The notes: a model not told the origin generated them from the sequence alone. 64,000 nucleotides of DNA from Planctomycetota bacterium (GCA_031409275.1 JANNXA010000051.1:64001-128000); one strand, 5' to 3'. Positions 1 through 64,000 are shown, counted from the first letter of the stretch. Numbers and translations: made by a program.

Positions 1-162
1 CGCCACCGACGTCTTGCGTCGTCCCGTGCCCCAGTAGTAGCCGCCGAGCTTCTTGCCGCGCAGACGCGACGCGGGCTTGGGAGCCAGGTCGATCGTGGCC
101 TGCGCCGCGACGGGCGAGCCAACCAGAGGAGCCGATTCGGGAAGGTTGCGCATCGTGTTCAT
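1..162 (-). CDS. rpsI: 30S ribosomal protein S9 (5' part; runs off window start)
   Basis: Manual translation of the minus strand from ATG 162 gives MNTMRNLPESAP...KKLGGYYWGTGRRKTSVA, containing the S9 motif GTGRRKTSVA. Lies directly downstream of rplM. Not in the ORF track. Confidence 0.93.
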   Translation of the reverse strand, partial: MNTMRNLPESAPLVGSPVAAQATIDLAPKPASRLRGKKLGGYYWGTGRRKTSVA

Positions 163-232
163 GAAGTTCTGCGATCTGGGGTTGGGGTGAGGAGGGCGCG
201 ACGCGCAGCGGACGCGTCGCCAAATCGGCGCT

Positions 233-667
233 TCAGCTTCGAGCCGCGAGCGGCTTCGGGGCCTGCGCAACGTGCGGATGGTCGGCTTCCGCGTAGACCT
301 TCATCTTCTTCAGCATCGCGCGTCCGAGCCGCGACTTCGGCAGCATGCGGCGCACGGCCAACGTGATGAGTTCGACCGGCTTCTCGGCCAGCACCTTTCC
401 AGCCGCGCGCTCCTTCAATCCACCGATCCACCCGGTGTGGTAGCGCACCATTCGCTTGTCGAGCTTGGCGCCGGTGAGCTTCACCTTGGAAGCGTTCACC
501 ACGACGACGAACTCGCCCGTGTCGATGTGGGGCGAATAGATGGCGCGGTGCTTGCCCATCAAGATGGTGGCGATCTGGGTTGCCATCCGGCCGAGCACAA
601 GGCCGCTGGCATCGACGAGGTGCCAGCCGCGCGGCACGTCGGTCTGCTTCGGGTAGGTCGTGTTCAT
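233..667 (-). CDS. rplM: 50S ribosomal protein L13
   Basis: WHLVDASGLVLGRMATQIATILMGKH...PHIDTGEFVVVVNA...RMLPKSRLGR. Start placed at MNTTYPK (667). Confidence 0.97.
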   Translation of the reverse strand: MNTTYPKQTDVPRGWHLVDASGLVLGRMATQIATILMGKHRAIYSPHIDTGEFVVVVNASKVKLTGAKLDKRMVRYHTGWIGGLKERAAGKVLAEKPVELITLAVRRMLPKSRLGRAMLKKMKVYAEADHPHVAQAPKPLAARS

Positions 668-700
668 GGACTCATCGATCCGCAAAAAATGGGAGGCGGG

Positions 701-728
701 AGTCTATAGGCGCCCTTTCGCCGGTCAA
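701..728 (-). promoter_or_regulatory. sigma70-type promoter of rplM-rpsI (TTGACC-N16-TAGACT)
   Basis: Minus strand: TTGACC at 728-723 and TAGACT at 706-701, about 35 nt upstream of the start. Confidence 0.65.
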
Positions 729-783
729 GGCGCCGCCTGCAGCCCCCGGAGAACGTCACGTCCAGCACGCGTCCGGCCGCGGG

Positions 784-1737
784 TCAGTGTGCCGCGGCGG
801 CGCTCGCCACCGTCGGCTCGACCGCAAAGACGACGAACGGGTCGGCGAACTGGAGGCGAATCCGCTCGATCCCGGCGAGGTCGGGATAGCGAGCGGCCAC
901 CCGGAACAGCCCTCGGACCTTCGCGGCGGCGAGCGGCTCCAATGCGCCGAGCTTCGGATGAAGGCGCGAACGCCCCCATTCGATGGCCAGCCCCGAACGG
1001 GTGTAGATCTCGACATCGGTGAGCGAAAGCCCGGCGGAACGCTCTTTCGCCGTGACGTCGATCACGTCGAGGGCAAGTCCACGGCGCACGAGGTCGTCGC
1101 GGAAAGGAGCGATCTCGGCGGCGACTCGCAGCCCTTCTTCGATCGCCGGATCGCGCACGGCACTTCCGATCGGCGCCGTGCGCAGCGGATGAGCGGCATG
1201 GATCAGCGGCAGTTCGTGGCTCGCGAGATACTCCGTCGCGCCGGCGGCACTCGCGACCAGGATCGCGTCGGCGTCGACCAGGAACAGCCCGTCTTCCGAC
1301 TCGATCAGCGCCACGGGGGTTCGCAGCGAAACTTCAATCTCGAGCTGATTCGGATAGCGCTTCTCGACCCGATCAACGCTCTTGACCCAACCATTCGCTG
1401 ACTGGATCGCACGGGTCAGCGCCGCTACATCGGCATCCTCGCGCAACGGCGTCGGCTGCAGCTCCGCGAGCGACGCGCGCAACGATTCCTCGATCGTGCC
1501 AGACAGCCAGCCCGGCCCGGTGCTGACCTCGGCATAGCAGGGATCCACCAGGAACGCGCGATCGCGCCCTTCGAGCAGGCCCGGCCAACGGGGCAGCCAG
1601 ACGATGCCGGCACCGACCAGCGCGACGAGCAGCGGCAGGCGCAACCGGCGGGCGATGGCATCGGTCGACGGCACTGCTCGCGGCGGTGACGACGACACTG
1701 CCGGCCGCGTCGCGACGCGTTCTTTCGTGGAACTCAA
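784..1737 (-). CDS. FtsQ/DivIB-like membrane-anchored protein
   Basis: Basic N-tail, one TM helix, then WVKSVDRVEKRYPNQLEIEVSLRTPVALIESEDGLFLVDADA, which resembles the FtsQ POTRA/C-domain junction. Start uncertain. Confidence 0.6.
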   Translation of the reverse strand: MSSTKERVATRPAVSSSPPRAVPSTDAIARRLRLPLLVALVGAGIVWLPRWPGLLEGRDRAFLVDPCYAEVSTGPGWLSGTIEESLRASLAELQPTPLREDADVAALTRAIQSANGWVKSVDRVEKRYPNQLEIEVSLRTPVALIESEDGLFLVDADAILVASAAGATEYLASHELPLIHAAHPLRTAPIGSAVRDPAIEEGLRVAAEIAPFRDDLVRRGLALDVIDVTAKERSAGLSLTDVEIYTRSGLAIEWGRSRLHPKLGALEPLAAAKVRGLFRVAARYPDLAGIERIRLQFADPFVVFAVEPTVASAAAAH

Positions 1738-1809
1738 AGAATCCCTCCCGCGGACGCAACCCCACGTCGTCAGCTCGCCCAGCCGGCGACGGGGGTGGAA
1801 GTGCGGCGA

Positions 1810-2067
1810 TTATGGCCGACTGACGGCCGCTCGCGCACCTTCGCCGGCAAGGACACGGTTGTCGCTCTTCGGCGCACGCACCTCGATGTCCTCGACGACG
1901 CACTCGAGCGTCGTGATCACGGACTCGAACAACTCCTTGTTGACCGTGACGACATCGCCCGACTTGGCGCCTTCGAGCTCACGGTAAAGCAGTCCGATCA
2001 TCACCTTGAGAGGAGCGGTCCGCCGCACCACCTCGGAACCGGTCCTCTGTCCGCCAACCTTCTCCAT
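1810..2067 (-). CDS. small hypothetical protein (85 aa)
   Basis: MEKVGGQRTG...RAAVSRP with GGAGG RBS upstream; ordinary protein composition. Confidence 0.65.
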   Translation of the reverse strand: MEKVGGQRTGSEVVRRTAPLKVMIGLLYRELEGAKSGDVVTVNKELFESVITTLECVVEDIEVRAPKSDNRVLAGEGARAAVSRP

Positions 2068-2347
2068 GGACTCAACACCTCCAGCTGGAATCTGCCGTAA
2101 ATCGCGGTTACATGGCGCCCGCACGAGGCGGGCAGACCGTTCGGGACGAGACCGGCGCGTCAGCGCGCCTGCCTTTTCCCACGATCCTTCCCGGTCCCGC
2201 CCCGCTCGCCGGAGCGGGGTCGCCAACGGGGCGCGATGATAAGGCGGTCGCTGCCGCGCCGTCACGATCCTCTACGACCGACGCCGACCGACCGCCCCTC
2301 AACCTTTGAACTTCTAATCCGACAGTTCTCAACAGGCCATCAACGAC

Positions 2348-4360
2348 TTGCCCGAAATTCCAGCGATTCCGCCCTCCAACCCGACCGCGACCGCCCCCGC
2401 GGTCACCCACTGGCGCGGCTACACGCTGAGCCCGTTCCAGCGCGACGCCGTCGCCGCAATCGGCGCTGACCAGGACGTCTTGATCTCCGCACCGACCGGC
2501 TCCGGCAAGACGCTGGTCGCCGAGTACGCCATCGAGATGGCGATCGCCAACGGCAAGCGCGCCATCTACACCGCGCCGATCAAGGCGCTGTCGAACCAGA
2601 AGTTCCGCGACTTCCGGGCGTTGCAGAAGTTCGACGTCGGGATCATGACCGGGGACGTCACGCTGCGGCCGAGCGCGCCGCTGCTGATCATGACCACCGA
2701 GATCTTCCGCAACTCGCTGTTCGAGCGCGGCGAGGAGCTCGCCGACCTCGGCTCGATCGTGTTCGACGAGATCCACTACATGGACGACGTCGAGCGCGGC
2801 ACGGTCTGGGAAGAGAGCCTGATCTACCTGCCGCCGACCGTCCGCCTCGTCGCCCTCTCCGCGACGGTGAGCAACCTCGGCCAGTTCTGCGACTGGCTCG
2901 GGCAGGTTCGTGGCCGACCGATCGTGCGCGTCGAATCGAAAGAGCGGCCGGTCCCGCTGATCCACTACCTTCACTTCCCAGGCATCGGCCCGAAGCGAGC
3001 CGACAAAGTGAAGGAGTTCCCGATGGCGCCGCGCGACGTGCGCCAGCGCGGCGGCGGCGGGCGCGTCTCCGCGGTGGATCTCCTCGATCGCCTCGAGCGC
3101 GACGATCAGCTGCCCGCGCTCTTCTTCTGCTTCAGTCGCCGCGAGGTGGAGCAACGCGCCCGCGAGAACGCGCGCCGTCGTCTGCTCGACGACGAGCAGC
3201 GCGCGCGCATCGAGACGCTCTTCGATGATCTGTGCCGCCGCTTCGAGATTCGCCAGGACAGCGCTCTCGACGAACTGCGCCACTTCGCCTTGGCCGGCGT
3301 CTCGTTCCACCACGCCGGTCTCTTGCCGCTGCACAAGGAGCTCGTCGAGCGCCTCTTCACGTCCGGCCTGCTGCGACTGCTCTTCACCACCGAGACCTTC
3401 GCGCTCGGCATCAACATGCCAGCGCGCAGCGTCATCTTCTCTTCGCTGCGGAAGTTCGACGGCGTCGGCTTCGACCGTCTGCGAACGCGCGACTACCAGC
3501 AGATGGCGGGTCGCGCCGGCCGTCTCGGACTCGACGAGCAGGGGCTCGTCTTCTCGATCGTCGATCCGCGCGACCGCCTCGCTGACCTGAGGCGCACGAT
3601 CTTCGGCGACGTCGAGCCGATCCGCAGCCGCTTCAACCTCTCCTACTCGACGATCTTGAACCTCCACCACCACCTCGGCGACCGGCTGTGGGAGGCGTGG
3701 GAGCGCTCCTTCAACAACTTCCAATGGTCGAACATGCCGCGCAAGAAGCGCGAGCAGAACGAGCAGAAGCAGCGCGATTCGATCGCCAAACGGCTGCAGT
3801 TGCTGCAGGAGTTCGGCTACGTCGACGCGACCAGCGTGCTGCCGAAGGGCCACTTCGCGCGCCGGATCAACGGCTACGAGCTGCCCGCCGTCGAGCTCGT
3901 CGACTCCGGCCTGCTGCGCGCGCTCGACGATCGCCAACTCGCCATCGTGTTGGCCTCGATCGTCTTCGAGGAGCGCAAGAGCGACCTCTTCACTCGCCTC
4001 GACAAGCGCGTGCTGGGGCCGCTGCGCGAGGATGCGCAGCGCGTGGTCGACCGCATCGCTCTCCGCGAAGCGGCGCTCGGCATCCATCCGCGCACTCGCT
4101 CGCTCGACTTCCAGATCGGCGCGGTGATGTCCGCGTGGTGGGATGGCGCGACGTTCGAGGACATCGGCCAGCTCACGAACGCGTCGCAAGGCGACCTCGT
4201 CCGCACGATGCGCCTGGTGATGCAGCTGCTGAAGCAGATGCGCAAGGTCTACGCGCACGACTCGGCGCTGGGCGAACAGCTCGAGCGCGTGCACGCCGCG
4301 ATCAACCGCGAGGAGATCGATGCCAAGCGGCAGCTCGAGCTCGGCGACCCCGCGACCTGA
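2348..4360 (+). CDS. Ski2/HelY-like DExH-box RNA helicase
   Basis: APTGSGKT, YTAPIKALSNQK, FDEIHY, LSAT, TETFALGINMPA, QMAGRAGR motifs; DSHCT-like C-terminus. Confidence 0.92.
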   Translation: MPEIPAIPPSNPTATAPAVTHWRGYTLSPFQRDAVAAIGADQDVLISAPTGSGKTLVAEYAIEMAIANGKRAIYTAPIKALSNQKFRDFRALQKFDVGIMTGDVTLRPSAPLLIMTTEIFRNSLFERGEELADLGSIVFDEIHYMDDVERGTVWEESLIYLPPTVRLVALSATVSNLGQFCDWLGQVRGRPIVRVESKERPVPLIHYLHFPGIGPKRADKVKEFPMAPRDVRQRGGGGRVSAVDLLDRLERDDQLPALFFCFSRREVEQRARENARRRLLDDEQRARIETLFDDLCRRFEIRQDSALDELRHFALAGVSFHHAGLLPLHKELVERLFTSGLLRLLFTTETFALGINMPARSVIFSSLRKFDGVGFDRLRTRDYQQMAGRAGRLGLDEQGLVFSIVDPRDRLADLRRTIFGDVEPIRSRFNLSYSTILNLHHHLGDRLWEAWERSFNNFQWSNMPRKKREQNEQKQRDSIAKRLQLLQEFGYVDATSVLPKGHFARRINGYELPAVELVDSGLLRALDDRQLAIVLASIVFEERKSDLFTRLDKRVLGPLREDAQRVVDRIALREAALGIHPRTRSLDFQIGAVMSAWWDGATFEDIGQLTNASQGDLVRTMRLVMQLLKQMRKVYAHDSALGEQLERVHAAINREEIDAKRQLELGDPAT

Positions 4361-4364
4361 GCGC

Positions 4365-4964
4365 TCAGCTCGCGCGGCTCTTCGCGTTCAGCTGCTCGAG
4401 CCACTTGATCAGCACGTCGCACTCGAGGTTGACGCGGTCGCCCGCTCGGCGGTGCGCGAGATTCGTCACCGCGCGGGTGTGCGGCACGATGGTGCAGGAG
4501 AAGTGGTCCGCCGCGAGTTCGGCCAGCGTCAGCGAGATGCCGTCGACCGCAACGCATCCCTTGCGGACCATCGAGTCGAGCAGTTCACGCGGCGCCGCGA
4601 CCTCGAGCCACCAGTCGCCGTGGCGCTCATCGAAGCCCGTGACGGTACCGACGCCGTCGACGTGGCCCTGGACGAGGTGGCCGTCGATGCGGTCGTCGAG
4701 CCGCATCGCGCGTTCGAAATTGACCCGATCGCCGACTGCGAGCGCTCCCAGATGGGTGCGCCGCAGCGTTTCGCCGGCGAGGTCGAAGGCGATCTCCTCC
4801 CCCGCGCAGGCGACCACCGTGAGGCAGGCGCCGTCGATCGCGACGCTCTGCCCGAGCACGAGTTGGCCTGCCAGCGCTGGCAGGGCGACGACGAGTCGCT
4901 CGCCGAGTCCCGAGGGAGTGCGGCTTGAGACCCGGCCGGTCCCCTCGATGATCCCTCGGAACAT
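4365..4964 (-). CDS. ribE: riboflavin synthase (alpha chain)
   Basis: MFRGIIE N-terminus, SVAIDGACLTV, VNFERA, GHLVQGHVDG, VAVDGISLT, VNLECD. Confidence 0.95.
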   Translation of the reverse strand: MFRGIIEGTGRVSSRTPSGLGERLVVALPALAGQLVLGQSVAIDGACLTVVACAGEEIAFDLAGETLRRTHLGALAVGDRVNFERAMRLDDRIDGHLVQGHVDGVGTVTGFDERHGDWWLEVAAPRELLDSMVRKGCVAVDGISLTLAELAADHFSCTIVPHTRAVTNLAHRRAGDRVNLECDVLIKWLEQLNAKSRAS

Positions 4965-4993
4965 GCTCGACTCCCTTCCCCTGGGACGGCGCC

Positions 4994-5021
4994 TTGACCG
5001 CCCGACGCGCCATCCTAGACT
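4994..5021 (+). promoter_or_regulatory. sigma70-type promoter of trmD-rplS (TTGACC-N16-TAGACT)
   Basis: TTGACC at 4994-4999 and TAGACT at 5016-5021; same hexamers and spacing as the rplM promoter. Confidence 0.65.
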
Positions 5022-5114
5022 CCTGCCCCTTTCCAACCGGAGGCGACAGGTGGCGCAGTACGGCCAACTGAGCGTTCGGAGCGTGGGCGGGCGTCTCGTC
5101 CCGATCGGTTCGTG

Positions 5115-5837
5115 ATGCTCGTCCAAGTGATCACCATCTTCCCGCGCCTCATCGAAGGCTTCGTCGCGGCAGGCTTGCCGCGCATCGCCATCGAGAAGGG
5201 CGCGCTCACCGTGCAAGCGGTCGATCTGCGTGACTACACGCAGGACGTTCATCGCACGGTGGACGACCGCCCGTTCGGCGGCGGACCCGGGATGGTGCTG
5301 ACGTGTGCTCCGATCTTCGCCGCCGTCGAAGCACTGGAACAGCAGCACGGGCCTGCCCACCGCGTGATGCTGACACCGCGTGGGCGGCGACTCGATCAGC
5401 GCAAGCTGCGCGAGCTCGCGCCGCATCCGCGGCTGTTGCTGCTGTGCGGGCACTACGAAGGGATCGACGAGCGCGTGCGTACCGGAATGACGTGGGAAGA
5501 GGTCTCCCTCGGAGACTTCGTGCTGTCTGGAGGCGAGCCGGCTGCGCTGGCCCTCCTCGACGGCGTCGCGCGCCTCCTTCCGGGCGTCACCGGTGATCCC
5601 GAGTCGACCGTGGAAGAATCATTCGAAGACGGCCTCCTCGAGGCGCCGCATTACACGCGGCCTCGGGAGTTTCGCGGGAATGCGGTGCCGGAGGTGCTCC
5701 TCTCCGGCGACCACGCGGCGATCGCACGCTGGCGTCGCGAGCAATCCCTGGAGATCACGAAGGAGCGGCGCGCCGACCTGTTTCAGGCGCGTCAAACGCA
5801 GTCGGTTCCGACGGAAGGGAAGCCATGGATCGTGTGA
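5115..5837 (+). CDS. trmD: tRNA (guanine37-N1)-methyltransferase
   Basis: [50 protein letters not shown]. Confidence 0.97.
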
Positions 5838-6238
5838 GCCAAGCAGTCGCCTCCTACAAGAAGGCGACCGCGCCCGAGTTCGATGTCGGCGACACCGTCG
5901 ACGTCCACGTGCGTATCCAGGAAGGTGACAAGGAGCGCATCCAGCTCTTCACCGGCATCGTGCTCTGCAAGAAGCGCACGGGCATCGCGGCCACCTTCAC
6001 GGTGCGCCGCATCGTGCAGGGCGAAGGCGTCGAGCGCATCTTCCCGATCCACTCGCCGTTCGTGGCCGACGTGAAGGTGAAGCGTCGCCATCACGTCCAG
6101 CGTTCGAAGCTCTACTACCTGCGCACTCGCTCCGGCAAGTCGGCGCGCATGCGCGAGCGCATCGAACTGAAGGACGAGATCGTCCCTGGCGAGACGACCG
6201 CGGCCACGCCTCCGGCGCAAGTCGGCGCGAAGTCCTGA
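5825..6238 (+). CDS. rplS: 50S ribosomal protein L19
   Basis: [46 protein letters not shown]. Confidence 0.97.
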
Positions 6239-6318
6239 TCCACTGAGCCTCGATCCGACCGGGGCGGGGGGCTGCCAAGCCTTCCGCCCTGTTTCCGTCT
6301 CCTGGGAACGCTCCGTCC

Positions 6319-9117
6319 ATGGGTGAGAACCTCCGGCTGCGCACGTTCGTCGTCCTCGCGCTGACAGCTCTCAGCGTGTGGCTGATCGGCAAGCCTCTGC
6401 TGATCGACCACGTCTCGCCCCTCGTCATGGGGCTCGACATTCGTGGCGGCGTGAGCCTGCGCTACGAGTTCGACGAGAAGACGCTCCCGAAGGGGGCGAC
6501 GCTCCCCGACACGATCAAGACCGCGATCCAGATCTACGGCAATCGCCTCGACGCGCTGGCCGTGAAGGAACTGTCGATTCGCTCGGTTGGCAGCAACCAG
6601 GTCGAGGTCTCGGTCCCGGGGATCACGCTCGAACAGGCGGACTCGATCCAGAAGACGCTCGAGAGCCTCGGTCGCCTCGAACTGCGCCTCGCCGCGCACG
6701 CCGAAGCGGGCGTCAATCCGGAGAGCGAGCAGGAGCGGCTGGTCGCGGAACTGAAGAAGCGAACGACCGCCGGTGAGGAGATCAGCGACCGCACCGACTT
6801 CGGCGCGCTCACCGAGAACCTGAAGCTCGAAGGCAGCGACGTCACCTTCCGCTGGATGCCCAAGAGCAAGAAGATGCTGATCGACGAGGCGCGCAAACGC
6901 AGCGACGCTTCGGAGGACGCTCGCTGGGACACCTCGTCGTCGTGGGTCCTGGTCCGCTTCGATCCGCGCGAGGGCCAGTTCTTCGCCGGCGAACACTTCG
7001 CCGAGAACGGCGTCTTCCCCGAGCTCGACACCGAGAGCGGCAAGACCGCCGTCGGCTTCGTGATCCGTGCCGGTCGACCGGCGCAGCAGTTCGCCGACTG
7101 GACCGAACGCAACAAGGGCCAGTCGATCGTCACGCTGCTCGACAACGCCGTGCAATCGCTCGCGCAGATCAATGACCGCATCGAAGGCCGCGGCATCATC
7201 CGCGGCGGCGCGGACGGCTTCACGCCCGACGAGATCAACCGCCTGGTCTCCGTCATCAAGTCGGGTTCGCTGCAGACCAAGCCGACGCTGGCGCAGAAGT
7301 TCATCCAGGGCCCGTCGCTGGGCGAGGCGTCGATCCAACGCGGCGTCTGGGCGACGGTCCTCTCCTTCGCGCTCGTCGCCGCGTTCATGCTGATCTACTA
7401 CCGCCTGAACGGCGTGATCGCCGTGGCGTCGTTGATCGCCAACCTGCTGCTGCTCGTCGCGGCGATGGCGTGGCTGAATGCGACGTTGACGCTGCCAGGC
7501 ATCGCCGGCCTCATCCTCACCATCGGCATGGCCGTCGACGCCAACATCCTCATCTCCGAGCGCATCCGCGAGGAGCTCGACAAGGGCAAGACGATCCCGC
7601 AGGCGGTCAAGAACGGTTTCGATCGCGCCTACACGACGATCTTCGACGCGAACCTCACCACGTTCATCACCGGCTTCTTCCTCTACCAATTCGGCACCGG
7701 CACGATCCGCGGCTTCGCCGTCTCGCTGATGATCGGTCTCGCGACCTCGATGATCACCGGCGTCTACTTCTCGCGCACGTTCTTCGAGTGGGCCCTCGTG
7801 AAGGGCATCAAGACGATGACGATGATGCGCGCGATGGCGAACCCGGACTTCAAGTTCCTGAAGCACGCCAAGAAGGCCTACACCATCTCCGCGCTCGTGA
7901 TCGTCGGCGGCTGCACGCTCTTCTTCTTCGAAGACCAGAAGAAGTACGGCATGGACTTCACCGGCGGCTTCGAGGTGCAGATCGCGCTGCGCGAGCCGAT
8001 GTCGCAGCAGGAGGCGCTCGGCGTCGTGCGCCAGCGCTTCGACAACCCGGACGTCGTCTCGGTCGGATCGGACTCCGACGGCAAGGCGGTCCGCTTCCAG
8101 ATCAAGATCAAGCAGACCGACCTCGACGCCGCGCAGGTCAGCGGCGCCGCGGCACCGGCCGCCACCGGCACGGCGGCGGAACGATTCGCCGCCGAGATCG
8201 GCCAGCTCTTCGGCGCCCGACTCGTCGAGACCGGCATCCAGGAGCTCACGCTCGGCGCCCCCGATGACCTCGGCCGTGTCTCCGTCGATTGCAAGCTGAA
8301 GTTCGAGGCGCCCGTCCAGCGCAGCGCCGTCGAAGCCGCGCTCAAGAAGAACGTCAACGTCGACTCGCTCGAAGGAGCCGACGTCGCCGACACCTTCACG
8401 CTCAAGGGGCGCTTCGCTCGCAATCCGGGCGATGTCGACCTCGCGCGCGGCATGTTGTCGGTCCGCATCCCCGGCGTCGCGGGACGCGAGGTGATGCTGA
8501 ACGACCCGATGCCGGCGAAGTCCTACATCGGGCCGCGCGCCGGCAAGGAACTGCGCGATTCGGCGATCCGCGCGATGGTGATGTCGCTGATCATGATCGT
8601 CGTCTACGCGCGCCTTCGGTTCCGGCAGTATCGCTACGGTCTCGCCGCCGTCGCCGCGTTGATCCACGACGTGCTCGTGACGCTCGGCGGCATCGCGATC
8701 GCGCGCGCCTTGGGCCTCGAGATCGAGGTCGACCTGACCGTCGTGGCCGCGTTCCTGACGATCATCGGCTACTCGATCAACGACACGATCGTGATCTTCG
8801 ACCGCATCCGCGAGAACCTGCCACGCTCGAGCCTGCCGTTGAACGACCTGATCGATCGATCGGTGAACCAGACGTTGTCGCGATCGATCCTCACCTCGTT
8901 GACCGTCTTCCTCTCGGTGCTGATCCTGTTCCTCTTCAACGCCGGACAACGCAACGCGCTGGAGGGTTTCTCTTTCGCGATGATGATCGGCGTCGTGACC
9001 GGCTCCTACTCGACGATCTACGTCGCGTCGCCGCTGGTCGCGCACATCGAGCAGTGGTCCGCGCGTCGCAAGAAGGCTGCACAGCCGGGGTCGAACGGAC
9101 CGGCCGCCGCGAGCTGA
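6319..9117 (+). CDS. secDF: fused protein translocase subunit SecDF
   Basis: GLDIRGG, GPSLG, LTLPGIAGLILTIGMAVDANILISERIREE (SecD) and GMDFTGG, IGYSINDTIVIFDRIREN (SecF) in one ORF. Confidence 0.96.
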   Translation: MGENLRLRTFVVLALTALSVWLIGKPLLIDHVSPLVMGLDIRGGVSLRYEFDEKTLPKGATLPDTIKTAIQIYGNRLDALAVKELSIRSVGSNQVEVSVPGITLEQADSIQKTLESLGRLELRLAAHAEAGVNPESEQERLVAELKKRTTAGEEISDRTDFGALTENLKLEGSDVTFRWMPKSKKMLIDEARKRSDASEDARWDTSSSWVLVRFDPREGQFFAGEHFAENGVFPELDTESGKTAVGFVIRAGRPAQQFADWTERNKGQSIVTLLDNAVQSLAQINDRIEGRGIIRGGADGFTPDEINRLVSVIKSGSLQTKPTLAQKFIQGPSLGEASIQRGVWATVLSFALVAAFMLIYYRLNGVIAVASLIANLLLLVAAMAWLNATLTLPGIAGLILTIGMAVDANILISERIREELDKGKTIPQAVKNGFDRAYTTIFDANLTTFITGFFLYQFGTGTIRGFAVSLMIGLATSMITGVYFSRTFFEWALVKGIKTMTMMRAMANPDFKFLKHAKKAYTISALVIVGGCTLFFFEDQKKYGMDFTGGFEVQIALREPMSQQEALGVVRQRFDNPDVVSVGSDSDGKAVRFQIKIKQTDLDAAQVSGAAAPAATGTAAERFAAEIGQLFGARLVETGIQELTLGAPDDLGRVSVDCKLKFEAPVQRSAVEAALKKNVNVDSLEGADVADTFTLKGRFARNPGDVDLARGMLSVRIPGVAGREVMLNDPMPAKSYIGPRAGKELRDSAIRAMVMSLIMIVVYARLRFRQYRYGLAAVAALIHDVLVTLGGIAIARALGLEIEVDLTVVAAFLTIIGYSINDTIVIFDRIRENLPRSSLPLNDLIDRSVNQTLSRSILTSLTVFLSVLILFLFNAGQRNALEGFSFAMMIGVVTGSYSTIYVASPLVAHIEQWSARRKKAAQPGSNGPAAAS

Positions 9118-9275
9118 GGACCTTCACCCCGGGAACCGCCGTGCGTTGCGACCGTCCCCGCAACGAGCGGCCTCCCGGGGCCAACCGACGTCGATCCTCG
9201 ATCGACGGGCGGCGACGCTAGAAACGAAACCGGCGATCTACCGCGGGGCAGCCCCGCCGCGGTTGGGAGGGACGG

Positions 9276-9935
9276 ATGCGCAAGCTCGTGCTGTTTGGCT
9301 TGCTCGGAACGATCTTTGGCTCGGCGCTTCTGCTCGAGCACGTCTTCGCGCGCAAGCCTGAAGACTCGAAGCTGCCCGATCACAAGGCGGTGCTGCTCAT
9401 CGGCGGCGGCGTGCCGCGCTCGATCCCCGCCACCGCGCCCGAGTTGGTGCCGGACGAGGAGTTGCAGGCCTCTGGCCAGCGCTCGAAGTCACCGCCGACG
9501 GAACCACGCCCGCGCCAGGCGCCCGCCGATCCCACTCCGCCCGACCCCAATCGCGTCCACATCGTCGCCGCAAAGGAGACGCTCTGGACGATCGCGGCGG
9601 CAGAGCTTGGCAGCGGCGCGCGCTGGCCGGAGATCGCCGAATGGAACGGCATCGCCGGCGACGCACCACTGCGGGTCGGCGCCAAGCTGCGCCTCTCGCC
9701 GGCGCGCCGCGCCAACGAGACGAAGCCCGCCGCCAGTGACGTCGCGAAGGCGAAGACGAAGCCTGCGGCCGACGCAACGCGCACGCACAAGGTGGCCAAG
9801 GGCGAGTCGCTGTCGAAGATCGCGGCGCTCTACCTCGGCGACGCCGGCCGCTGGCGCGAGATCCAGCGACTGAACCAGATCGCCGACCCCGCCGCGGTCG
9901 GCGAAGGGCAGGTCCTCAAGATTCCGGAGCGCTGA
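9276..9935 (+). CDS. membrane-anchored protein with two LysM domains
   Basis: N-terminal hydrophobic segment; HIVAAKETLWTIAAAELGSGARWPEIAEWN and HKVAKGESLSKIAALYLGDAGRWREIQRLN LysM repeats. Confidence 0.88.
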   Translation: MRKLVLFGLLGTIFGSALLLEHVFARKPEDSKLPDHKAVLLIGGGVPRSIPATAPELVPDEELQASGQRSKSPPTEPRPRQAPADPTPPDPNRVHIVAAKETLWTIAAAELGSGARWPEIAEWNGIAGDAPLRVGAKLRLSPARRANETKPAASDVAKAKTKPAADATRTHKVAKGESLSKIAALYLGDAGRWREIQRLNQIADPAAVGEGQVLKIPER

Positions 9936-9968
9936 GCTCGATTCGAACGCGACGCCGGTTGGTGCCGA

Positions 9969-11531
9969 TCAGCGCGCCGTGTAGTCGCCGCGATTCTGCG
10001 CCGCCAGCTCGCCGAGGAATTTCCGGTCGTGCTGTCCGATGCCGATCGCGTGGAGACGCACCCGTCGCCCCCGATTCCACTCGGCGACCGCGCGCAGGAT
10101 CAGTTCGGGCGCCTGCAGTCGCCCTGCCGTCGGGCGTCCATCGGTCAGAAAGAAGATGGTGTCGACGCTCGGGCCGGCCCGCCCCGCTCGCCGGCCTTCG
10201 CCCGCCCCCACCGCGAAGGCCGCCTGCAACGCGCCGTAGAGATTCGTTCCCTGGCTGGGTTGGCGCGTGCGAATGGCCGCGAGCGCTTCGTTGCGATGGC
10301 GATCGTCGGCGAGTTCGAGCGCGCCGAACACCGGTTGCGCCTCGTCGGCGTAGGTGATCACCTCGAAGCGGGCGTCGGAGGGGAGCGCCGCGAGCGCCGC
10401 GGCGAGTTGGCTCACAGCGACTTCGAGCTTGGTGCGGGTCGTGGTCGTGTCGGTCCCGCGGCGGGCCGGCTCGCGCATGCTTCCTGACAGATCGAGCACG
10501 AAGACGACGCTCTTGCTGAACGTGCCGATGCCGAAGAACTGCGTGCCGCCATCCGGAGCGCCACCGGCAGCCTCTTCCGTCCCATCGCTGCGTTGGCTCG
10601 CCGTCGGTGCTGGCGGGGCGAGGAAGGTGCCTCCCGCTTCCGACCACCACCGCCGCCAGGTCGCCGCATCGGCGGCGAAACGCTGACCGGTCATCGATGC
10701 GAGCGCGCGGCAGAGATCGTCGCGCAATCGCCCATCCGCGTGCTCCAAATGCGCGATCAACAGCGGAATCGCGCTGGCCTGATGGAACCGGCGCAGCGCC
10801 TCGATCGCCTCCGCGCGGACCCGCCAATCGGAATGGTCGAGCGCGCCGGCCGCGGCGGGAGTTGCGCCAGCGTCGCCACGCTCGCCAAGCGCCACCAAGG
10901 CAGCGATCTTCACTTCGACCGGGCTCCCCTTGTCGCGGACGAGCTCCATCAGCGGCACCATGACGCGCGGCGACGCCACCGGCCCCAGCATCTCGATCAC
11001 GAGCAGGTCGGCGTCGAGTTCGCGCTCGTCGGTGAGTTTCTGCAACAGCAGCAGCGAAAGCGCGTCGGCACCATCGTCGAGCAGCTTGCCGACCAGCTCG
11101 GCGTAGCCCGCTCGATCGACCTCGGCGAGCCGTTCCTCGATCTGGCGGGTCGCGGAGATCTCCGCGATCTCGCGCAGGAGGTCGGCGAGACGCTCATCGA
11201 GCCGGCGACGAACGCTGGTCGCCGTGGCATCCGCGGCGCTGCGCTGCGCACTGATCTCGGCGCGCTCGCGTTCGAGCTCGGGAAGCTTGGCATCGGCGCG
11301 CACCACTCGCCGCCGCGCGCGCAACCGTGCTTCGAAGAGCAGGAGGCCCGCGCGACTGTGCGGGGCGGCGACCATGGCCGCGATCGCGTCGGCGGCCGCC
11401 TGCACCCGTCCCGCCGCCAGTTGTTCGCGCCAGCGCTGCACCTGCAGCGCGTCGAGCGGCGGCTCCCCGGCGGCGGCCGTCGAGAACAGGCCGCCGAGCA
11501 GTCCGCAGCAGAGAAGGCGCCGGAGGAGCAT
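9969..11531 (-). CDS. exported HEAT-repeat + von Willebrand factor A domain protein
   Basis: Signal peptide MLLRRLLCCGLLGG..., HEAT repeats (DWRVRAEAIEAL), vWA MIDAS elements VLDLSGSM / GTNLYGAL / FLTDG. Confidence 0.8.
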   Translation of the reverse strand: MLLRRLLCCGLLGGLFSTAAAGEPPLDALQVQRWREQLAAGRVQAAADAIAAMVAAPHSRAGLLLFEARLRARRRVVRADAKLPELERERAEISAQRSAADATATSVRRRLDERLADLLREIAEISATRQIEERLAEVDRAGYAELVGKLLDDGADALSLLLLQKLTDERELDADLLVIEMLGPVASPRVMVPLMELVRDKGSPVEVKIAALVALGERGDAGATPAAAGALDHSDWRVRAEAIEALRRFHQASAIPLLIAHLEHADGRLRDDLCRALASMTGQRFAADAATWRRWWSEAGGTFLAPPAPTASQRSDGTEEAAGGAPDGGTQFFGIGTFSKSVVFVLDLSGSMREPARRGTDTTTTRTKLEVAVSQLAAALAALPSDARFEVITYADEAQPVFGALELADDRHRNEALAAIRTRQPSQGTNLYGALQAAFAVGAGEGRRAGRAGPSVDTIFFLTDGRPTAGRLQAPELILRAVAEWNRGRRVRLHAIGIGQHDRKFLGELAAQNRGDYTAR

Positions 11532-11605
11532 GGGCCCCAGGTTGACAACAGCCGCCTTGGAAGCAAGAAGGGGCCCCCCTTTCACCCGGCAGGAGCGCCC
11601 TACGG

Positions 11606-12178
11606 ATGGTCGATCAGGCGCGCATCGAAGTCGCCGTCCGCATGATCCTCGAAGCGATCGGCGAGGATCCCGCACGCGACGGACTGAAGGAGACGCCCTC
11701 GCGGGTGGCACGCATGTACGCCGAGCTTTTCTCGGGACTGACCGAGGATCCGGCGATCCACCTGAAGGCGGTCTTCGATGAGCACCACCACGAGGTGGTG
11801 CTGGTGCGCGACATCCCGTTCCACTCGACCTGCGAGCACCACCTGATGCCGTTCACCGGGCGGGCGCACGTCGCCTACATCCCCAACGGCAAGGTGATCG
11901 GCATCTCGAAGATCGCGCGCATCGTCGACGCCTTCGCCCGGCGACCGCAAGTCCAGGAACGGCTCACCAGCCAGATCGCCGACTTCCTGGTGACCGGACT
12001 CACGGCCAAAGGGGTCGCCGTCGTGATCGAAGCGACCCACACCTGCATGACCGTGCGCGGCGTGAAGAAGTCGGGCAGTGCCGTCGTGACCTCCGCCCTG
12101 CGCGGGCTCTGCCTCAAGAACCCCGCGACTCGCGAAGAGATCATGAGCCTCATCCACGCGCCGCGACGCGTGGAGTAG
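11606..12178 (+). CDS. folE: GTP cyclohydrolase I
   Basis: [46 protein letters not shown]. Confidence 0.97.
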
Positions 12179-12189
12179 GATCTCGTCCG

Positions 12190-12543
12190 ATGCTCGTCAC
12201 CAAAGAGTTCACCTTCGACTCCGCCCACAACCTGCCGAACTACCACGGCAAGTGCGAGCGGCTCCACGGCCACACCTACCGGCTCCTGGTGACGATCTCG
12301 GCGCCGGTCGACCCGGCGACGGGCATGGCGCTCGATTTCGCGATCCTCGGCGACGTCGTGGAGCGTGAAGTCGTCGCCGTGCTCGACCACCGCTACCTGA
12401 ACGAGATCATCCCGATCTCTTCGGCCGAGAACGTCGCGCTGTGGATCTGGGCCAAGCTGAAGGACCAGCTGCCGCGCGCCAAGCTCGCCGAGATCAAGCT
12501 TTGGGAGACGCCCACCTCCTCCGTGACCTTGCGCGACGAGTGA
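12190..12543 (+). CDS. queD: 6-carboxytetrahydropterin synthase
   Basis: FDSAHNL, CERLHGHTY, LDHRYLNE, SAENVA, LWET. Confidence 0.93.
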   Translation: MLVTKEFTFDSAHNLPNYHGKCERLHGHTYRLLVTISAPVDPATGMALDFAILGDVVEREVVAVLDHRYLNEIIPISSAENVALWIWAKLKDQLPRAKLAEIKLWETPTSSVTLRDE

Positions 12544-12553
12544 GCAGGGCGTC

Positions 12554-13417
12554 GTGATCGCGTCGTCGCGCCGCGCATGGTTCCGCCGCGTTGGCGCCGC
12601 CGTGCTCGTGGCTCTCTCGGCGATCGGTTGCGACCAGCGGCCGGAGCGCTCCGCCACTGGTGAGCCACCGCATCGCATCGTCTCCTTGGCGCCGAGCTGC
12701 ACGGAGACGCTGCTCGCGCTCGGAGTGGCGCCGCTGCTGGTCGGCGTCAGCGACTACTGCCCGGAACTTCCAGCAGCCTGCCACGCGACGCGGGTCGGCG
12801 GCCTCGAGAACCTGAACGTCGAAGCGCTCGTCGGTCTCGCGCCCGACCTCGTGCTCACCGTGCAGGCCTCCGACGATCGCGGCCTCGCGGCCCTCGCTCG
12901 CCTTGGCGTCACGGTCCGCGGCAGCAATCCGCAGTCGATCGACGCCATGCTGGCCGAAGTCGAGGCGCTCGCGACCCTGGTCGGCGTACCGGAGCGCGGG
13001 CGCGAACTGACCGCTGCGCTGCGAGCGCGGCTCCGCGCTCTGGCGGTCGAGGTCGACGCGCGCCCGCATCGCCCCCTCGTCTACGTCGAGGTCGACGAGC
13101 CGGGATGCTGGACCATCGGCCGCGGCAGCTTCGTCCACGAAGCGCTGCTCCTGGCGGGCGGCCGCAACGTGTTCGCCGACGTCGCGCACAGCTACTTCCA
13201 GGCGAGCCAGGAGGAGCTGATCGGGCGCGCGCCCGAAGTGATCGTGCTGCTCCATCCGATCGTCCGTCCGCTGGCGGAGCGGCCCGAGATCGCCGCGCTC
13301 GCCGCCTGGCGCGACGGCCACGTCATCGCGGAACTCGACCGCGACGCGCTGCTGCGTTCGAGCCCGCGACTCGTCGACGGCATCGAGGCGCTGGCGCGCC
13401 GGCTGGCCGCACCGTGA
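12554..13417 (+). CDS. BtuF-like periplasmic binding lipoprotein (cobalamin/Fe-siderophore class)
   Basis: Lipobox-like SAIGC, RIVSLAPSCTETLLALG, LVGVSDYC, PDLVL, GGRNVF. Confidence 0.85.
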   Translation: MIASSRRAWFRRVGAAVLVALSAIGCDQRPERSATGEPPHRIVSLAPSCTETLLALGVAPLLVGVSDYCPELPAACHATRVGGLENLNVEALVGLAPDLVLTVQASDDRGLAALARLGVTVRGSNPQSIDAMLAEVEALATLVGVPERGRELTAALRARLRALAVEVDARPHRPLVYVEVDEPGCWTIGRGSFVHEALLLAGGRNVFADVAHSYFQASQEELIGRAPEVIVLLHPIVRPLAERPEIAALAAWRDGHVIAELDRDALLRSSPRLVDGIEALARRLAAP

Positions 13418-14430
13418 TCCGCTCTCCATCGCGCGCATTGGCGCTGTTGGCGCTGGTGCTGCTGGCGGCGTTCGCCGCGGCGCTCCTCATCGGTCCGCAG
13501 GGGTGGCCAAGCGAGTCGATCCTGCGGCTGCGCCTCTCGCGCGCCGAGCTCGCGGTGATCGTCGGCGCAGGACTCGCCTGCACCGGAACGGTGCTGCAGG
13601 CCCTTTCAGGCAATCCGCTCGCCGACCCATTCGTGATCGGCGCGTCGAGCGGCGCCGCCGTCGGCGTCGTGGTCGCGCGCTGGTGCGGCGTCGAGCTCAC
13701 GTCGCGTTGGCTGCCGCTCTTCACCGTGGTGGGCGCCTACGCGGCGATCGTGCTGGTGCTGCGGATCGCGCGTGCCGGCGGGCGTACTCCCGTGCAAACG
13801 CTGCTGCTGGCGGGCGTCACCGTGAGCACGCTCGGCACCGCGATCGTGCTGCTCTACTACAACTTCCAGACCGGCACCGGCGACGCCGGGCGCACGATGC
13901 TCTTCTTGATGGGCAACCTGAGCGAGAGCAAGCCGGAGCTGATCGGGCTGGCGGCGGGCTGCGTCGCGCTCGGCATCGTCGCGGCGGGACTCTCCGCGCG
14001 CGCGCTCGACGCCTTCGCGTCGGGCGAAGCGACGGCGCGCCACCTCGGCGTCGACGTCGAACGCTGCAAGCTCGGCTTCTGCCTGCTCTCGGCCGCGCTG
14101 GTCGGCGTCGTCGTCGCCGTCGCCGGAATGATCGGCTTCGTCGGCCTGATCGTGCCGCACGCCGCGCGCGCCATGGTCGGCCACTCCCATCGCCGGCTGA
14201 TCGCCGCATCGGCGCTGGCCGGCGCGACGTTCCTGCTGCTGGCCGACCTCGCCGCGCGCACCGTCGCGGTTCCGCGCGAACTTTCGGTCGGCGCCATCAC
14301 GGCGCTGTGCGGCGGCCCCTTCTTCCTGCTGCTGTTGCGCCGCCGCGTGCGCGAACGCGACGCGCTGTCGCACGAACTCGATCCTCGCGCGAAAGCGTCC
14401 GTCGTTCCGCCCACCGAGACATCGCGATGA
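13414..14430 (+). CDS. FecCD/BtuC-family ABC permease
   Basis: NPLADPFVIGASSGAA, ARHLGVDVE, GMIGFVGLIVPH, DLAART; GTG start overlaps the upstream stop. Confidence 0.9.
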   Translation: MIRSPSRALALLALVLLAAFAAALLIGPQGWPSESILRLRLSRAELAVIVGAGLACTGTVLQALSGNPLADPFVIGASSGAAVGVVVARWCGVELTSRWLPLFTVVGAYAAIVLVLRIARAGGRTPVQTLLLAGVTVSTLGTAIVLLYYNFQTGTGDAGRTMLFLMGNLSESKPELIGLAAGCVALGIVAAGLSARALDAFASGEATARHLGVDVERCKLGFCLLSAALVGVVVAVAGMIGFVGLIVPHAARAMVGHSHRRLIAASALAGATFLLLADLAARTVAVPRELSVGAITALCGGPFFLLLLRRRVRERDALSHELDPRAKASVVPPTETSR

Positions 14431-15218
14431 GCGCGCCGCTGCTGGTCTTCGACCACGCGACGATCGGCCGCGCCGGCTGCGAGCTGCTGCGCGACGTCAC
14501 GTTTTCCGTCGCCACCGGCGAGCTGGTCGCGATCCTCGGCCTGAACGGCATCGGCAAGAGCACGCTGCTCGCTGCCGCGCTCGGCGACGAAGCGCCGCTT
14601 GGCGGAAGCGTCACCCTCTGCGGTCGTCCGCCGGCGTCGTTGCGCGCACGCGAGCGGGCGCGCCTCGTCGCGATGCTGCCGGAAGCGGAGCCGCTGCCCT
14701 ACGACGTCCCGGTCCGTGACGTGATCGAGCTCGGCCGCTTTGCTCACCTCGGTCTGCTCGGCCGGTTCGGCCCCGCCGACCTGCAGGCGCTCACGCGCGC
14801 CATCGAGTGGACCCAGGTCGGCCCGCTGCTAGCGCGCGGCATCAACGAGCTGTCGGCGGGAGAGCGACAGCGCGTCTTGCTCGCGCGCGCCTTCGCGCAG
14901 GAGCCGAAGCTGGTCCTGCTCGACGAGCCGACCGCGCACCTCGATCCGGGCCGTCAGCTGCAGGTGATGGCGACGCTGCGGGAGCGCGTCGACGAGGGGA
15001 CGCTCGGCGTCTTGGCGGTCCTCCATGACCCGAACCTCGCCGGAAGATTCGCCGACCGCATCGTGCTGCTGGGCGCGGGCGGGGTGCTGGCGATGGGCCC
15101 CCCAAACGAGGTGCTGCGGCCGGAGCTGTTGGCGCGTGCCTACGACGTCGCGTTCCGCTGCATCGCCGATCCGGAGGGCGGCACTCCTTACGTCTTCGCC
15201 GACGCCGGTCGCCGCTGA
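14427..15218 (+). CDS. FecE/BtuD-family ABC ATP-binding protein
   Basis: GLNGIGKS Walker A, LSAGERQR signature, LLDEPTAHLD, VLHD; ATGA overlap with the permease. Confidence 0.9.
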   Translation: MSAPLLVFDHATIGRAGCELLRDVTFSVATGELVAILGLNGIGKSTLLAAALGDEAPLGGSVTLCGRPPASLRARERARLVAMLPEAEPLPYDVPVRDVIELGRFAHLGLLGRFGPADLQALTRAIEWTQVGPLLARGINELSAGERQRVLLARAFAQEPKLVLLDEPTAHLDPGRQLQVMATLRERVDEGTLGVLAVLHDPNLAGRFADRIVLLGAGGVLAMGPPNEVLRPELLARAYDVAFRCIADPEGGTPYVFADAGRR

Positions 15219-15591
15219 CCCCGTCGCCGCATCGAACTTCACGCGGCGCCGCCGTGGCCAAACGGTACGCAAGCTGAGGAGAAGATCGTCGCCGCTGGCG
15301 AGCGGTTGTTTCGCACGCGCGGCGGCGTATCGTCCGCCGCTTCGTTCGTTCCGCCGGCACCAGCGACCGGCAACGCGAGGAATCTTCGGGGCGGGCGCCG
15401 GAAAAGTCCGCGGCGTGAAGCTCCGAGCCGTTCCCCGGCGACGCGACCTCCCCCGCGAGGGGGCGGCCGCTTCGCGTGGCGTTGCGATCGTTCGGGTCGG
15501 AGAGGGCTTTGCGTCGCGCGGCCGTTTCGAAGCGACCTCTTCCCGCCGACGCGATTCCGGACAGGACGACCGTCCCGAGGATTCTCGACGC

Positions 15592-16125
15592 ATGAGCCTG
15601 ATCGAGCATTACCAGGCGGTCCTGATCTTCCTGCTGATCGGCGTCGCGATGGTCGTGTCGCCGATGATCTTCCTTGCCTTGCTGCGGCCCAAGACGCCGA
15701 GCATCGCCAAGTCGACCCCGTACGAATGCGGGATGGAGCCGGTCGGCGACGCTCAGGTCTGCTTCGACCTGCGCTTCTATTCCGACGCGCTGATCTTCGT
15801 CGTGTTCGACGTCGAAGCGGTCTTCATGTTTCCGTGGGCGCGGGTCTACCGCTCGTTCGTCGCGGAGGGGAATGGCGGCTTCGCGCTCAGCGAGGGCGCG
15901 ATTTTCGTCGGCATCCTCGCCCTAGGGCTCGCCTACGTCTGGCTGAAGGGCGACATCGACTGGAACAAGGCGCTGACCGAGGGGCGCGGCGTCGTGCGGC
16001 GGGAAGGGCTCGTGCCGACGATTCCGCAGCAGGTTCCCGACGCTCCTGAACCGGAGCCCGAACTCGAGCCGGTGGTGGCAGCGGCCGCGCCGGTCGCCAC
16101 GGCCAGCCACGCGGCCCATCACTGA
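15592..16125 (+). CDS. nuoA: NADH-quinone oxidoreductase subunit A (C-terminally extended)
   Basis: KSTPYECG, FVVFDVEAVFMFPW, YVWLKGDIDW. Confidence 0.93.
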   Translation: MSLIEHYQAVLIFLLIGVAMVVSPMIFLALLRPKTPSIAKSTPYECGMEPVGDAQVCFDLRFYSDALIFVVFDVEAVFMFPWARVYRSFVAEGNGGFALSEGAIFVGILALGLAYVWLKGDIDWNKALTEGRGVVRREGLVPTIPQQVPDAPEPEPELEPVVAAAAPVATASHAAHH

Positions 16126-16158
16126 TCGACGCCAAGTCGCTTCCGAGCGGAGCAGCGC

Positions 16159-16773
16159 ATGGGACTCTTCGAACGCAGCCTTCCTGACGTCTATCTGACG
16201 CGCCTTGCGGACCTCGCGGTCAACTGGGGCCGCTCGTCGTCGATCTGGCCGATGACCTTCGGCATCGCCTGCTGCGCCATCGAGATGATGGCCGTCGGCG
16301 CGGCGACCTTCGACATGGACCGCTTCGGCGCCGGCGCCTTCCGCGCGACGCCTCGCCAAGCCGACCTGATGATCGTCGCGGGCACCGTGAACGCGAAGAT
16401 GGCGCACGTCGTGCGCCGCCTCTACGACCAGATGCCCGACCCCAAGTATGTGATGGCGATGGGCGCCTGCACGGTCGGCGGCGGCCCCTACTGGAAGCAC
16501 GGCTACAACGTCGTGAAGGGCATCGATCGCTTCGTGCCGGTCGACGTCCACGTGCCCGGCTGCCCGCCGCGGCCCGAGGCGATCATCGAGGGCGTTCGCT
16601 TCCTGCAGAGGAAGATCATGGCGAAGCGCGTCCTCGCCGACGGCTTGCCACAGACGCCCGACTTCACCGGGGTCTCGGTGTCGCCAGGCACGGTCGGCAT
16701 CCTCGATCCGACCGTCAAGGTGACCAGCACGACCGCCGGCCCCGCCCTTCCGCTCATCGGAGCCAAGGCGTGA
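16159..16773 (+). CDS. nuoB: NADH-quinone oxidoreductase subunit B
   Basis: [35 protein letters not shown]. Confidence 0.96.
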
Positions 16774-17300
16774 CGGCAGCCGAAGCGCTCGAGCAACTGA
16801 AGAAGGATGGGCTTGCGACCGGGGTCGAACTCTTCCCCGGCCCGAAGGACGCCGCGCTGATCGTTCCGCGCGAGCGGGTGAAGGCCGTGCTGCGGCACCT
16901 TCGCGACGCGCGTCCGTTCGCGTGCGACCTGCTCGTGCTGATCACCGGCACCCACATGACCGAGAAGAAGGACGCCAAGGGCGTGCTGGTCCGCGAGGCG
17001 GGCTTCGAGGTCATCTGGCATCTGCGCTCGATCCAGAATCGCTCGCTGCTGGCCGTGAAGTGCAAGCTCCCGACGAACGACCCGACGGTCGACTCAGTGG
17101 CCGATCTGTGGGCCGCCGCCAACTGGCACGAGCGCGAGACGTGGGACCTCGTGGGCATCCGCTTCACCGGCCACCCCGACCTGCGCCGGATCCTCCTGCC
17201 GGAAGGCTGGGAGGGCCACCCGCTGCGCAAGGACTACGCGTATCCCAAGGAGTTCCAGGGGATCAACTTGGAGGTCGACGCCCCATGGCCGACTCCGTGA
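16770..17300 (+). CDS. nuoC: NADH-quinone oxidoreductase subunit C
   Basis: [40 protein letters not shown]. Confidence 0.95.
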
Positions 17301-18493
17301 GCGCGACCACTGCCCCATCGAAGACGCTGCTGTTCCCGGGCGATCCGTTGCGCCCGCCGGACACCTACGTCGACGTCCGCACGCAAGAGCTGCAGATCAA
17401 CATGGGGCCGCAGCACCCGTCGACGCACGGCGTCTTGCGCCTCGCGATCTGGGTCGACGGCGAGATCGTCACGCGCGCCGACCCCGACATCGGCTACCTC
17501 CATCGCTGCGCCGAGAAGATCGGCGAGTCGGTGTCGTGCATCCAGTACGTGCCGTACACCGATCGCTACGACTACCTCGCGGCGATGAACAACAACCTCG
17601 GCTACTGCCTCGCGGTCGAGAAGGTGGCGGAAGTCGAGGTTCCCGAGCGCGCCCAGTACATCCGCACCATCGCGGTCGAGCTCAACCGCATCGCGTCGCA
17701 CCTCGTCGCGATCGGCACCTACGGACTCGACCTCGGCGCGTTCACGCCGTTCTTCTATGCGTTCCGCGAACGTGAGGAGATCCTGCGACTCCTCGAGTGG
17801 ATCTGCGGCGCGCGGCTCACCTACAACTTCATCCGCATCGGCGGAGTGATGCGCGACACGCCGGCCGGCTGGATCGAGGACATCCGCAAGTTCCTCGACC
17901 TGTTCGAGACGCGCCTCGACGAGTTCAACGACCTCCTCACCCACAACCACATCTTCGTGGGACGGACGGCCAACGTCGGCGTGCTCTCGATCGAAGACGC
18001 GGTCCGCTACGGGCTCACCGGCCCGAACCTGCGCGGCTCCGGCCTGCGCTACGACCTGCGCCGCGAACAGCCCTACCTGCTCTATGACCGCTTCACCTTC
18101 GACATCCCGGTCGGCACCGGCATCAAGGGCACGGTCGGCGATTGTTGGGATCGCTACTGGGTGCGCCTGCTCGAGATGCGCGAGAGCGTCCGGATCGTCC
18201 GCCAGGCGATCGACCAGCTGCCGACGGGCGGCGAGATCATGGCGAAGAACGTGCGCCACCTCGCCTTCAAGAGCAAGGCCGGCGAGGGCTACCTCGGCAT
18301 CGAGAACCCGCGCGGCGAGCTCGGCTACTACCTGATCTCCGACGGCGGCGCGAACAGCTATCGCAGCCGCATCCGTGCCCCGAGCTTCTGCAACCTGTCG
18401 ATCCTCGAGTCGATGCTGCCCGGAACGATGCTCGCCGACGCAGTCGCGATCATCGGCTCGATCGACATCGTGCTCGGCGAAGTCGACCGCTAA
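17285..18493 (+). CDS. nuoD: NADH-quinone oxidoreductase subunit D
   Basis: NMGPQHPSTHGVLRL, ELNRIASHL, ENPRGELG, C-terminal DIVLGEVDR; no hydrogenase CxxC pairs. Confidence 0.96.
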   Translation: MADSVSATTAPSKTLLFPGDPLRPPDTYVDVRTQELQINMGPQHPSTHGVLRLAIWVDGEIVTRADPDIGYLHRCAEKIGESVSCIQYVPYTDRYDYLAAMNNNLGYCLAVEKVAEVEVPERAQYIRTIAVELNRIASHLVAIGTYGLDLGAFTPFFYAFREREEILRLLEWICGARLTYNFIRIGGVMRDTPAGWIEDIRKFLDLFETRLDEFNDLLTHNHIFVGRTANVGVLSIEDAVRYGLTGPNLRGSGLRYDLRREQPYLLYDRFTFDIPVGTGIKGTVGDCWDRYWVRLLEMRESVRIVRQAIDQLPTGGEIMAKNVRHLAFKSKAGEGYLGIENPRGELGYYLISDGGANSYRSRIRAPSFCNLSILESMLPGTMLADAVAIIGSIDIVLGEVDR

Positions 18494-18512
18494 GCCTTAC
18501 GGAGAGAGAAGA

Positions 18513-19637
18513 GTGGATTCTCTGGTGCCGTTCCTCGAGAACGCGTGGGGCTGGGCGACCGGCTCTGCGTTCACGTTTTCGATGATCCTCTCCGTGCTGG
18601 CCGTGGTCGCCTTCATCTCGGTGTGGGCGATGTTCGCGGTCTGGCTGGAGCGCAAGGCGTCGGCCGACTTCCAGGTGCGCCTCGGTCCCAACCGCGTCGG
18701 CGGCCGCTTCGGTCTGCTCCAGACCCTGGCGGACGGCTTGAAGCTCGCCTTCAAGGAAGACCTCATTCCGCGCGACGCGGACAAGTTCCTCTTCGCGATC
18801 GCGCCCGCCATCGCCTTCTGCGGCGCCTTCGCCGCCTTCGCGGTGCTCCCGTTCACCCCAGCGGTGAACGCCGTCGACATCAACCTCGGCGTCTTCTTCG
18901 TCGTCGCGGTGACCGCGATCGGCGTCATCGGCGTGCTGATGGCCGGCTGGTCGTCGAACAACAAGTGGTCGCTCTACGGCGCCATGCGCGAAGCGGCGCA
19001 GCTGATCTCCTATGAGATCCCGAGCGCGCTCGCGTTGATGGTCCCGGTGTTGGTGACCGGCAGCCTGAACTTGAAGGAGATCGTCGGCTTCCAGTGCCTG
19101 CCGAGCGACGGCGTGCTGGACCACGAAGGGCTGATCTACTTCTCCAACCACGGCTGGCTCGCGTTCTACAGCCCGTGGACGTTCGTCGCGTTCATCGTCT
19201 ACTACATCGCGTCGCTCGCCGAGTGCAAACGCGCGCCGTTCGACCTGCCCGAAGCGGAGTCGGAGCTCGTCTCCGGATTCCACACCGAATACTCGGGCAT
19301 GCGCTTCTCGTTCTTCTTCCTCGAAGAGTACGGGATGATGTTCATCGTCTCGGCGGTGGCGGCGCTGGTCTTCCTCGGCGGTTGGCAGCCTCTGCCTTGG
19401 GTCAGCCTCAACATGGGCGGCCCAATCGGGAACCTCTTCTTCCTCGGCGTGTTCCTCGCCAAGTCCGTCTTCTTGCTCTGGGTCCAGATCTGGCTGCGGT
19501 GGACGTTGCCGCGCATGCGCGTCGATCAGGTGATGGTGATGGGCTACAAGTACCTCATCCCCATCTCGCTCGTCGCGCTGCTGATGATGGCCGTCTACGA
19601 GTACTGGGGGGTGCGCTACCTCCCGGGCCTCTTCTGA
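18513..19637 (+). CDS. nuoH: NADH-quinone oxidoreductase subunit H
   Basis: WLERK..QVRLGPNRVG, GLLQTLADGLK, SYEIP, RAPFDLPEAESELVSGFHTEYSG, WTLPRMRVDQ. Confidence 0.96.
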   Translation: MDSLVPFLENAWGWATGSAFTFSMILSVLAVVAFISVWAMFAVWLERKASADFQVRLGPNRVGGRFGLLQTLADGLKLAFKEDLIPRDADKFLFAIAPAIAFCGAFAAFAVLPFTPAVNAVDINLGVFFVVAVTAIGVIGVLMAGWSSNNKWSLYGAMREAAQLISYEIPSALALMVPVLVTGSLNLKEIVGFQCLPSDGVLDHEGLIYFSNHGWLAFYSPWTFVAFIVYYIASLAECKRAPFDLPEAESELVSGFHTEYSGMRFSFFFLEEYGMMFIVSAVAALVFLGGWQPLPWVSLNMGGPIGNLFFLGVFLAKSVFLLWVQIWLRWTLPRMRVDQVMVMGYKYLIPISLVALLMMAVYEYWGVRYLPGLF

Positions 19638-19662
19638 ACGGGCGCGCCACGGGAGCGATCCG

Positions 19663-20403
19663 ATGCTGAGCTACGTCCGCAACATCGTCGACACGGTGAA
19701 GACCACCGTGAAGGGCATGCAGGTCACGTTCAAGAACCTGCGTCGCCCCGAGATCACCGTGTGCTACCCCGAGCAGCTGATGACGCTGCCCAAGGGGTAC
19801 CGTGGCATCCACACGCTCGACCAAGAGGCGTGCATCTACTGTTTTCAGTGCGCCAAGATCTGTCCCGTCGATTGCATCGAGATGAAGGCGGACCGCGTCG
19901 AGAAGAAGTTCCTCGCGTGGGAGCAGTTCTCGGTCGACTACAACAAGTGCATCTTCTGCAACCTTTGCGTCGAGGTCTGCCCGAAGGACTGCATCCACAT
20001 GGATCGCCGGGACGGTTCGGCGAAGTTCGCGCTCGTCACCGACGATCGCTCGACGCTGAACCTCGACATCCTCACCTACGTCGGCTTGTCGGAGACCGAC
20101 GACACCAACGTCCAGAAGATCGTCTCCGATCGCGCGGCCGGCATCACGACCCCGCCGGCCGCGCCTGCCGCGGCCAAACCGGCGGTGCCGGCGACGGCGG
20201 CCCCCGCGGTTGCAACGGCGGCGACCAAGCCGGCGGCGGCAGCGCCGGCCACGGCTGCTCCGGCTGCAACTCCTCAAGCAACTCCTCTAGCTGCAACTCC
20301 TCCGGCCGCCGCGCCGCGGCCAGCAACACCGCCGAGCGCCGCCGCGCCGACTCCTCCGCCCGCGGCGCCGCCGGCGCCTCCGACTCCGCCCGCTTCCGCT
20401 TGA
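19663..20403 (+). CDS. nuoI: NADH-quinone oxidoreductase subunit I with long Pro/Ala tail
   Basis: Two CxxCxxCxxxCP motifs (CIYCFQCAKICP, CIFCNLCVEVCP). Confidence 0.93.
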   Translation: MLSYVRNIVDTVKTTVKGMQVTFKNLRRPEITVCYPEQLMTLPKGYRGIHTLDQEACIYCFQCAKICPVDCIEMKADRVEKKFLAWEQFSVDYNKCIFCNLCVEVCPKDCIHMDRRDGSAKFALVTDDRSTLNLDILTYVGLSETDDTNVQKIVSDRAAGITTPPAAPAAAKPAVPATAAPAVATAATKPAAAAPATAAPAATPQATPLAATPPAAAPRPATPPSAAAPTPPPAAPPAPPTPPASA

Positions 20404-20528
20404 TCGACTCGCGATCGGTACGCGGCCTCGCGTCCGATCGCTGCCTGGATGTGACTGACCGTTTCTGACCGTTCTTGGACCGGCCGCTTGCAGCTTGCTG
20501 CAACGTGGCGACCGCAGGAGTGCCTGCG

Positions 20529-21047
20529 TTGGACAGCTTCAGTTTCTGGTTCTTCGGCGGGTGCGCGCTGATCGGCGCAGCGCTCGTCGCCTTGATGCCG
20601 CGGCTCGTGCATTCAGCGTTCGCGCTGGTGCTCGCGCTGATCGGCGTCGCCGGCCTCTATTGGGGGCTCGGCGCCGATTTCCTGGGCGGCGTGCAGCTGT
20701 TGGTCTACGTCGGCGGCATCACCATCCTCTTCATCTACGGCATCATGCTCACCCCGAAGGAGGCGACTCGGCCCACGCTGAGTTCGCTGCTCTTGCCCGG
20801 GCTGCTGGCGGCGGTGCCGGTGGCGGTGATGCTGCACTTGGCTTGGAAGGGCCTCGAGGTGGCGTTCCACGTGCCGGCGGCGATCGACGGCGCCGCGCTG
20901 CCTGAACCGCAGCCGACCGTCGAAGCGATCGGCCGCGCCTTCCTCACGCGCGATCAGTACCTGATCCCATTCGAGCTCGCCTCGCTGGTGCTGCTCGCCG
21001 CGCTGGTGGGTTCGATCTACCTGGCGCGTCGCCGCAAGGAGAGCTGA
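20529..21047 (+). CDS. nuoJ: NADH-quinone oxidoreductase subunit J
   Basis: VHSAFAL, QLLVYVGGITILF, PFELASLVLLAALVG; TTG start chosen 8 nt after AGGAG. Confidence 0.92.
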   Translation: MDSFSFWFFGGCALIGAALVALMPRLVHSAFALVLALIGVAGLYWGLGADFLGGVQLLVYVGGITILFIYGIMLTPKEATRPTLSSLLLPGLLAAVPVAVMLHLAWKGLEVAFHVPAAIDGAALPEPQPTVEAIGRAFLTRDQYLIPFELASLVLLAALVGSIYLARRRKES

Positions 21048-21048
21048 C

Positions 21049-21354
21049 GTGGAACACCTCTCCGGCTACGTCTTCATCGGCGCCGCGATGTTCGTGCTGG
21101 GCGTCTTCACCATGGTGACGCGCCGCAACGCGATCTACGTGCTGATGGGCGCGGAGCTCATCCTGAACGCCGCGGCGCTCAACTTCGTCGCCTTCGCCCG
21201 CCATCTGGGCAATCGCCTCGACGGGCAGATGTTCGCGATCTTCATCGTCATCCTCGCGGCGGCGGAGGCCGCGGTGGCGCTCGGAATCGTGCTGCAGATC
21301 CACCACCATTTCCCAAGCATCGACGTCAGCAAGCCTGACCGGCTCGGCGACTGA
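21049..21354 (+). CDS. nuoK: NADH-quinone oxidoreductase subunit K
   Basis: RRNAIYVLMGAELILNAA, AAAEAAVALGI. Confidence 0.95.
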   Translation: MEHLSGYVFIGAAMFVLGVFTMVTRRNAIYVLMGAELILNAAALNFVAFARHLGNRLDGQMFAIFIVILAAAEAAVALGIVLQIHHHFPSIDVSKPDRLGD

Positions 21355-21371
21355 GGGGACGGGGAACGCGG

Positions 21372-23579
21372 ATGGAATTCTTCCAACACGACACCCCCGG
21401 CTGGTACGCGCTGGCGATCCTCCTGCTTCCGTTGGCAGGGTTTTGCTTCAACGCGTTCACCTACCGGACGGAATTCACGCGCAAGCGCGGCCACCTGGTC
21501 CCGCTGCTGACCATCGGCACCGCGCTCTTCTGCGCGCTGTCGATCTTCAAGCACGCGGTGATCGACTACGAGCCCGGCCACGACGCCACCGCGCATGCGG
21601 CGGCCACGCACGGCGGTGGCGGCCATGAAGGCGGCGCCGCAGGGGAACTCGCGGGCGAGCACGCAACGGCGGCAGGCCACGCCGCCGGATCGCTCGCCGA
21701 TCCGCGCTGGCACTGGTCGAGCAAGGATCACGGCGGTTCCTATCGCCTGATCGACACCGGTGCGCTCCGCATCGACGCCGGGATCACCATCGACCACCTG
21801 ACCGCGACGATGCTCGTCGTGGTGACGCTGGTCGCCTTCCTGGTGCACCTCTACTCGACGGCCTACATGCATGGCGACAAGCGCTACAGCCGCTTCTTCG
21901 CCTTCCTGCAGCTGTTCAGCTTCTCGATGCTCGGGCTGCTCCTGACCGACAACCTGCTCCTGCTGTTCTGCTTCTGGGAGCTGGTCGGGCTCTGCTCCTA
22001 CTTCCTGATCGGCTTCTGGTTCGAGAACGACGATCCGCCGAAGGCTTCGATGAAGGCCTTCATGACCAATCGCTTCGGCGACGTCGGCTTCCTGGTCGGC
22101 ATCCTCCTCGTCTACCGGATGTTCGGAACGACCGACCTGTCGACGCTCTACTCGAAGCTGCAGGCGGTCGCCGAGGGGAGCGCTTCGATCCCGCCGCTGT
22201 TTGGTTGGGAGGCCGGAACGCTGCTGACCATCGCCGGCCTCTGCCTCTTCATGGGGCCGATGGCGAAGTCGGCGCAGTTCCCGATGCACGTCTGGTTGCC
22301 GGACGCCATGGCGGGCCCGACGCCGGTGTCGGCGTTGATCCACGCGGCCACCATGGTCGCGGCCGGCGTCTACATGGTCGGCCGGATCTACTTCTTCTTC
22401 ACGCCGAGCTGCCTTGCGGCGATCGCCGGCATCGGCACCGTGACGGCGCTCGTCGCCGCGACCATCGGCCTCGTCCACAACAACATCAAGAAGGTGCTGG
22501 CCTACTCCACCTGCAGCCAGCTCGGCTACATGATGTTGTCGCTCGGCGTGGGCGGCTATTCAGCCGGCCTCTTCCACCTCTACACCCACGCGTTCTTCAA
22601 GGCGTGCCTCTTCCTTGGCGCGGGTTCGGTCATCCACTCGGTGCACACCGAGGACATGCGGGAGATGGGCGGGCTGAAGGAGAAGATGCCCGTCACCTAT
22701 CGCACGATGCTGATCGCGACTCTCGCGCTGGCGGGCGTGCCGTTCTTCAGCGGCGCCTTCAGCAAGGAGATGATCGTCGAGCACGCGTTGACCTGGGGCT
22801 TCGGCACCAACGTCGCCAAGATGCTCCCTGCGATCATCGCCATCGGCGGCGGCGGTCTGACCTTTTTCTACATGATGCGCCTGATCAACCTGACCTTCTT
22901 CGGGCAGGCGCGCGACGCCCACAAGTTCGACCACGCGCACGAGTCGCCGCCAGCGATGACGATCCCGCTGATCGTGCTCGCGTTCCTCTCGCTCTTCTCG
23001 GTCGGCTGGCCGATCCCGCTCTTCGGCGGCAAGAAACTGCCTGAGCTGCTTTCGCCGCCGCCGGCGCTCGCCTCGATCGCGCTCGGCCACGAGGAACATC
23101 ACGGCCACGCCGGCTTCGCGCTCGCGTTCGCCGTGCTGGTGATCTCGTGCCTCGTGCTGTGGGCCGGCTACGTGCTCTACCAGAAGACCTACAAGCAGCG
23201 CGCGCCCGGCCCGGAAGTCTGGGTCGCACGCTTCGGTTCGCTCTACACCACGGTGAGCCGCCTCTACTACGTCGACGAGTTCTACAAGGCGACCGTCGTG
23301 CGCCTGGGCTACGCGACGTCGCGCGTCCTGGCGATCGTCGATCAGAAGGTGCTCGATGCCGCGGTGAACGGCGTCGGCGCGCTGGGCCAGCTCGTCGGCC
23401 ACGCCTTCGCGCTGTTCGATCGAGTGGTCGTCGACGGCCTCGTCAACGTCTGGTGGCACCTGAGCCACGCCCTCTCGAAGAAGTTGCGCCGCATCCAAAC
23501 CGGAAACCTGCAGGACTACCTCGCCTTTGCCGTCGGTGGCATGGCACTGGTGACGCTCCTGTTCCTCTTCCTGGCTTGA
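21372..23579 (+). CDS. nuoL: NADH-quinone oxidoreductase subunit L
   Basis: FWELVGLCSYFLIGFW, KSAQFPMHVWLPDAMAGPTPVSALIHAATMV, KKVLAYST. Confidence 0.96.
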   Translation: MEFFQHDTPGWYALAILLLPLAGFCFNAFTYRTEFTRKRGHLVPLLTIGTALFCALSIFKHAVIDYEPGHDATAHAAATHGGGGHEGGAAGELAGEHATAAGHAAGSLADPRWHWSSKDHGGSYRLIDTGALRIDAGITIDHLTATMLVVVTLVAFLVHLYSTAYMHGDKRYSRFFAFLQLFSFSMLGLLLTDNLLLLFCFWELVGLCSYFLIGFWFENDDPPKASMKAFMTNRFGDVGFLVGILLVYRMFGTTDLSTLYSKLQAVAEGSASIPPLFGWEAGTLLTIAGLCLFMGPMAKSAQFPMHVWLPDAMAGPTPVSALIHAATMVAAGVYMVGRIYFFFTPSCLAAIAGIGTVTALVAATIGLVHNNIKKVLAYSTCSQLGYMMLSLGVGGYSAGLFHLYTHAFFKACLFLGAGSVIHSVHTEDMREMGGLKEKMPVTYRTMLIATLALAGVPFFSGAFSKEMIVEHALTWGFGTNVAKMLPAIIAIGGGGLTFFYMMRLINLTFFGQARDAHKFDHAHESPPAMTIPLIVLAFLSLFSVGWPIPLFGGKKLPELLSPPPALASIALGHEEHHGHAGFALAFAVLVISCLVLWAGYVLYQKTYKQRAPGPEVWVARFGSLYTTVSRLYYVDEFYKATVVRLGYATSRVLAIVDQKVLDAAVNGVGALGQLVGHAFALFDRVVVDGLVNVWWHLSHALSKKLRRIQTGNLQDYLAFAVGGMALVTLLFLFLA

Positions 23580-23622
23580 GAGCCGGTCCGCTCCGGTCTC
23601 TCTCCACGGGAAAACGCAAGTC

Positions 23623-25170
23623 ATGATCTCGACCTTCGACTCGTCTCATCTGCTCAGCTGGATCACGCTCTCGCCGCTGCTCGGCGTGCTCGCGATCCTC
23701 TTCACGCCACGCGAGAAGCACGACGTCATCAAGACGCTCGCCGCGGCCTTCACCGGCATCCCGCTCGCGCTCTCGGTGTGGATGTACGTGAAGTTCGACC
23801 AGTCGCTGGCGGGCTACCAGCTCTTCGACGACTTCGCCTGGGTCGAGGCGTTCAACATCCGCTACACGGTCGGCGTCGACGGCCTCTCGTCGCCGTTGGT
23901 GCTGCTGACCAGCATCCTGATGTTCTTCGCAGTCTTCTCGTCGTGGAACACCGAGAAGGGCGTGAAGGGCTACTTCATGCTGCTGCTGCTGCTCGAAGTC
24001 GGCGTCAACGGCGTCTTCGTCAGCCTCGACTTCTTCCTCTTCTACGTCTACTGGGAGCTGATGCTGCTCCCGATGTACTTCCTGATCGGCATCTGGGGCG
24101 GGCCGCGCCGCGAGTACGCCGCGATCAAGTTCTTCCTCTACACGCTGGCGGGCTCGGTCCTGATGCTCGTCGCGATGATCGCGATGTACCTGCACTCGGG
24201 CCCGACCGCCGCCGAGCGCACCTTCAGTCTCATCACACTGGCGGAGCGCGGCCAGAACGGCCTCTTCGCCAACGGCCCCATGCTCTTCGGCATGGAGTTC
24301 CGCCACTGGCTCTTCCTGTTCCTCTTCATCGGCTTCGCCATCAAGGTCCCGGTCTTCCCGTTCCATACGTGGTTGCCCGATGCCCACGTCGAAGCCCCGA
24401 CCGCGATCTCGGTGATCCTGGCCGGCATCCTGCTGAAGCTCGGCGGCTACGGCTTGATGCGCATGAACATGAGCATCTTCCCCGGCGTGATGTGGGACGG
24501 CAGCGGCCCGACCGCCTGGGCCACCGGCATCGCCCTGCTCGGGATGATCAACTGCGTCTATGGCGCGTTCGTCGCCATGGCGCAGACCGACATGAAGAAG
24601 CTGGTCGCCTACTCCTCGGTCGCGCACATGGGTTTCGTGCTGCTCGGCCTCGCGGCGATGAACCCCAACGGCATCGCCGGAGCCAACCTGCAGTTGTTCA
24701 ACCACGGCACCAGCTCGGCGATGCTCTTCCTCCTCGTCGGCGTCATCTACGACCGCGCCCACCACCGCGAGATCGCGAAGTTCGGCGGACTCGCCGCGCA
24801 CATGCCGATGTACGCCAGCCTGGCGTTCCTCGGCATCTTCACCTCGCTCGGACTGCCCGGCCTCGCCGGCTTCTGGGGCGAGGCGCTCTCGCTGATCGGT
24901 GCCTACGAGCACTTCCCGAAGATCGTGCTGGTCTCGACGATCGGCCTGATCGTGACCGCCGCGTTCTTCCTGATGATGATCCGCAAGGTCTTCTTCGGTC
25001 CGAAGAAGGAGATCTACGCCGGCTTCCCCGACCTCACGCTGCGCGAGTGGGCCTGCCTCACGCCGTTCGGCCTGCTGTGCATCGTCCTTGGCGTCGCTCC
25101 GTTCCTGCTCAGCGACTGGATGAAGCCGTCGATCGCGGCTCTCGCCAGCCTGTTCGGCGCGAAGAGCTGA
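23623..25170 (+). CDS. nuoM: NADH-quinone oxidoreductase subunit M
   Basis: GVDGLS, WELMLLPMYFLIGIWG, HTWLPDAHVEAPT, KKLVAYSSVAHMG. Confidence 0.96.
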   Translation: MISTFDSSHLLSWITLSPLLGVLAILFTPREKHDVIKTLAAAFTGIPLALSVWMYVKFDQSLAGYQLFDDFAWVEAFNIRYTVGVDGLSSPLVLLTSILMFFAVFSSWNTEKGVKGYFMLLLLLEVGVNGVFVSLDFFLFYVYWELMLLPMYFLIGIWGGPRREYAAIKFFLYTLAGSVLMLVAMIAMYLHSGPTAAERTFSLITLAERGQNGLFANGPMLFGMEFRHWLFLFLFIGFAIKVPVFPFHTWLPDAHVEAPTAISVILAGILLKLGGYGLMRMNMSIFPGVMWDGSGPTAWATGIALLGMINCVYGAFVAMAQTDMKKLVAYSSVAHMGFVLLGLAAMNPNGIAGANLQLFNHGTSSAMLFLLVGVIYDRAHHREIAKFGGLAAHMPMYASLAFLGIFTSLGLPGLAGFWGEALSLIGAYEHFPKIVLVSTIGLIVTAAFFLMMIRKVFFGPKKEIYAGFPDLTLREWACLTPFGLLCIVLGVAPFLLSDWMKPSIAALASLFGAKS

Positions 25171-25207
25171 CCTTCCCACTGCCGCCGCCCGATCGCCGGA
25201 GCTGAAC

Positions 25208-26749
25208 GTGAATTTGAAGGACTACCTGCAAGACCTGTCGCGCATCTGGCCGGAGATCCTCCTCTCGGTCACGGCGCTGATGGCGCTGCTTTGCGACCTG
25301 CTGCTGAAAGGCAAGGAGACGCGAGTCACCGGATGGGTGACCGCGATCGGCGTCCTCTTCACGCTCGGCTGGATCTGCCGCGACTTCGCGGGCGCCGACG
25401 GCAGCCGCATCTTCGGATTGATGCTGCACGACCGCTTCGCCATGTTCTTCAAGCTGTTGATCACGACCGGGCTTCTGATCGTGACCCTGCTCTCGATCTT
25501 CTTCCGCGGCTTCCAGAAGGACGGCGTCGGCGAGTACTACTCCATCCTCGTGATCGCCGCGGTCGGCGCCTTCTTCATGGTGTCGACCGACAACCTGCTG
25601 CTGATGTTCCTCGCGCTCGAGACGCTCTCGATCAGCTCCTACGCGCTGGCCGGCTTCCTGAAGCGCGACGTGCGCTCGGCGGAGGCGTCGATGAAGTACC
25701 TCGTGTTCGGCGCGCTGTCGTCGGGCGCGATGGTGTACGGCTTCTCGCTGCTCTACGGCTTCGCGGGCAGCCTCGAGTTGCCGCAGATCGCGACCACCGT
25801 GCGCACTCTGCTGCAAGGCGGCGAACATGGGCTCGACGCCGCGGGGATCGGCTGCGCCATCGCCGTCGTGCTCTCGCTTGCCGGCTTCGGCTACAAGGTC
25901 GCCGCGTTCCCGTTCCACTTCTGGAGTCCCGACGTCTACGAAGGCGCGCCGACGCCCGTCACCACCTTCCTCGCCGTCGTCTCCAAGGTGGCGAGCTTCG
26001 GGATGATCCTGCGCTTCTTCGGCGGCATCCCCCACGGCGGCGAAGGCTCGGCCCCGCTCGCCGCGGTGATCGCCGCGATCGCCGCGTGCTCGATGACGTT
26101 CGGCAACCTCGCAGCGATGCTGCAGGAGAACGCCAAGCGCCTGCTCGCCTACTCCTCGATCGCCCACTCGGGCTACCTGCTCGCCGGCGTCGCGGCGCTC
26201 GTCGCGCCGGGTGCTGCGGCGGGTGGCCACGAAGGGGGAGCCGCCCATGCGCTGGTCGCGGGGCTCACGGGCGGGCAGGCGGTGACCTACTACGCCGCCG
26301 CCTATCTGCTGATGAACCTCGGCGCGTTCGCCGTAGTGATCTACCTGTCGAATCGCTTCGGCTGCCAGACGGTGGCAAGCATGGCGGGGCTCGGTTGGAA
26401 GGCGCCGATCGCGTGCGGGACGCTGGTGCTCTTCCTGCTGTCGCTGACGGGCATCCCGCCGACCGTTGGCTTCGTCGGCAAGTGGTACCTGCTGCAGCCG
26501 ATCTGGTCGAAGGGGCTGCACTGGCTGGCGGTGACGCTCGTGCTCAATTCGATCGTCTCGCTCTTCTATTACTTCCGCCTCGCGCGCAGCCTCTTCCTCA
26601 AGGACGAGTCGCAGGTACTGGCGAGCCCGCGGAAGAACGCCTTCGGCGCCGAGATCACCGCGATCGCCGTGGCGCTGGCGATCGCAACGGTCTGGTTTGG
26701 CGTTTCGCTCCGTTGGCTGGCCGATCTGGTGCTGTCGATCCACATCTGA
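25208..26749 (+). CDS. nuoN: NADH-quinone oxidoreductase subunit N
   Basis: SAEASMKY, PFHFWSPDVYEGAPTPV, KRLLAYSSIAHSGY, GIPPTVGFVGK. Confidence 0.96.
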   Translation: MNLKDYLQDLSRIWPEILLSVTALMALLCDLLLKGKETRVTGWVTAIGVLFTLGWICRDFAGADGSRIFGLMLHDRFAMFFKLLITTGLLIVTLLSIFFRGFQKDGVGEYYSILVIAAVGAFFMVSTDNLLLMFLALETLSISSYALAGFLKRDVRSAEASMKYLVFGALSSGAMVYGFSLLYGFAGSLELPQIATTVRTLLQGGEHGLDAAGIGCAIAVVLSLAGFGYKVAAFPFHFWSPDVYEGAPTPVTTFLAVVSKVASFGMILRFFGGIPHGGEGSAPLAAVIAAIAACSMTFGNLAAMLQENAKRLLAYSSIAHSGYLLAGVAALVAPGAAAGGHEGGAAHALVAGLTGGQAVTYYAAAYLLMNLGAFAVVIYLSNRFGCQTVASMAGLGWKAPIACGTLVLFLLSLTGIPPTVGFVGKWYLLQPIWSKGLHWLAVTLVLNSIVSLFYYFRLARSLFLKDESQVLASPRKNAFGAEITAIAVALAIATVWFGVSLRWLADLVLSIHI

Positions 26750-26874
26750 TCAGGCGTCCGACCGGCGCTTCGACCCCACGTCTCGTCGCGACGAACCGGG
26801 CGGGCTACGATCCCGTCGCTACTGGCTCGCGCACGGCGCGAGCCGCTCTCGCGCCCTGGCCGTGGAGGATCCCC

Positions 26875-29800
26875 ATGGGTTTCGCTTCGCCCCGCCGCTG
26901 CCACACCCCGCTTCCCCGCTGGCGATCGATCGCTGTCCTGGCCGTGCTTGCCGGCGCTGCGCACGCGCAGACCTGGCCGCTCGACTTCGTGACGGAGGAG
27001 ATCGGCATCGGTTGGGATCGTCCGACCTGCATCACGTTCGCCGACGCTGCCAACATGCTGGTCGCGGAGAAGGGCGGCCGGCTCTGGAACGTGCGCAACA
27101 GCGTGAAGCGACTGACGCCGGTGATCGACCTCAGCTCCGAGGTGCTCGACAATGGCGACCGCGGCCTGCTCACCGTGATCGCCGACCCGGAGTGGGACAG
27201 CAACGGCTACATCTACCTCGGCTACATCGTCGACCCGGACGCCGATTCGAGCGACGACGAGCAGGAGTCGTTCGGCCGCATCATCCGGCTCACGACGACA
27301 CGGGACCTGAACGGCGACCTGGTCGCCGATCCGACGTCGCGCAAGACGCTGATCGGCGCGACCTGGACGAGCGGCATTCCGTCGCTGCACTACTCCCACT
27401 CGATCGGCGACATGCGCTTCGCCGCGGACGGCAGCCTCTTCATCACCACCGGTGATGGCGCGCACTACGACCTCACCGACGCCGGTGGCTTCGACCCCAA
27501 CGGCTTCGGTCCCGGCAAGTTCGACGCTTCCGAGGACATCGGCGCGTTCCGTTCGCAGTCGCTGACGTCGCTCGCGGGCAAGGTGCTTCGCATCGATCCG
27601 GAGACGGGGCTTGGCCTGCCCGACAATCCCTTCTTCACCGGCAAGGCGGGCGACCACGCCTCACGCATCTGGGCGCTTGGCCTGCGCAACCCGTTCCGCT
27701 TCACGCTGCGTCCCGGCTCGGGGATCCCCGAGAAGCTCTACATCGGTGACGTTGGTTGGGGCACCGTCGAAGAGATCGACCACGCGCAACGCAATGCCGA
27801 GAACTTCGGCTGGCCGTGCTTCGAGGGGCCGCGCGTCGAGAACAGCTACGACAACGCCGATCCCAACGGCGAGTGCGACGATCCAACCGTCTTCACCAAG
27901 CCGATCTGGGCGTTCCACCACTCGACGCCGGGCTCGGCAGGCTTCACCAGCCAGTGCATCGCCGGCATGCAGATCTACGACGGAACCGCCTATCCGCAGC
28001 AGTATTCGGGGCGACTCTTCTTCTGCGAGTACGCCTCGGACTGGATCCGCACCGTTCGCTTCGTCAACGGCACCCCGACCGAGGTCGAGCTTTTCGGCAA
28101 CAACATCGGCAACCCGGTCGATCTGATCGCCGATCCCGTGAGCGGCGACCTCATCTACGTGGCGATCGGCGACAACGCGATCCGCCGCATCCGCTACACG
28201 AACGCCAACCACCCGCCGGAGGCGGTCGCCACCGCGACCCCCAACTTCGGCCCCTCTCCGCTGACCGTGACGCTCGATGCCAGCGCGTCGACCGACCCCG
28301 AAGGGTTGCCGCTCGCCTACCTGTGGGACTTCGGCGATGGCACCACCGGCACCAATGCCGTCGAAGCACATCTCTACCCGCTCGGCATCGACTACACGGT
28401 CAAGTTGACCGTCACCGACGTCGGCGGCGAGACCGCCAGTTGGACCAAGCAGATCTCGGTCGACAACACGCCCCCCGTGATCACCCAGATCACTTCGCCG
28501 CCGCAGCCGGGCTACTACACCGACGGGCAGTCGATCAACTTCTCGCTGATCGCCAGCGACCTCGAGGATGGCGCGGCCGGCATCCCGCTGGTCGTCGAGT
28601 GGAAACTCGACCTCGTCCATGACCACCACACGCACCCGTCGTGGCTCAAGCTCTTCGGCGCGAACGTGAACTGGAACGCCGAAAGCGAAGGGCACGGCAC
28701 CTACTATCGCGTGACCGCGAAGGTCACCGACAGCCGCGGACTCAAGGCCACGCAGGCGTTCGACCTCTTCGATCTCGATGCAGAACCGGAGCCCCACCTC
28801 GACTCGGTGAGCGACGTGGCGCCGCGGCTGGGAGTGCCGGTCGAAGCGCGCGCCCACGTGCACTACGCGGGCAAGGGCAGCGCCGACCTCGTCTTCGACT
28901 GGGGCGACGGCAGCCGCGACGTGTTCCACCCGTCGCACCTGCAGGACCGCAAGCCCAACCACCTCTACGCCGCGCCCGGCATCTACACGCTGCGCGTTTC
29001 TGCCAGCGATGACGTCGCGACCAACACAGTCGAACAGGTCCTGCAGGTGCGTCCGTTTCACCCGGCGGTCGCGATCTTCGCCCCCGTCATCGTGAAACGC
29101 TGGATCGACGAATCCAAGCAATGGGAGATCGCGACCCAGCTCGCCACCGAATTGCGTTCGCGCGGATACGAGGCCGAGATCTTCGGCCACGGCAACCAGG
29201 AGGCGCTGACGCGTTGGATGGAGATCTATCGCAACGACGGACTGCGCGACTACCTCGTCGTGCTCGACGTCGGGCCTGCCGCGATCTACTCCGGTCAGGA
29301 CGACGGCTCCATCGCCGAGGACTGGATCGAGAGCGGCAACGGGATCCTCTGGACCGGCTACAGCCCGTTCGCGTGGTACGTGGGCGAGGACGGCACGGTC
29401 GACGACGTGGGCGCGGGCGTCTTCGCCGCGGATGAAGTGCTCGACTCCGCTTCGAGCGCCGTCTGCAACGGCGTCGGCGTGATGCAACTGCTGCCGCCCG
29501 CATCCGACCTCCCCGATCTGCGGTCGTTCAGCGCGACGCGCGCCGTGATCGCCAGCAAGCTCGGCAGCGGCTGGAGCGAGGTGGTCGCCTACGCAGACGA
29601 CGGCACCAGCGGATCGAGCCGCTCGACCGATGCCGCGCTCTTCCGCAATTCCACCGGCGGCGACTACGCGCAGTTCCATGTCGTCAACGACAGCACCCTC
29701 CCGCGTGCGGGAGTGATCCGCGACTTCCTGCTCACGCAGCTCTTCGCGGGCCGCCCGGCGCCGCCGGTCTCCTTCACCCTGCTCGACCCCTACATGCAGG

Positions 29801-30069
29801 AGAAGGACGTCCCGCCGCTCGCTGCGCAGTTCGTCTGGGAGGACAGCGCGGGCGCGACGAGCTGGCTCTTCGAGCTCGCTCTCGACCCGGGTTTCACCAA
29901 GCCGGTCCACGTGGAGGTCGTCCAGGGCGCGACGAACCTCGACCTGCCGATCCTGCTGCGCCAGTTGCAGCAGTACTGGTGGCGGGTGACGGCGCGCAAC
30001 GACTTCGGCGCGACGACGGCCGAGGCGCGCACCTTCACGACGGGCAAGGCAGCGCGCAAGCACCGCTGA
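26875..30069 (+). CDS. exported glucose/sorbosone dehydrogenase-family beta-propeller with PKD domains
   Basis: Signal peptide (AAHA-Q); GDRGLL, LFITTGDG, GKVLRIDP, GLRNPFRF, NFGWPCFEG; PKD motifs YLWDFGDG and FDWGDG; FN3-like C-terminus (YWWRVTARNDFG). GGAGG RBS. Confidence 0.85.
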   Translation: MGFASPRRCHTPLPRWRSIAVLAVLAGAAHAQTWPLDFVTEEIGIGWDRPTCITFADAANMLVAEKGGRLWNVRNSVKRLTPVIDLSSEVLDNGDRGLLTVIADPEWDSNGYIYLGYIVDPDADSSDDEQESFGRIIRLTTTRDLNGDLVADPTSRKTLIGATWTSGIPSLHYSHSIGDMRFAADGSLFITTGDGAHYDLTDAGGFDPNGFGPGKFDASEDIGAFRSQSLTSLAGKVLRIDPETGLGLPDNPFFTGKAGDHASRIWALGLRNPFRFTLRPGSGIPEKLYIGDVGWGTVEEIDHAQRNAENFGWPCFEGPRVENSYDNADPNGECDDPTVFTKPIWAFHHSTPGSAGFTSQCIAGMQIYDGTAYPQQYSGRLFFCEYASDWIRTVRFVNGTPTEVELFGNNIGNPVDLIADPVSGDLIYVAIGDNAIRRIRYTNANHPPEAVATATPNFGPSPLTVTLDASASTDPEGLPLAYLWDFGDGTTGTNAVEAHLYPLGIDYTVKLTVTDVGGETASWTKQISVDNTPPVITQITSPPQPGYYTDGQSINFSLIASDLEDGAAGIPLVVEWKLDLVHDHHTHPSWLKLFGANVNWNAESEGHGTYYRVTAKVTDSRGLKATQAFDLFDLDAEPEPHLDSVSDVAPRLGVPVEARAHVHYAGKGSADLVFDWGDGSRDVFHPSHLQDRKPNHLYAAPGIYTLRVSASDDVATNTVEQVLQVRPFHPAVAIFAPVIVKRWIDESKQWEIATQLATELRSRGYEAEIFGHGNQEALTRWMEIYRNDGLRDYLVVLDVGPAAIYSGQDDGSIAEDWIESGNGILWTGYSPFAWYVGEDGTVDDVGAGVFAADEVLDSASSAVCNGVGVMQLLPPASDLPDLRSFSATRAVIASKLGSGWSEVVAYADDGTSGSSRSTDAALFRNSTGGDYAQFHVVNDSTLPRAGVIRDFLLTQLFAGRPAPPVSFTLLDPYMQEKDVPPLAAQFVWEDSAGATSWLFELALDPGFTKPVHVEVVQGATNLDLPILLRQLQQYWWRVTARNDFGATTAEARTFTTGKAARKHR

Positions 30070-30119
30070 GACAGGCTGCCAGCGGCCGCCACCCGACGAC
30101 CGCCGATCCAAGAACGAAG

Positions 30120-30154
30120 ACGGCCCCCGCGGCAGCGATCGCCGCGGGGGCCGT
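30120..30154. terminator. GC-rich hairpin between convergent genes (probable terminator)
   Basis: ACGGCCCCCGCGGC-agcgatc-GCCGCGGGGGCCGT, a perfect 14-bp stem; U-tracts weak. Confidence 0.65.
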
Positions 30155-30169
30155 TGCATTCCTCTCCGC

Positions 30170-32827
30170 TCAGCGCATCGAACGCGCGCGGCGCGGCGCG
30201 ACCGGAGTCGGCGGCGCGGGCACCGGCTCCGGAGTCGGCGTCGCCGGCGTATTCACGACCTCGAGCTCCTGCTGCAGGGCGTTCAGCTGCTGCTGCAGCG
30301 CCTCGATCTGCGCACGCAGCATCGCGGCACGCTCGGCGCTTTCGTGGCGCTGGTTGCCGACCCGTCGCCGCTGCGATGGGGTCGGAAAGCCCTGGTTCAA
30401 CTCCACGTGCGCTCGCTCCGCTTGGGCGAGCGCCCGCTGCTCCGCGGCGAGTGCACGTTCGCGCGCCGCCGCCTCTCGCGTCGACAACGCGCCGCCATCA
30501 CCCGCGCGGGCCTCCGCCAGACGCGCCTCGGCCGAGCGCATCTGCTCTTCGTACTCGCCCTGATGGCGCTTGAACTGAACCGCCGCGCGCTCCTGCACTT
30601 CGGCCGCCTTCTGCAGGGCTTCCTGCCGCGCTTGCGCGAACGCGTCGTCGAAACGCTGGCGCATGGCGTCCGCCTGCGCGGCGTCGACGTGGGTCGCCGC
30701 TTCGGCGAGCTCTGCCCTCGCCTCGGCGAGCGTCGCGGCCAACTCGCCATCGACCTCGCTCATCGCCTTGGCGAATTCGGCCTGGGCCGCAGCGAACGGC
30801 TCCTCGATGCCGCGTAGCTCGTCGAGTTCTCCGAGCTCGGACAGCTCTGCCAGATCGCCGAACTCCTCGAAACCGGAGAACTCCGGGAACTCTACGCCGG
30901 ACATCGCATCGCAAGGCTCTTCGCACTCGACTTCGCACTCGACTTCGCACGCCTCTTCGCAGGATTCCTCGCACGCCTCTTCGCACGCCGCTTCGCAGGC
31001 TTCTTCGCACGCATCGGCGCATGCAGGTGGCTCGATCGCTCGATCGCGGTGCGATCGTGCCACCGTCTCAGCGACGGCCAGGCGCGCGACGGCCGTCTGC
31101 GCCGCCACCAACGCCTGTAGCTTGCGCTGCAGCTTGACGACCTCGTCGTGCCGGCCGGCCGTTGCCGCTTCCCTGAGCGCCATCGCCAGGTCACCGATCC
31201 GCTCGCTCATGGCGGCCGCGCGGGCAGCCGTGGCGTCATGCGCAACGCGCGGCGGCGCAATGGCGGGCACTTCTTCGGCGGGCACGTTCGGGTTGCCCGC
31301 CGCGGCCGGCCGCTTCACTCGCACGCGAACTGGACGCGCCGCCCGATCGTCGCTGGCGACGGCAGGCTCGACCGCCGATGGAGCGATGGCGCGCGCGCTG
31401 ACCGGTACGTTTCGCGCCGGCATCGCATGCGGAGCCGTCGCGTCCGCGGTTGCGACGGCGCTTGTTGCCACCGCCCGCGGCGCGACCGCCTGGTTCACCG
31501 TACCCGTCGTCGCCGTCGCCGTCGGCCCGTCGCCCGGCAGCAGCGTCGCCGCGGCTCCGAGCTGCGTCAGCAGCGGCAGCGCGAACAGCGAGCACGCCAA
31601 CCAGCGGCCACCGCGCAGTCGCCGTCCATCGGGACCCTTCGAATCAACCGTAAGCATCTCGATCCTCCTCTCAATCTGCGACGGCGAGCGGCCCCAATGC
31701 AGGAGCGCGCAACGAACGCCCGCGGAGTGGGGCCCCGCGTCGATCGCCGAGAGATGACCATGGAGCGCTGCCGCATGTTCCAGCAGCGCATGGGCGTAGC
31801 TGCGGCGATGGCCGCAGCGCTGCACGACCGCGAGGTCGCACGACAGCTCGCGCAGCCGGCCGACTTCGGCCGACAACCACCACGCCGCGGGGTGGAACCA
31901 GAAGAGCGACGTCGCCAGCGCCTGCACGACCGCGGCCAGCGTGTCGCCACGCGCGATATGGACGAGCTCGTGGCGCAGCGCCCAGCGCAACGCCTCCGGC
32001 GAGATCTGCGCGAGCGCGCGGTGCGGCACCAGCAGCACCGGCCGCCACCAGCCAAAGCAGGCCGGACTCGAAATCTCGCGAGAGACGCGCAGGACGACTC
32101 GCGCCGCGACCGGCTCGCTTGCAGCAAGCTCGCTCCAAAGCGCGGAGAGTTCCGGTGGAAGCTCCCGCTCGGAGCGGTGCACCAGCCGCAGCGTGCGCAG
32201 AAGACGCAGCGCTCGCCCGACGACGACCCACAGCAGTCCGGCGCAGTAGATCGCGAGCGCCAGCCGTCCGTCGAGCAAGCCGCGGAGGCGTTCCAGCGAC
32301 AAGCTCGAGGACGCCGCGCGGTTCGTTTCAGGCACGGCGTCGTGCGACGGTGCCCTTGAGGCCGCGGGGTGCGCCGGCGGCAGCGGCGCTCGCATGCTGG
32401 CCAGGATGCCGTACTCCGACGGCAGCGAAGCCGCCGCCAGTTCAGGACGGTCGTGTCGCGACGCTGCAGCACCGCGCGCCTCGGTGCGCTCGAACTCGCG
32501 CTCGAGTGGCAGGTCGACCAGCAACGAACGGTCGTCGATCAGCGGCCACTCGATCCGGCGGCCGGGAGGTTCGGGTGCCGACGGCGTCGGCTCGAAGACG
32601 CGCGTGATCCAGCCGCGAATCGGCGTTCCCCACGCCGCCGCCGCGCCGCGAAGCGCCCACTGCACCGGCAGAAGCGCCAGCGCAGTGACCAGCAGCGCGC
32701 ACGCCAGCGTGTAGGCGAGCGCGGGGTCGCGCTTCAGGAGTCGCCGAGTGAGCAGCGCCGCCAAACCGGCGAATGCCATCCCGAGCGATGCGATCAGGAG
32801 CTGGCCCATCCACGGCGCCCCGCTCAT
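30170..32827 (-). CDS. BlaR1/MecR1-like M56 family membrane metallopeptidase with atypical C-terminal region
   Basis: TM helices, SPACFGWWRPVLLVP, HELVH (HExxH), FWFHPAAWW, RELSCD, YAHALL, IERRIEML; ATGA-coupled to the BlaI-family gene. Confidence 0.9.
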   Translation of the reverse strand: MSGAPWMGQLLIASLGMAFAGLAALLTRRLLKRDPALAYTLACALLVTALALLPVQWALRGAAAAWGTPIRGWITRVFEPTPSAPEPPGRRIEWPLIDDRSLLVDLPLEREFERTEARGAAASRHDRPELAAASLPSEYGILASMRAPLPPAHPAASRAPSHDAVPETNRAASSSLSLERLRGLLDGRLALAIYCAGLLWVVVGRALRLLRTLRLVHRSERELPPELSALWSELAASEPVAARVVLRVSREISSPACFGWWRPVLLVPHRALAQISPEALRWALRHELVHIARGDTLAAVVQALATSLFWFHPAAWWLSAEVGRLRELSCDLAVVQRCGHRRSYAHALLEHAAALHGHLSAIDAGPHSAGVRCALLHWGRSPSQIERRIEMLTVDSKGPDGRRLRGGRWLACSLFALPLLTQLGAAATLLPGDGPTATATTGTVNQAVAPRAVATSAVATADATAPHAMPARNVPVSARAIAPSAVEPAVASDDRAARPVRVRVKRPAAAGNPNVPAEEVPAIAPPRVAHDATAARAAAMSERIGDLAMALREAATAGRHDEVVKLQRKLQALVAAQTAVARLAVAETVARSHRDRAIEPPACADACEEACEAACEEACEESCEEACEVECEVECEEPCDAMSGVEFPEFSGFEEFGDLAELSELGELDELRGIEEPFAAAQAEFAKAMSEVDGELAATLAEARAELAEAATHVDAAQADAMRQRFDDAFAQARQEALQKAAEVQERAAVQFKRHQGEYEEQMRSAEARLAEARAGDGGALSTREAAARERALAAEQRALAQAERAHVELNQGFPTPSQRRRVGNQRHESAERAAMLRAQIEALQQQLNALQQELEVVNTPATPTPEPVPAPPTPVAPRRARSMR
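30911..31021 (-). repeat. 12-bp-period coding repeat encoding ten C-x-x-x units
   Basis: CADA CEEA CEAA CEEA CEES CEEA CEVE CEVE CEEP CD; TCGCA recurs at 12-nt period on the + strand. Confidence 0.9.
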
Positions 32828-33273
32828 CGGCCGCCCTCCACTTCGCGATCAGTAGCCGGCGTCGGCGGCGCATCGTCGAGCCGCTCGTCGATCATGCGAC
32901 GCAGCTTCTCGAGCTCGGGCCGCGACAGCTCTTCGCGTTCGACGAGGTTCAGCAGTAGCGGCTGCACCTGGCCATCGAACAGGCGCTCGACGAACTCCCC
33001 CACCATGGAGGTGGTGACCTGCGCCTGCGAGACGCGCGGCTGGTAGAGGTGCGCGCGGCCGCTGCCGGCACGCGTTCGCACGACCGACTTGTCGCGCAGG
33101 ATGTTGAGGACGGTCTGGACCGTGTTGTAGGCCAGCGGCTTGCGCCGCTCGAGGTTGACCCGCTCCACGACTTCGCGCACGGTCAGCTCGGGGGAGCTCG
33201 CCCCGGCCCAGAAGGTGCGCAGCACCTCGAGCTCGAGCTTGGTCAGCAGAACCTTCGAACGTTCACGCGCCAT
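32824..33273 (-). CDS. BlaI/MecI/CopY-family transcriptional repressor
   Basis: LTKLELEVLRTFW, TVREVVE, LAYNTVQTVLNILRDK, GRAHLYQP, FVERLFDG, ELEKLRRMI. Forms the C-terminal 149 aa of the spurious 1905-aa ORF. Confidence 0.92.
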   Translation of the reverse strand: MARERSKVLLTKLELEVLRTFWAGASSPELTVREVVERVNLERRKPLAYNTVQTVLNILRDKSVVRTRAGSGRAHLYQPRVSQAQVTTSMVGEFVERLFDGQVQPLLLNLVEREELSRPELEKLRRMIDERLDDAPPTPATDREVEGGR

Positions 33274-33289
33274 CGCCGTCTCCCGTCGT

Positions 33290-33354
33290 GACTCCGAATG
33301 TCTTAGGAGTCCCGGATCGACCTGGCAACGGTTTTCTCCGAGATTCTTAGGAGA
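33290..33354. promoter_or_regulatory. two palindromic operators overlapping a predicted blaI-like promoter
   Basis: GACTCCGAAtgtcTTAGGAGTC (33290-33311) and TCTCCGAGattcTTAGGAGA (33335-33354); minus-strand TTGCCA(33328-33323)-N17-TAAGAC(33305-33300). Confidence 0.75.
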
Positions 33355-33477
33355 TGAGCCAGAGCCGCCGGCCAAACGGCGCCGGCGCCGCGCCGTTGCC
33401 TTCTCGTTACTTTTCGCGAACTCCCCCGCACGTAGTCGGTCGAACGGCTGTCGCCCCGCCCTGTTCCGGAGCTTCCC

Positions 33478-36400
33478 ATGCGCCGCCCCCACCTCCTCGC
33501 ACTCGCTCTCTGCGTCGCCGCGACCGCGCTCTTTGCCCTGCCGCCGCTCGCCGCTCGCGACGAGCGCCCGCCGCTGGACGAGGCGCCCGCGGCGCTGCGC
33601 GATGCGCTCCTCGACGGCGACTTCGAGAACGCCCTGGCGCAGCTCGTCGAACTGGAACGCAGTGAGCCGACGCGCGGCGACCTCTGGGCGATGCTGCGCG
33701 GCCAGATCCACGCAACGCGCGGGGAGGCGGCGCTCGCCGAACAGGACTTCGCCGCGGTCGAGAGTCGATTCGCTGGCACTCCCTGGCGGAGCAAGGCGCG
33801 TTTCGGCCGGGCCAGCGCCTTGCGCGATCTGCGTCGCTTCGCCGAGGCGGAAGCGATCGTCGCGAGCGAGGCGGCACGGTTGCGCTCCCCGGAGCGGCGC
33901 ACCGAGCTCGCGCAGCTCGCGGTCGATCTCGCCGACGCGGCGCTCGATCCGAAGGCCGCGGGTGCCGCCGAGACGCCGGCGTCCGACCCGGCGCTCGCCT
34001 TCGCGCTTTACGAGCAAGTGCTCGGGCTCGATCCGCCGGCGCCCGTCGTGGCGCATGTGCAGCGCCAGCGCGGCCGCTGCCTCTTGGCGCTGGGCCAGCC
34101 AGGACCCGCGCTCGTCGCCTTCACGGCCTACCTCGCCAGCCCGGCGGGTCGCGAACGGAGCGGGGTATCGATCGATGCTCGCCTCGCGGCGGCGCGCTGC
34201 GAGGCCGCCCTCGGCCGCGTCGGCGATGCACGCCGCTCGCTCGAACGGCTGGCGACCGAGCTGTCGCAAGCGCCCGAGCCGGCCATGCGCGCGCGACTCG
34301 GCGACGCGCTCGAAGCGGCCGCGCGCACCTGGCGTCCCGACCTCGCCACCGAACGACTGCTCGCGGTGACCAGCCTGCGCCGTTTCGTCGAGCAGTGCCC
34401 GGACCACCCGCTCGCGTGGACCGCTCGCCTCGACGCTGCGAGCTACCTGGCCGCGGCCGGGGAGACCGAGGAGGCGCTCGCCGCCTTCGACGCGATCATC
34501 GCTGGGCCGGCGGGAGCTGCCGCGGAAGAGGCGACGCGCGCGCGCGCTGAAGCGGCGTTCCGGCGTGGCCAGTTGCTGTTGAGCCAGGGGCGCTGCGAAG
34601 CAGCAGGAGCCGCCTTCGCCGACTGCGTGGCGCGCGACCCGACGGGCCCCCGTTGGGCCGAGGCGCAAGCGGCGATGGTCGAGGCGGAGTATCGGGTCGC
34701 GGCGATCGCGCGCGACCGCAAGGAGTTCGCGGCCGCGCGCGCCGCTCTCACCCGATTCATCTCGCTCCACCCGCTCGATCCACGCGTCGCCGAGAGCCGC
34801 TTCGAGATCGGCGCGCTCTACCGCGATGAGGCCGAACAACTTCGCCAGGCGAACGGGTCGAGCTCGGTCGAGCCGGCGCTCTCGCTCGAACGCTCGGCGC
34901 TCGAGGAGTGGCAGCGTTGCGTTCGACTCCATCCGGGCAGCGACGTCGCCTCGCACGCACTCTTCGCGAGCGGTCGACTCTGGCACGACTCGCTGCTCGA
35001 TCTCGAGAAGGCGGTCGAGATGTGGCGTGCGTGCAGCTTCGGGGCCTACGCCGGCGAAGCTGCCGGCCGCCTCGCGGAACTGCTCACGCCGAGCCTCTCG
35101 GTCGTGACGCCGCGCTCGTTTCGCAGCAATGAGGCGGCGCACCTCGAACTGCTGGCGCGCAACGTTGCTCAGGTCAAGGTGAAGCTCCATCGGCTCGACC
35201 TCGAGGCCTACTTCCGCAAGTTCCTCGCGGCCGACGCCGTCGAGGAGCTCGACCTCGACCTGATCGCGGCCGACCTCGAATTCACGTTCGACGTCCCGGA
35301 CTACGCGCGCTGGAAGGCGTGCCGCGCCCCCATCACGCTGCCGCTCCTCGGCAGCGGCGCGTGGGTCGCCGTCGTCGAGTCGGAGCAGCAGCGCACCACG
35401 ACCTTGGTGCTGAAGAGCGACATCGATCTGATCGTCAAGTCCGCGGCGCGCGAACTGCTCGTCTTCGCCGAGAATCGCCTGCTCGGGACAGCCGCTGCCG
35501 GCGTCGAATTGCTGATCGACCTCGGAGCCGGCGAAGATGGCTCCCGCCGCCAACACACGGGGACCACGGGCAGCGACGGCCTGTTCCACCTGCGCACCGA
35601 GACCCCGTTCGAGCCGAGCGCGCTGCGGATGCTGGCGAAGAGTGCCGCCGACTTCGCCGTGGTTCAGGTGCCGCTGCAGGGGGGCGCCAGCGCACCGACG
35701 CTGCTGCCGCGCGGCCTCGTCTTCACCGATCGGCCCGCCTACCGGCCGGGCCAGCAGGTCGAGATCGCGGCGTTCCTGCGCGACGTGAAGGAGGGAAGCC
35801 TCACCGCCAGCAAAGGCTCCCGCTGGACGCTCTCGCTGCATGACCCGCGCGATCGCCTGGTCCGCAGCGAAACGCTGCTCCTCGACGAATTCGGCACCGC
35901 CGCTGCGAAGTTCGAACTCGACGCGTTCGCGACGCTCGGCACCTGGATGGTGGTGGTCGAGCGGCAGGATGGCCCCACCTTTCGCGGCAGCTTCCTCGTC
36001 GCCGACTACCAGCTCGAACGGGTCACCCTCGACCTCACAGCGCCGCGACGAGTCTGGTTTCGCGGCGAGACGATCGAAGTCGAAGGGCTCGCGCGCTGGC
36101 AACACGGTGCTCCAGTCGCCGACGCCGCGCTGCGCGTGGAACTCCCTGATGGTCGCATCGAAGAGATGCGCACCGACGCGCAGGGGCAGTTCCGCATCCG
36201 CTTCGAGACCGTCGATCTGCCCGAGGAGCGCGCGCTCGCGTTCCAGGCGACCTTGCTCGACGGCGGCGTCGTCGCGTCGGAGACGATCTTCCTCGCGCTG
36301 CGCGAGTTCGACTTGAGCCTCGAACTGCCGACGCGCGCGCTGCTGGCGGACGAGCGTTTCGCCATCGGCGTGCGCGCCACGCGCCGCGACGGCACGCCGA

Positions 36401-39400
36401 TGGCAACGCCCTGCCGCGTCGCGCTCCTGCGCAAGGAGAGCGGCGGCGGCGAAGTGCGTGCGCAGCAGCTCACGGGCACCACGCTCGCCGCCGATGGGCG
36501 CACCACCTTCGAGGCGACGCTCGCGCGCGGCGGCACCTACGTGGTCCGCGCCGAGGCGACCGATCGCTTCGGGCAGCGCATCGTCGCCGAAGGCATGGTG
36601 CTGATCTCCGACAGCGACGACGAGCAGAAGCTGCGCCTGCTTTCCGATCGCACGCGTCTCGAAGTCGGCGAATCGACCAAGGTGCGCCTGCTGCAACGCG
36701 ATGGCGGCGGCTTGCTGCTCCTGACCTGGGAGCTGCACGATGGGCTGCGCTGGCAGGTGCTCGACGCCCGCGAAGCGACGCGCGAGCTCACCATCACCGC
36801 CGACGCCGAACTCGCGCCCGGCTTCGTGCTGGCTGCCGCCGCGATGCGCGGCACTCGTCTCCACATCGCCAGCACCCCTTTCGAGGTGACGCGCGCGCTT
36901 CGCCTCACGGTGGTGCCGCGCACCGCCACGGCAACCCCGGGCGGCGAGCTGACCGTCGACTTCACCACTGCCGATCCGCTTGGACGGCCGCTTTCGGCCC
37001 GCGTCGCGTTGGCTGTCGTCGACGACGCGCTGCTGCGGCAGTTTCCCGACACCACGCCGCTCCCGGAGCGCGTCTTCGCGCTCGGCGGTGGTGCGCCCGC
37101 GCCGTGGCGCCTCTCTTCGAGCTGCACCTTCCGCTACGAGGCGGCACCGGTCGCGATCGCGCGCACCGTCCGCGACGAAGAAGCGCGGCAAGTGGCGACC
37201 GCCGAGTTCGACCGAGAGAAAGGCGGCTTCTTGACGATGCTTGGCTACCTCGGCGACGGCGGCGGCGGCGATGGGCCAGCTAGCGAAGAGCGCCCGGCAG
37301 CCGATCCCGCGGGCAACGCGGACGATCTGGTCCGCGCCACGACGGGTGGTGGCGGCGGCGGCTTTCTGTCGGGCCGCTTGAACCGAAATGCAGTGGCGCG
37401 TTCCAAGCAGCGGGAGGAGGCTGGACGCGCCGCACCCGCGGGTCTCGCCGAAGCGGGGCTCGATGATGACACCGCCTGCTTCGCGCCGGCGATCACCACC
37501 GATGCAGAAGGGAAGGCGAGCGTCACCTTCCGCCTGCCGCAGCGCTCCACCACCTGGCAACTGGTGGCGCGCGGCCTCTCGGTCGACTCGCGCGCCGCGC
37601 TGGCGCAGCAGTCGATCGTCGCTCGCGAGCCCTTCTTCGCCGAGCTGCGAGCACCGGCGACGCTGCGCCAAGGCGACACGCCGCGCCTGCTCGCCACGCT
37701 CTTCTCGGAACCGGGCGCGGTCGGTCAGGTCGAGCTGCGACTGCGCGTGCACCTCGGCGACCAGGTGACCTCGTTGCCGGCCACGCTCGCCCTTTCGCAG
37801 AGCGGCACCACGGAACATCTCTTCCCGGCGCTCGCCGCGCTGCCGCTCACGGCCGACGCGAAGTTCGAGTTGGTGGCCACGCAGGTCGGAGTCACGCCGG
37901 CTCGCGAGCAGCGGAGCACGCTCACGTTGCCCATCGAGCCTTTCGGCCTTGAACGGCGCGCCGCGAAGAGCGGCGAGCTGCGCTCTTCCGCCCGCTTCAC
38001 CCTCGAGCTGCCGGGCGAGGTCAGCTACGTCGCGCGCTCTCTCGATCTCTGGATCGCGCCGAGCGCGGCGCGCCTGCTGCTCGACGACGCGCTCGAGCGG
38101 ACGCTCGATCGGCGCAACGCGCCGCGCGTGCAGCCGCAAGCCGACGTCGCCACCGAACTGCTCGGCACCTGCGAGGTGTTGGCGCTCGGGCAGCAGCTCG
38201 TCACCGGCGCCGCGGCGAGCGAGCTCGACCTCGCCGCCTTGCGTTCGCAGGCGCAAGGGCTGCTGGCTCGCCTCGTCGTCACCCAGCGGGACGACGGCGG
38301 CTTCGCCTGGGCCGGCGACCATGGCAGTGACCGTCCGACCACGGCGCTCGCGCTCGTGGCGCTTGCCCGCGCGCAAGCGCTCGGCTTCGCGGTGCCGGTG
38401 GCGACGATGGGCGCGGCGCGCCAGTACGTCGAGACGGCGTTTCGCAACTCGGGCCCCGACTCCGACGAGCTGAAGGCGATGCTGCAGCTCGCGCTCGCGG
38501 GCCAGGGCGCTGCCGACGCGGCCGCGCTGCAGCGACTGCATCGCGTGCGCGCAACGCTCTCACCCGCGGCGCTCGCCTACACCTGCCTGGCGTTGGTGGC
38601 GAGCGGCAAGGAGCCGATGGCGATCGATCTCGCCGCGCTGATCGAGCAACGCGCGATCGTGGCACCGGCGGGGGGCGCCAGCCGCTGCTGGGACGCGCAG
38701 CAGAATCGCCGATTCCAACGCTCGCCGTTGGAGACCAGCGCGCTAGCGCTGCTCGCGCTTTCAGCCGCGACCCCCGCCTCGCCCACCCTTGCGGGCGCCG
38801 TCGACGCGCTGCTGGCCGAGCGGCCGTGGGCACCGGCGCGCGCCGCCGGACTCGTGCGCGCCGCCCTCGCCCGCTTCTACGCCGATGTGGTTCCCGAACG
38901 CAGCGAAGCGGTCGTCCGCGTGCGCGTGAACGATCGCCTGTTGCCGCCGGTGCTCATGCCGGCCGGCGCCGGCGCGCAGGCGGTCGCCATCCCCGCCGAG
39001 CTGCTGCGGGAGGGCAAGGTGAAGGTGGAGCTCGAGCTCGAAGGACGCGCACGACCGAGCTACGCGGCGCTGCTGCGCGGCTTCACGCCCGACGTGCGGC
39101 GCACCGACCGCGACGACCTGCGCTGGTCGAACGTGGTGGTCAGCGCCCCCGCGCCTCTGCTGCGCGGTCGGCCGCTCGACACCGGCTTCAGCGTCCTTTC
39201 GGAAACGCCGCGCGACAGCTGGATCAACACGCGCGCCGAGCTTGCCGTCGGCGAACTCGCCGAAGTGCAGCTCTCCTGCTACCTCGGCCGCGAATCGGTC
39301 GACGCGGACGACACCGACCCCTACGAGCTCGCCGTTGCGCTGCCGGCCGGTGTCGAGCTGCTGCCCGGGTCGTTGAACGGGAACTTCACCACCTTCGCGC

Positions 39401-41355
39401 TGCGACCGGGCGCGATCGACGTTCGGCTGCTTCGCACGAGCTCGTGGACATCGCTCCGATTCACCGTCGTCGGACGCGTGCCCGGCGACTGGCGCGCGCT
39501 GCCGCCGCAAGCGCGCTCCGCCGTCGAGCTCCATCGCGCCGCGAACGGCGAGGAGTGGAAGCTGCGCGTCCTGCCGGTCGGCGCGAAGAGCGCTGACCCC
39601 TATCGCCCGACGCCCGACGAACTCTTCTCGCGCGGCAAGCGGCTCTTCGAGGCCGGGGAACGCGCCGCAGCTGCCGTTCCGCTCGAGGCGCTGGTGGCCG
39701 AGTTCGGCGCCAAGCTGAAGGAGGCGGCTCAGCGCGAGGTCGCGCGCATGCTGCTCGCGTGCGCGCTCGAAGCGGGCGATGCCACGCGCATCGTGCGCTC
39801 GTTCGAGACCGTGAAGGAGAAGGACCCGGCGCTGGCGTTGCCCGCCGACGAAGTGCGCGCGGTGGCGGCCGCCTACCGCTCGCTCGAGGAGCATGAGCCG
39901 GCGCTCGAACTGACGCGCGCGCTGATCGACGAGACGTTCCGCCGCGACCTGCAGCTCCCGGCGATGCTGGCCGGGGCGAATCGCATGCGCGCCTCCTTCG
40001 AGTTGCGCGAGCGCCTCTGGCTCGACTACCCCGACACGCCCGCGGTGAAGCAGTCCTATCTCGCCCTCTCCGATGACCTGCTCGCGCTGGCTCCACGCGC
40101 CCACGAGAGCGCGCTGCTGCGCGCCGAGAAGCTCGATCGCGCGACGCTGCAGCGCGATGGCATGCGGATCCTGATGCGCTTCCTCGCCTTCAGCCCGAGC
40201 GACCCGCTCGCGCCGGAAGCGGGGCTCGGGTTGGTCACCGCGTGGCTGGCCATCGAGGAGTGGGAGGCTGCTTCGGGCCTCGCCGAACGTCTCGCGAAGC
40301 GCTGGAGCGAGCCGCGCTTCGCCGATTCGTTCCTCTACAGCAAGGCGGTCGCCGAATGGTCGCTCGGCCACGACGACGCGGCGCGCGCGCTGCTTGAGCG
40401 AATCGCCGTCGCGGAGTACGTCGACGCGAGCGGTCGCAAGGTGCCCTCCGTCAACCGCGACCTCGCCTGGTACATCCTCGCGCAGATCCACCACGCGCGC
40501 CGTGACGCCGCCGCCGCGATGCGCTGCTACGAGAAGGTCGCCGGCGCCTTCCCCGATGCGCGCGACGCGCTGCATGGGTTGCGCGAGCGACTGCTCGAAC
40601 TGCCCGAAGTGACCAGCGCTCGGCCGGGCGAGAAGCCACAGGTCGAGCTGCGTTCGAAGAACCTCGCGCGGGCGCAGTTGCTGGTCTATCCGGTCGACTT
40701 GATGACGCTCTGCCTGCGCGAGAAGAACCTCTCCGGCATCGCGGGAGTGAACCTTGCCGGCATCGCGCCAGCGGCGCGCCTCGACGTCGACCTCGCGAAG
40801 GAGTCGCAGTTCGAGCCGCACACGACGAAGGTCGCCCTCGACCTGCCGCAGGCGGGCGCCTACCTCGTGCTGGTGCGGGCGGACGAGCACCACGCTTCGG
40901 GCCTCGTGCTGGTGACGCCGCTCGACCTGCAGGTGAAGGAGGAGAGCGACGGTCGCATGCGCATCCACGTGCAGGATGCGGCGAGCGGCGCCTTCCTGCG
41001 CGACGTCGACGTGCGGGTGATCGGCTCGCGCAACGACGCCTTCACGGCGGGCCGCACCGATCCGCGCGGCCTCTTCGTGGCCGAGGGGCTCGAAGGCACC
41101 GCGACGGTCATCGCACGCGCCGGCGAACGCGCCTACGCCTTCTGGCGCGGCGCGCGCCAACTCGGGCGCGAGGAGCAGTCGAAGCGCAAGGAGGCGGAAC
41201 ACGGCGGCGACGACCAGTTCCGCGAGCAGGGCGACTACTTGAAGAACGTCGTCGAACTGAACCGCGGTCTGCAGCAACAGCGCGCCAGCAACCTCGAACA
41301 GGAGTTCAAGAAGGCCGGGCAGGCGGTTCCGGTGCAGAGCCAGCAGGAGGAGTAG
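33478..41355 (+). CDS. giant exported TPR + alpha-2-macroglobulin family protein (2625 aa)
   Basis: Signal peptide, TPR-like helices, MG2 motif FTDRPAYRPGQQV, LAVVDDALL, TTDAEGKASVTFRLPQRSTTWQL, QRDDGGFAW, then C-terminal TPRs. Confidence 0.85.
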   Translation: MRRPHLLALALCVAATALFALPPLAARDERPPLDEAPAALRDALLDGDFENALAQLVELERSEPTRGDLWAMLRGQIHATRGEAALAEQDFAAVESRFAGTPWRSKARFGRASALRDLRRFAEAEAIVASEAARLRSPERRTELAQLAVDLADAALDPKAAGAAETPASDPALAFALYEQVLGLDPPAPVVAHVQRQRGRCLLALGQPGPALVAFTAYLASPAGRERSGVSIDARLAAARCEAALGRVGDARRSLERLATELSQAPEPAMRARLGDALEAAARTWRPDLATERLLAVTSLRRFVEQCPDHPLAWTARLDAASYLAAAGETEEALAAFDAIIAGPAGAAAEEATRARAEAAFRRGQLLLSQGRCEAAGAAFADCVARDPTGPRWAEAQAAMVEAEYRVAAIARDRKEFAAARAALTRFISLHPLDPRVAESRFEIGALYRDEAEQLRQANGSSSVEPALSLERSALEEWQRCVRLHPGSDVASHALFASGRLWHDSLLDLEKAVEMWRACSFGAYAGEAAGRLAELLTPSLSVVTPRSFRSNEAAHLELLARNVAQVKVKLHRLDLEAYFRKFLAADAVEELDLDLIAADLEFTFDVPDYARWKACRAPITLPLLGSGAWVAVVESEQQRTTTLVLKSDIDLIVKSAARELLVFAENRLLGTAAAGVELLIDLGAGEDGSRRQHTGTTGSDGLFHLRTETPFEPSALRMLAKSAADFAVVQVPLQGGASAPTLLPRGLVFTDRPAYRPGQQVEIAAFLRDVKEGSLTASKGSRWTLSLHDPRDRLVRSETLLLDEFGTAAAKFELDAFATLGTWMVVVERQDGPTFRGSFLVADYQLERVTLDLTAPRRVWFRGETIEVEGLARWQHGAPVADAALRVELPDGRIEEMRTDAQGQFRIRFETVDLPEERALAFQATLLDGGVVASETIFLALREFDLSLELPTRALLADERFAIGVRATRRDGTPMATPCRVALLRKESGGGEVRAQQLTGTTLAADGRTTFEATLARGGTYVVRAEATDRFGQRIVAEGMVLISDSDDEQKLRLLSDRTRLEVGESTKVRLLQRDGGGLLLLTWELHDGLRWQVLDAREATRELTITADAELAPGFVLAAAAMRGTRLHIASTPFEVTRALRLTVVPRTATATPGGELTVDFTTADPLGRPLSARVALAVVDDALLRQFPDTTPLPERVFALGGGAPAPWRLSSSCTFRYEAAPVAIARTVRDEEARQVATAEFDREKGGFLTMLGYLGDGGGGDGPASEERPAADPAGNADDLVRATTGGGGGGFLSGRLNRNAVARSKQREEAGRAAPAGLAEAGLDDDTACFAPAITTDAEGKASVTFRLPQRSTTWQLVARGLSVDSRAALAQQSIVAREPFFAELRAPATLRQGDTPRLLATLFSEPGAVGQVELRLRVHLGDQVTSLPATLALSQSGTTEHLFPALAALPLTADAKFELVATQVGVTPAREQRSTLTLPIEPFGLERRAAKSGELRSSARFTLELPGEVSYVARSLDLWIAPSAARLLLDDALERTLDRRNAPRVQPQADVATELLGTCEVLALGQQLVTGAAASELDLAALRSQAQGLLARLVVTQRDDGGFAWAGDHGSDRPTTALALVALARAQALGFAVPVATMGAARQYVETAFRNSGPDSDELKAMLQLALAGQGAADAAALQRLHRVRATLSPAALAYTCLALVASGKEPMAIDLAALIEQRAIVAPAGGASRCWDAQQNRRFQRSPLETSALALLALSAATPASPTLAGAVDALLAERPWAPARAAGLVRAALARFYADVVPERSEAVVRVRVNDRLLPPVLMPAGAGAQAVAIPAELLREGKVKVELELEGRARPSYAALLRGFTPDVRRTDRDDLRWSNVVVSAPAPLLRGRPLDTGFSVLSETPRDSWINTRAELAVGELAEVQLSCYLGRESVDADDTDPYELAVALPAGVELLPGSLNGNFTTFALRPGAIDVRLLRTSSWTSLRFTVVGRVPGDWRALPPQARSAVELHRAANGEEWKLRVLPVGAKSADPYRPTPDELFSRGKRLFEAGERAAAAVPLEALVAEFGAKLKEAAQREVARMLLACALEAGDATRIVRSFETVKEKDPALALPADEVRAVAAAYRSLEEHEPALELTRALIDETFRRDLQLPAMLAGANRMRASFELRERLWLDYPDTPAVKQSYLALSDDLLALAPRAHESALLRAEKLDRATLQRDGMRILMRFLAFSPSDPLAPEAGLGLVTAWLAIEEWEAASGLAERLAKRWSEPRFADSFLYSKAVAEWSLGHDDAARALLERIAVAEYVDASGRKVPSVNRDLAWYILAQIHHARRDAAAAMRCYEKVAGAFPDARDALHGLRERLLELPEVTSARPGEKPQVELRSKNLARAQLLVYPVDLMTLCLREKNLSGIAGVNLAGIAPAARLDVDLAKESQFEPHTTKVALDLPQAGAYLVLVRADEHHASGLVLVTPLDLQVKEESDGRMRIHVQDAASGAFLRDVDVRVIGSRNDAFTAGRTDPRGLFVAEGLEGTATVIARAGERAYAFWRGARQLGREEQSKRKEAEHGGDDQFREQGDYLKNVVELNRGLQQQRASNLEQEFKKAGQAVPVQSQQEE

Positions 41356-42149
41356 CAGGCGGAGCCGCAGGAGGAGTGGACGGCGGCGGCGGCGGCTCGT
41401 CGGCCAGCAGGACCTCGAGCATGCGGGCGGGGTTGCGCAGGAAGTCGCGGGTCAGCACGCAATGCGCCGACTCCTCCCACGCGACCGCGCGCATGCCGTT
41501 TGGGTCGAGCTCGACGATCTTGGCGTCGGGGTAGGCCGCCGGGATGGAAGCGCTCGAGCGCGATCCAGAGGAAGAACTCGCCGTGCGACTTCTCGTGGAG
41601 CGGTTCCCATTCGTACTCGTACGCCTCGCGCTCGGCTTCGGTCGCGATGTTGAACAGCGACTCGGCGCGCAGGAAGAAGCCGCCGTTCTCGCGCCGCGGC
41701 CCGCGAGCGAGTCGCAACGCCTCATGCAACGACGACTCGCTCGGCCGCGTCGCCGAACGGAAGTTCTTGGTCCCGCCCTCCGCGTTGAAGACCGCGTTGA
41801 TGGCGATCGCCTCGATCAGCGTCGACTTGCCCGATCCGTTTTCGCCGACGAGGAACGTGACCGCGGGACGGAACTCCAGCCGCTCGAGCCGTGCGATCGC
41901 GGGGATCGAGTAGTGTCCTAGAACAGAAGTTCGCGAACACGGACCGAGGCGATGTTTGGGTCAGGCGAGGAGTGCCGACGAATCAACTTCCCTGGCAGTT
42001 GGTGAGGAGGCGAGACGAAGCATGGCGCGAAGAGCGCCCGGTTTCGTGGAAGCGAACCTCTGTTCCAGGACACTAGGGATCGCCGTTCCAATCGCCGACC
42101 TTGTCGCGCAGCGCTCGATGTGGCGCAGGATGCCCGCGATGGCGCTCAC
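41306..42149 (-). pseudogene. ABC-type ATPase (COG3910-like) pseudogene
   Basis: VTFLVGENGSGKSTLIEAIA, FFLRAES, SHGE and AYPDAKI..TRDFLRNP fragments in different frames; 1-nt frameshift near 42112, MITE at 41911-42075, Walker B region absent with frameshift near 41535. Confidence 0.85.
41911..42075 (+). mobile_element. IS630-derived MITE (161 bp plus TA target duplication)
   Basis: Terminal inverted repeats TAGTGTCCTaGAACAGAaGTTCGC / GCGAACcTCTGTTCcAGGACACTA (22/24 including the TA). Removing it with one TA restores GAT CCC TAC TCG (DPYS) in the ATPase. Confidence 0.85.
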
Positions 42150-42230
42150 CGCTCCCGCGCGCCGCGACGCCGCCGCGCGCCGCGCGCCGCGATGCCGCGA
42201 CCGCGACGAGCGCAACGCCTCACGGCGTGA

Positions 42231-44789
42231 TCATTTCCCCTCGAGCCAATCGGCGAAGAGCTGCGGGTCGTCCTTGAACTTCTGGTCGAACGAGGTGTGT
42301 CGGATCAGCTTGCGCGTCTTCGGGTCGATCGCGATGTAGTACGACTGCGCGTGGTAGCCGATGTAGCCGCGCTCGATCTCGATCCACTTCTCTCCCAGCG
42401 TGTCGTGGTCGGTGTGGAGACGCGCTTCGATGAACCCTGCCTTGAAAGCCCGGCGCACGGCCGGGTGCGGGAAGATCTCCTCTTCCATGACGCGGCAGTT
42501 GATTCAGGTAAAGCCGGTGAAGTTCAACAGCACCAGCTTCCCCTCCTTCTGCGCGCGAAGGCACGCGGCATCGAGGTCGTCGACGATCGTCACGTGGGCG
42601 GCATCCACTGCCGATTCGCCCCCGCCGCCGCCGCTGCGCGTCGAATAGGGCGGCGCCATCACCGTCATCACCCAGTCGAGCTTGCTGCCGAGCGCGCCGT
42701 TCAAGTTGTAGAGGCCAAACAGCATGAAGGCGACGCCGGCCACCATGCGACCGGAGCCGACCGACGCGTGCAGCCGAACCGGCACTCCCGGCTCGAGGAC
42801 GACAGGCTCGCTGTCCTCATGCAGCCGGATCACGCCCCAGAGATAGAGCGCCGCGGCCAAGAAGATGCCGGCCCACCAGAGATAGAAGAGCTCGCGCGAG
42901 ATGACGCCCCACTGCAACACGAGGTCGGCGTTCGAGAAGAACTTGAGCGCCGCCGCCAGCTCGATGAATCCGAGGCAGACCTTGAGCGTGTGCATCCACT
43001 CGCCGCTCTTGGGCAGCGTCTTCGCCTTGGCGGGCAGCAGCGACAGGAAGACGAACGGGATCGCCATCGTCAGCCCGAAGACGGTCATGCCCAGCACGAC
43101 GCGCAGCATGCTCGACGCGCCCGCCGCCAGCAGCGAGCCGACGAACGGAGCGGTGCAGGTGAACGAGGTGATCACCAGCGTCGCGCCCATCAGGAAGACG
43201 CCGACGTAGCCGCCCTTGCGCGTCGCCTTGCCGGCCGCCTGCAGCAGGAACTGCGGCGGCTGCAGCAGGAGCAGCCCGAAGAGCGAGAGCGAGAAGACGA
43301 CGAAGAAGGTGCCGATGATCAGGTTCGTCACCCAGTGGGTCGCGAACGGGATGATGATCGGACCGACGAGCGCCCCGATCACCACGTAGATGATCACGAT
43401 GCCGGCACCGTAGGTCAGCGAGAGCGGCAGGATCGAGGTCTGCCGCGCCGTCGCCTGCTTGGTGAAGTAGCTGATCGTGATCGGGATCATCGGGTAGGTG
43501 CACGGCATCAGCAGGCTGAAGAGCCCCCACCCGAATGCGGTGAGCAGGAAGACTCCGAGCGGCAGCTCTTCGAGTTTGGCCGCGGCCTTGTTGACCGGCG
43601 CGGCGGAGGCCGTCTCGTCGGGCGCCTCGTTGCCGTTCGCCGCGCCGCTCGCCGCGCCGCTCACCGCACCGTCCTGCGCCAGCGCCGCGCCGACCACGAG
43701 ATCGGCCGGGAATGCGGCGAAGAGCGCATCGAGGCCGGTGCCCGCGTTCTTCACGCGCTGGGCGTACGGCACGCAGCCGCTCGAGTTGCATGTGTCGCCA
43801 TCGAGGCTCAGCGTCAGTGCCGAGAGGTCCGCGCCCGCTGCTGCCGTCCCGCGCAGGTAGACGACAAAGGTCCCCTCGTGGACCCAGAGCCACGTCTTGG
43901 TGGCGCCGAACTCCTGCGGCTCCCTCTTCGGCTCCGGGAAACGCGCGGCACTCCACTCGACGGCCGCCCCCTCGAACGCGAGCGTGGTCGGCTTGCCGAT
44001 CGCGTCCGGGCCGCCGAGGTCCGCGTCCGTCGGCCCGTGACCGATGTGGTAGCCCGGATCGACGGAGATCTGCACCGCCGCCGTGACGTCGGCCCCATCC
44101 GCGCGGACGAAGAACTGCGCGTGCGCACGCAGATCGTCGAAGGCGCCAAACGACGGGACGGAGAACTCGCGGGCCGGCTCGACTTTCGGTTCGGGCGCGC
44201 CCGGCGCCAGCAGATCGGCGGGGAACTTCTCGAAGAGCTTGTCGCGGCCCGCGCCGCCGCTCGTCACCTTCTGCTTGTAGGGCACGCAGCCGGCCGCATT
44301 GCAGGTCTGACCGCGGATGGTGAGTTCGATCGTCGCGGGGTCGGCGGCCGCGTCGGTCCTGCGTCCGCGCACCCACACGACCGGCGAGCCGTAGTGGACG
44401 TTCAACCAGGTCTTGATCGCTCCGAACTCCTGCTCCTCGCGCTCAGGATCGGGGAAGCGCGGGACGCTCCACTCGAAGCCGGCGCCGGCGAAGGCCAGCG
44501 TCGTGGGCATGCCGGCGGCATCGGGTCCGCCGACGTCGGCGGCGGTGGGACCGTGACCGATGTGGTAACCCGGCTCGAGCACGATCTCGACGGCGACCTT
44601 CACGTCGTCGCCGTCGACGCGCAACCACAGCTTGGTGTCGGCGCGATTCTGAGCGAACGCCGCCGTCGACAGCAGCGCCAGGACGACGCAGCGCAGGCTC
44701 ACCTGCAGGAAGCGTGCGAGTCGAGAGCGTCCACTGCGGCGCCGCGCGCCGCGCTCCGTCTCGATCGGTAGGGACGACGTGACCACCAT
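42231..44789 (-). CDS. dsbD: DsbD-family thiol:disulfide interchange protein, probable selenoprotein (in-frame UGA at 42506-42504, UxxC)
   Basis: Two DsbD-N-like domains (TCNAAGCVPY, TCNSSGCVPY), TM domain cysteines (LMPCTYPMIP, SFTCTAPFVG), PKSGEWM, then thioredoxin LLNFTGFT*INCRVMEEEIF continuing in frame to the stop at 42231. GAGGAG upstream of ATG 44789. Confidence 0.85.
42467..42503 (-). promoter_or_regulatory. candidate bacterial SECIS element
   Basis: After the UGA: stem GGAAGA/UCUUCC closing a GGAGA loop that starts 23 nt downstream, with possible lower GCG/CGC pairing. Folded by eye only. Confidence 0.55.
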
Positions 44790-44934
44790 CGGCTGAAGTG
44801 CTCCTCGACGCATCGCGCGACCTCGCGCCTCGTTGCGCCCGCTTCGTCTACGAACCGCGCCGTCATTGGTGCCGCTCGGAGAAGCGCGGGAGGTTAACCG
44901 ACCGCGTGCGCGCTGGCGTGCGCCCGGGGTGGGC

Positions 44935-46077
44935 TCAGCTGGCGAGGAGCTCGTCGTAGAGCGCGCCGTAGCTTCGGACCATGGCTGCGAGGTCGAACTC
45001 GGCCTGCGCCTTTTTGCGGTTCGCCGCGCCGATCGCCGCACTCGCCGCCGGATCATCGAGCAGCGCCGCAAGCGCGGCGGCGAACGTGGCCGGCTCCCGG
45101 GAGGCGACCACGCTGCGCTGCCCCTCCGGCGCGACCATCGTTGCGACATCGCCCACCGCGGTCGCAACGGCCGGAAGTCCGCACCCCATCGCCTCGATCA
45201 GCGAGATCGGCATCTGCTCGGTGTGCGAGGTGAGGGCGAAGAGGTCCATCGCGTGGTAGGCGTCGCGCGGATCGGGGAGGTTGCCGGCGAAATGGACTCG
45301 CGCCGCGATGCCGCGTGATTCGGCCAGCGCGCGCAGGCGCCCCTCTTCCGGCCCGTCGCCGACGATGAGCAGTTGCGCGGTGCGCAGCGCGCCGCTCGTC
45401 GCCGCGCGCGCCGTCGCCACGGCGTCGATCAGCAGCTCGAGCGCCTTCTCCGGTCGCAGCCGCGCCACGGTCCCGATCACCGGCACCGCCTCGGCAAGTC
45501 CGAGCGCGGCCCGCGCCGCACGCTTCGCGGCGACGTCTCGCACCGGCGCGAAGTGGTTCAGGTCGATGCCGTTGCGGATGTAGACGCGTTGCGCCGCCGG
45601 CACGTGCCAGGTGTGCTGGGCATGGCGCAACAGGAGCTGCGAAGGGACGACGACGCGCGACACGAGCGGCAGCACGAGTCGGCGGAAGCGGACGCGGCGC
45701 GGCAGCTGGCCGCTCGCCTCATCGGGCCCGAATCCATCCTCGGCGTGCAGCAAGCGGCGATAGCCGAAGAGGCGCGCGCCCGGAATCGCCTCGATCGCGC
45801 CCCAGTTGTAGGTCACCACGAGATCGGGTTGAAGGCGCGAAATCAGCCGCCCGAGTCGCCAGGAGTAAGCACCGAGCACTCCCTTCTTCGGCGGATCGGC
45901 GTAGGCGACGCGCGAATGGCCGGCGAGGCGCGCGGCACAGGCGAAGTTGCCATCGAGCCCGACGATCGTGTGGCGGTAGCGATCGGGCAGCGCGTGGATC
46001 AGCGTCGCCGTGCGCACTTGCGGCCCGCCGGCCGCGAACGTGCTGAAGAGGTGGAGCAGGTGGCGCTCGCCCGCCAT
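44935..46077 (-). CDS. glycosyltransferase family 4 (GT-B)
   Basis: GGPQ, HAEDG, IRNGID, VARLRPEK, VGDGPE, SHTEQMPISLIEAMGCGLPAVATAVG. Confidence 0.9.
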   Translation of the reverse strand: MAGERHLLHLFSTFAAGGPQVRTATLIHALPDRYRHTIVGLDGNFACAARLAGHSRVAYADPPKKGVLGAYSWRLGRLISRLQPDLVVTYNWGAIEAIPGARLFGYRRLLHAEDGFGPDEASGQLPRRVRFRRLVLPLVSRVVVPSQLLLRHAQHTWHVPAAQRVYIRNGIDLNHFAPVRDVAAKRAARAALGLAEAVPVIGTVARLRPEKALELLIDAVATARAATSGALRTAQLLIVGDGPEEGRLRALAESRGIAARVHFAGNLPDPRDAYHAMDLFALTSHTEQMPISLIEAMGCGLPAVATAVGDVATMVAPEGQRSVVASREPATFAAALAALLDDPAASAAIGAANRKKAQAEFDLAAMVRSYGALYDELLAS

Positions 46078-46081
46078 CGAA

Positions 46082-48271
46082 TCAGTGCCGCGCGGTCGCG
46101 CGCACGGCCGTCGCGCGCGGCGGAGGCAGCGTCGCAGCGAGGAATGCTGCACGATCGGCGATCGGTTGCCAGCCGAGCTCGCGCTTGGGTGCGGTGTTGT
46201 CGAACGGCCGCGCCGCGGAGCGCGTCGCCAGATCGCGGAAGCTCGGCGCTTCTGCGCCCGGCTTGCGGATCGCAAGCTTCACCGCGTACTTGAAGAGCTC
46301 TTCGAGGTACCAGCGCGTGATCGACTCGGGGTGGAACTGGAAGTCGCGATGGAGGCGATTGCGCAGCAGCTCGACCCATTCGCGCGCGGTGAGGCGCACG
46401 TCGCCGACGAGGTTGTAGGAACGGTTGGCAGCGGCCGGCAGCAGCGCCATTCGAGCGAGGCCGTCCGCCACATCCTCGACGGTCACGAAAGGCAGCGCCT
46501 TGTTGCCGCCGCCCCAGCCGAAGACCTGGCTGTCCTTCGCCCAGAAGCCGACGCCGGAGTGCTGCGGCGCTCCGCGCGACCCGACCACGAGGCCCGGACG
46601 CGCCAGCACGAGTTCGAGCTTCGGTTCGAGCTTCTGTTCCACGGCGAGGGCGCGCAGCAGCGCTTCGGTGGCGATCTTGCCGCGCGCGTAGAGGCTGCGT
46701 CTGGCCGGATCAGGGTCGAGCGGCGCATCCTCCGTCACCGGCGCCGCACTCGCGTCGCCAAGGTCGTAGACGGCGATCGAGCTGGTGTAGACCAGCCGCT
46801 TCGCCCCGCTCGCGGCGCACGCATTCGCGACGGTGCGCGCGCCGCCGAGCATCGTGCGCTCGAAGTCGGCCCACGTGTCGCCGCCGCCGGTCGCCAGGTG
46901 GACCACCGCGGCGCAGCCCGAGAACGCACGCTCGAGTGCCGCCGGATCGGAGAGCTCGCCGGAGAAGAGCGTGACGCCGTCGCGACGCAGCGCGTCAGGG
47001 ACGAACGCCGGCTTGCGCACCAGGGCGTGAACGCGCTGGCCGGCACGCAGCAGCCGCTCGACGAGATGGGTGCCAAGGAAGCCGTTGGCCCCCGTCACCG
47101 CCACCGCGACGTCGCCGCTCGAGGCGGCCGCATCGAGGCGCGCGGCCGGCGTCGCGGCGACCGCGGCAGGAGCCGCCGAAGTCGCAACGCTCGCCTCCGC
47201 ATCCGGCACCGCAGCGGCGGCGAGATCGCAGCACTCGACCACCTGCAGTCCTTGCTGCGCATCGCACGGATACGCGAGCCCGCCACGCAGGCTCGCGTGG
47301 AACGCGGCCAGCGAATCGCGCATGCCGACGAAGAAGAGGTCGCTGCGGCCGCGCAGCTTCAACGTCGAGCCCATGTAGTCGAGCGCGCCACGTCCACCGG
47401 CGCGCAACAGCGCCAGCGCATTCGACTGCGCGTTCTTCCATTGATCCCAGAAGTCGGGCCAGGGCGTCTTGCGCGTCTGCGTCACGTGGCCGCGCAGCAG
47501 ATCGACGTGCAGCGATCCGTCCTGGCCGAGCAGCCGCACGAAGCTCTCGGCGAAGTCGCGGCCGAAGGAGAGATGCAGCGACGCGGTGCCGCGCTCGTGG
47601 GTGAGCGCCAGCTGCCAGGTGTCATAGAAGACGACGCCCGGCGCGAGCTCGCGGCGGCCGCCGGGAACCGACGTCACCGAACGGACCGGTCCCAGCAGAT
47701 CGACGAGTTGCGAGAAAGGGTGGGTCGCCTGCTCGAAGATGATGTTGCGCGGCGTGCGGAACATGAAGTGGGCGAAGTCGCGGGTGTTCAGCTGCCGCAG
47801 CGGCACCGACAGGCAGGCGAAGACGTGGTCGAGCTCGCCGAGTTCGCCACGCGCCAGCGTCGCCTTCGCGGCCCGGAACGACGGATGGAAGGTCGCGTTG
47901 TGGTTCACCGCCAGCGGCAGACCGCGCGCCGCGGCCAGCAGCAGCAGCCGCTGCGCATCACCGCGGTTCGTCGCGAGCGGCTTCTCGAGGAAGACGCCGA
48001 CACCCGCTTCCAGCAGCTCGGTCGCGACGTCGACATGGCGCTGCGGCGGGACCAGCGCGTGGGCGACGTCGGGCTTGCCGGCCGCCACCATCTCGGCGAT
48101 CGAAGCGTGCACGCGAACGACGCCGTGCTTGCGCGCCAGCGCCTCGGCGCGCGCGCGGTCGACGTCGACCAGCGCGATCACCTCGACGCCCGGCAACCCC
48201 TTCAGCACCTGCAGGTGGTAGTCGGCGATGAAGCCGGCCCCCACCACCGCCACCTTGCTCTTCGCGTTCAC
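46082..48271 (-). CDS. fusion: Gfo/Idh/MocA oxidoreductase + NAD-dependent epimerase/dehydratase
   Basis: N-terminal VAVVGAGFIA..VFLEKPLA..VNHN; C-terminal VTGANGFLG, YTSS, YARGK (YxxxK). GTG start overlaps the upstream stop. Confidence 0.85.
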   Translation of the reverse strand: MNAKSKVAVVGAGFIADYHLQVLKGLPGVEVIALVDVDRARAEALARKHGVVRVHASIAEMVAAGKPDVAHALVPPQRHVDVATELLEAGVGVFLEKPLATNRGDAQRLLLLAAARGLPLAVNHNATFHPSFRAAKATLARGELGELDHVFACLSVPLRQLNTRDFAHFMFRTPRNIIFEQATHPFSQLVDLLGPVRSVTSVPGGRRELAPGVVFYDTWQLALTHERGTASLHLSFGRDFAESFVRLLGQDGSLHVDLLRGHVTQTRKTPWPDFWDQWKNAQSNALALLRAGGRGALDYMGSTLKLRGRSDLFFVGMRDSLAAFHASLRGGLAYPCDAQQGLQVVECCDLAAAAVPDAEASVATSAAPAAVAATPAARLDAAASSGDVAVAVTGANGFLGTHLVERLLRAGQRVHALVRKPAFVPDALRRDGVTLFSGELSDPAALERAFSGCAAVVHLATGGGDTWADFERTMLGGARTVANACAASGAKRLVYTSSIAVYDLGDASAAPVTEDAPLDPDPARRSLYARGKIATEALLRALAVEQKLEPKLELVLARPGLVVGSRGAPQHSGVGFWAKDSQVFGWGGGNKALPFVTVEDVADGLARMALLPAAANRSYNLVGDVRLTAREWVELLRNRLHRDFQFHPESITRWYLEELFKYAVKLAIRKPGAEAPSFRDLATRSAARPFDNTAPKRELGWQPIADRAAFLAATLPPPRATAVRATARH

Positions 48272-49788
48272 GATCCCCCCGCGCAGCAACTGCCTGCCGC
48301 CCCGCCTGTGGCCGCCGCCGGCTTCGGCGCGCGGCGCGCCTCGGTGACGATCGCCCGCACCCGCTCCATCAACGTCGGCCCGTGGTACGGGATGCCGTCC
48401 TTGATCGTCCATTCGACGCCGCCGGCGTGAACCGGGCGGCCCGCCACGTTCACGTCCGCACCGGTCGGATAGAGCAGCCGCAAGTTGTCGAGCGGATTGC
48501 CGTTCACCAGCACGAGGTCGGCGAGGTGGCCGGCGCGCACGCGGCCGAGCTGCCGCTCGACGCCGACGACCCGCGCCCCGTTCAGGGTCGCCTGGCTGAT
48601 CACCTCGAGCGGCTGGAAGCCCGCCTCCTCGTGGAGCTCGAGCTCGCGCAGGTAGCCGAAGCCGTACATCTCGTAGATGAAGCCGGCGTCCTCGCCGCAG
48701 GTCACCGTGCCGCCGAGGTCGGCGAAGCGCTTCACCGCCGCCATCCAGATGCGGTAGTTCTCGCGCCAATACGCCTCGTCGGTGCTGCTCCAACCGATGA
48801 AATAGCTGCCATGCGATTCGAGGTTGGGCTCGAAGAACTTGGCGAGCCCGGGATGGAGCAGGTCGCGGAACCACGGCTGGTTCTGCGCGCGGGTCAAGTC
48901 GCGCGACGCCTCGTAGATCGCCAAGGTCGGATCCCAGGCGAGCTTCGCGGTGACCATCGCGCGCAGCACTTCGTCGAGTTTCGCCGCGTCGGTCTCGCGC
49001 CACAGACGGCCGGCGTAGCGGAAGCGGTCGACCTCGTCGCTGTAGGAGAAGTCGGCAGGGAAGCGCTGCAGCCCGTTCAGCGCGGCGTCGGGGATGCCGT
49101 ACCAATGCTCGATCGACGTCATGCCGAGCCGACAGCAGTCGAGCACGTTCGTCTCTTCGACGCCCATGTGGATCGTGGTCGGGAGCCCGAGTGACTTCGC
49201 CTCGTCCACCACCGCGTTCAGCGCGTCGCGGTCCATACTGAAGAGCTTGAGTCCGTCGGCGCCGCGGTTCTTCAACTCGCGGACCTGCGCCCGCAGCTCG
49301 TCGGGATTGCCGTTGTTCAGGAACGGGTAGATCCAGAAGCGCGGCGCGGCGAGGGTGCCCTCCTTGCTCTGCTGGCGCAGCACGAGGCTGCGCTCGAACT
49401 CGCTGCCGACATCGCGGACCGATGTGATGCCGCAGGCGAGCCAGAGGTTGAACTGGTACTCGTTCTCGATCGCCAGGCCGCCGCGCTCCTCCTGGATGTG
49501 GCCATGCAGGTTGAAGAAGCCCGGCAGCAGGAACTTGCCCTTCCCGTCGATCACCGTCGCGAAGGAGGTGTCGGCCTTCGCGCGTTCGACCGCCTCGATC
49601 CGATTGCCGCGTACCAGCACATCGGTCGGCCCGGTCGGCGGCGTCCCGTTGCCTTTGATCACCATCACGTCACGGATCAGCAGCGACTCCGCGCGCACGC
49701 CGTGGGTCGGCGGCGGAGCGTCGGCGGCGGAAGGTGCCGCGAAGATCGGCACCACGACGAGCGTGCAGAACAGGAGCGCCGGCGACAT
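48268..49788 (-). CDS. exported amidohydrolase-family protein
   Basis: Signal peptide; IDGKGKFLLPGFFNLHGH, GITSVRD, SIEH, GEDAG, ATLNGA, GHLADLVLVNGNPL. Confidence 0.88.
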   Translation of the reverse strand: MSPALLFCTLVVVPIFAAPSAADAPPPTHGVRAESLLIRDVMVIKGNGTPPTGPTDVLVRGNRIEAVERAKADTSFATVIDGKGKFLLPGFFNLHGHIQEERGGLAIENEYQFNLWLACGITSVRDVGSEFERSLVLRQQSKEGTLAAPRFWIYPFLNNGNPDELRAQVRELKNRGADGLKLFSMDRDALNAVVDEAKSLGLPTTIHMGVEETNVLDCCRLGMTSIEHWYGIPDAALNGLQRFPADFSYSDEVDRFRYAGRLWRETDAAKLDEVLRAMVTAKLAWDPTLAIYEASRDLTRAQNQPWFRDLLHPGLAKFFEPNLESHGSYFIGWSSTDEAYWRENYRIWMAAVKRFADLGGTVTCGEDAGFIYEMYGFGYLRELELHEEAGFQPLEVISQATLNGARVVGVERQLGRVRAGHLADLVLVNGNPLDNLRLLYPTGADVNVAGRPVHAGGVEWTIKDGIPYHGPTLMERVRAIVTEARRAPKPAAATGGAAGSCCAGGS

Positions 49789-49889
49789 CTCGATCCCCTC
49801 GAAGGACGCGCCGTGGAACCGCCGGCGCAGGAGGCGCGCGATTGTAGGCACGCCTTCGGCCGCGGCGGCGCTCGCCCGCACCGCCTTCG

Positions 49890-51998
49890 TCACTTCTTCG
49901 CGGGCTTTCCGGCTGGCTCGGTGGCGTTCGCGCTCCCCACCGTCTTCTGCCAGAAGGGGCTGTTCGCAGGCAGCGCCAGCAGCGCTTCGGGCCCCTTCTC
50001 CTTCACGTCGACGAACAGCCCGTACCACTCGCCGGTCTGCACGACGTTGTCGCTGCGCGTCGCCTTGGTGTAGCTGTCCTTGCCGCCGCCGAAGTCGAGC
50101 AGCGCGCCGATCGCCTGGAACGTGTGGTAGCTCGAATCGCCGCTGCCCCCCTGCGAATCGGCACCGCCACCGCCGCCGAAGCGATCGTCGCCGCCGCCAT
50201 CGAGCAGCACGGCGACGGCGGTGTTGGCGGTACCGCCGAGGGCGAGGCCACCGACGTCGTATTGATCGTCGCCCGCTTCGTCGATCAGCCAGCCGACCCC
50301 CTCGTCCCATGCAGCGCCGCAGTTGGCGGCGCACTGCGTGAGGTAGCGGTCATTGCCGCCCGCATCCCAGCGGATGCCGACCGCTTGATGGACGCCGAAA
50401 CCCTGGCTGTAGCGGAAGCCGTGATTCTCGTCGTCGCCGCCGCCGTCGAACATCAGGCCGAATCCGAAGTAGTAGGCGCCGCCCTGGCTGAAGTTGCCCG
50501 ACTCGTAGTAGTCCTTGCCGTTGCCGAAGTCGGCCAGCATCGCGAGTCCGCCGGCGAGCGGCTGCCCGTCGCGGAAACCGAAGCTGTAGCCCTGCGACGC
50601 GCCATGGAAGCTGCCCGGCCCCGAATCGCCGTAGACGTCTGGCCAGTGGCCATTCGCGACGTAGCGATCGTCGCCGCCGCCATCGACGAGCGCCGCGAAG
50701 CCGTTGCCGTCGCCCGCGCCTTGCGCATACGCCCACGCGTCGTAGCGATCGTTGCCGGCGCGATCGATCAGCACCCCGACGCCCGCGAACGAGTAGCCCT
50801 GCGCGTAGTCGTGCGCGACGTACTCATCGTCGCCGTCGAGATCGAGCAGCAGCGCGGTGCCGAAACACGCCGCCGCCTGGCCAAGACGCGCGCTCTCGTA
50901 ACGCTCCTTGCCCTTCGCGTCGACCAGCAACGCCACGCCGCAACTGGCGTAGGCGGGACCCGCCGCGCTCGTCGCGTAGCGCTCGTTGCCCGCAAGCTCG
51001 ATCACCACGCTCACGCGCTGCCCCTCGCCCTCGACCACCGCGGCGCGCTCCCAGGTGTCATCGCCGCCGAGGTCGATCACCAGCGCGGCGGCGCCGCTGA
51101 CGCTCGTCTTGCCGGGACCGAGCAGCACGACGCGTCCCTCGTCGCGGATGCCGACCGCGGCGATCACGTCGCCGCTGAAGCCGGGGAGCTTCTGCTTGGT
51201 GCGCGCCGTCTTCGCCAGGCGACGGCCAAGCGTCGCCACGAAGGCGGGATCGCCGAGGCGCGCGACGCGTTCGCTCACCGCGAGCAGTCGTGCCCGATCG
51301 AGTTTCCACGCCAACGCCTTGAAGCGTTCGAGCGTCGCGTTCTGCTCCGGCGACACCACGGGCTTGGGCGAGTGGCATTGGAAGAAGGCCTCGCACCATT
51401 GCGGGAACGCGGAGGCCGCGAGAGTCCGCTCCTCCGCGCTCACGCCCGGCAGGAGCGCGTCGAGCGAGTCGTGGCAGGTCGCAAGGTAACTCGACAACAG
51501 TTCGAGCAGCTCTTCGTTCTCGACCGCACCGCCATCGCGCGCAACGCCTCCAACCGGCGGCGCGATCTGCAACCAGAGCGCATCGAGGTCCGCGAGCGTC
51601 GTGCGGAACGGATCGGCGGCCTCGACCGGCAACGGCGGCACGTCGAGCCAACCGCCGATCTGCAACAGGAAGCTCGACAACGCGACGCCGCCGCTCTTCG
51701 GCAACGCGGCGCTCGCCCCATCGCGCAACTGTGCGGCGACGCCGGGCGCGCTCCACGGCTGCGTCAACGCCTCCACCACCATCGGCAACCGCGTTCGTCC
51801 CAGCACCCGTTCGCTGGCGCGCACCATCGCCGCGAGGTGGGCGGCGACGCCGGCGAACTCCTTCTCGAAACCGCGCGCGGCCGCGATCCGCTCGAGGAGT
51901 TGCCACGCCGGCGGCTTGACGACCGTCGGCGCCTCCTCCGCAACCGCGCACGGCAGGGCGAAAAAGGCAGCGAGCAGCGCAGCAGGTTCGATGGCCAT
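49890..51998 (-). CDS. exported hypothetical protein with about 12 Gly/Asp-rich repeats
   Basis: Signal peptide MAIEPAALLAAFFALPCAVA; repeats of hhhD-x-x-G-[DN]-D-x-Y in the C-terminal half. Forms the C-terminal 702 aa of the 1335-aa track ORF. Confidence 0.75.
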   Translation of the reverse strand: MAIEPAALLAAFFALPCAVAEEAPTVVKPPAWQLLERIAAARGFEKEFAGVAAHLAAMVRASERVLGRTRLPMVVEALTQPWSAPGVAAQLRDGASAALPKSGGVALSSFLLQIGGWLDVPPLPVEAADPFRTTLADLDALWLQIAPPVGGVARDGGAVENEELLELLSSYLATCHDSLDALLPGVSAEERTLAASAFPQWCEAFFQCHSPKPVVSPEQNATLERFKALAWKLDRARLLAVSERVARLGDPAFVATLGRRLAKTARTKQKLPGFSGDVIAAVGIRDEGRVVLLGPGKTSVSGAAALVIDLGGDDTWERAAVVEGEGQRVSVVIELAGNERYATSAAGPAYASCGVALLVDAKGKERYESARLGQAAACFGTALLLDLDGDDEYVAHDYAQGYSFAGVGVLIDRAGNDRYDAWAYAQGAGDGNGFAALVDGGGDDRYVANGHWPDVYGDSGPGSFHGASQGYSFGFRDGQPLAGGLAMLADFGNGKDYYESGNFSQGGAYYFGFGLMFDGGGDDENHGFRYSQGFGVHQAVGIRWDAGGNDRYLTQCAANCGAAWDEGVGWLIDEAGDDQYDVGGLALGGTANTAVAVLLDGGGDDRFGGGGGADSQGGSGDSSYHTFQAIGALLDFGGGKDSYTKATRSDNVVQTGEWYGLFVDVKEKGPEALLALPANSPFWQKTVGSANATEPAGKPAKK

Positions 51999-52091
51999 GG
52001 CGCGATCGTAGGCCGGGGCGTCGCGAACCGGCGCGGCGCGCTTCGCTATCCTTCCGCGCCTCGCATGACGGCTGCCGGCTGTCGTGCGCAC

Positions 52092-53843
<1,752 letters not shown>

Positions 53844-53944
53844 AAGCGCGTCGCAACGCGTCACCTCGTCGCTTCTCCGCCACCGCGCGCGTCGCAATGA
53901 CGCGTGCGGTGCGGTCGATCGCCCATGCGGTCGGCGGGTGGTGA

Positions 53945-53960
53945 TGGCACGAAGCGTGCA
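53945..53960 (+). promoter_or_regulatory. sigma54-type -24/-12 promoter upstream of hsp20
   Basis: TGGCACGAAGCGTGCA: GG-N10-GC spacing, one mismatch to TGGCACGnnnnTTGCA. Confidence 0.65.
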
Positions 53961-54010
53961 TTGCTCCTCACGCCGCCCGCGAGTGCGCGCGGCTCGGAGG
54001 AGTTGAACCC

Positions 54011-54487
54011 ATGGATTGCATGATTCCGTTCCGTCGGCGCGCGCCAGGTTCCTCGACCGCCGCGCTTGCCCGCAGCCCGAATTCGCTGCTCGATCGACTG
54101 ATCAGCGACCATTTCGGCGACTCGTGGTTTGTGGTCCCCAACGGCCCACAGGAGTCGAACTGGCTGCCGGCCGTCGAGCTCGAGGAGACCGAGGCGCAGA
54201 TCACCGTTCACGTCGAGCTGCCTGGCATCGACGCGAAGGAGGTCGACCTCCAGCTGCACGATGACGTGCTGGTGATCTCGGGCAAGAAAGAGACTCGATC
54301 CAAGGGTTCGCAGGGGGGCCGAACCTGGTCGGAGCGCCGCTTCGGCTCGTTCCGGCGCGAGCTCGAGTTGCCCGCGACGGTGGCCGCGGACAGCGTGCGC
54401 GCGACCTGCGAGAAGGGAGTGCTCACCATCACCATGCAGAAGTCGAAGAGCGCCGGCGGTCGCAAGATCGCCGTCGAAAGCAAGTAG
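54011..54487 (+). CDS. small heat-shock protein (Hsp20/alpha-crystallin)
   Basis: PAVELEE, VELPGI, LVISGKK, ERRFGSFRRELELP, GVLTITM, C-terminal I-x-V; GGAGGAG RBS. Confidence 0.93.
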   Translation: MDCMIPFRRRAPGSSTAALARSPNSLLDRLISDHFGDSWFVVPNGPQESNWLPAVELEETEAQITVHVELPGIDAKEVDLQLHDDVLVISGKKETRSKGSQGGRTWSERRFGSFRRELELPATVAADSVRATCEKGVLTITMQKSKSAGGRKIAVESK

Positions 54488-54676
54488 GCGGCATCGATCC
54501 GGCACCGATCCGGCGCCGATCCGATCACGCGGGTGCCGCTCCCCTTCGGAGCGGTGCCCGCGTCCGTTGCCAGGGTGGTCGCTGCGGGCTAGGAACGTGA
54601 GCGCGTCGCTTGCCCGAAAGTCCGGAGCCGTCGCGCGTCGATCGCAAGGACGTGCCGCTCGAAGCGAAGGACCACG

Positions 54677-56623
54677 GTGCATCTCCTCCCTGTGCTCTGG
54701 ATTGCATGGCTGACCGCCGCCGCCCCTCCACCGGCGGTCGCCGCGGCACCATGGCCGGTCGTGCAGGAGGACGAGGTGGCGCGCTTGCAGGCGCTCGCCG
54801 CGATTCCTGACACCGACGAGGCGGCGCGAGCGCGGGCACGCCTCGTCAGCATCGCGCTCGGCGCCGACGCACCGCTGGCCGACTCCGCCGTCGAGGCGCT
54901 CGGCGCCTTCGGCGGACACGCGGATCGAGCGCTCGACGAAGTGGTCCGGCTCGGCGTCGCGCTGTCGGCACGCCAGCGCGCACTCGAGATCCGCCTGGCA
55001 CGGCGCGCGCCGGCGCAGGCCGCCGGGTTCGCGCGCCTCGCCGGTCTCGATCTGCCGGTCGTGCTGCGCCTGCTGGCGCTCGACGGCATCGGAACTTCGC
55101 CCGACGGGCTCGCCGCCATCGAACCGCTGCTGCGCTCCAACGAACCGCGGCTGCAGACGCGTGTGCTGCGCATGCTGACCGCGGCACGCGCCCCGGCGGC
55201 CTTCTCGTTCGCGCACAGCGTGTTGACGCCCGAGTCGCGCCAGCCCGTGCAATTGCAGGTCGCCGCGATCGATGCGCTGCGCGAAGAGCGTTCGCGTCCG
55301 GCGATCGAGCGACTGCTCGACACGGCCGCGCAGCAGACGGGCGAGGTCCGCGAGTTCGCCTTCAAATCGCTGCTGGTCATGGAGCGCGGCGCCGTCGTGC
55401 TGACGCTGCTGCCGATGCTCGCGCCGCTGGCACCGACGCCGCGCACCCTGGTCGCGATCGAGGCGATCGCCCGCTTCGACCTGACCGACCTCCCGGAGCT
55501 GCGCTCCGCCCTGCGCGGGACGCTCGCCCACTCCGATGCCGAGGTCCGCGCGGCGGCGCTCGGCGCGCTGGCCGCCGCCAGCGATCGCGAAGCGCTGCCG
55601 CTGCTCGAACGGGCGACCCTCGATCCCGACCCGCTCGTCGCGGTGGCGGCGATCGAGGCCGTCTCGCGCCTGCGCAGAGGCGAGCCGGCCTGGCAGCAGC
55701 GGCTGTTGCAGCTGGCGCGCGCACGCATGCCGTTGCAGCGGATCGCCGCCGCGCAGGCACTCGCCGATGGCGCCGACCCGACCACCGAGGCGGTGCAACT
55801 GCAGCTGCTGGCCGACGACCAGTGGCGCGTGCGCGAGCAGGCGGCGCGAGGGCTCGGCGAACTGCGCAGCGTCATGGCGGTCGGACCGCTGATCGAGTTG
55901 GTGGCGAGCGAGCGCCGGCGCGTTCGCCTCGTCGCCGCCGCGGCGTTGCGCCGCATCTCCGGAATGCCGTTTCGCGATCTGGCCAGCGATTGGCGCCGCT
56001 GGTGGAGCGACCACTCCACCGGCTTCGTCGCGCCGCCGCTGGAACAGGTCACCGCCATGGAGGTGCGCCTCGCCACCAACCGCGCGCAAGCGACGACGCG
56101 CGCGAGCTTCTACGGCGTGCCCATCGAGTCCGACCACCTCACGCTGGTGATCGACGTTTCGGGAAGCATGGCCGCGCCCGACGGCACCGCCGAACGCACC
56201 CGGCTCGACGTTGCCAACGACGAAGTGAATCAGCTCACGCGTCAGCTCGAACCGGGCGCTGCGCTCAACCTTGTGTTCTTCGCCGACAGCGTGCGCAAGT
56301 GGAAGCCGCGCTTGTGCCGCGTCGACCGCTCGACCGCGGCGCAGGTCGACGCCTTCGCGCGAATGCAGCGTGCCGGCGGCGCGACCAACCTCTTCGATGC
56401 CCTGATGGCAGCGCTCGACGACCCCGAAGTCGACACGATCTACCTGCTCTCCGATGGCGCCCCGACGGCCGGTCGCATGGTCGATCCCGCCCTGCTGCGC
56501 GCGGAGGTGCGCCACCGCAACGTCGGGGGGCGCGTGCGCATCCATGCCGTCTCGATCGGAGGAGCGAGCCCGCTGCTGCGCCACCTGGCCGCCGACTCGG
56601 GCGGAAGCTACGTCGACCGCTGA
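54677..56623 (+). CDS. exported HEAT-repeat + vWA domain protein (paralog of 9969-11531)
   Basis: Signal peptide, HEAT repeats (EVRAAALGAL, WRVREQAARGL), vWA VIDVSGSM / ATNLFDAL / LLSDG. Confidence 0.82.
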   Translation: MHLLPVLWIAWLTAAAPPPAVAAAPWPVVQEDEVARLQALAAIPDTDEAARARARLVSIALGADAPLADSAVEALGAFGGHADRALDEVVRLGVALSARQRALEIRLARRAPAQAAGFARLAGLDLPVVLRLLALDGIGTSPDGLAAIEPLLRSNEPRLQTRVLRMLTAARAPAAFSFAHSVLTPESRQPVQLQVAAIDALREERSRPAIERLLDTAAQQTGEVREFAFKSLLVMERGAVVLTLLPMLAPLAPTPRTLVAIEAIARFDLTDLPELRSALRGTLAHSDAEVRAAALGALAAASDREALPLLERATLDPDPLVAVAAIEAVSRLRRGEPAWQQRLLQLARARMPLQRIAAAQALADGADPTTEAVQLQLLADDQWRVREQAARGLGELRSVMAVGPLIELVASERRRVRLVAAAALRRISGMPFRDLASDWRRWWSDHSTGFVAPPLEQVTAMEVRLATNRAQATTRASFYGVPIESDHLTLVIDVSGSMAAPDGTAERTRLDVANDEVNQLTRQLEPGAALNLVFFADSVRKWKPRLCRVDRSTAAQVDAFARMQRAGGATNLFDALMAALDDPEVDTIYLLSDGAPTAGRMVDPALLRAEVRHRNVGGRVRIHAVSIGGASPLLRHLAADSGGSYVDR

Positions 56624-56671
56624 TCGGCCGCCGCGTTCAGCCGCGAGCGCCGTGCGGTCGATGTCGACTGC

Positions 56672-57751
56672 ATGGACCTCCCCCCGCGCGAACTGACCTC
56701 TCGCTCACCGCCGTCGAAGCGGCCGCTGCTGGTGCCCGCGCTCGTCGTCGGCGCCATCGGCTTGCTGGCACTCTCCGCGGTGATCGACTGGCCCAAGAGC
56801 GAGCCACAGGCGCGCCGCCAATTGACGCTGCGAGCCGCGGAGCTCGAAGCGTGGCTTCGCCAGGAGCTCCTCGTTCCGCAAGATCGGGTCGCGCTGTGCG
56901 AGCCCGGCGGCGCGCCGGAGTCGGCCCCCGCATGGCAGGCGCTCTTCGCGGAACTCGAAACGGTCGCGCGCGCCGGTTCGCCGCAGTTCGCGCTGCCGAG
57001 CCTTGTCGACTCGATCGAGCTTGCCGCGCACGTCGATGCCGCGCTTGGCGCGCGTCGCTTCACCCCCTTCGGGTCGCTCGACGCGTTGCTCGATGATGAA
57101 TGGCCGCGCCGCGCACGGCTGCTCGCGACGTTGATCGAGCGGACGCAGGCGCCTGCGGACGGGTCGCTGGTGCGCTGGCTCGACGTCGCGCTGGTCTTCG
57201 CCGCTGACCTTCGGGCCACCGGCCTGCTGGCGCCAGCGCTCCACGCCGCCCGGCTGAACGACGTCGTCGAGCGCCGACTGCTGCGCCGCGACGACCCGCT
57301 CGACCCGTTGGCGCTGGCGACGCTGCACGACCATGCGCTCGCCGCGCGCGCGACGCTGCCGCCCTCGAGCCTGCTCGCCGAGCGCGAGCAGCGCCTGCTG
57401 CAGTCTTCGATCTGCATGCTCGCCGACATCCCGCCGTTCCAGTCCGCGCATGAGCGGCTGGCTCCGCAGGAGAGTTGGCCACTCGTTGCCGCCGCCTTCG
57501 CAGTCGAGCGACTCGAGGGTTACGACGATCAGCTCGCGCTGCTCCTCGCCGTTCCGCCGAGCGAGCATGCGCGTGCGAACTACGAGAAGTTCTCGGAACG
57601 ACTCTGCGAAGAGGTCCCGCAACTGGCGCCCTTGCTCGCCGACAGCGGGATCACGACGCCGCTTCGCGGCGAAGCGCAACGCCTCGAACGGATCGCTCAC
57701 CTGGCGGCGGCACGCTCGCCCGGAATTGATCCGAGCGGCAGGCGCCAGTAG
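56672..57751 (+). CDS. hypothetical membrane-anchored helical protein
   Basis: One N-terminal TM helix, Leu/Ala-rich; sits in operon position; no motif recognised. Confidence 0.55.
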   Translation: MDLPPRELTSRSPPSKRPLLVPALVVGAIGLLALSAVIDWPKSEPQARRQLTLRAAELEAWLRQELLVPQDRVALCEPGGAPESAPAWQALFAELETVARAGSPQFALPSLVDSIELAAHVDAALGARRFTPFGSLDALLDDEWPRRARLLATLIERTQAPADGSLVRWLDVALVFAADLRATGLLAPALHAARLNDVVERRLLRRDDPLDPLALATLHDHALAARATLPPSSLLAEREQRLLQSSICMLADIPPFQSAHERLAPQESWPLVAAAFAVERLEGYDDQLALLLAVPPSEHARANYEKFSERLCEEVPQLAPLLADSGITTPLRGEAQRLERIAHLAAARSPGIDPSGRRQ

Positions 57752-57784
57752 CGTCCGCGGCTTTCCCCACCGGGATCGCCCGCC

Positions 57785-59452
57785 ATGAGCCAGGTCCGCA
57801 ACGTGCTCGCGACCGCCCTCGATCGCGACAGTGCGCGCTACGTCGAGCAGCGCGCGGCGATGGACCGTCTGCTGCTGGCGCTGCGCGCCGACGAGCGGCG
57901 CATCGCCCAGGGCGGCGGCGCGAAGGCGATCGACAAGCAGCACGAGAAGGGGCGCCTCACCGCGCGCGAGCGGATCGAGCGGCTGATCGATCCGGGCAGC
58001 TCCTTCTTCGAGCTCTCGATCTTCGCGGCACACGGGATGTACGAGGAGTGGGGCACGCCGGCCGCCGCGGGCGTCGTGACCGGCGTCGCGCAGGTCGCCG
58101 GACGCCGGTTCATGGTGGTGGCCAACGACGCCACCGTGAAGGCGGGAGCCTTCTTCCCGATGACCTGCAAGAAGGTGCTGCGCGCGCAGCGCATCGCGCT
58201 CGACAACCACCTGCCGGTGATCTACCTGGTCGACTCCGCGGGCGTCTTCCTGCCGCTGCAGGACGAGGTCTTCCCGGACGAGGACGACTTCGGCCGCGTG
58301 TTCCGCAACAACGCCGTCCTCTCTGCGCAGGGGACGCCGCAGCTCGCGGCGATCATGGGGATGTGCGTCGCCGGTGGCGCCTACCTGCCCGTGATGTGCG
58401 ACACGCTGCTGATGACGGAAGGGTCGGGGCTCTTCCTCGCCGGGCCGTCGCTCGTGAAGGCCGCGATCGGTCAGCAGGTCGGCGCGGAGGAGCTCGGCGG
58501 CGCGTCGATGCATGCCGAGATCTCCGGCACGGTCGACTTCAAGGAGAAGGACGACGACGCCTGCCTTGCGCGCGTCCGCTCGATCGTCGAGCGGATGGGG
58601 CCGCGCCCTGGCGCCCCCTTCGACCGCGTCGCCGCGCGGCCGCCGCTGTTCGATCCCGCCGAGCTCGGCGGAATCGTGTCGGTCGACGGCGGCAAGGAGT
58701 ACGACATCCACGAGGTGATTGCGCGCCTCGTCGACGGCAGCGAGTTCGACGAGTACCGCAAGGACTACGGGCCGACGCTCGTCTGCGGTTTCGCGCGCAT
58801 CGGCGGCTTCGCCGTCGGCATCGTCGCCAACCAGAAGCAGCACCAACGGCGCGCCGGCCATCCCATCGAGTTCGGCGGCGTGATCTACAAGGAGTGCGCC
58901 GAGAAGGCCGCCCGCTTCATGCTCGACTGCGGCCAGAACCGCATTCCGCTGGTCTTCCTGCACGACGTGAACGGCTTCATGGTCGGCCGCGACTCGGAGC
59001 GCGGCGGCATCATCCGCGCCGGCGCCAAGATGGTGAACGCGGTCAGCAACGTGCCCGTGCCCAAGATCGCCGTCATCCTCGGCGGCAGCTTCGGCGCCGG
59101 CCACTACGCGATGTGCGGCAAGGCGTACGACCCGCGCTTCCTCTTCGCGTGGCCGAGCGCGCGCTACGCCGTGATGGGCGGAGCACAGGCCGCCGGCACG
59201 CTCGTCGACGTCCGCGTCGCCCAACTCGAGAAGAGCGGCAAGAAGCTGACCGCCGAGGAGATCGCGGCGCTGCGCAAGGACACCGAAGCGCGCTACGCGA
59301 CGGCGCTCGATCCTCGCTACGCCGCCGCCCGCCTCTGGTGCGACAAGATTCTCGAGCCCGAACAGACCCGCGATGCCTTGATCGTCGCGCTCGAAGTCGC
59401 CGCCCTCAACCCCGAGCTCCCGCCGCTGCGGACGGGCGTCTACCCGTCGTAA
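57785..59452 (+). CDS. acyl-CoA carboxylase carboxyltransferase subunit (probable methylcrotonyl-CoA carboxylase beta)
   Basis: GRLTARERI, ANDATVKAG, YLVDSAGVFLPLQDEVFPD, CVAGGAY, SFGAGHYAMCGKAYDPRF. Confidence 0.9.
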   Translation: MSQVRNVLATALDRDSARYVEQRAAMDRLLLALRADERRIAQGGGAKAIDKQHEKGRLTARERIERLIDPGSSFFELSIFAAHGMYEEWGTPAAAGVVTGVAQVAGRRFMVVANDATVKAGAFFPMTCKKVLRAQRIALDNHLPVIYLVDSAGVFLPLQDEVFPDEDDFGRVFRNNAVLSAQGTPQLAAIMGMCVAGGAYLPVMCDTLLMTEGSGLFLAGPSLVKAAIGQQVGAEELGGASMHAEISGTVDFKEKDDDACLARVRSIVERMGPRPGAPFDRVAARPPLFDPAELGGIVSVDGGKEYDIHEVIARLVDGSEFDEYRKDYGPTLVCGFARIGGFAVGIVANQKQHQRRAGHPIEFGGVIYKECAEKAARFMLDCGQNRIPLVFLHDVNGFMVGRDSERGGIIRAGAKMVNAVSNVPVPKIAVILGGSFGAGHYAMCGKAYDPRFLFAWPSARYAVMGGAQAAGTLVDVRVAQLEKSGKKLTAEEIAALRKDTEARYATALDPRYAAARLWCDKILEPEQTRDALIVALEVAALNPELPPLRTGVYPS

Positions 59453-59485
59453 CCCGCTCGATTCACGCGCGACGGCGCGGAGTCG

Positions 59486-61306
59486 CTACTTCACGTAGCC
59501 GAGCTCGCGCAGCTTCTCGAGCCCTTCCTGCTGGAGCGAGGAGACGGCCGCGCTCGTTGACGCGCTCGGGCGAACCGGCGCGATGTACGGGCCGAACGAA
59601 TCGATGCGCGGCGGAATCGTCGCGCGGCACTCCGGCGTGAGCGCGGCGAGGAACGGCGTGCCGTCCTGCGTCGATGCGGTCGGCAATCCCAGCAGCGCTT
59701 GCACGGTCGGCGCGATGTCCTCGAGGCGCGGACGTTCCGTCAACGCAACGCCGCGCGCGAGGCCGGCGCCCCAGGCGAGGAAGACGCCGTCCGGGCCATG
59801 CTCGTGGGCGAGTTGCGGGCCCTCCACATACTCCCAACCGTGGTCGGAGACGATCACCACGCTGGTGCGGTCATCCGCCTGCTGCAGGAGCTGGCCCAGC
59901 ATGCGATCGGTGTACTCGTACCAGCGCTGCACCACCTCGATGCGGCGATGGCTGCGGTGGCTCAGGTTGTCGATGCCGGAAACGAAGAGCGCCAGCAGAT
60001 CGAGCGAGTCGTTCTCCAGCAGGTGCGCCGCCGAAGCGAAGACGAACTGGTCAGTGAGCTGCACGGTGCGAAACGCCTGGAAGAACTTGCCGCGGGTCGC
60101 CACCCAGCGCGCTCGCTCTTCGTCGGTCAGATCCTGGAAGAAGGGCTGCGCGACGATCGCCTCGCGCTCCTCGCCAGGATCGTGCTGCTCGAGCTGCATC
60201 AGCTCGTCGAGCAGCGACTCGGGATAGGTGAAGCCCGAGCTCCCTTCGATGGCGCCGCCGAACTTGCGCTCGAGGTAGGAGGCACGCGAAGGATTGTTGT
60301 CGGAGACGAGGTAGCCGTTCACCAACTCGGCGGGCCAGCTCGCGTACCAGTTGAGCGCCGCCACGCGCCGCCCACGCTCGCCGGCGAGGTTCCACAACGC
60401 GGGCTTGCGCCGCTGGCACGAGGTGACTGGCACCTCGTGGAGCAGGCCGAAGCGGAACGCGACCTCCACCAGCTCACGGACGCCGCCATGGTCGGGGAGC
60501 AACGCCTCCTTTCGCAACCGCTGCACTCCGCGCGAGAGGCCGGGAACGCTCGCTTCGGTGAAGTCGAGCACGCCGTGCGCCTCGGGTCGGCAGCCGGTCG
60601 ACACCGTGTTCCAGAGGCGCGGCGACCAGGTCGGCAACAGCGTCCGCAGGGGCGCCCGCACCCCCTCGTTCACCAGCTTCCGGAACGTGGGCAGCCGGCC
60701 TTCCGACATCAGCAGATCGAGCTGACGCCAGTCGGCGCCGTCGAGCCCGATCAGCAGCACGCGGCGCGGTGCGGCGCCCGGCTCGAAGGAGGCCGCCGGT
60801 GGATCGACCGCGATCCGCGCCGCGAGCGGCGTCACCACCGCGAAGCCCAACGCCACGGACACTGCCAGCACTCGCAACGCGACGCTGCCGGCGAAACGGC
60901 GGGCATAGGCGCTGCCGAACGCGGCGACCACGACGATCGCCACGACCACGGCAAGCGCCGTCGCCCGCAGGCGCGACGTCCCCGCGGCGACGAGCAGGCC
61001 CTGGCCTGCGCCTGCGAAGGCCAGGAACAGCACGCCGTGCGCGATCCCGGAGGTGAAGGGGGCGCGTGCGGCGGGGTCGTTCGGGGCGCGGCGCGCCTTC
61101 GTCGTGACGCGGCGCAAGAGCGCGCTCGCGGCCCCGGCGAGCAGCGTCGCGCTGCCATAGATCGCCATGAGCCACGCCACGAGGACGAGCCCGTCGCGCA
61201 CACCGACGATCGAGCCGTTCACACGCACCAGCGTCCACGCGGCCGCGGCCCCCGCCGCCGATCCCGCGAGCGAGGTTCCGGCCGCGCGCTTCAGCGTCGC
61301 GCCCAT
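59486..61306 (-). CDS. membrane-anchored alkaline phosphatase superfamily (nucleotide pyrophosphatase-like) protein
   Basis: N-terminal TM helices; LIGLDGADW, TWSPRLWNTVSTG, VSDHG, EHGPDG, DIAPT, C-terminal LRELGYV. Alternative GTG start at 61330. Confidence 0.82.
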   Translation of the reverse strand: MGATLKRAAGTSLAGSAAGAAAAWTLVRVNGSIVGVRDGLVLVAWLMAIYGSATLLAGAASALLRRVTTKARRAPNDPAARAPFTSGIAHGVLFLAFAGAGQGLLVAAGTSRLRATALAVVVAIVVVAAFGSAYARRFAGSVALRVLAVSVALGFAVVTPLAARIAVDPPAASFEPGAAPRRVLLIGLDGADWRQLDLLMSEGRLPTFRKLVNEGVRAPLRTLLPTWSPRLWNTVSTGCRPEAHGVLDFTEASVPGLSRGVQRLRKEALLPDHGGVRELVEVAFRFGLLHEVPVTSCQRRKPALWNLAGERGRRVAALNWYASWPAELVNGYLVSDNNPSRASYLERKFGGAIEGSSGFTYPESLLDELMQLEQHDPGEEREAIVAQPFFQDLTDEERARWVATRGKFFQAFRTVQLTDQFVFASAAHLLENDSLDLLALFVSGIDNLSHRSHRRIEVVQRWYEYTDRMLGQLLQQADDRTSVVIVSDHGWEYVEGPQLAHEHGPDGVFLAWGAGLARGVALTERPRLEDIAPTVQALLGLPTASTQDGTPFLAALTPECRATIPPRIDSFGPYIAPVRPSASTSAAVSSLQQEGLEKLRELGYVK

Positions 61307-61322
61307 CGTCCGTGCCGCGCGC

Positions 61323-62660
61323 TCATCCACGCTCGGTGATCTCGACCATCCGCTCGAGCGCGCGGCGCGCGTCGGCGACCAGCGTCGCCCGCTCGTCCGC
61401 GCCGAGCCGCTCGCGCACGCCGGAGATCTCGTCGACCACATCGCCGGCGACGACGCGATTGGCGTCGGGAGCCTTGCCCTTGCGCAACAGATCGATCAGC
61501 GCGACGAGGTGCGGCGGATCGTTGCGCGCCATCGTCGCGCAGCCACAGCCCATCGAACGGAACGCGGGGTCGGGCACGTCCGCGAGGTGGACCACCTCGA
61601 CCCCCTTCGCCTGCGCCAACGCGCGCGCGTTGCGGACGAAGTGCCCCTCGGTCGCGATCGCGAGCTTGTCGCCGGGCTTCGCCTGCTCGACCGCCGCCCA
61701 GAGGTACTTGGTCGAACCGGCGCCATCGGCGGCCTGCACGACCGGCAGCGGACTCTCGGGATGGACCAGCACGCGGAAGCCGCGGGCGCGCCAGTATTCG
61801 ACGAGGTCGACGCGGAAGACCGTGTGAACGCCGCAGGAACTGCCCCAGCGGATCACGCGCGCGCGATCGAGCTGCTCGCGCTGCGACGGCGTCATGCGCG
61901 CCACCTTCTGGCGCGCCCCCTCTTCGCCGCCACCCCACTGGAACTGCAGTTCTGGCGCGATGCCGCACCACCAGCAGGTGACCTCGGCGAGGTTCTGGTC
62001 GGGCACGAAGAGGATCTTCTTCCCCTGCGCCAGCGCCCACTGCATCACCTTGCGCGCATTACCCGAGGTGCACACCGCTCCGCCGCTCGCACCCGCCAGC
62101 GCCTTCACGCGCCCCGACGTGTTCATGTAGGCGATCACCATGAGCGAGTCGCCGTAGCACGCGCGCAGCTCCTCGTAGGCAGGGCCGACGTGGTGCTCCT
62201 TCGCGAACATCTCGAGCGTGCAGCCCGCGCGCGGATTGGTGATGAAGACCTGCTGGTGCGGATGGGCCAGCGTGGCGATGGCGTCGGCCATGAAGTGGAC
62301 CGCCGACTCGACGATGAACTCCGCCTGCGTGTTCGCGCGCGCCTGCAGCGCGAGTTCGTAGCTGTCGGCGATGCGGCCGCCGTAACGCTCGACCAGCTTC
62401 ACGATCTCGCCGCCCATGTAGTAGTGGGCCAGCAGCAGCACGCGCGGACCGAACTCCTTCAGCGCCGGCCGCAGGTAGCCGTCCATCCACGGCAGCACCG
62501 ACTCGGGCGTGCGATCGGGCAGCGCGAGGTACTCCTGCGCATAGGGCTTGAACTCTTCCTGGTACCAGTCGAACGGCAGGTCGACCTGGCAGATCGGAAT
62601 GCCCGGCTCGATGCGGATGCCGCTGGAACGGTAGAGCTGCTCGACGGTGCGGGTGGACAT
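61323..62660 (-). CDS. nadA: quinolinate synthase
   Basis: LLAHYY, ADSYELA, VHFMA, AGCTL, AYMNTS, VCTSGNA, FVPDQNL, CGVH, VHPES, GSTKY, TEGH, CATM. Confidence 0.92.
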   Translation of the reverse strand: MSTRTVEQLYRSSGIRIEPGIPICQVDLPFDWYQEEFKPYAQEYLALPDRTPESVLPWMDGYLRPALKEFGPRVLLLAHYYMGGEIVKLVERYGGRIADSYELALQARANTQAEFIVESAVHFMADAIATLAHPHQQVFITNPRAGCTLEMFAKEHHVGPAYEELRACYGDSLMVIAYMNTSGRVKALAGASGGAVCTSGNARKVMQWALAQGKKILFVPDQNLAEVTCWWCGIAPELQFQWGGGEEGARQKVARMTPSQREQLDRARVIRWGSSCGVHTVFRVDLVEYWRARGFRVLVHPESPLPVVQAADGAGSTKYLWAAVEQAKPGDKLAIATEGHFVRNARALAQAKGVEVVHLADVPDPAFRSMGCGCATMARNDPPHLVALIDLLRKGKAPDANRVVAGDVVDEISGVRERLGADERATLVADARRALERMVEITERG

Positions 62661-62688
62661 GCCGCGCAGTTCTAGGGAAGCTCGCCGC

Positions 62689-63609
62689 ATGGACAAGCAT
62701 CGCGAGGCGGGCCGCGGCGGCGGCGGCGAGCGGATCGCGCTGGTCGAGTGCCCGCGCGACGCCTTCCAGGGCTATCGCCGGCCGATCCCGACCGAGCGCA
62801 AGGCAGCGCACCTGCGCACGCTGGTCGACGCTGGCTTCAAGGCCATCGACTTCGGTTCCTTCGTGTCCCCCAAAGCCGTTCCCCAGATGGCCGACAGCGA
62901 GCAGCTCTTCGCGGCCCTGGCCGCGACCGGCGCAACGGCCGACGTCGACTGGATCGGCATCGTCGCCAACGAGCGCGGCCTCGAGCGCCTGCTCGCGCTG
63001 CCTGGCGTCACGACCGCCGGCTACCCCTTCTCCTGTTCCGAGACGTTCCAGCAACGCAACACCGGCGCGTCGATCGCCGAGAGCTTCGCGCGCCTCGATG
63101 CGCTCGTTGCCGCGACGCGCAGCGCCGGCCGCCGCCTGAACGTCTACCTCTCGATGGCATTTGGCAATCCGTTCCACGATCCGTGGTCGCCGGCCGCCGT
63201 CGTGCGCCTGGCTGAGCAGCTGCAGCAGCGCGGAGTCGACTGCCTGCAGCTCGCCGACACCGTCGGGACCGCGACCCCCGCGAGCGTGCACGAACTCGTC
63301 GCCGCGGTGCGCGCCGTGTTCGTCGGTCGACGCTTCGGCGTCCACTTGCACGCGCGCGCCGACGACTTCGCCGCGAAGGTCGACGCCGCGCTCGCGGCGG
63401 GTTGCCGCTCCTTCGACGCCGCGCTCGGGGGCGCGGGCGGCTGCCCGTTCGCCGGCGACGATCTCGTCGGCAACCTGCCCACCGAAGCGCTGATCGCCCA
63501 CCTCGCGACCTGCGGCTTCGAGGTCGGCATCGCGCCGACTGCACTTGCGCGCGCCTCCGCCTCGGCAGCCGCACTGATCCACGACTTCTCGGGAGCGCCC
63601 GCGCCATGA
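62689..63609 (+). CDS. hydroxymethylglutaryl-CoA lyase
   Basis: VECPRDAFQG, GSFVSPKAVPQMAD, LADTVG, GVHLH, GGCPFA, GNLPTE. Confidence 0.92.
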   Translation: MDKHREAGRGGGGERIALVECPRDAFQGYRRPIPTERKAAHLRTLVDAGFKAIDFGSFVSPKAVPQMADSEQLFAALAATGATADVDWIGIVANERGLERLLALPGVTTAGYPFSCSETFQQRNTGASIAESFARLDALVAATRSAGRRLNVYLSMAFGNPFHDPWSPAAVVRLAEQLQQRGVDCLQLADTVGTATPASVHELVAAVRAVFVGRRFGVHLHARADDFAAKVDAALAAGCRSFDAALGGAGGCPFAGDDLVGNLPTEALIAHLATCGFEVGIAPTALARASASAAALIHDFSGAPAP

Positions 63610-64000
63610 GCCCCACCCCGATCTCGGTCGAAACGCGCGGCGACGTGCGACTCCTGACGCTCGCGCGACCCGAAGCGAAGAACGCGCTCTCGGCCGAGCT
63701 CGTCGACGCGTTGCTCGGGGAGCTCGACGACGCCGCCGCCGATGAGAAGCTGCGTGGCCTGGTGATCACCGGGGCGGGCCCCGACTTCTGCGCCGGCGCC
63801 GACCTGAAGGCGCTGCAGCAGCTGGCGACGCGCACCTTCGAGGAGAACCGCGCCGACTCGCGCCACCTCGCGAGCCTCTTCGCGCGACTCCACCGCCATC
63901 CGTTGCCGATCGTGGCGGCGGTGCGTGGCCACGCGCTCGCCGGCGGATCGGGACTCGCCTGCGTGTGCGATCGGGTCGTCGCGGCGAGCGACGCGCGGTT
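63606..64000 (+). CDS. enoyl-CoA hydratase/isomerase (probable methylglutaconyl-CoA hydratase), runs off window end
   Basis: Manual translation MSPTPISVETRGDVRLLTLARPEAKNAL...FCAGADL...AAVRGHALAGGSGL; ATGA overlap with the HMG-CoA lyase. Not in the ORF track. Confidence 0.88.
   Translation, partial: MSPTPISVETRGDVRLLTLARPEAKNALSAELVDALLGELDDAAADEKLRGLVITGAGPDFCAGADLKALQQLATRTFEENRADSRHLASLFARLHRHPLPIVAAVRGHALAGGSGLACVCDRVVAASDAR

Follow-up and report, generated by a model that had tools for sequence, protein, structure and literature searches.

The dsbD-type gene on the minus strand of the 64,000-nt stretch of Planctomycetota DNA analysed here (the window; GCA_031409275.1, JANNXA010000051.1:64001-128000) carries an in-frame UGA and very probably encodes a full-length selenocysteine (Sec) DsbD that would pass reductant from the cytoplasm to the cell envelope. 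DsbD is a hub supplying reductant to the envelope. Decoding of UGA 762 as Sec appears almost certain, and, by analogy with E. coli DsbD, the protein would in all likelihood work as a relay of the DsbD type. With its predicted Sec, it appears to be a real and widespread form of a known enzyme class, one that is truncated in public data and has a probable non-canonical SECIS. The gene and its immediate signals are as follows:

42231..44789, minus strand: dsbD-type gene, 852 aa if UGA 762 is read as Sec (reading frame; Pfam matches DsbD_N, DsbD_TM and Thioredoxin_7 in the full protein)
42504..42506, minus strand: in-frame TGA, predicted Sec 762 (sequence, aligned relatives, contigs and a motif scan of the phylum)
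44801..44806, minus strand: likely ribosome-binding site GAGGAG, 11 nt before ATG 44789, read from the sequence

The minus strand reads TTC ACC GGC TTT ACC TGA ATC AAC TGC CGC GTC ATG GAA, exactly as first claimed, and the UGA falls at the first position of the thioredoxin motif (FTGFT-U-INCRVME). From ATG 44789 the frame extends over 853 codons; codon 762 is TGA and the terminal codon, 853, is TGA as well. The open reading frame 42504..45167 was recovered and ATG 42488 lies in the same frame, bearing out the joined 852-aa product of the original prediction. GC content at third codon positions is 0.92 upstream and 0.90 downstream of the UGA. An assembly error, in which TGC or TGT had become TGA, was contradicted by contigs of runs X1, X2 and X3, which span the codon with the same letters throughout (X4 is without coverage there); the four runs belong to a single study, X1 and X2 are possibly the source of the analysed DNA, and the comparison concerns contigs, not raw reads. 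Gene callers shorten the protein because the UGA lies in frame at the position of the attacking cysteine. As had been anticipated for automated annotation, the public protein collection holds the gene as a 761-aa truncated product, and among the best 120 protein matches 74 stop immediately before the site, 44 extend past it with C there (a few possibly U displayed as C by the tool) and two could not be parsed. The truncated public entries of relatives are often annotated as CcdA or hypothetical. The gene is flanked by a glycosyltransferase gene upstream and by an AAA ATPase gene and an alpha-2-macroglobulin-like gene downstream, and none of these neighbours points to a functional link.

The C-terminal part of the protein was matched in 49 of 61 genomes, and in 30 loci fetched with the protein as query the UGA column holds TGA in 14 and TGC or TGT in 16. 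The 14 interrupted loci all have TGA as their internal stop, at exactly this column; every one of the 14 genomes has tRNA-Sec, and selA was found in 13, the remaining one (G009) having selB. A wider scan of 401 sampled Planctomycetota genomes found 55 with the TGA motif and 23 with the Cys motif; a reversed control pattern gave no matches. Roughly one sampled Planctomycetota genome in seven thus has this candidate selenium form, which is routinely annotated as truncated. selA is present in 290 of the 401 genomes, including 54 of the 55 with the TGA motif (the exception, G360, is 67% complete and has selB and tRNA-Sec), and in 17 of the 23 with the Cys motif, being absent from the other six; no p-value is attached to this co-occurrence because kin are not independent. 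A scan of GTDB gave at least 119 loci. Among the matches listed, 117 are of the gamma domain type and two are chance, the membrane motif PCxYPM lies in the same open frame in 72 of 80 long loci, and 80 titles are mostly from Planctomycetota, with two Armatimonadota among the rest. The genome has a 16S gene that agrees with a Planctomycetes primer, and the named closest homologues of the protein are from Planctomycetes. Two stand-alone Sec gamma domains in genome G005 were set aside, both being cut by contig ends.

A nonsense mutation private to this genome had been considered as an objection, and it is at odds with close homologues that share the TGA and with a segment after the UGA that is open and conserved. 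Measured against the nearest relative, dN/dS is 0.29 upstream of the UGA and 0.30 downstream; for more distant pairs within the genus it ranges from 0.30 to 0.98 after against 0.36 to 0.66 before and is usually higher after, in a comparison where GC bias limits the synonymous sites. In the middle bins, Sec pairs are slightly less identical after the site than Cys pairs (0.38 vs 0.46, 0.45 vs 0.52 and 0.62 vs 0.68). A FastTree phylogeny of the 118 parsed best matches needs 12 switches between TGA and Cys, eight of them forced by starred branches. Such recurrent switches among close relatives offer matched pairs for asking what benefit selenium brings.

The genome has the machinery that decoding would need, as the original prediction had asked to be checked: selA, selB and selD score over their curated cut-offs, and ARAGORN found one tRNA-SeC(UCA) among 59 tRNAs. 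The SelD gene has an in-frame UGA of its own (SSCAG-U-AAK).

The multi-domain architecture first proposed was upheld, in the order alpha-alpha-beta-gamma, by Pfam, by sequence matches to PDB entries and by the predicted fold. Its parts are:

44652..44789, minus strand: likely signal peptide, residues 1-46, with a basic stretch, a hydrophobic core (hydropathy peak 27-45) and a probable cleavage site at its A-F-A end (translation)
44190..44651, minus strand: alpha domain copy 1, a beta-sandwich with Cys163-x4-Cys168 (weak Pfam DsbD_N, E 0.002; model; fold matches to DsbD-alpha 3pfu, 1jpe and 1vrs)
43674..44144, minus strand: alpha domain copy 2, with Cys334-x4-Cys339 (model; weak Pfam per copy)
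42690..43565, minus strand: membrane (beta) domain, with Cys430 (PCTYPM) and Cys545 (FTCTAP) (PF02683, E 1e-25, over cut-off; match to CcdA 5vkv)
42234..42599, minus strand: thioredoxin-fold gamma domain, with U762-x-x-C765 (PF13899 over cut-off; 3f9u, E 1.4e-9 across the UGA; model)
42342..42344, minus strand: Ser816, at the probable cis-proline column of the thioredoxin fold, which aligns with a Pro of 3f9u

The alpha-domain family PF11412 scores 25.8 bits on the whole protein against a cut-off of 25 and is weak on each copy. The two copies are 59% identical over 146 aa. In the 20-row alignment the Cys334/Cys339 pair is invariant, as are Cys430 and Cys545 in 20/20 rows. The AlphaFold2 model built from 20 rows (pLDDT 77) has two beta-sandwiches, a helical core and a thioredoxin-like end, and its pTM of 0.50 leaves the packing of the domains unsure. 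Foldseek matched the model to ScsB-alpha (6c29), to DsbD-alpha (3pfu, 1jpe and 1vrs, with TM about 0.6 on the target) and to 3f9u.

Across the assembly (5.59 Mb, 92.9% complete) this gene gave the only DsbD_TM match over cut-off. A possible second DsbD/CcdA, a weak match at C55:417341, proved to be a PF13386 protein with an HCIGMCGG motif. A genome search with PF11412 returned no match and missed even the dsbD-type gene, and so cannot show that other alpha domains are absent. When residues 735-852 were used alone in a word search, none of 71 candidates reached E 1e-8; the method is too insensitive for this to count as evidence either way.

Following the scheme described for E. coli DsbD (PMC3322552), cytoplasmic thioredoxin would reduce Cys430/Cys545 in the membrane, and this pair would in turn pass electrons to the selenenylsulfide formed by U762 and C765 in the outer gamma domain. 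The U762 selenolate could then attack the disulfide of either alpha copy, and the alpha domains may reduce exported oxidoreductases, several of which are themselves Sec candidates in this genome. Under selenium shortage, translation would be expected to end at the UGA, and the resulting protein would lack a functional gamma domain.

Two hairpins follow the UGA and are candidates for the SECIS:

42470..42486, minus strand: hairpin 1, +18..+34 after the UGA, 6-bp stem, loop GGAGA at +24 (folding, about -6.6 to -7.4 kcal/mol)
42449..42465, minus strand: hairpin 2, +39..+55, 6-bp stem, loop CGUGC at +45, -11.1 kcal/mol (the likelier SelB-binding SECIS, by prediction)

The published rule for bacterial SECIS elements places a G in the first two loop positions, the loop 16-37 nt from the UGA and the energy at or below -7.5 kcal/mol (PMC13188914). 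Hairpin 1 agrees in distance (23 nt) and in its G, with an energy just short of the limit, whereas hairpin 2 agrees in its G and its energy and has its loop at 44 nt, outside that range. Like the consensus bacterial SECIS in the same source, this is a coding-region stem-loop with a small loop that opens with G followed by U or G; unlike it, the conserved G-U loop is 44 nt away from the UGA and has a second hairpin in front of it. The E. coli fdhF SECIS depends on a G-U in its loop (PMC8659212).

Hairpin 2 is probably the main SelB site. The alternative, that Sec is inserted with the proximal hairpin 1 as the SelB site and that hairpin 2 is a helper or a by-product of P-A-V-x-x codons, is possible yet distinctly less likely. 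Both were compared over 123 Sec and 31 Cys rows from which duplicates had been removed. Hairpin 1 sits at the textbook distance, is complete in 68/123 Sec against 2/31 Cys rows, has a pair (22-30) that ranks third of 1953 in covariation, and in this gene has a loop that starts G-G; moreover, 19 of the 21 other Sec candidates of the genome have a proximal hairpin and one a distal hairpin. Its loop is variable, however: a G in the first two loop positions is not enriched (76/123 Sec, 19/31 Cys rows), and five members of the genus have four different hairpin 1 loops, while the hairpin 2 core is near-invariant in the same five. The string CGGUCG at +44..49 occurs in 75/123 Sec and 0/31 Cys rows, and the loops of the other Sec candidates (GGUC, AGUU and CGUG-type) resemble hairpin 2, unlike hairpin 1. 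Hairpin 2 pairs 41-52, 42-51 and 40-53 rank 4, 10 and 20 of 1953 in covariation, and a fourth ranks 29, all uncorrected for kinship.

A register-free detector found a distal G-G/U hairpin in 94/123 Sec vs 3/31 Cys rows and a proximal one in 40/123 vs 0/31; among the 123 Sec rows, 18 have both, 22 the proximal alone and seven neither. Synonymous recoding of these rows left 12-25 proximal and 38-47 distal hairpins. About half of the distal signal thus persists, and the protein sequence accounts for part of it. The Sec lineages L024, L029, L074 and the L066 group stand apart on the tree, and a distal G-U hairpin is present in each of them (at +42, +45 or +53), which also speaks against hairpin 1 as the SelB site; L105, L092, L065, L115 and L017 have the proximal hairpin only. 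Of 22 distinct new Cys loci, nine lie inside the Sec clade, where at equal GC the distal hairpin is found in 55/70 Sec vs 3/9 Cys rows, a complete hairpin 1 in 45/70 vs 1/9 and the A-V-A residues in 48/70 vs 0/9. In a phylogeny-aware comparison of seven independent pairs, an average of 4.5 pairs favoured an association of the distal hairpin with Sec and 0.2 opposed it, which was not significant (median p 0.125); its tie to Sec in this comparison is suggestive. On the first tree, which offered two independent pairs only, tests of the two hairpins in a fixed register gave nothing. A long lower stem (+5..11 with +41..47) was also considered; its mean pairing is higher in Sec rows, but it was rejected on its covariation ranks of 517-1947 of 1953.

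If hairpin 2 is the SelB site, SelB loaded with Sec-tRNA would bind its loop at +45, and hairpin 1, by folding out 17 nt, could bring hairpin 2 to about the usual reach from the UGA. Many such genes would then escape SECIS searches with a 16-37 nt window, and Sec insertion in bacteria would follow looser design rules than assumed.

Within the gamma domain, the Ser816 column holds Pro in 118/123 Sec and 31/31 Cys rows; four of the five members of the genus have Ser, and all remaining rows that are not gapped at this column have Pro. The cis-proline is more conserved than CxxC, and a role in preventing metal binding has been cited for it (PMC2757866). It could therefore be that Sec is present in the protein and that the gamma domain has changed role in this genus, towards a metal or another partner. 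We consider such a change improbable, since the gene retains the UxxC, both hairpins and every other redox pair, and the 92.9% complete assembly has no alternative DsbD_TM match over cut-off.

In E. coli DsbD, Cys461 is held at a pKa of 10.5 through Asp455 and Glu468 and is unreactive until the alpha domain is met (PMC2631958). A selenolate, unlike this cysteine, would likely be reactive all the time, and the Sec form may offer a natural test of how directionality is kept. The position equivalent to Asp455 is Asn in 112/123 Sec rows and Asp in 25/31 Cys rows. An adaptation to Sec was considered and rejected: Asn is likewise present in each of the 44 close Cys forms, and eight independent pairs showed no difference, which makes the change from Asp to Asn a trait of the clade.

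The two readings in which Sec is not inserted have little to recommend them. If the UGA were a true stop, the locus would be a pseudogene, or a split alpha-alpha-beta protein accompanied by a short open reading frame from ATG 42488. The 761-aa product in public calls and the in-frame ATG 16 nt after the UGA could be taken this way, and some truncated product may be expected under selenium scarcity. However, both pieces of a split gene would be without a redox motif because ATG 42488 lies downstream of Cys765, and the identical position of the internal TGA in all 14 interrupted loci, its tracking of the Sec machinery and its alternation with Cys make a true stop extremely unlikely. Readthrough of the UGA with insertion of Cys or Trp, through an alternative code or a suppressor tRNA, despite the Cys in this column in relatives, is scarcely credible, as TGA also terminates the gene itself and 24 of the 30 loci, and tRNA-Sec is the only UCA-anticodon tRNA found (tRNA-Trp is CCA, both tRNA-Cys are GCA) in an assembly whose 92.9% completeness could hide a missing tRNA.

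Among the nearest known counterparts of a Sec-containing DsbD is E. coli DsbD, an alpha-beta-gamma protein (PMC3322552, PMC2631958; PDB 1vrs, 1jpe). The dsbD-type protein resembles it (NF001419/PRK00293) in domain order, in having a Cys pair per domain type, in the Ig-like alpha fold, the CcdA-like membrane core and the thioredoxin-fold gamma domain. It differs in the predicted Sec at the Cys461 equivalent, in its two alpha copies, in Asn at the Asp455 position and in Ser at the cis-proline column. The closest solved relative of the gamma domain by sequence, 3f9u from Bacteroides fragilis (FTGxxCxNCRKME type), shares the FTG motif; it differs in having Cys, in its Asp at -6 and in a cis-proline column occupied by Pro.

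Two further classes resemble the membrane and N-terminal parts. TsoB (NF045694), a rhodanese/DsbD fusion-like selenoprotein, has a DsbD-like membrane domain, and its model matches residues 392-650, the membrane part only, at 120.5 bits vs an 805-bit cut-off; TsoB is listed with UxxxxU and two Sec, whereas the dsbD-type protein has a single UxxC and no rhodanese domain was found in it. On the NCBIfam DsbD model NF001419 the whole protein scores 111.5 bits, below the 330-bit cut-off. With scores so far under both cut-offs, we take the protein to be DsbD-like in its working and outside both curated models. The ScsB class (6c29) shares the two tandem Ig-like N-terminal domains and is the top fold match, although a weak one (TM 0.40 on the target, rmsd 14.7). 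ScsB has a Cys pair in its N-subdomain only (PMC3322552), unlike the dsbD-type protein, in which both of the closely similar alpha copies carry one.

Whether the family was already catalogued had been left open, and the answer is divided: the full-length form is not a listed family in Table 1 of PMC13188914, and its broad domain type with UxxC probably is. Selenoproteins named 'Thiol:disulfide interchange protein' or 'Trx-like 2' (PF13098 and cd02953, the latter of which we take to be the DsbD-gamma model) have UxxC in the same broad thioredoxin type. PF13098 scores 20.2 bits on the dsbD-type protein, under its cut-off of 27, and one GOS read presumably resembles a gammaproteobacterial DsbD-gamma. 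The 'thiol:disulfide interchange protein' with UxxC is listed in Table 1 of PMC13188914, three cases were described from Deltaproteobacteria (PMC1794560), and the same family is called Trx-like 2 in PMC2398784. Unlike the dsbD-type protein, the 22 GOS Trx-like 2 sequences have no membrane domain and no FTGxxUxxC in the accessible portion of that paper. A full-length Sec-DsbD is absent from the 119 families in Table 1 of the 2026 review (PMC13188914), a table that mentions DsbD for TsoB alone, and Dsb proteins are not mentioned in the accessible text of PMC4807772. The literature search, thin on subscription papers, returned no description of a full-length Sec-DsbD or of a distal bacterial SECIS.

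On balance we lean slightly towards a broader reading, in which the main channel carrying reductant across the membrane depends on selenium, through an uncatalogued, widespread Sec family of Planctomycetota, and supplies a selenoproteome that is mostly exported. The family would use a two-hairpin SECIS, in several separate Sec lineages, with a spacer hairpin bringing the SelB-binding G-U loop, at 44-53 nt from the UGA, within range and with A-V-A residues forced as a consequence; the cis-proline would have been lost in this genus.

Two scans of the genome (96 and 16 rows) yielded 20 further Sec candidates, picked by protein motif, 15 of which have matches (E 1e-5 or better) among the redox families of NCBIfam. 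The codon-model scan missed both the dsbD-type gene and SelD, and the list is accordingly incomplete. The matched families include peroxiredoxins, TlpA/ResA-like, Trx7/PDZ, VPGUxxT, ArsC-like and MsrBA proteins, and many of the further candidates start with apparent signal peptides, as judged by eye.

Reliance on selenocysteine (Sec) seems to be the norm in the phylum Planctomycetota, since 290 of its 401 sampled genomes contain selA, which is mostly missing from families f6, f8 and f18. In G000, the genome that carries the window, selA adjoins selD:

G000 contig C40, 252211-254558: selA and selD (loci L001 and L005)

The selD gene has a UGA of its own, followed by a hairpin with a G-U loop 28 nt downstream (+28). 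At least 20 further genes of G000 have an in-frame TGA at a redox motif:

G000 contigs C3, C7, C9, C16, C23, C27, C28, C30, C33, C34, C37, C43, C45, C47, C50 and C51: loci L183-L202

Fifteen of these genes match NCBIfam redox families; no NCBIfam family was matched by L198 (motif ESC-U), L199 (motif GCV-U) or the two FG-GAP propellers L201 and L202 (motif U-C).

No evident link with the DsbD gene was found for its neighbours in the window:

33478-41355, plus strand: 2625-aa TPR and alpha-2-macroglobulin-like protein
41238-41915, minus strand: AAA ATPase
44938-46074, minus strand: group 1 glycosyltransferase

Elsewhere in the genome, a membrane protein was considered as a second DsbD or CcdA and rejected, being a PF13386 protein with an HCIGMCGG motif rather than a canonical CcdA:

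G000 contig C55, 417341-417775: PF13386 membrane protein (L204)

In the cis-proline loop of the thioredoxin domain, where proline is nearly universal, four members of the window gene's genus have serine instead: the window gene itself (42342-42344) and loci L011, L012 and L013.

Among the relatives in family f5, L029 and L038 are sister proteins, one with Sec and the other with Cys; both end approximately 25 aa short of other relatives at the C-terminus, and the distal hairpin is retained in the Sec sister alone. G145 is the sole genome among the 401 to match both the TGA and the Cys form of the DsbD gamma-domain motif.

In a distinct group of Sec-DsbD proteins, the gamma domain is followed by a C-terminal extension of approximately 100 aa, and the distal hairpin carries its loop, AGUU, at +53 to +59:

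L066, L068, L071, L094, L096, L129 and L142: distinct Sec-DsbD group

At L044, L050 and L106, the frame runs past the Sec gamma domain and enters part of a second DsbD membrane segment, in which the PCTYPM motif recurs; this arrangement could reflect either a duplication or an error of assembly. A thioredoxin gene (WCGPC) lies on the opposite strand at L044.
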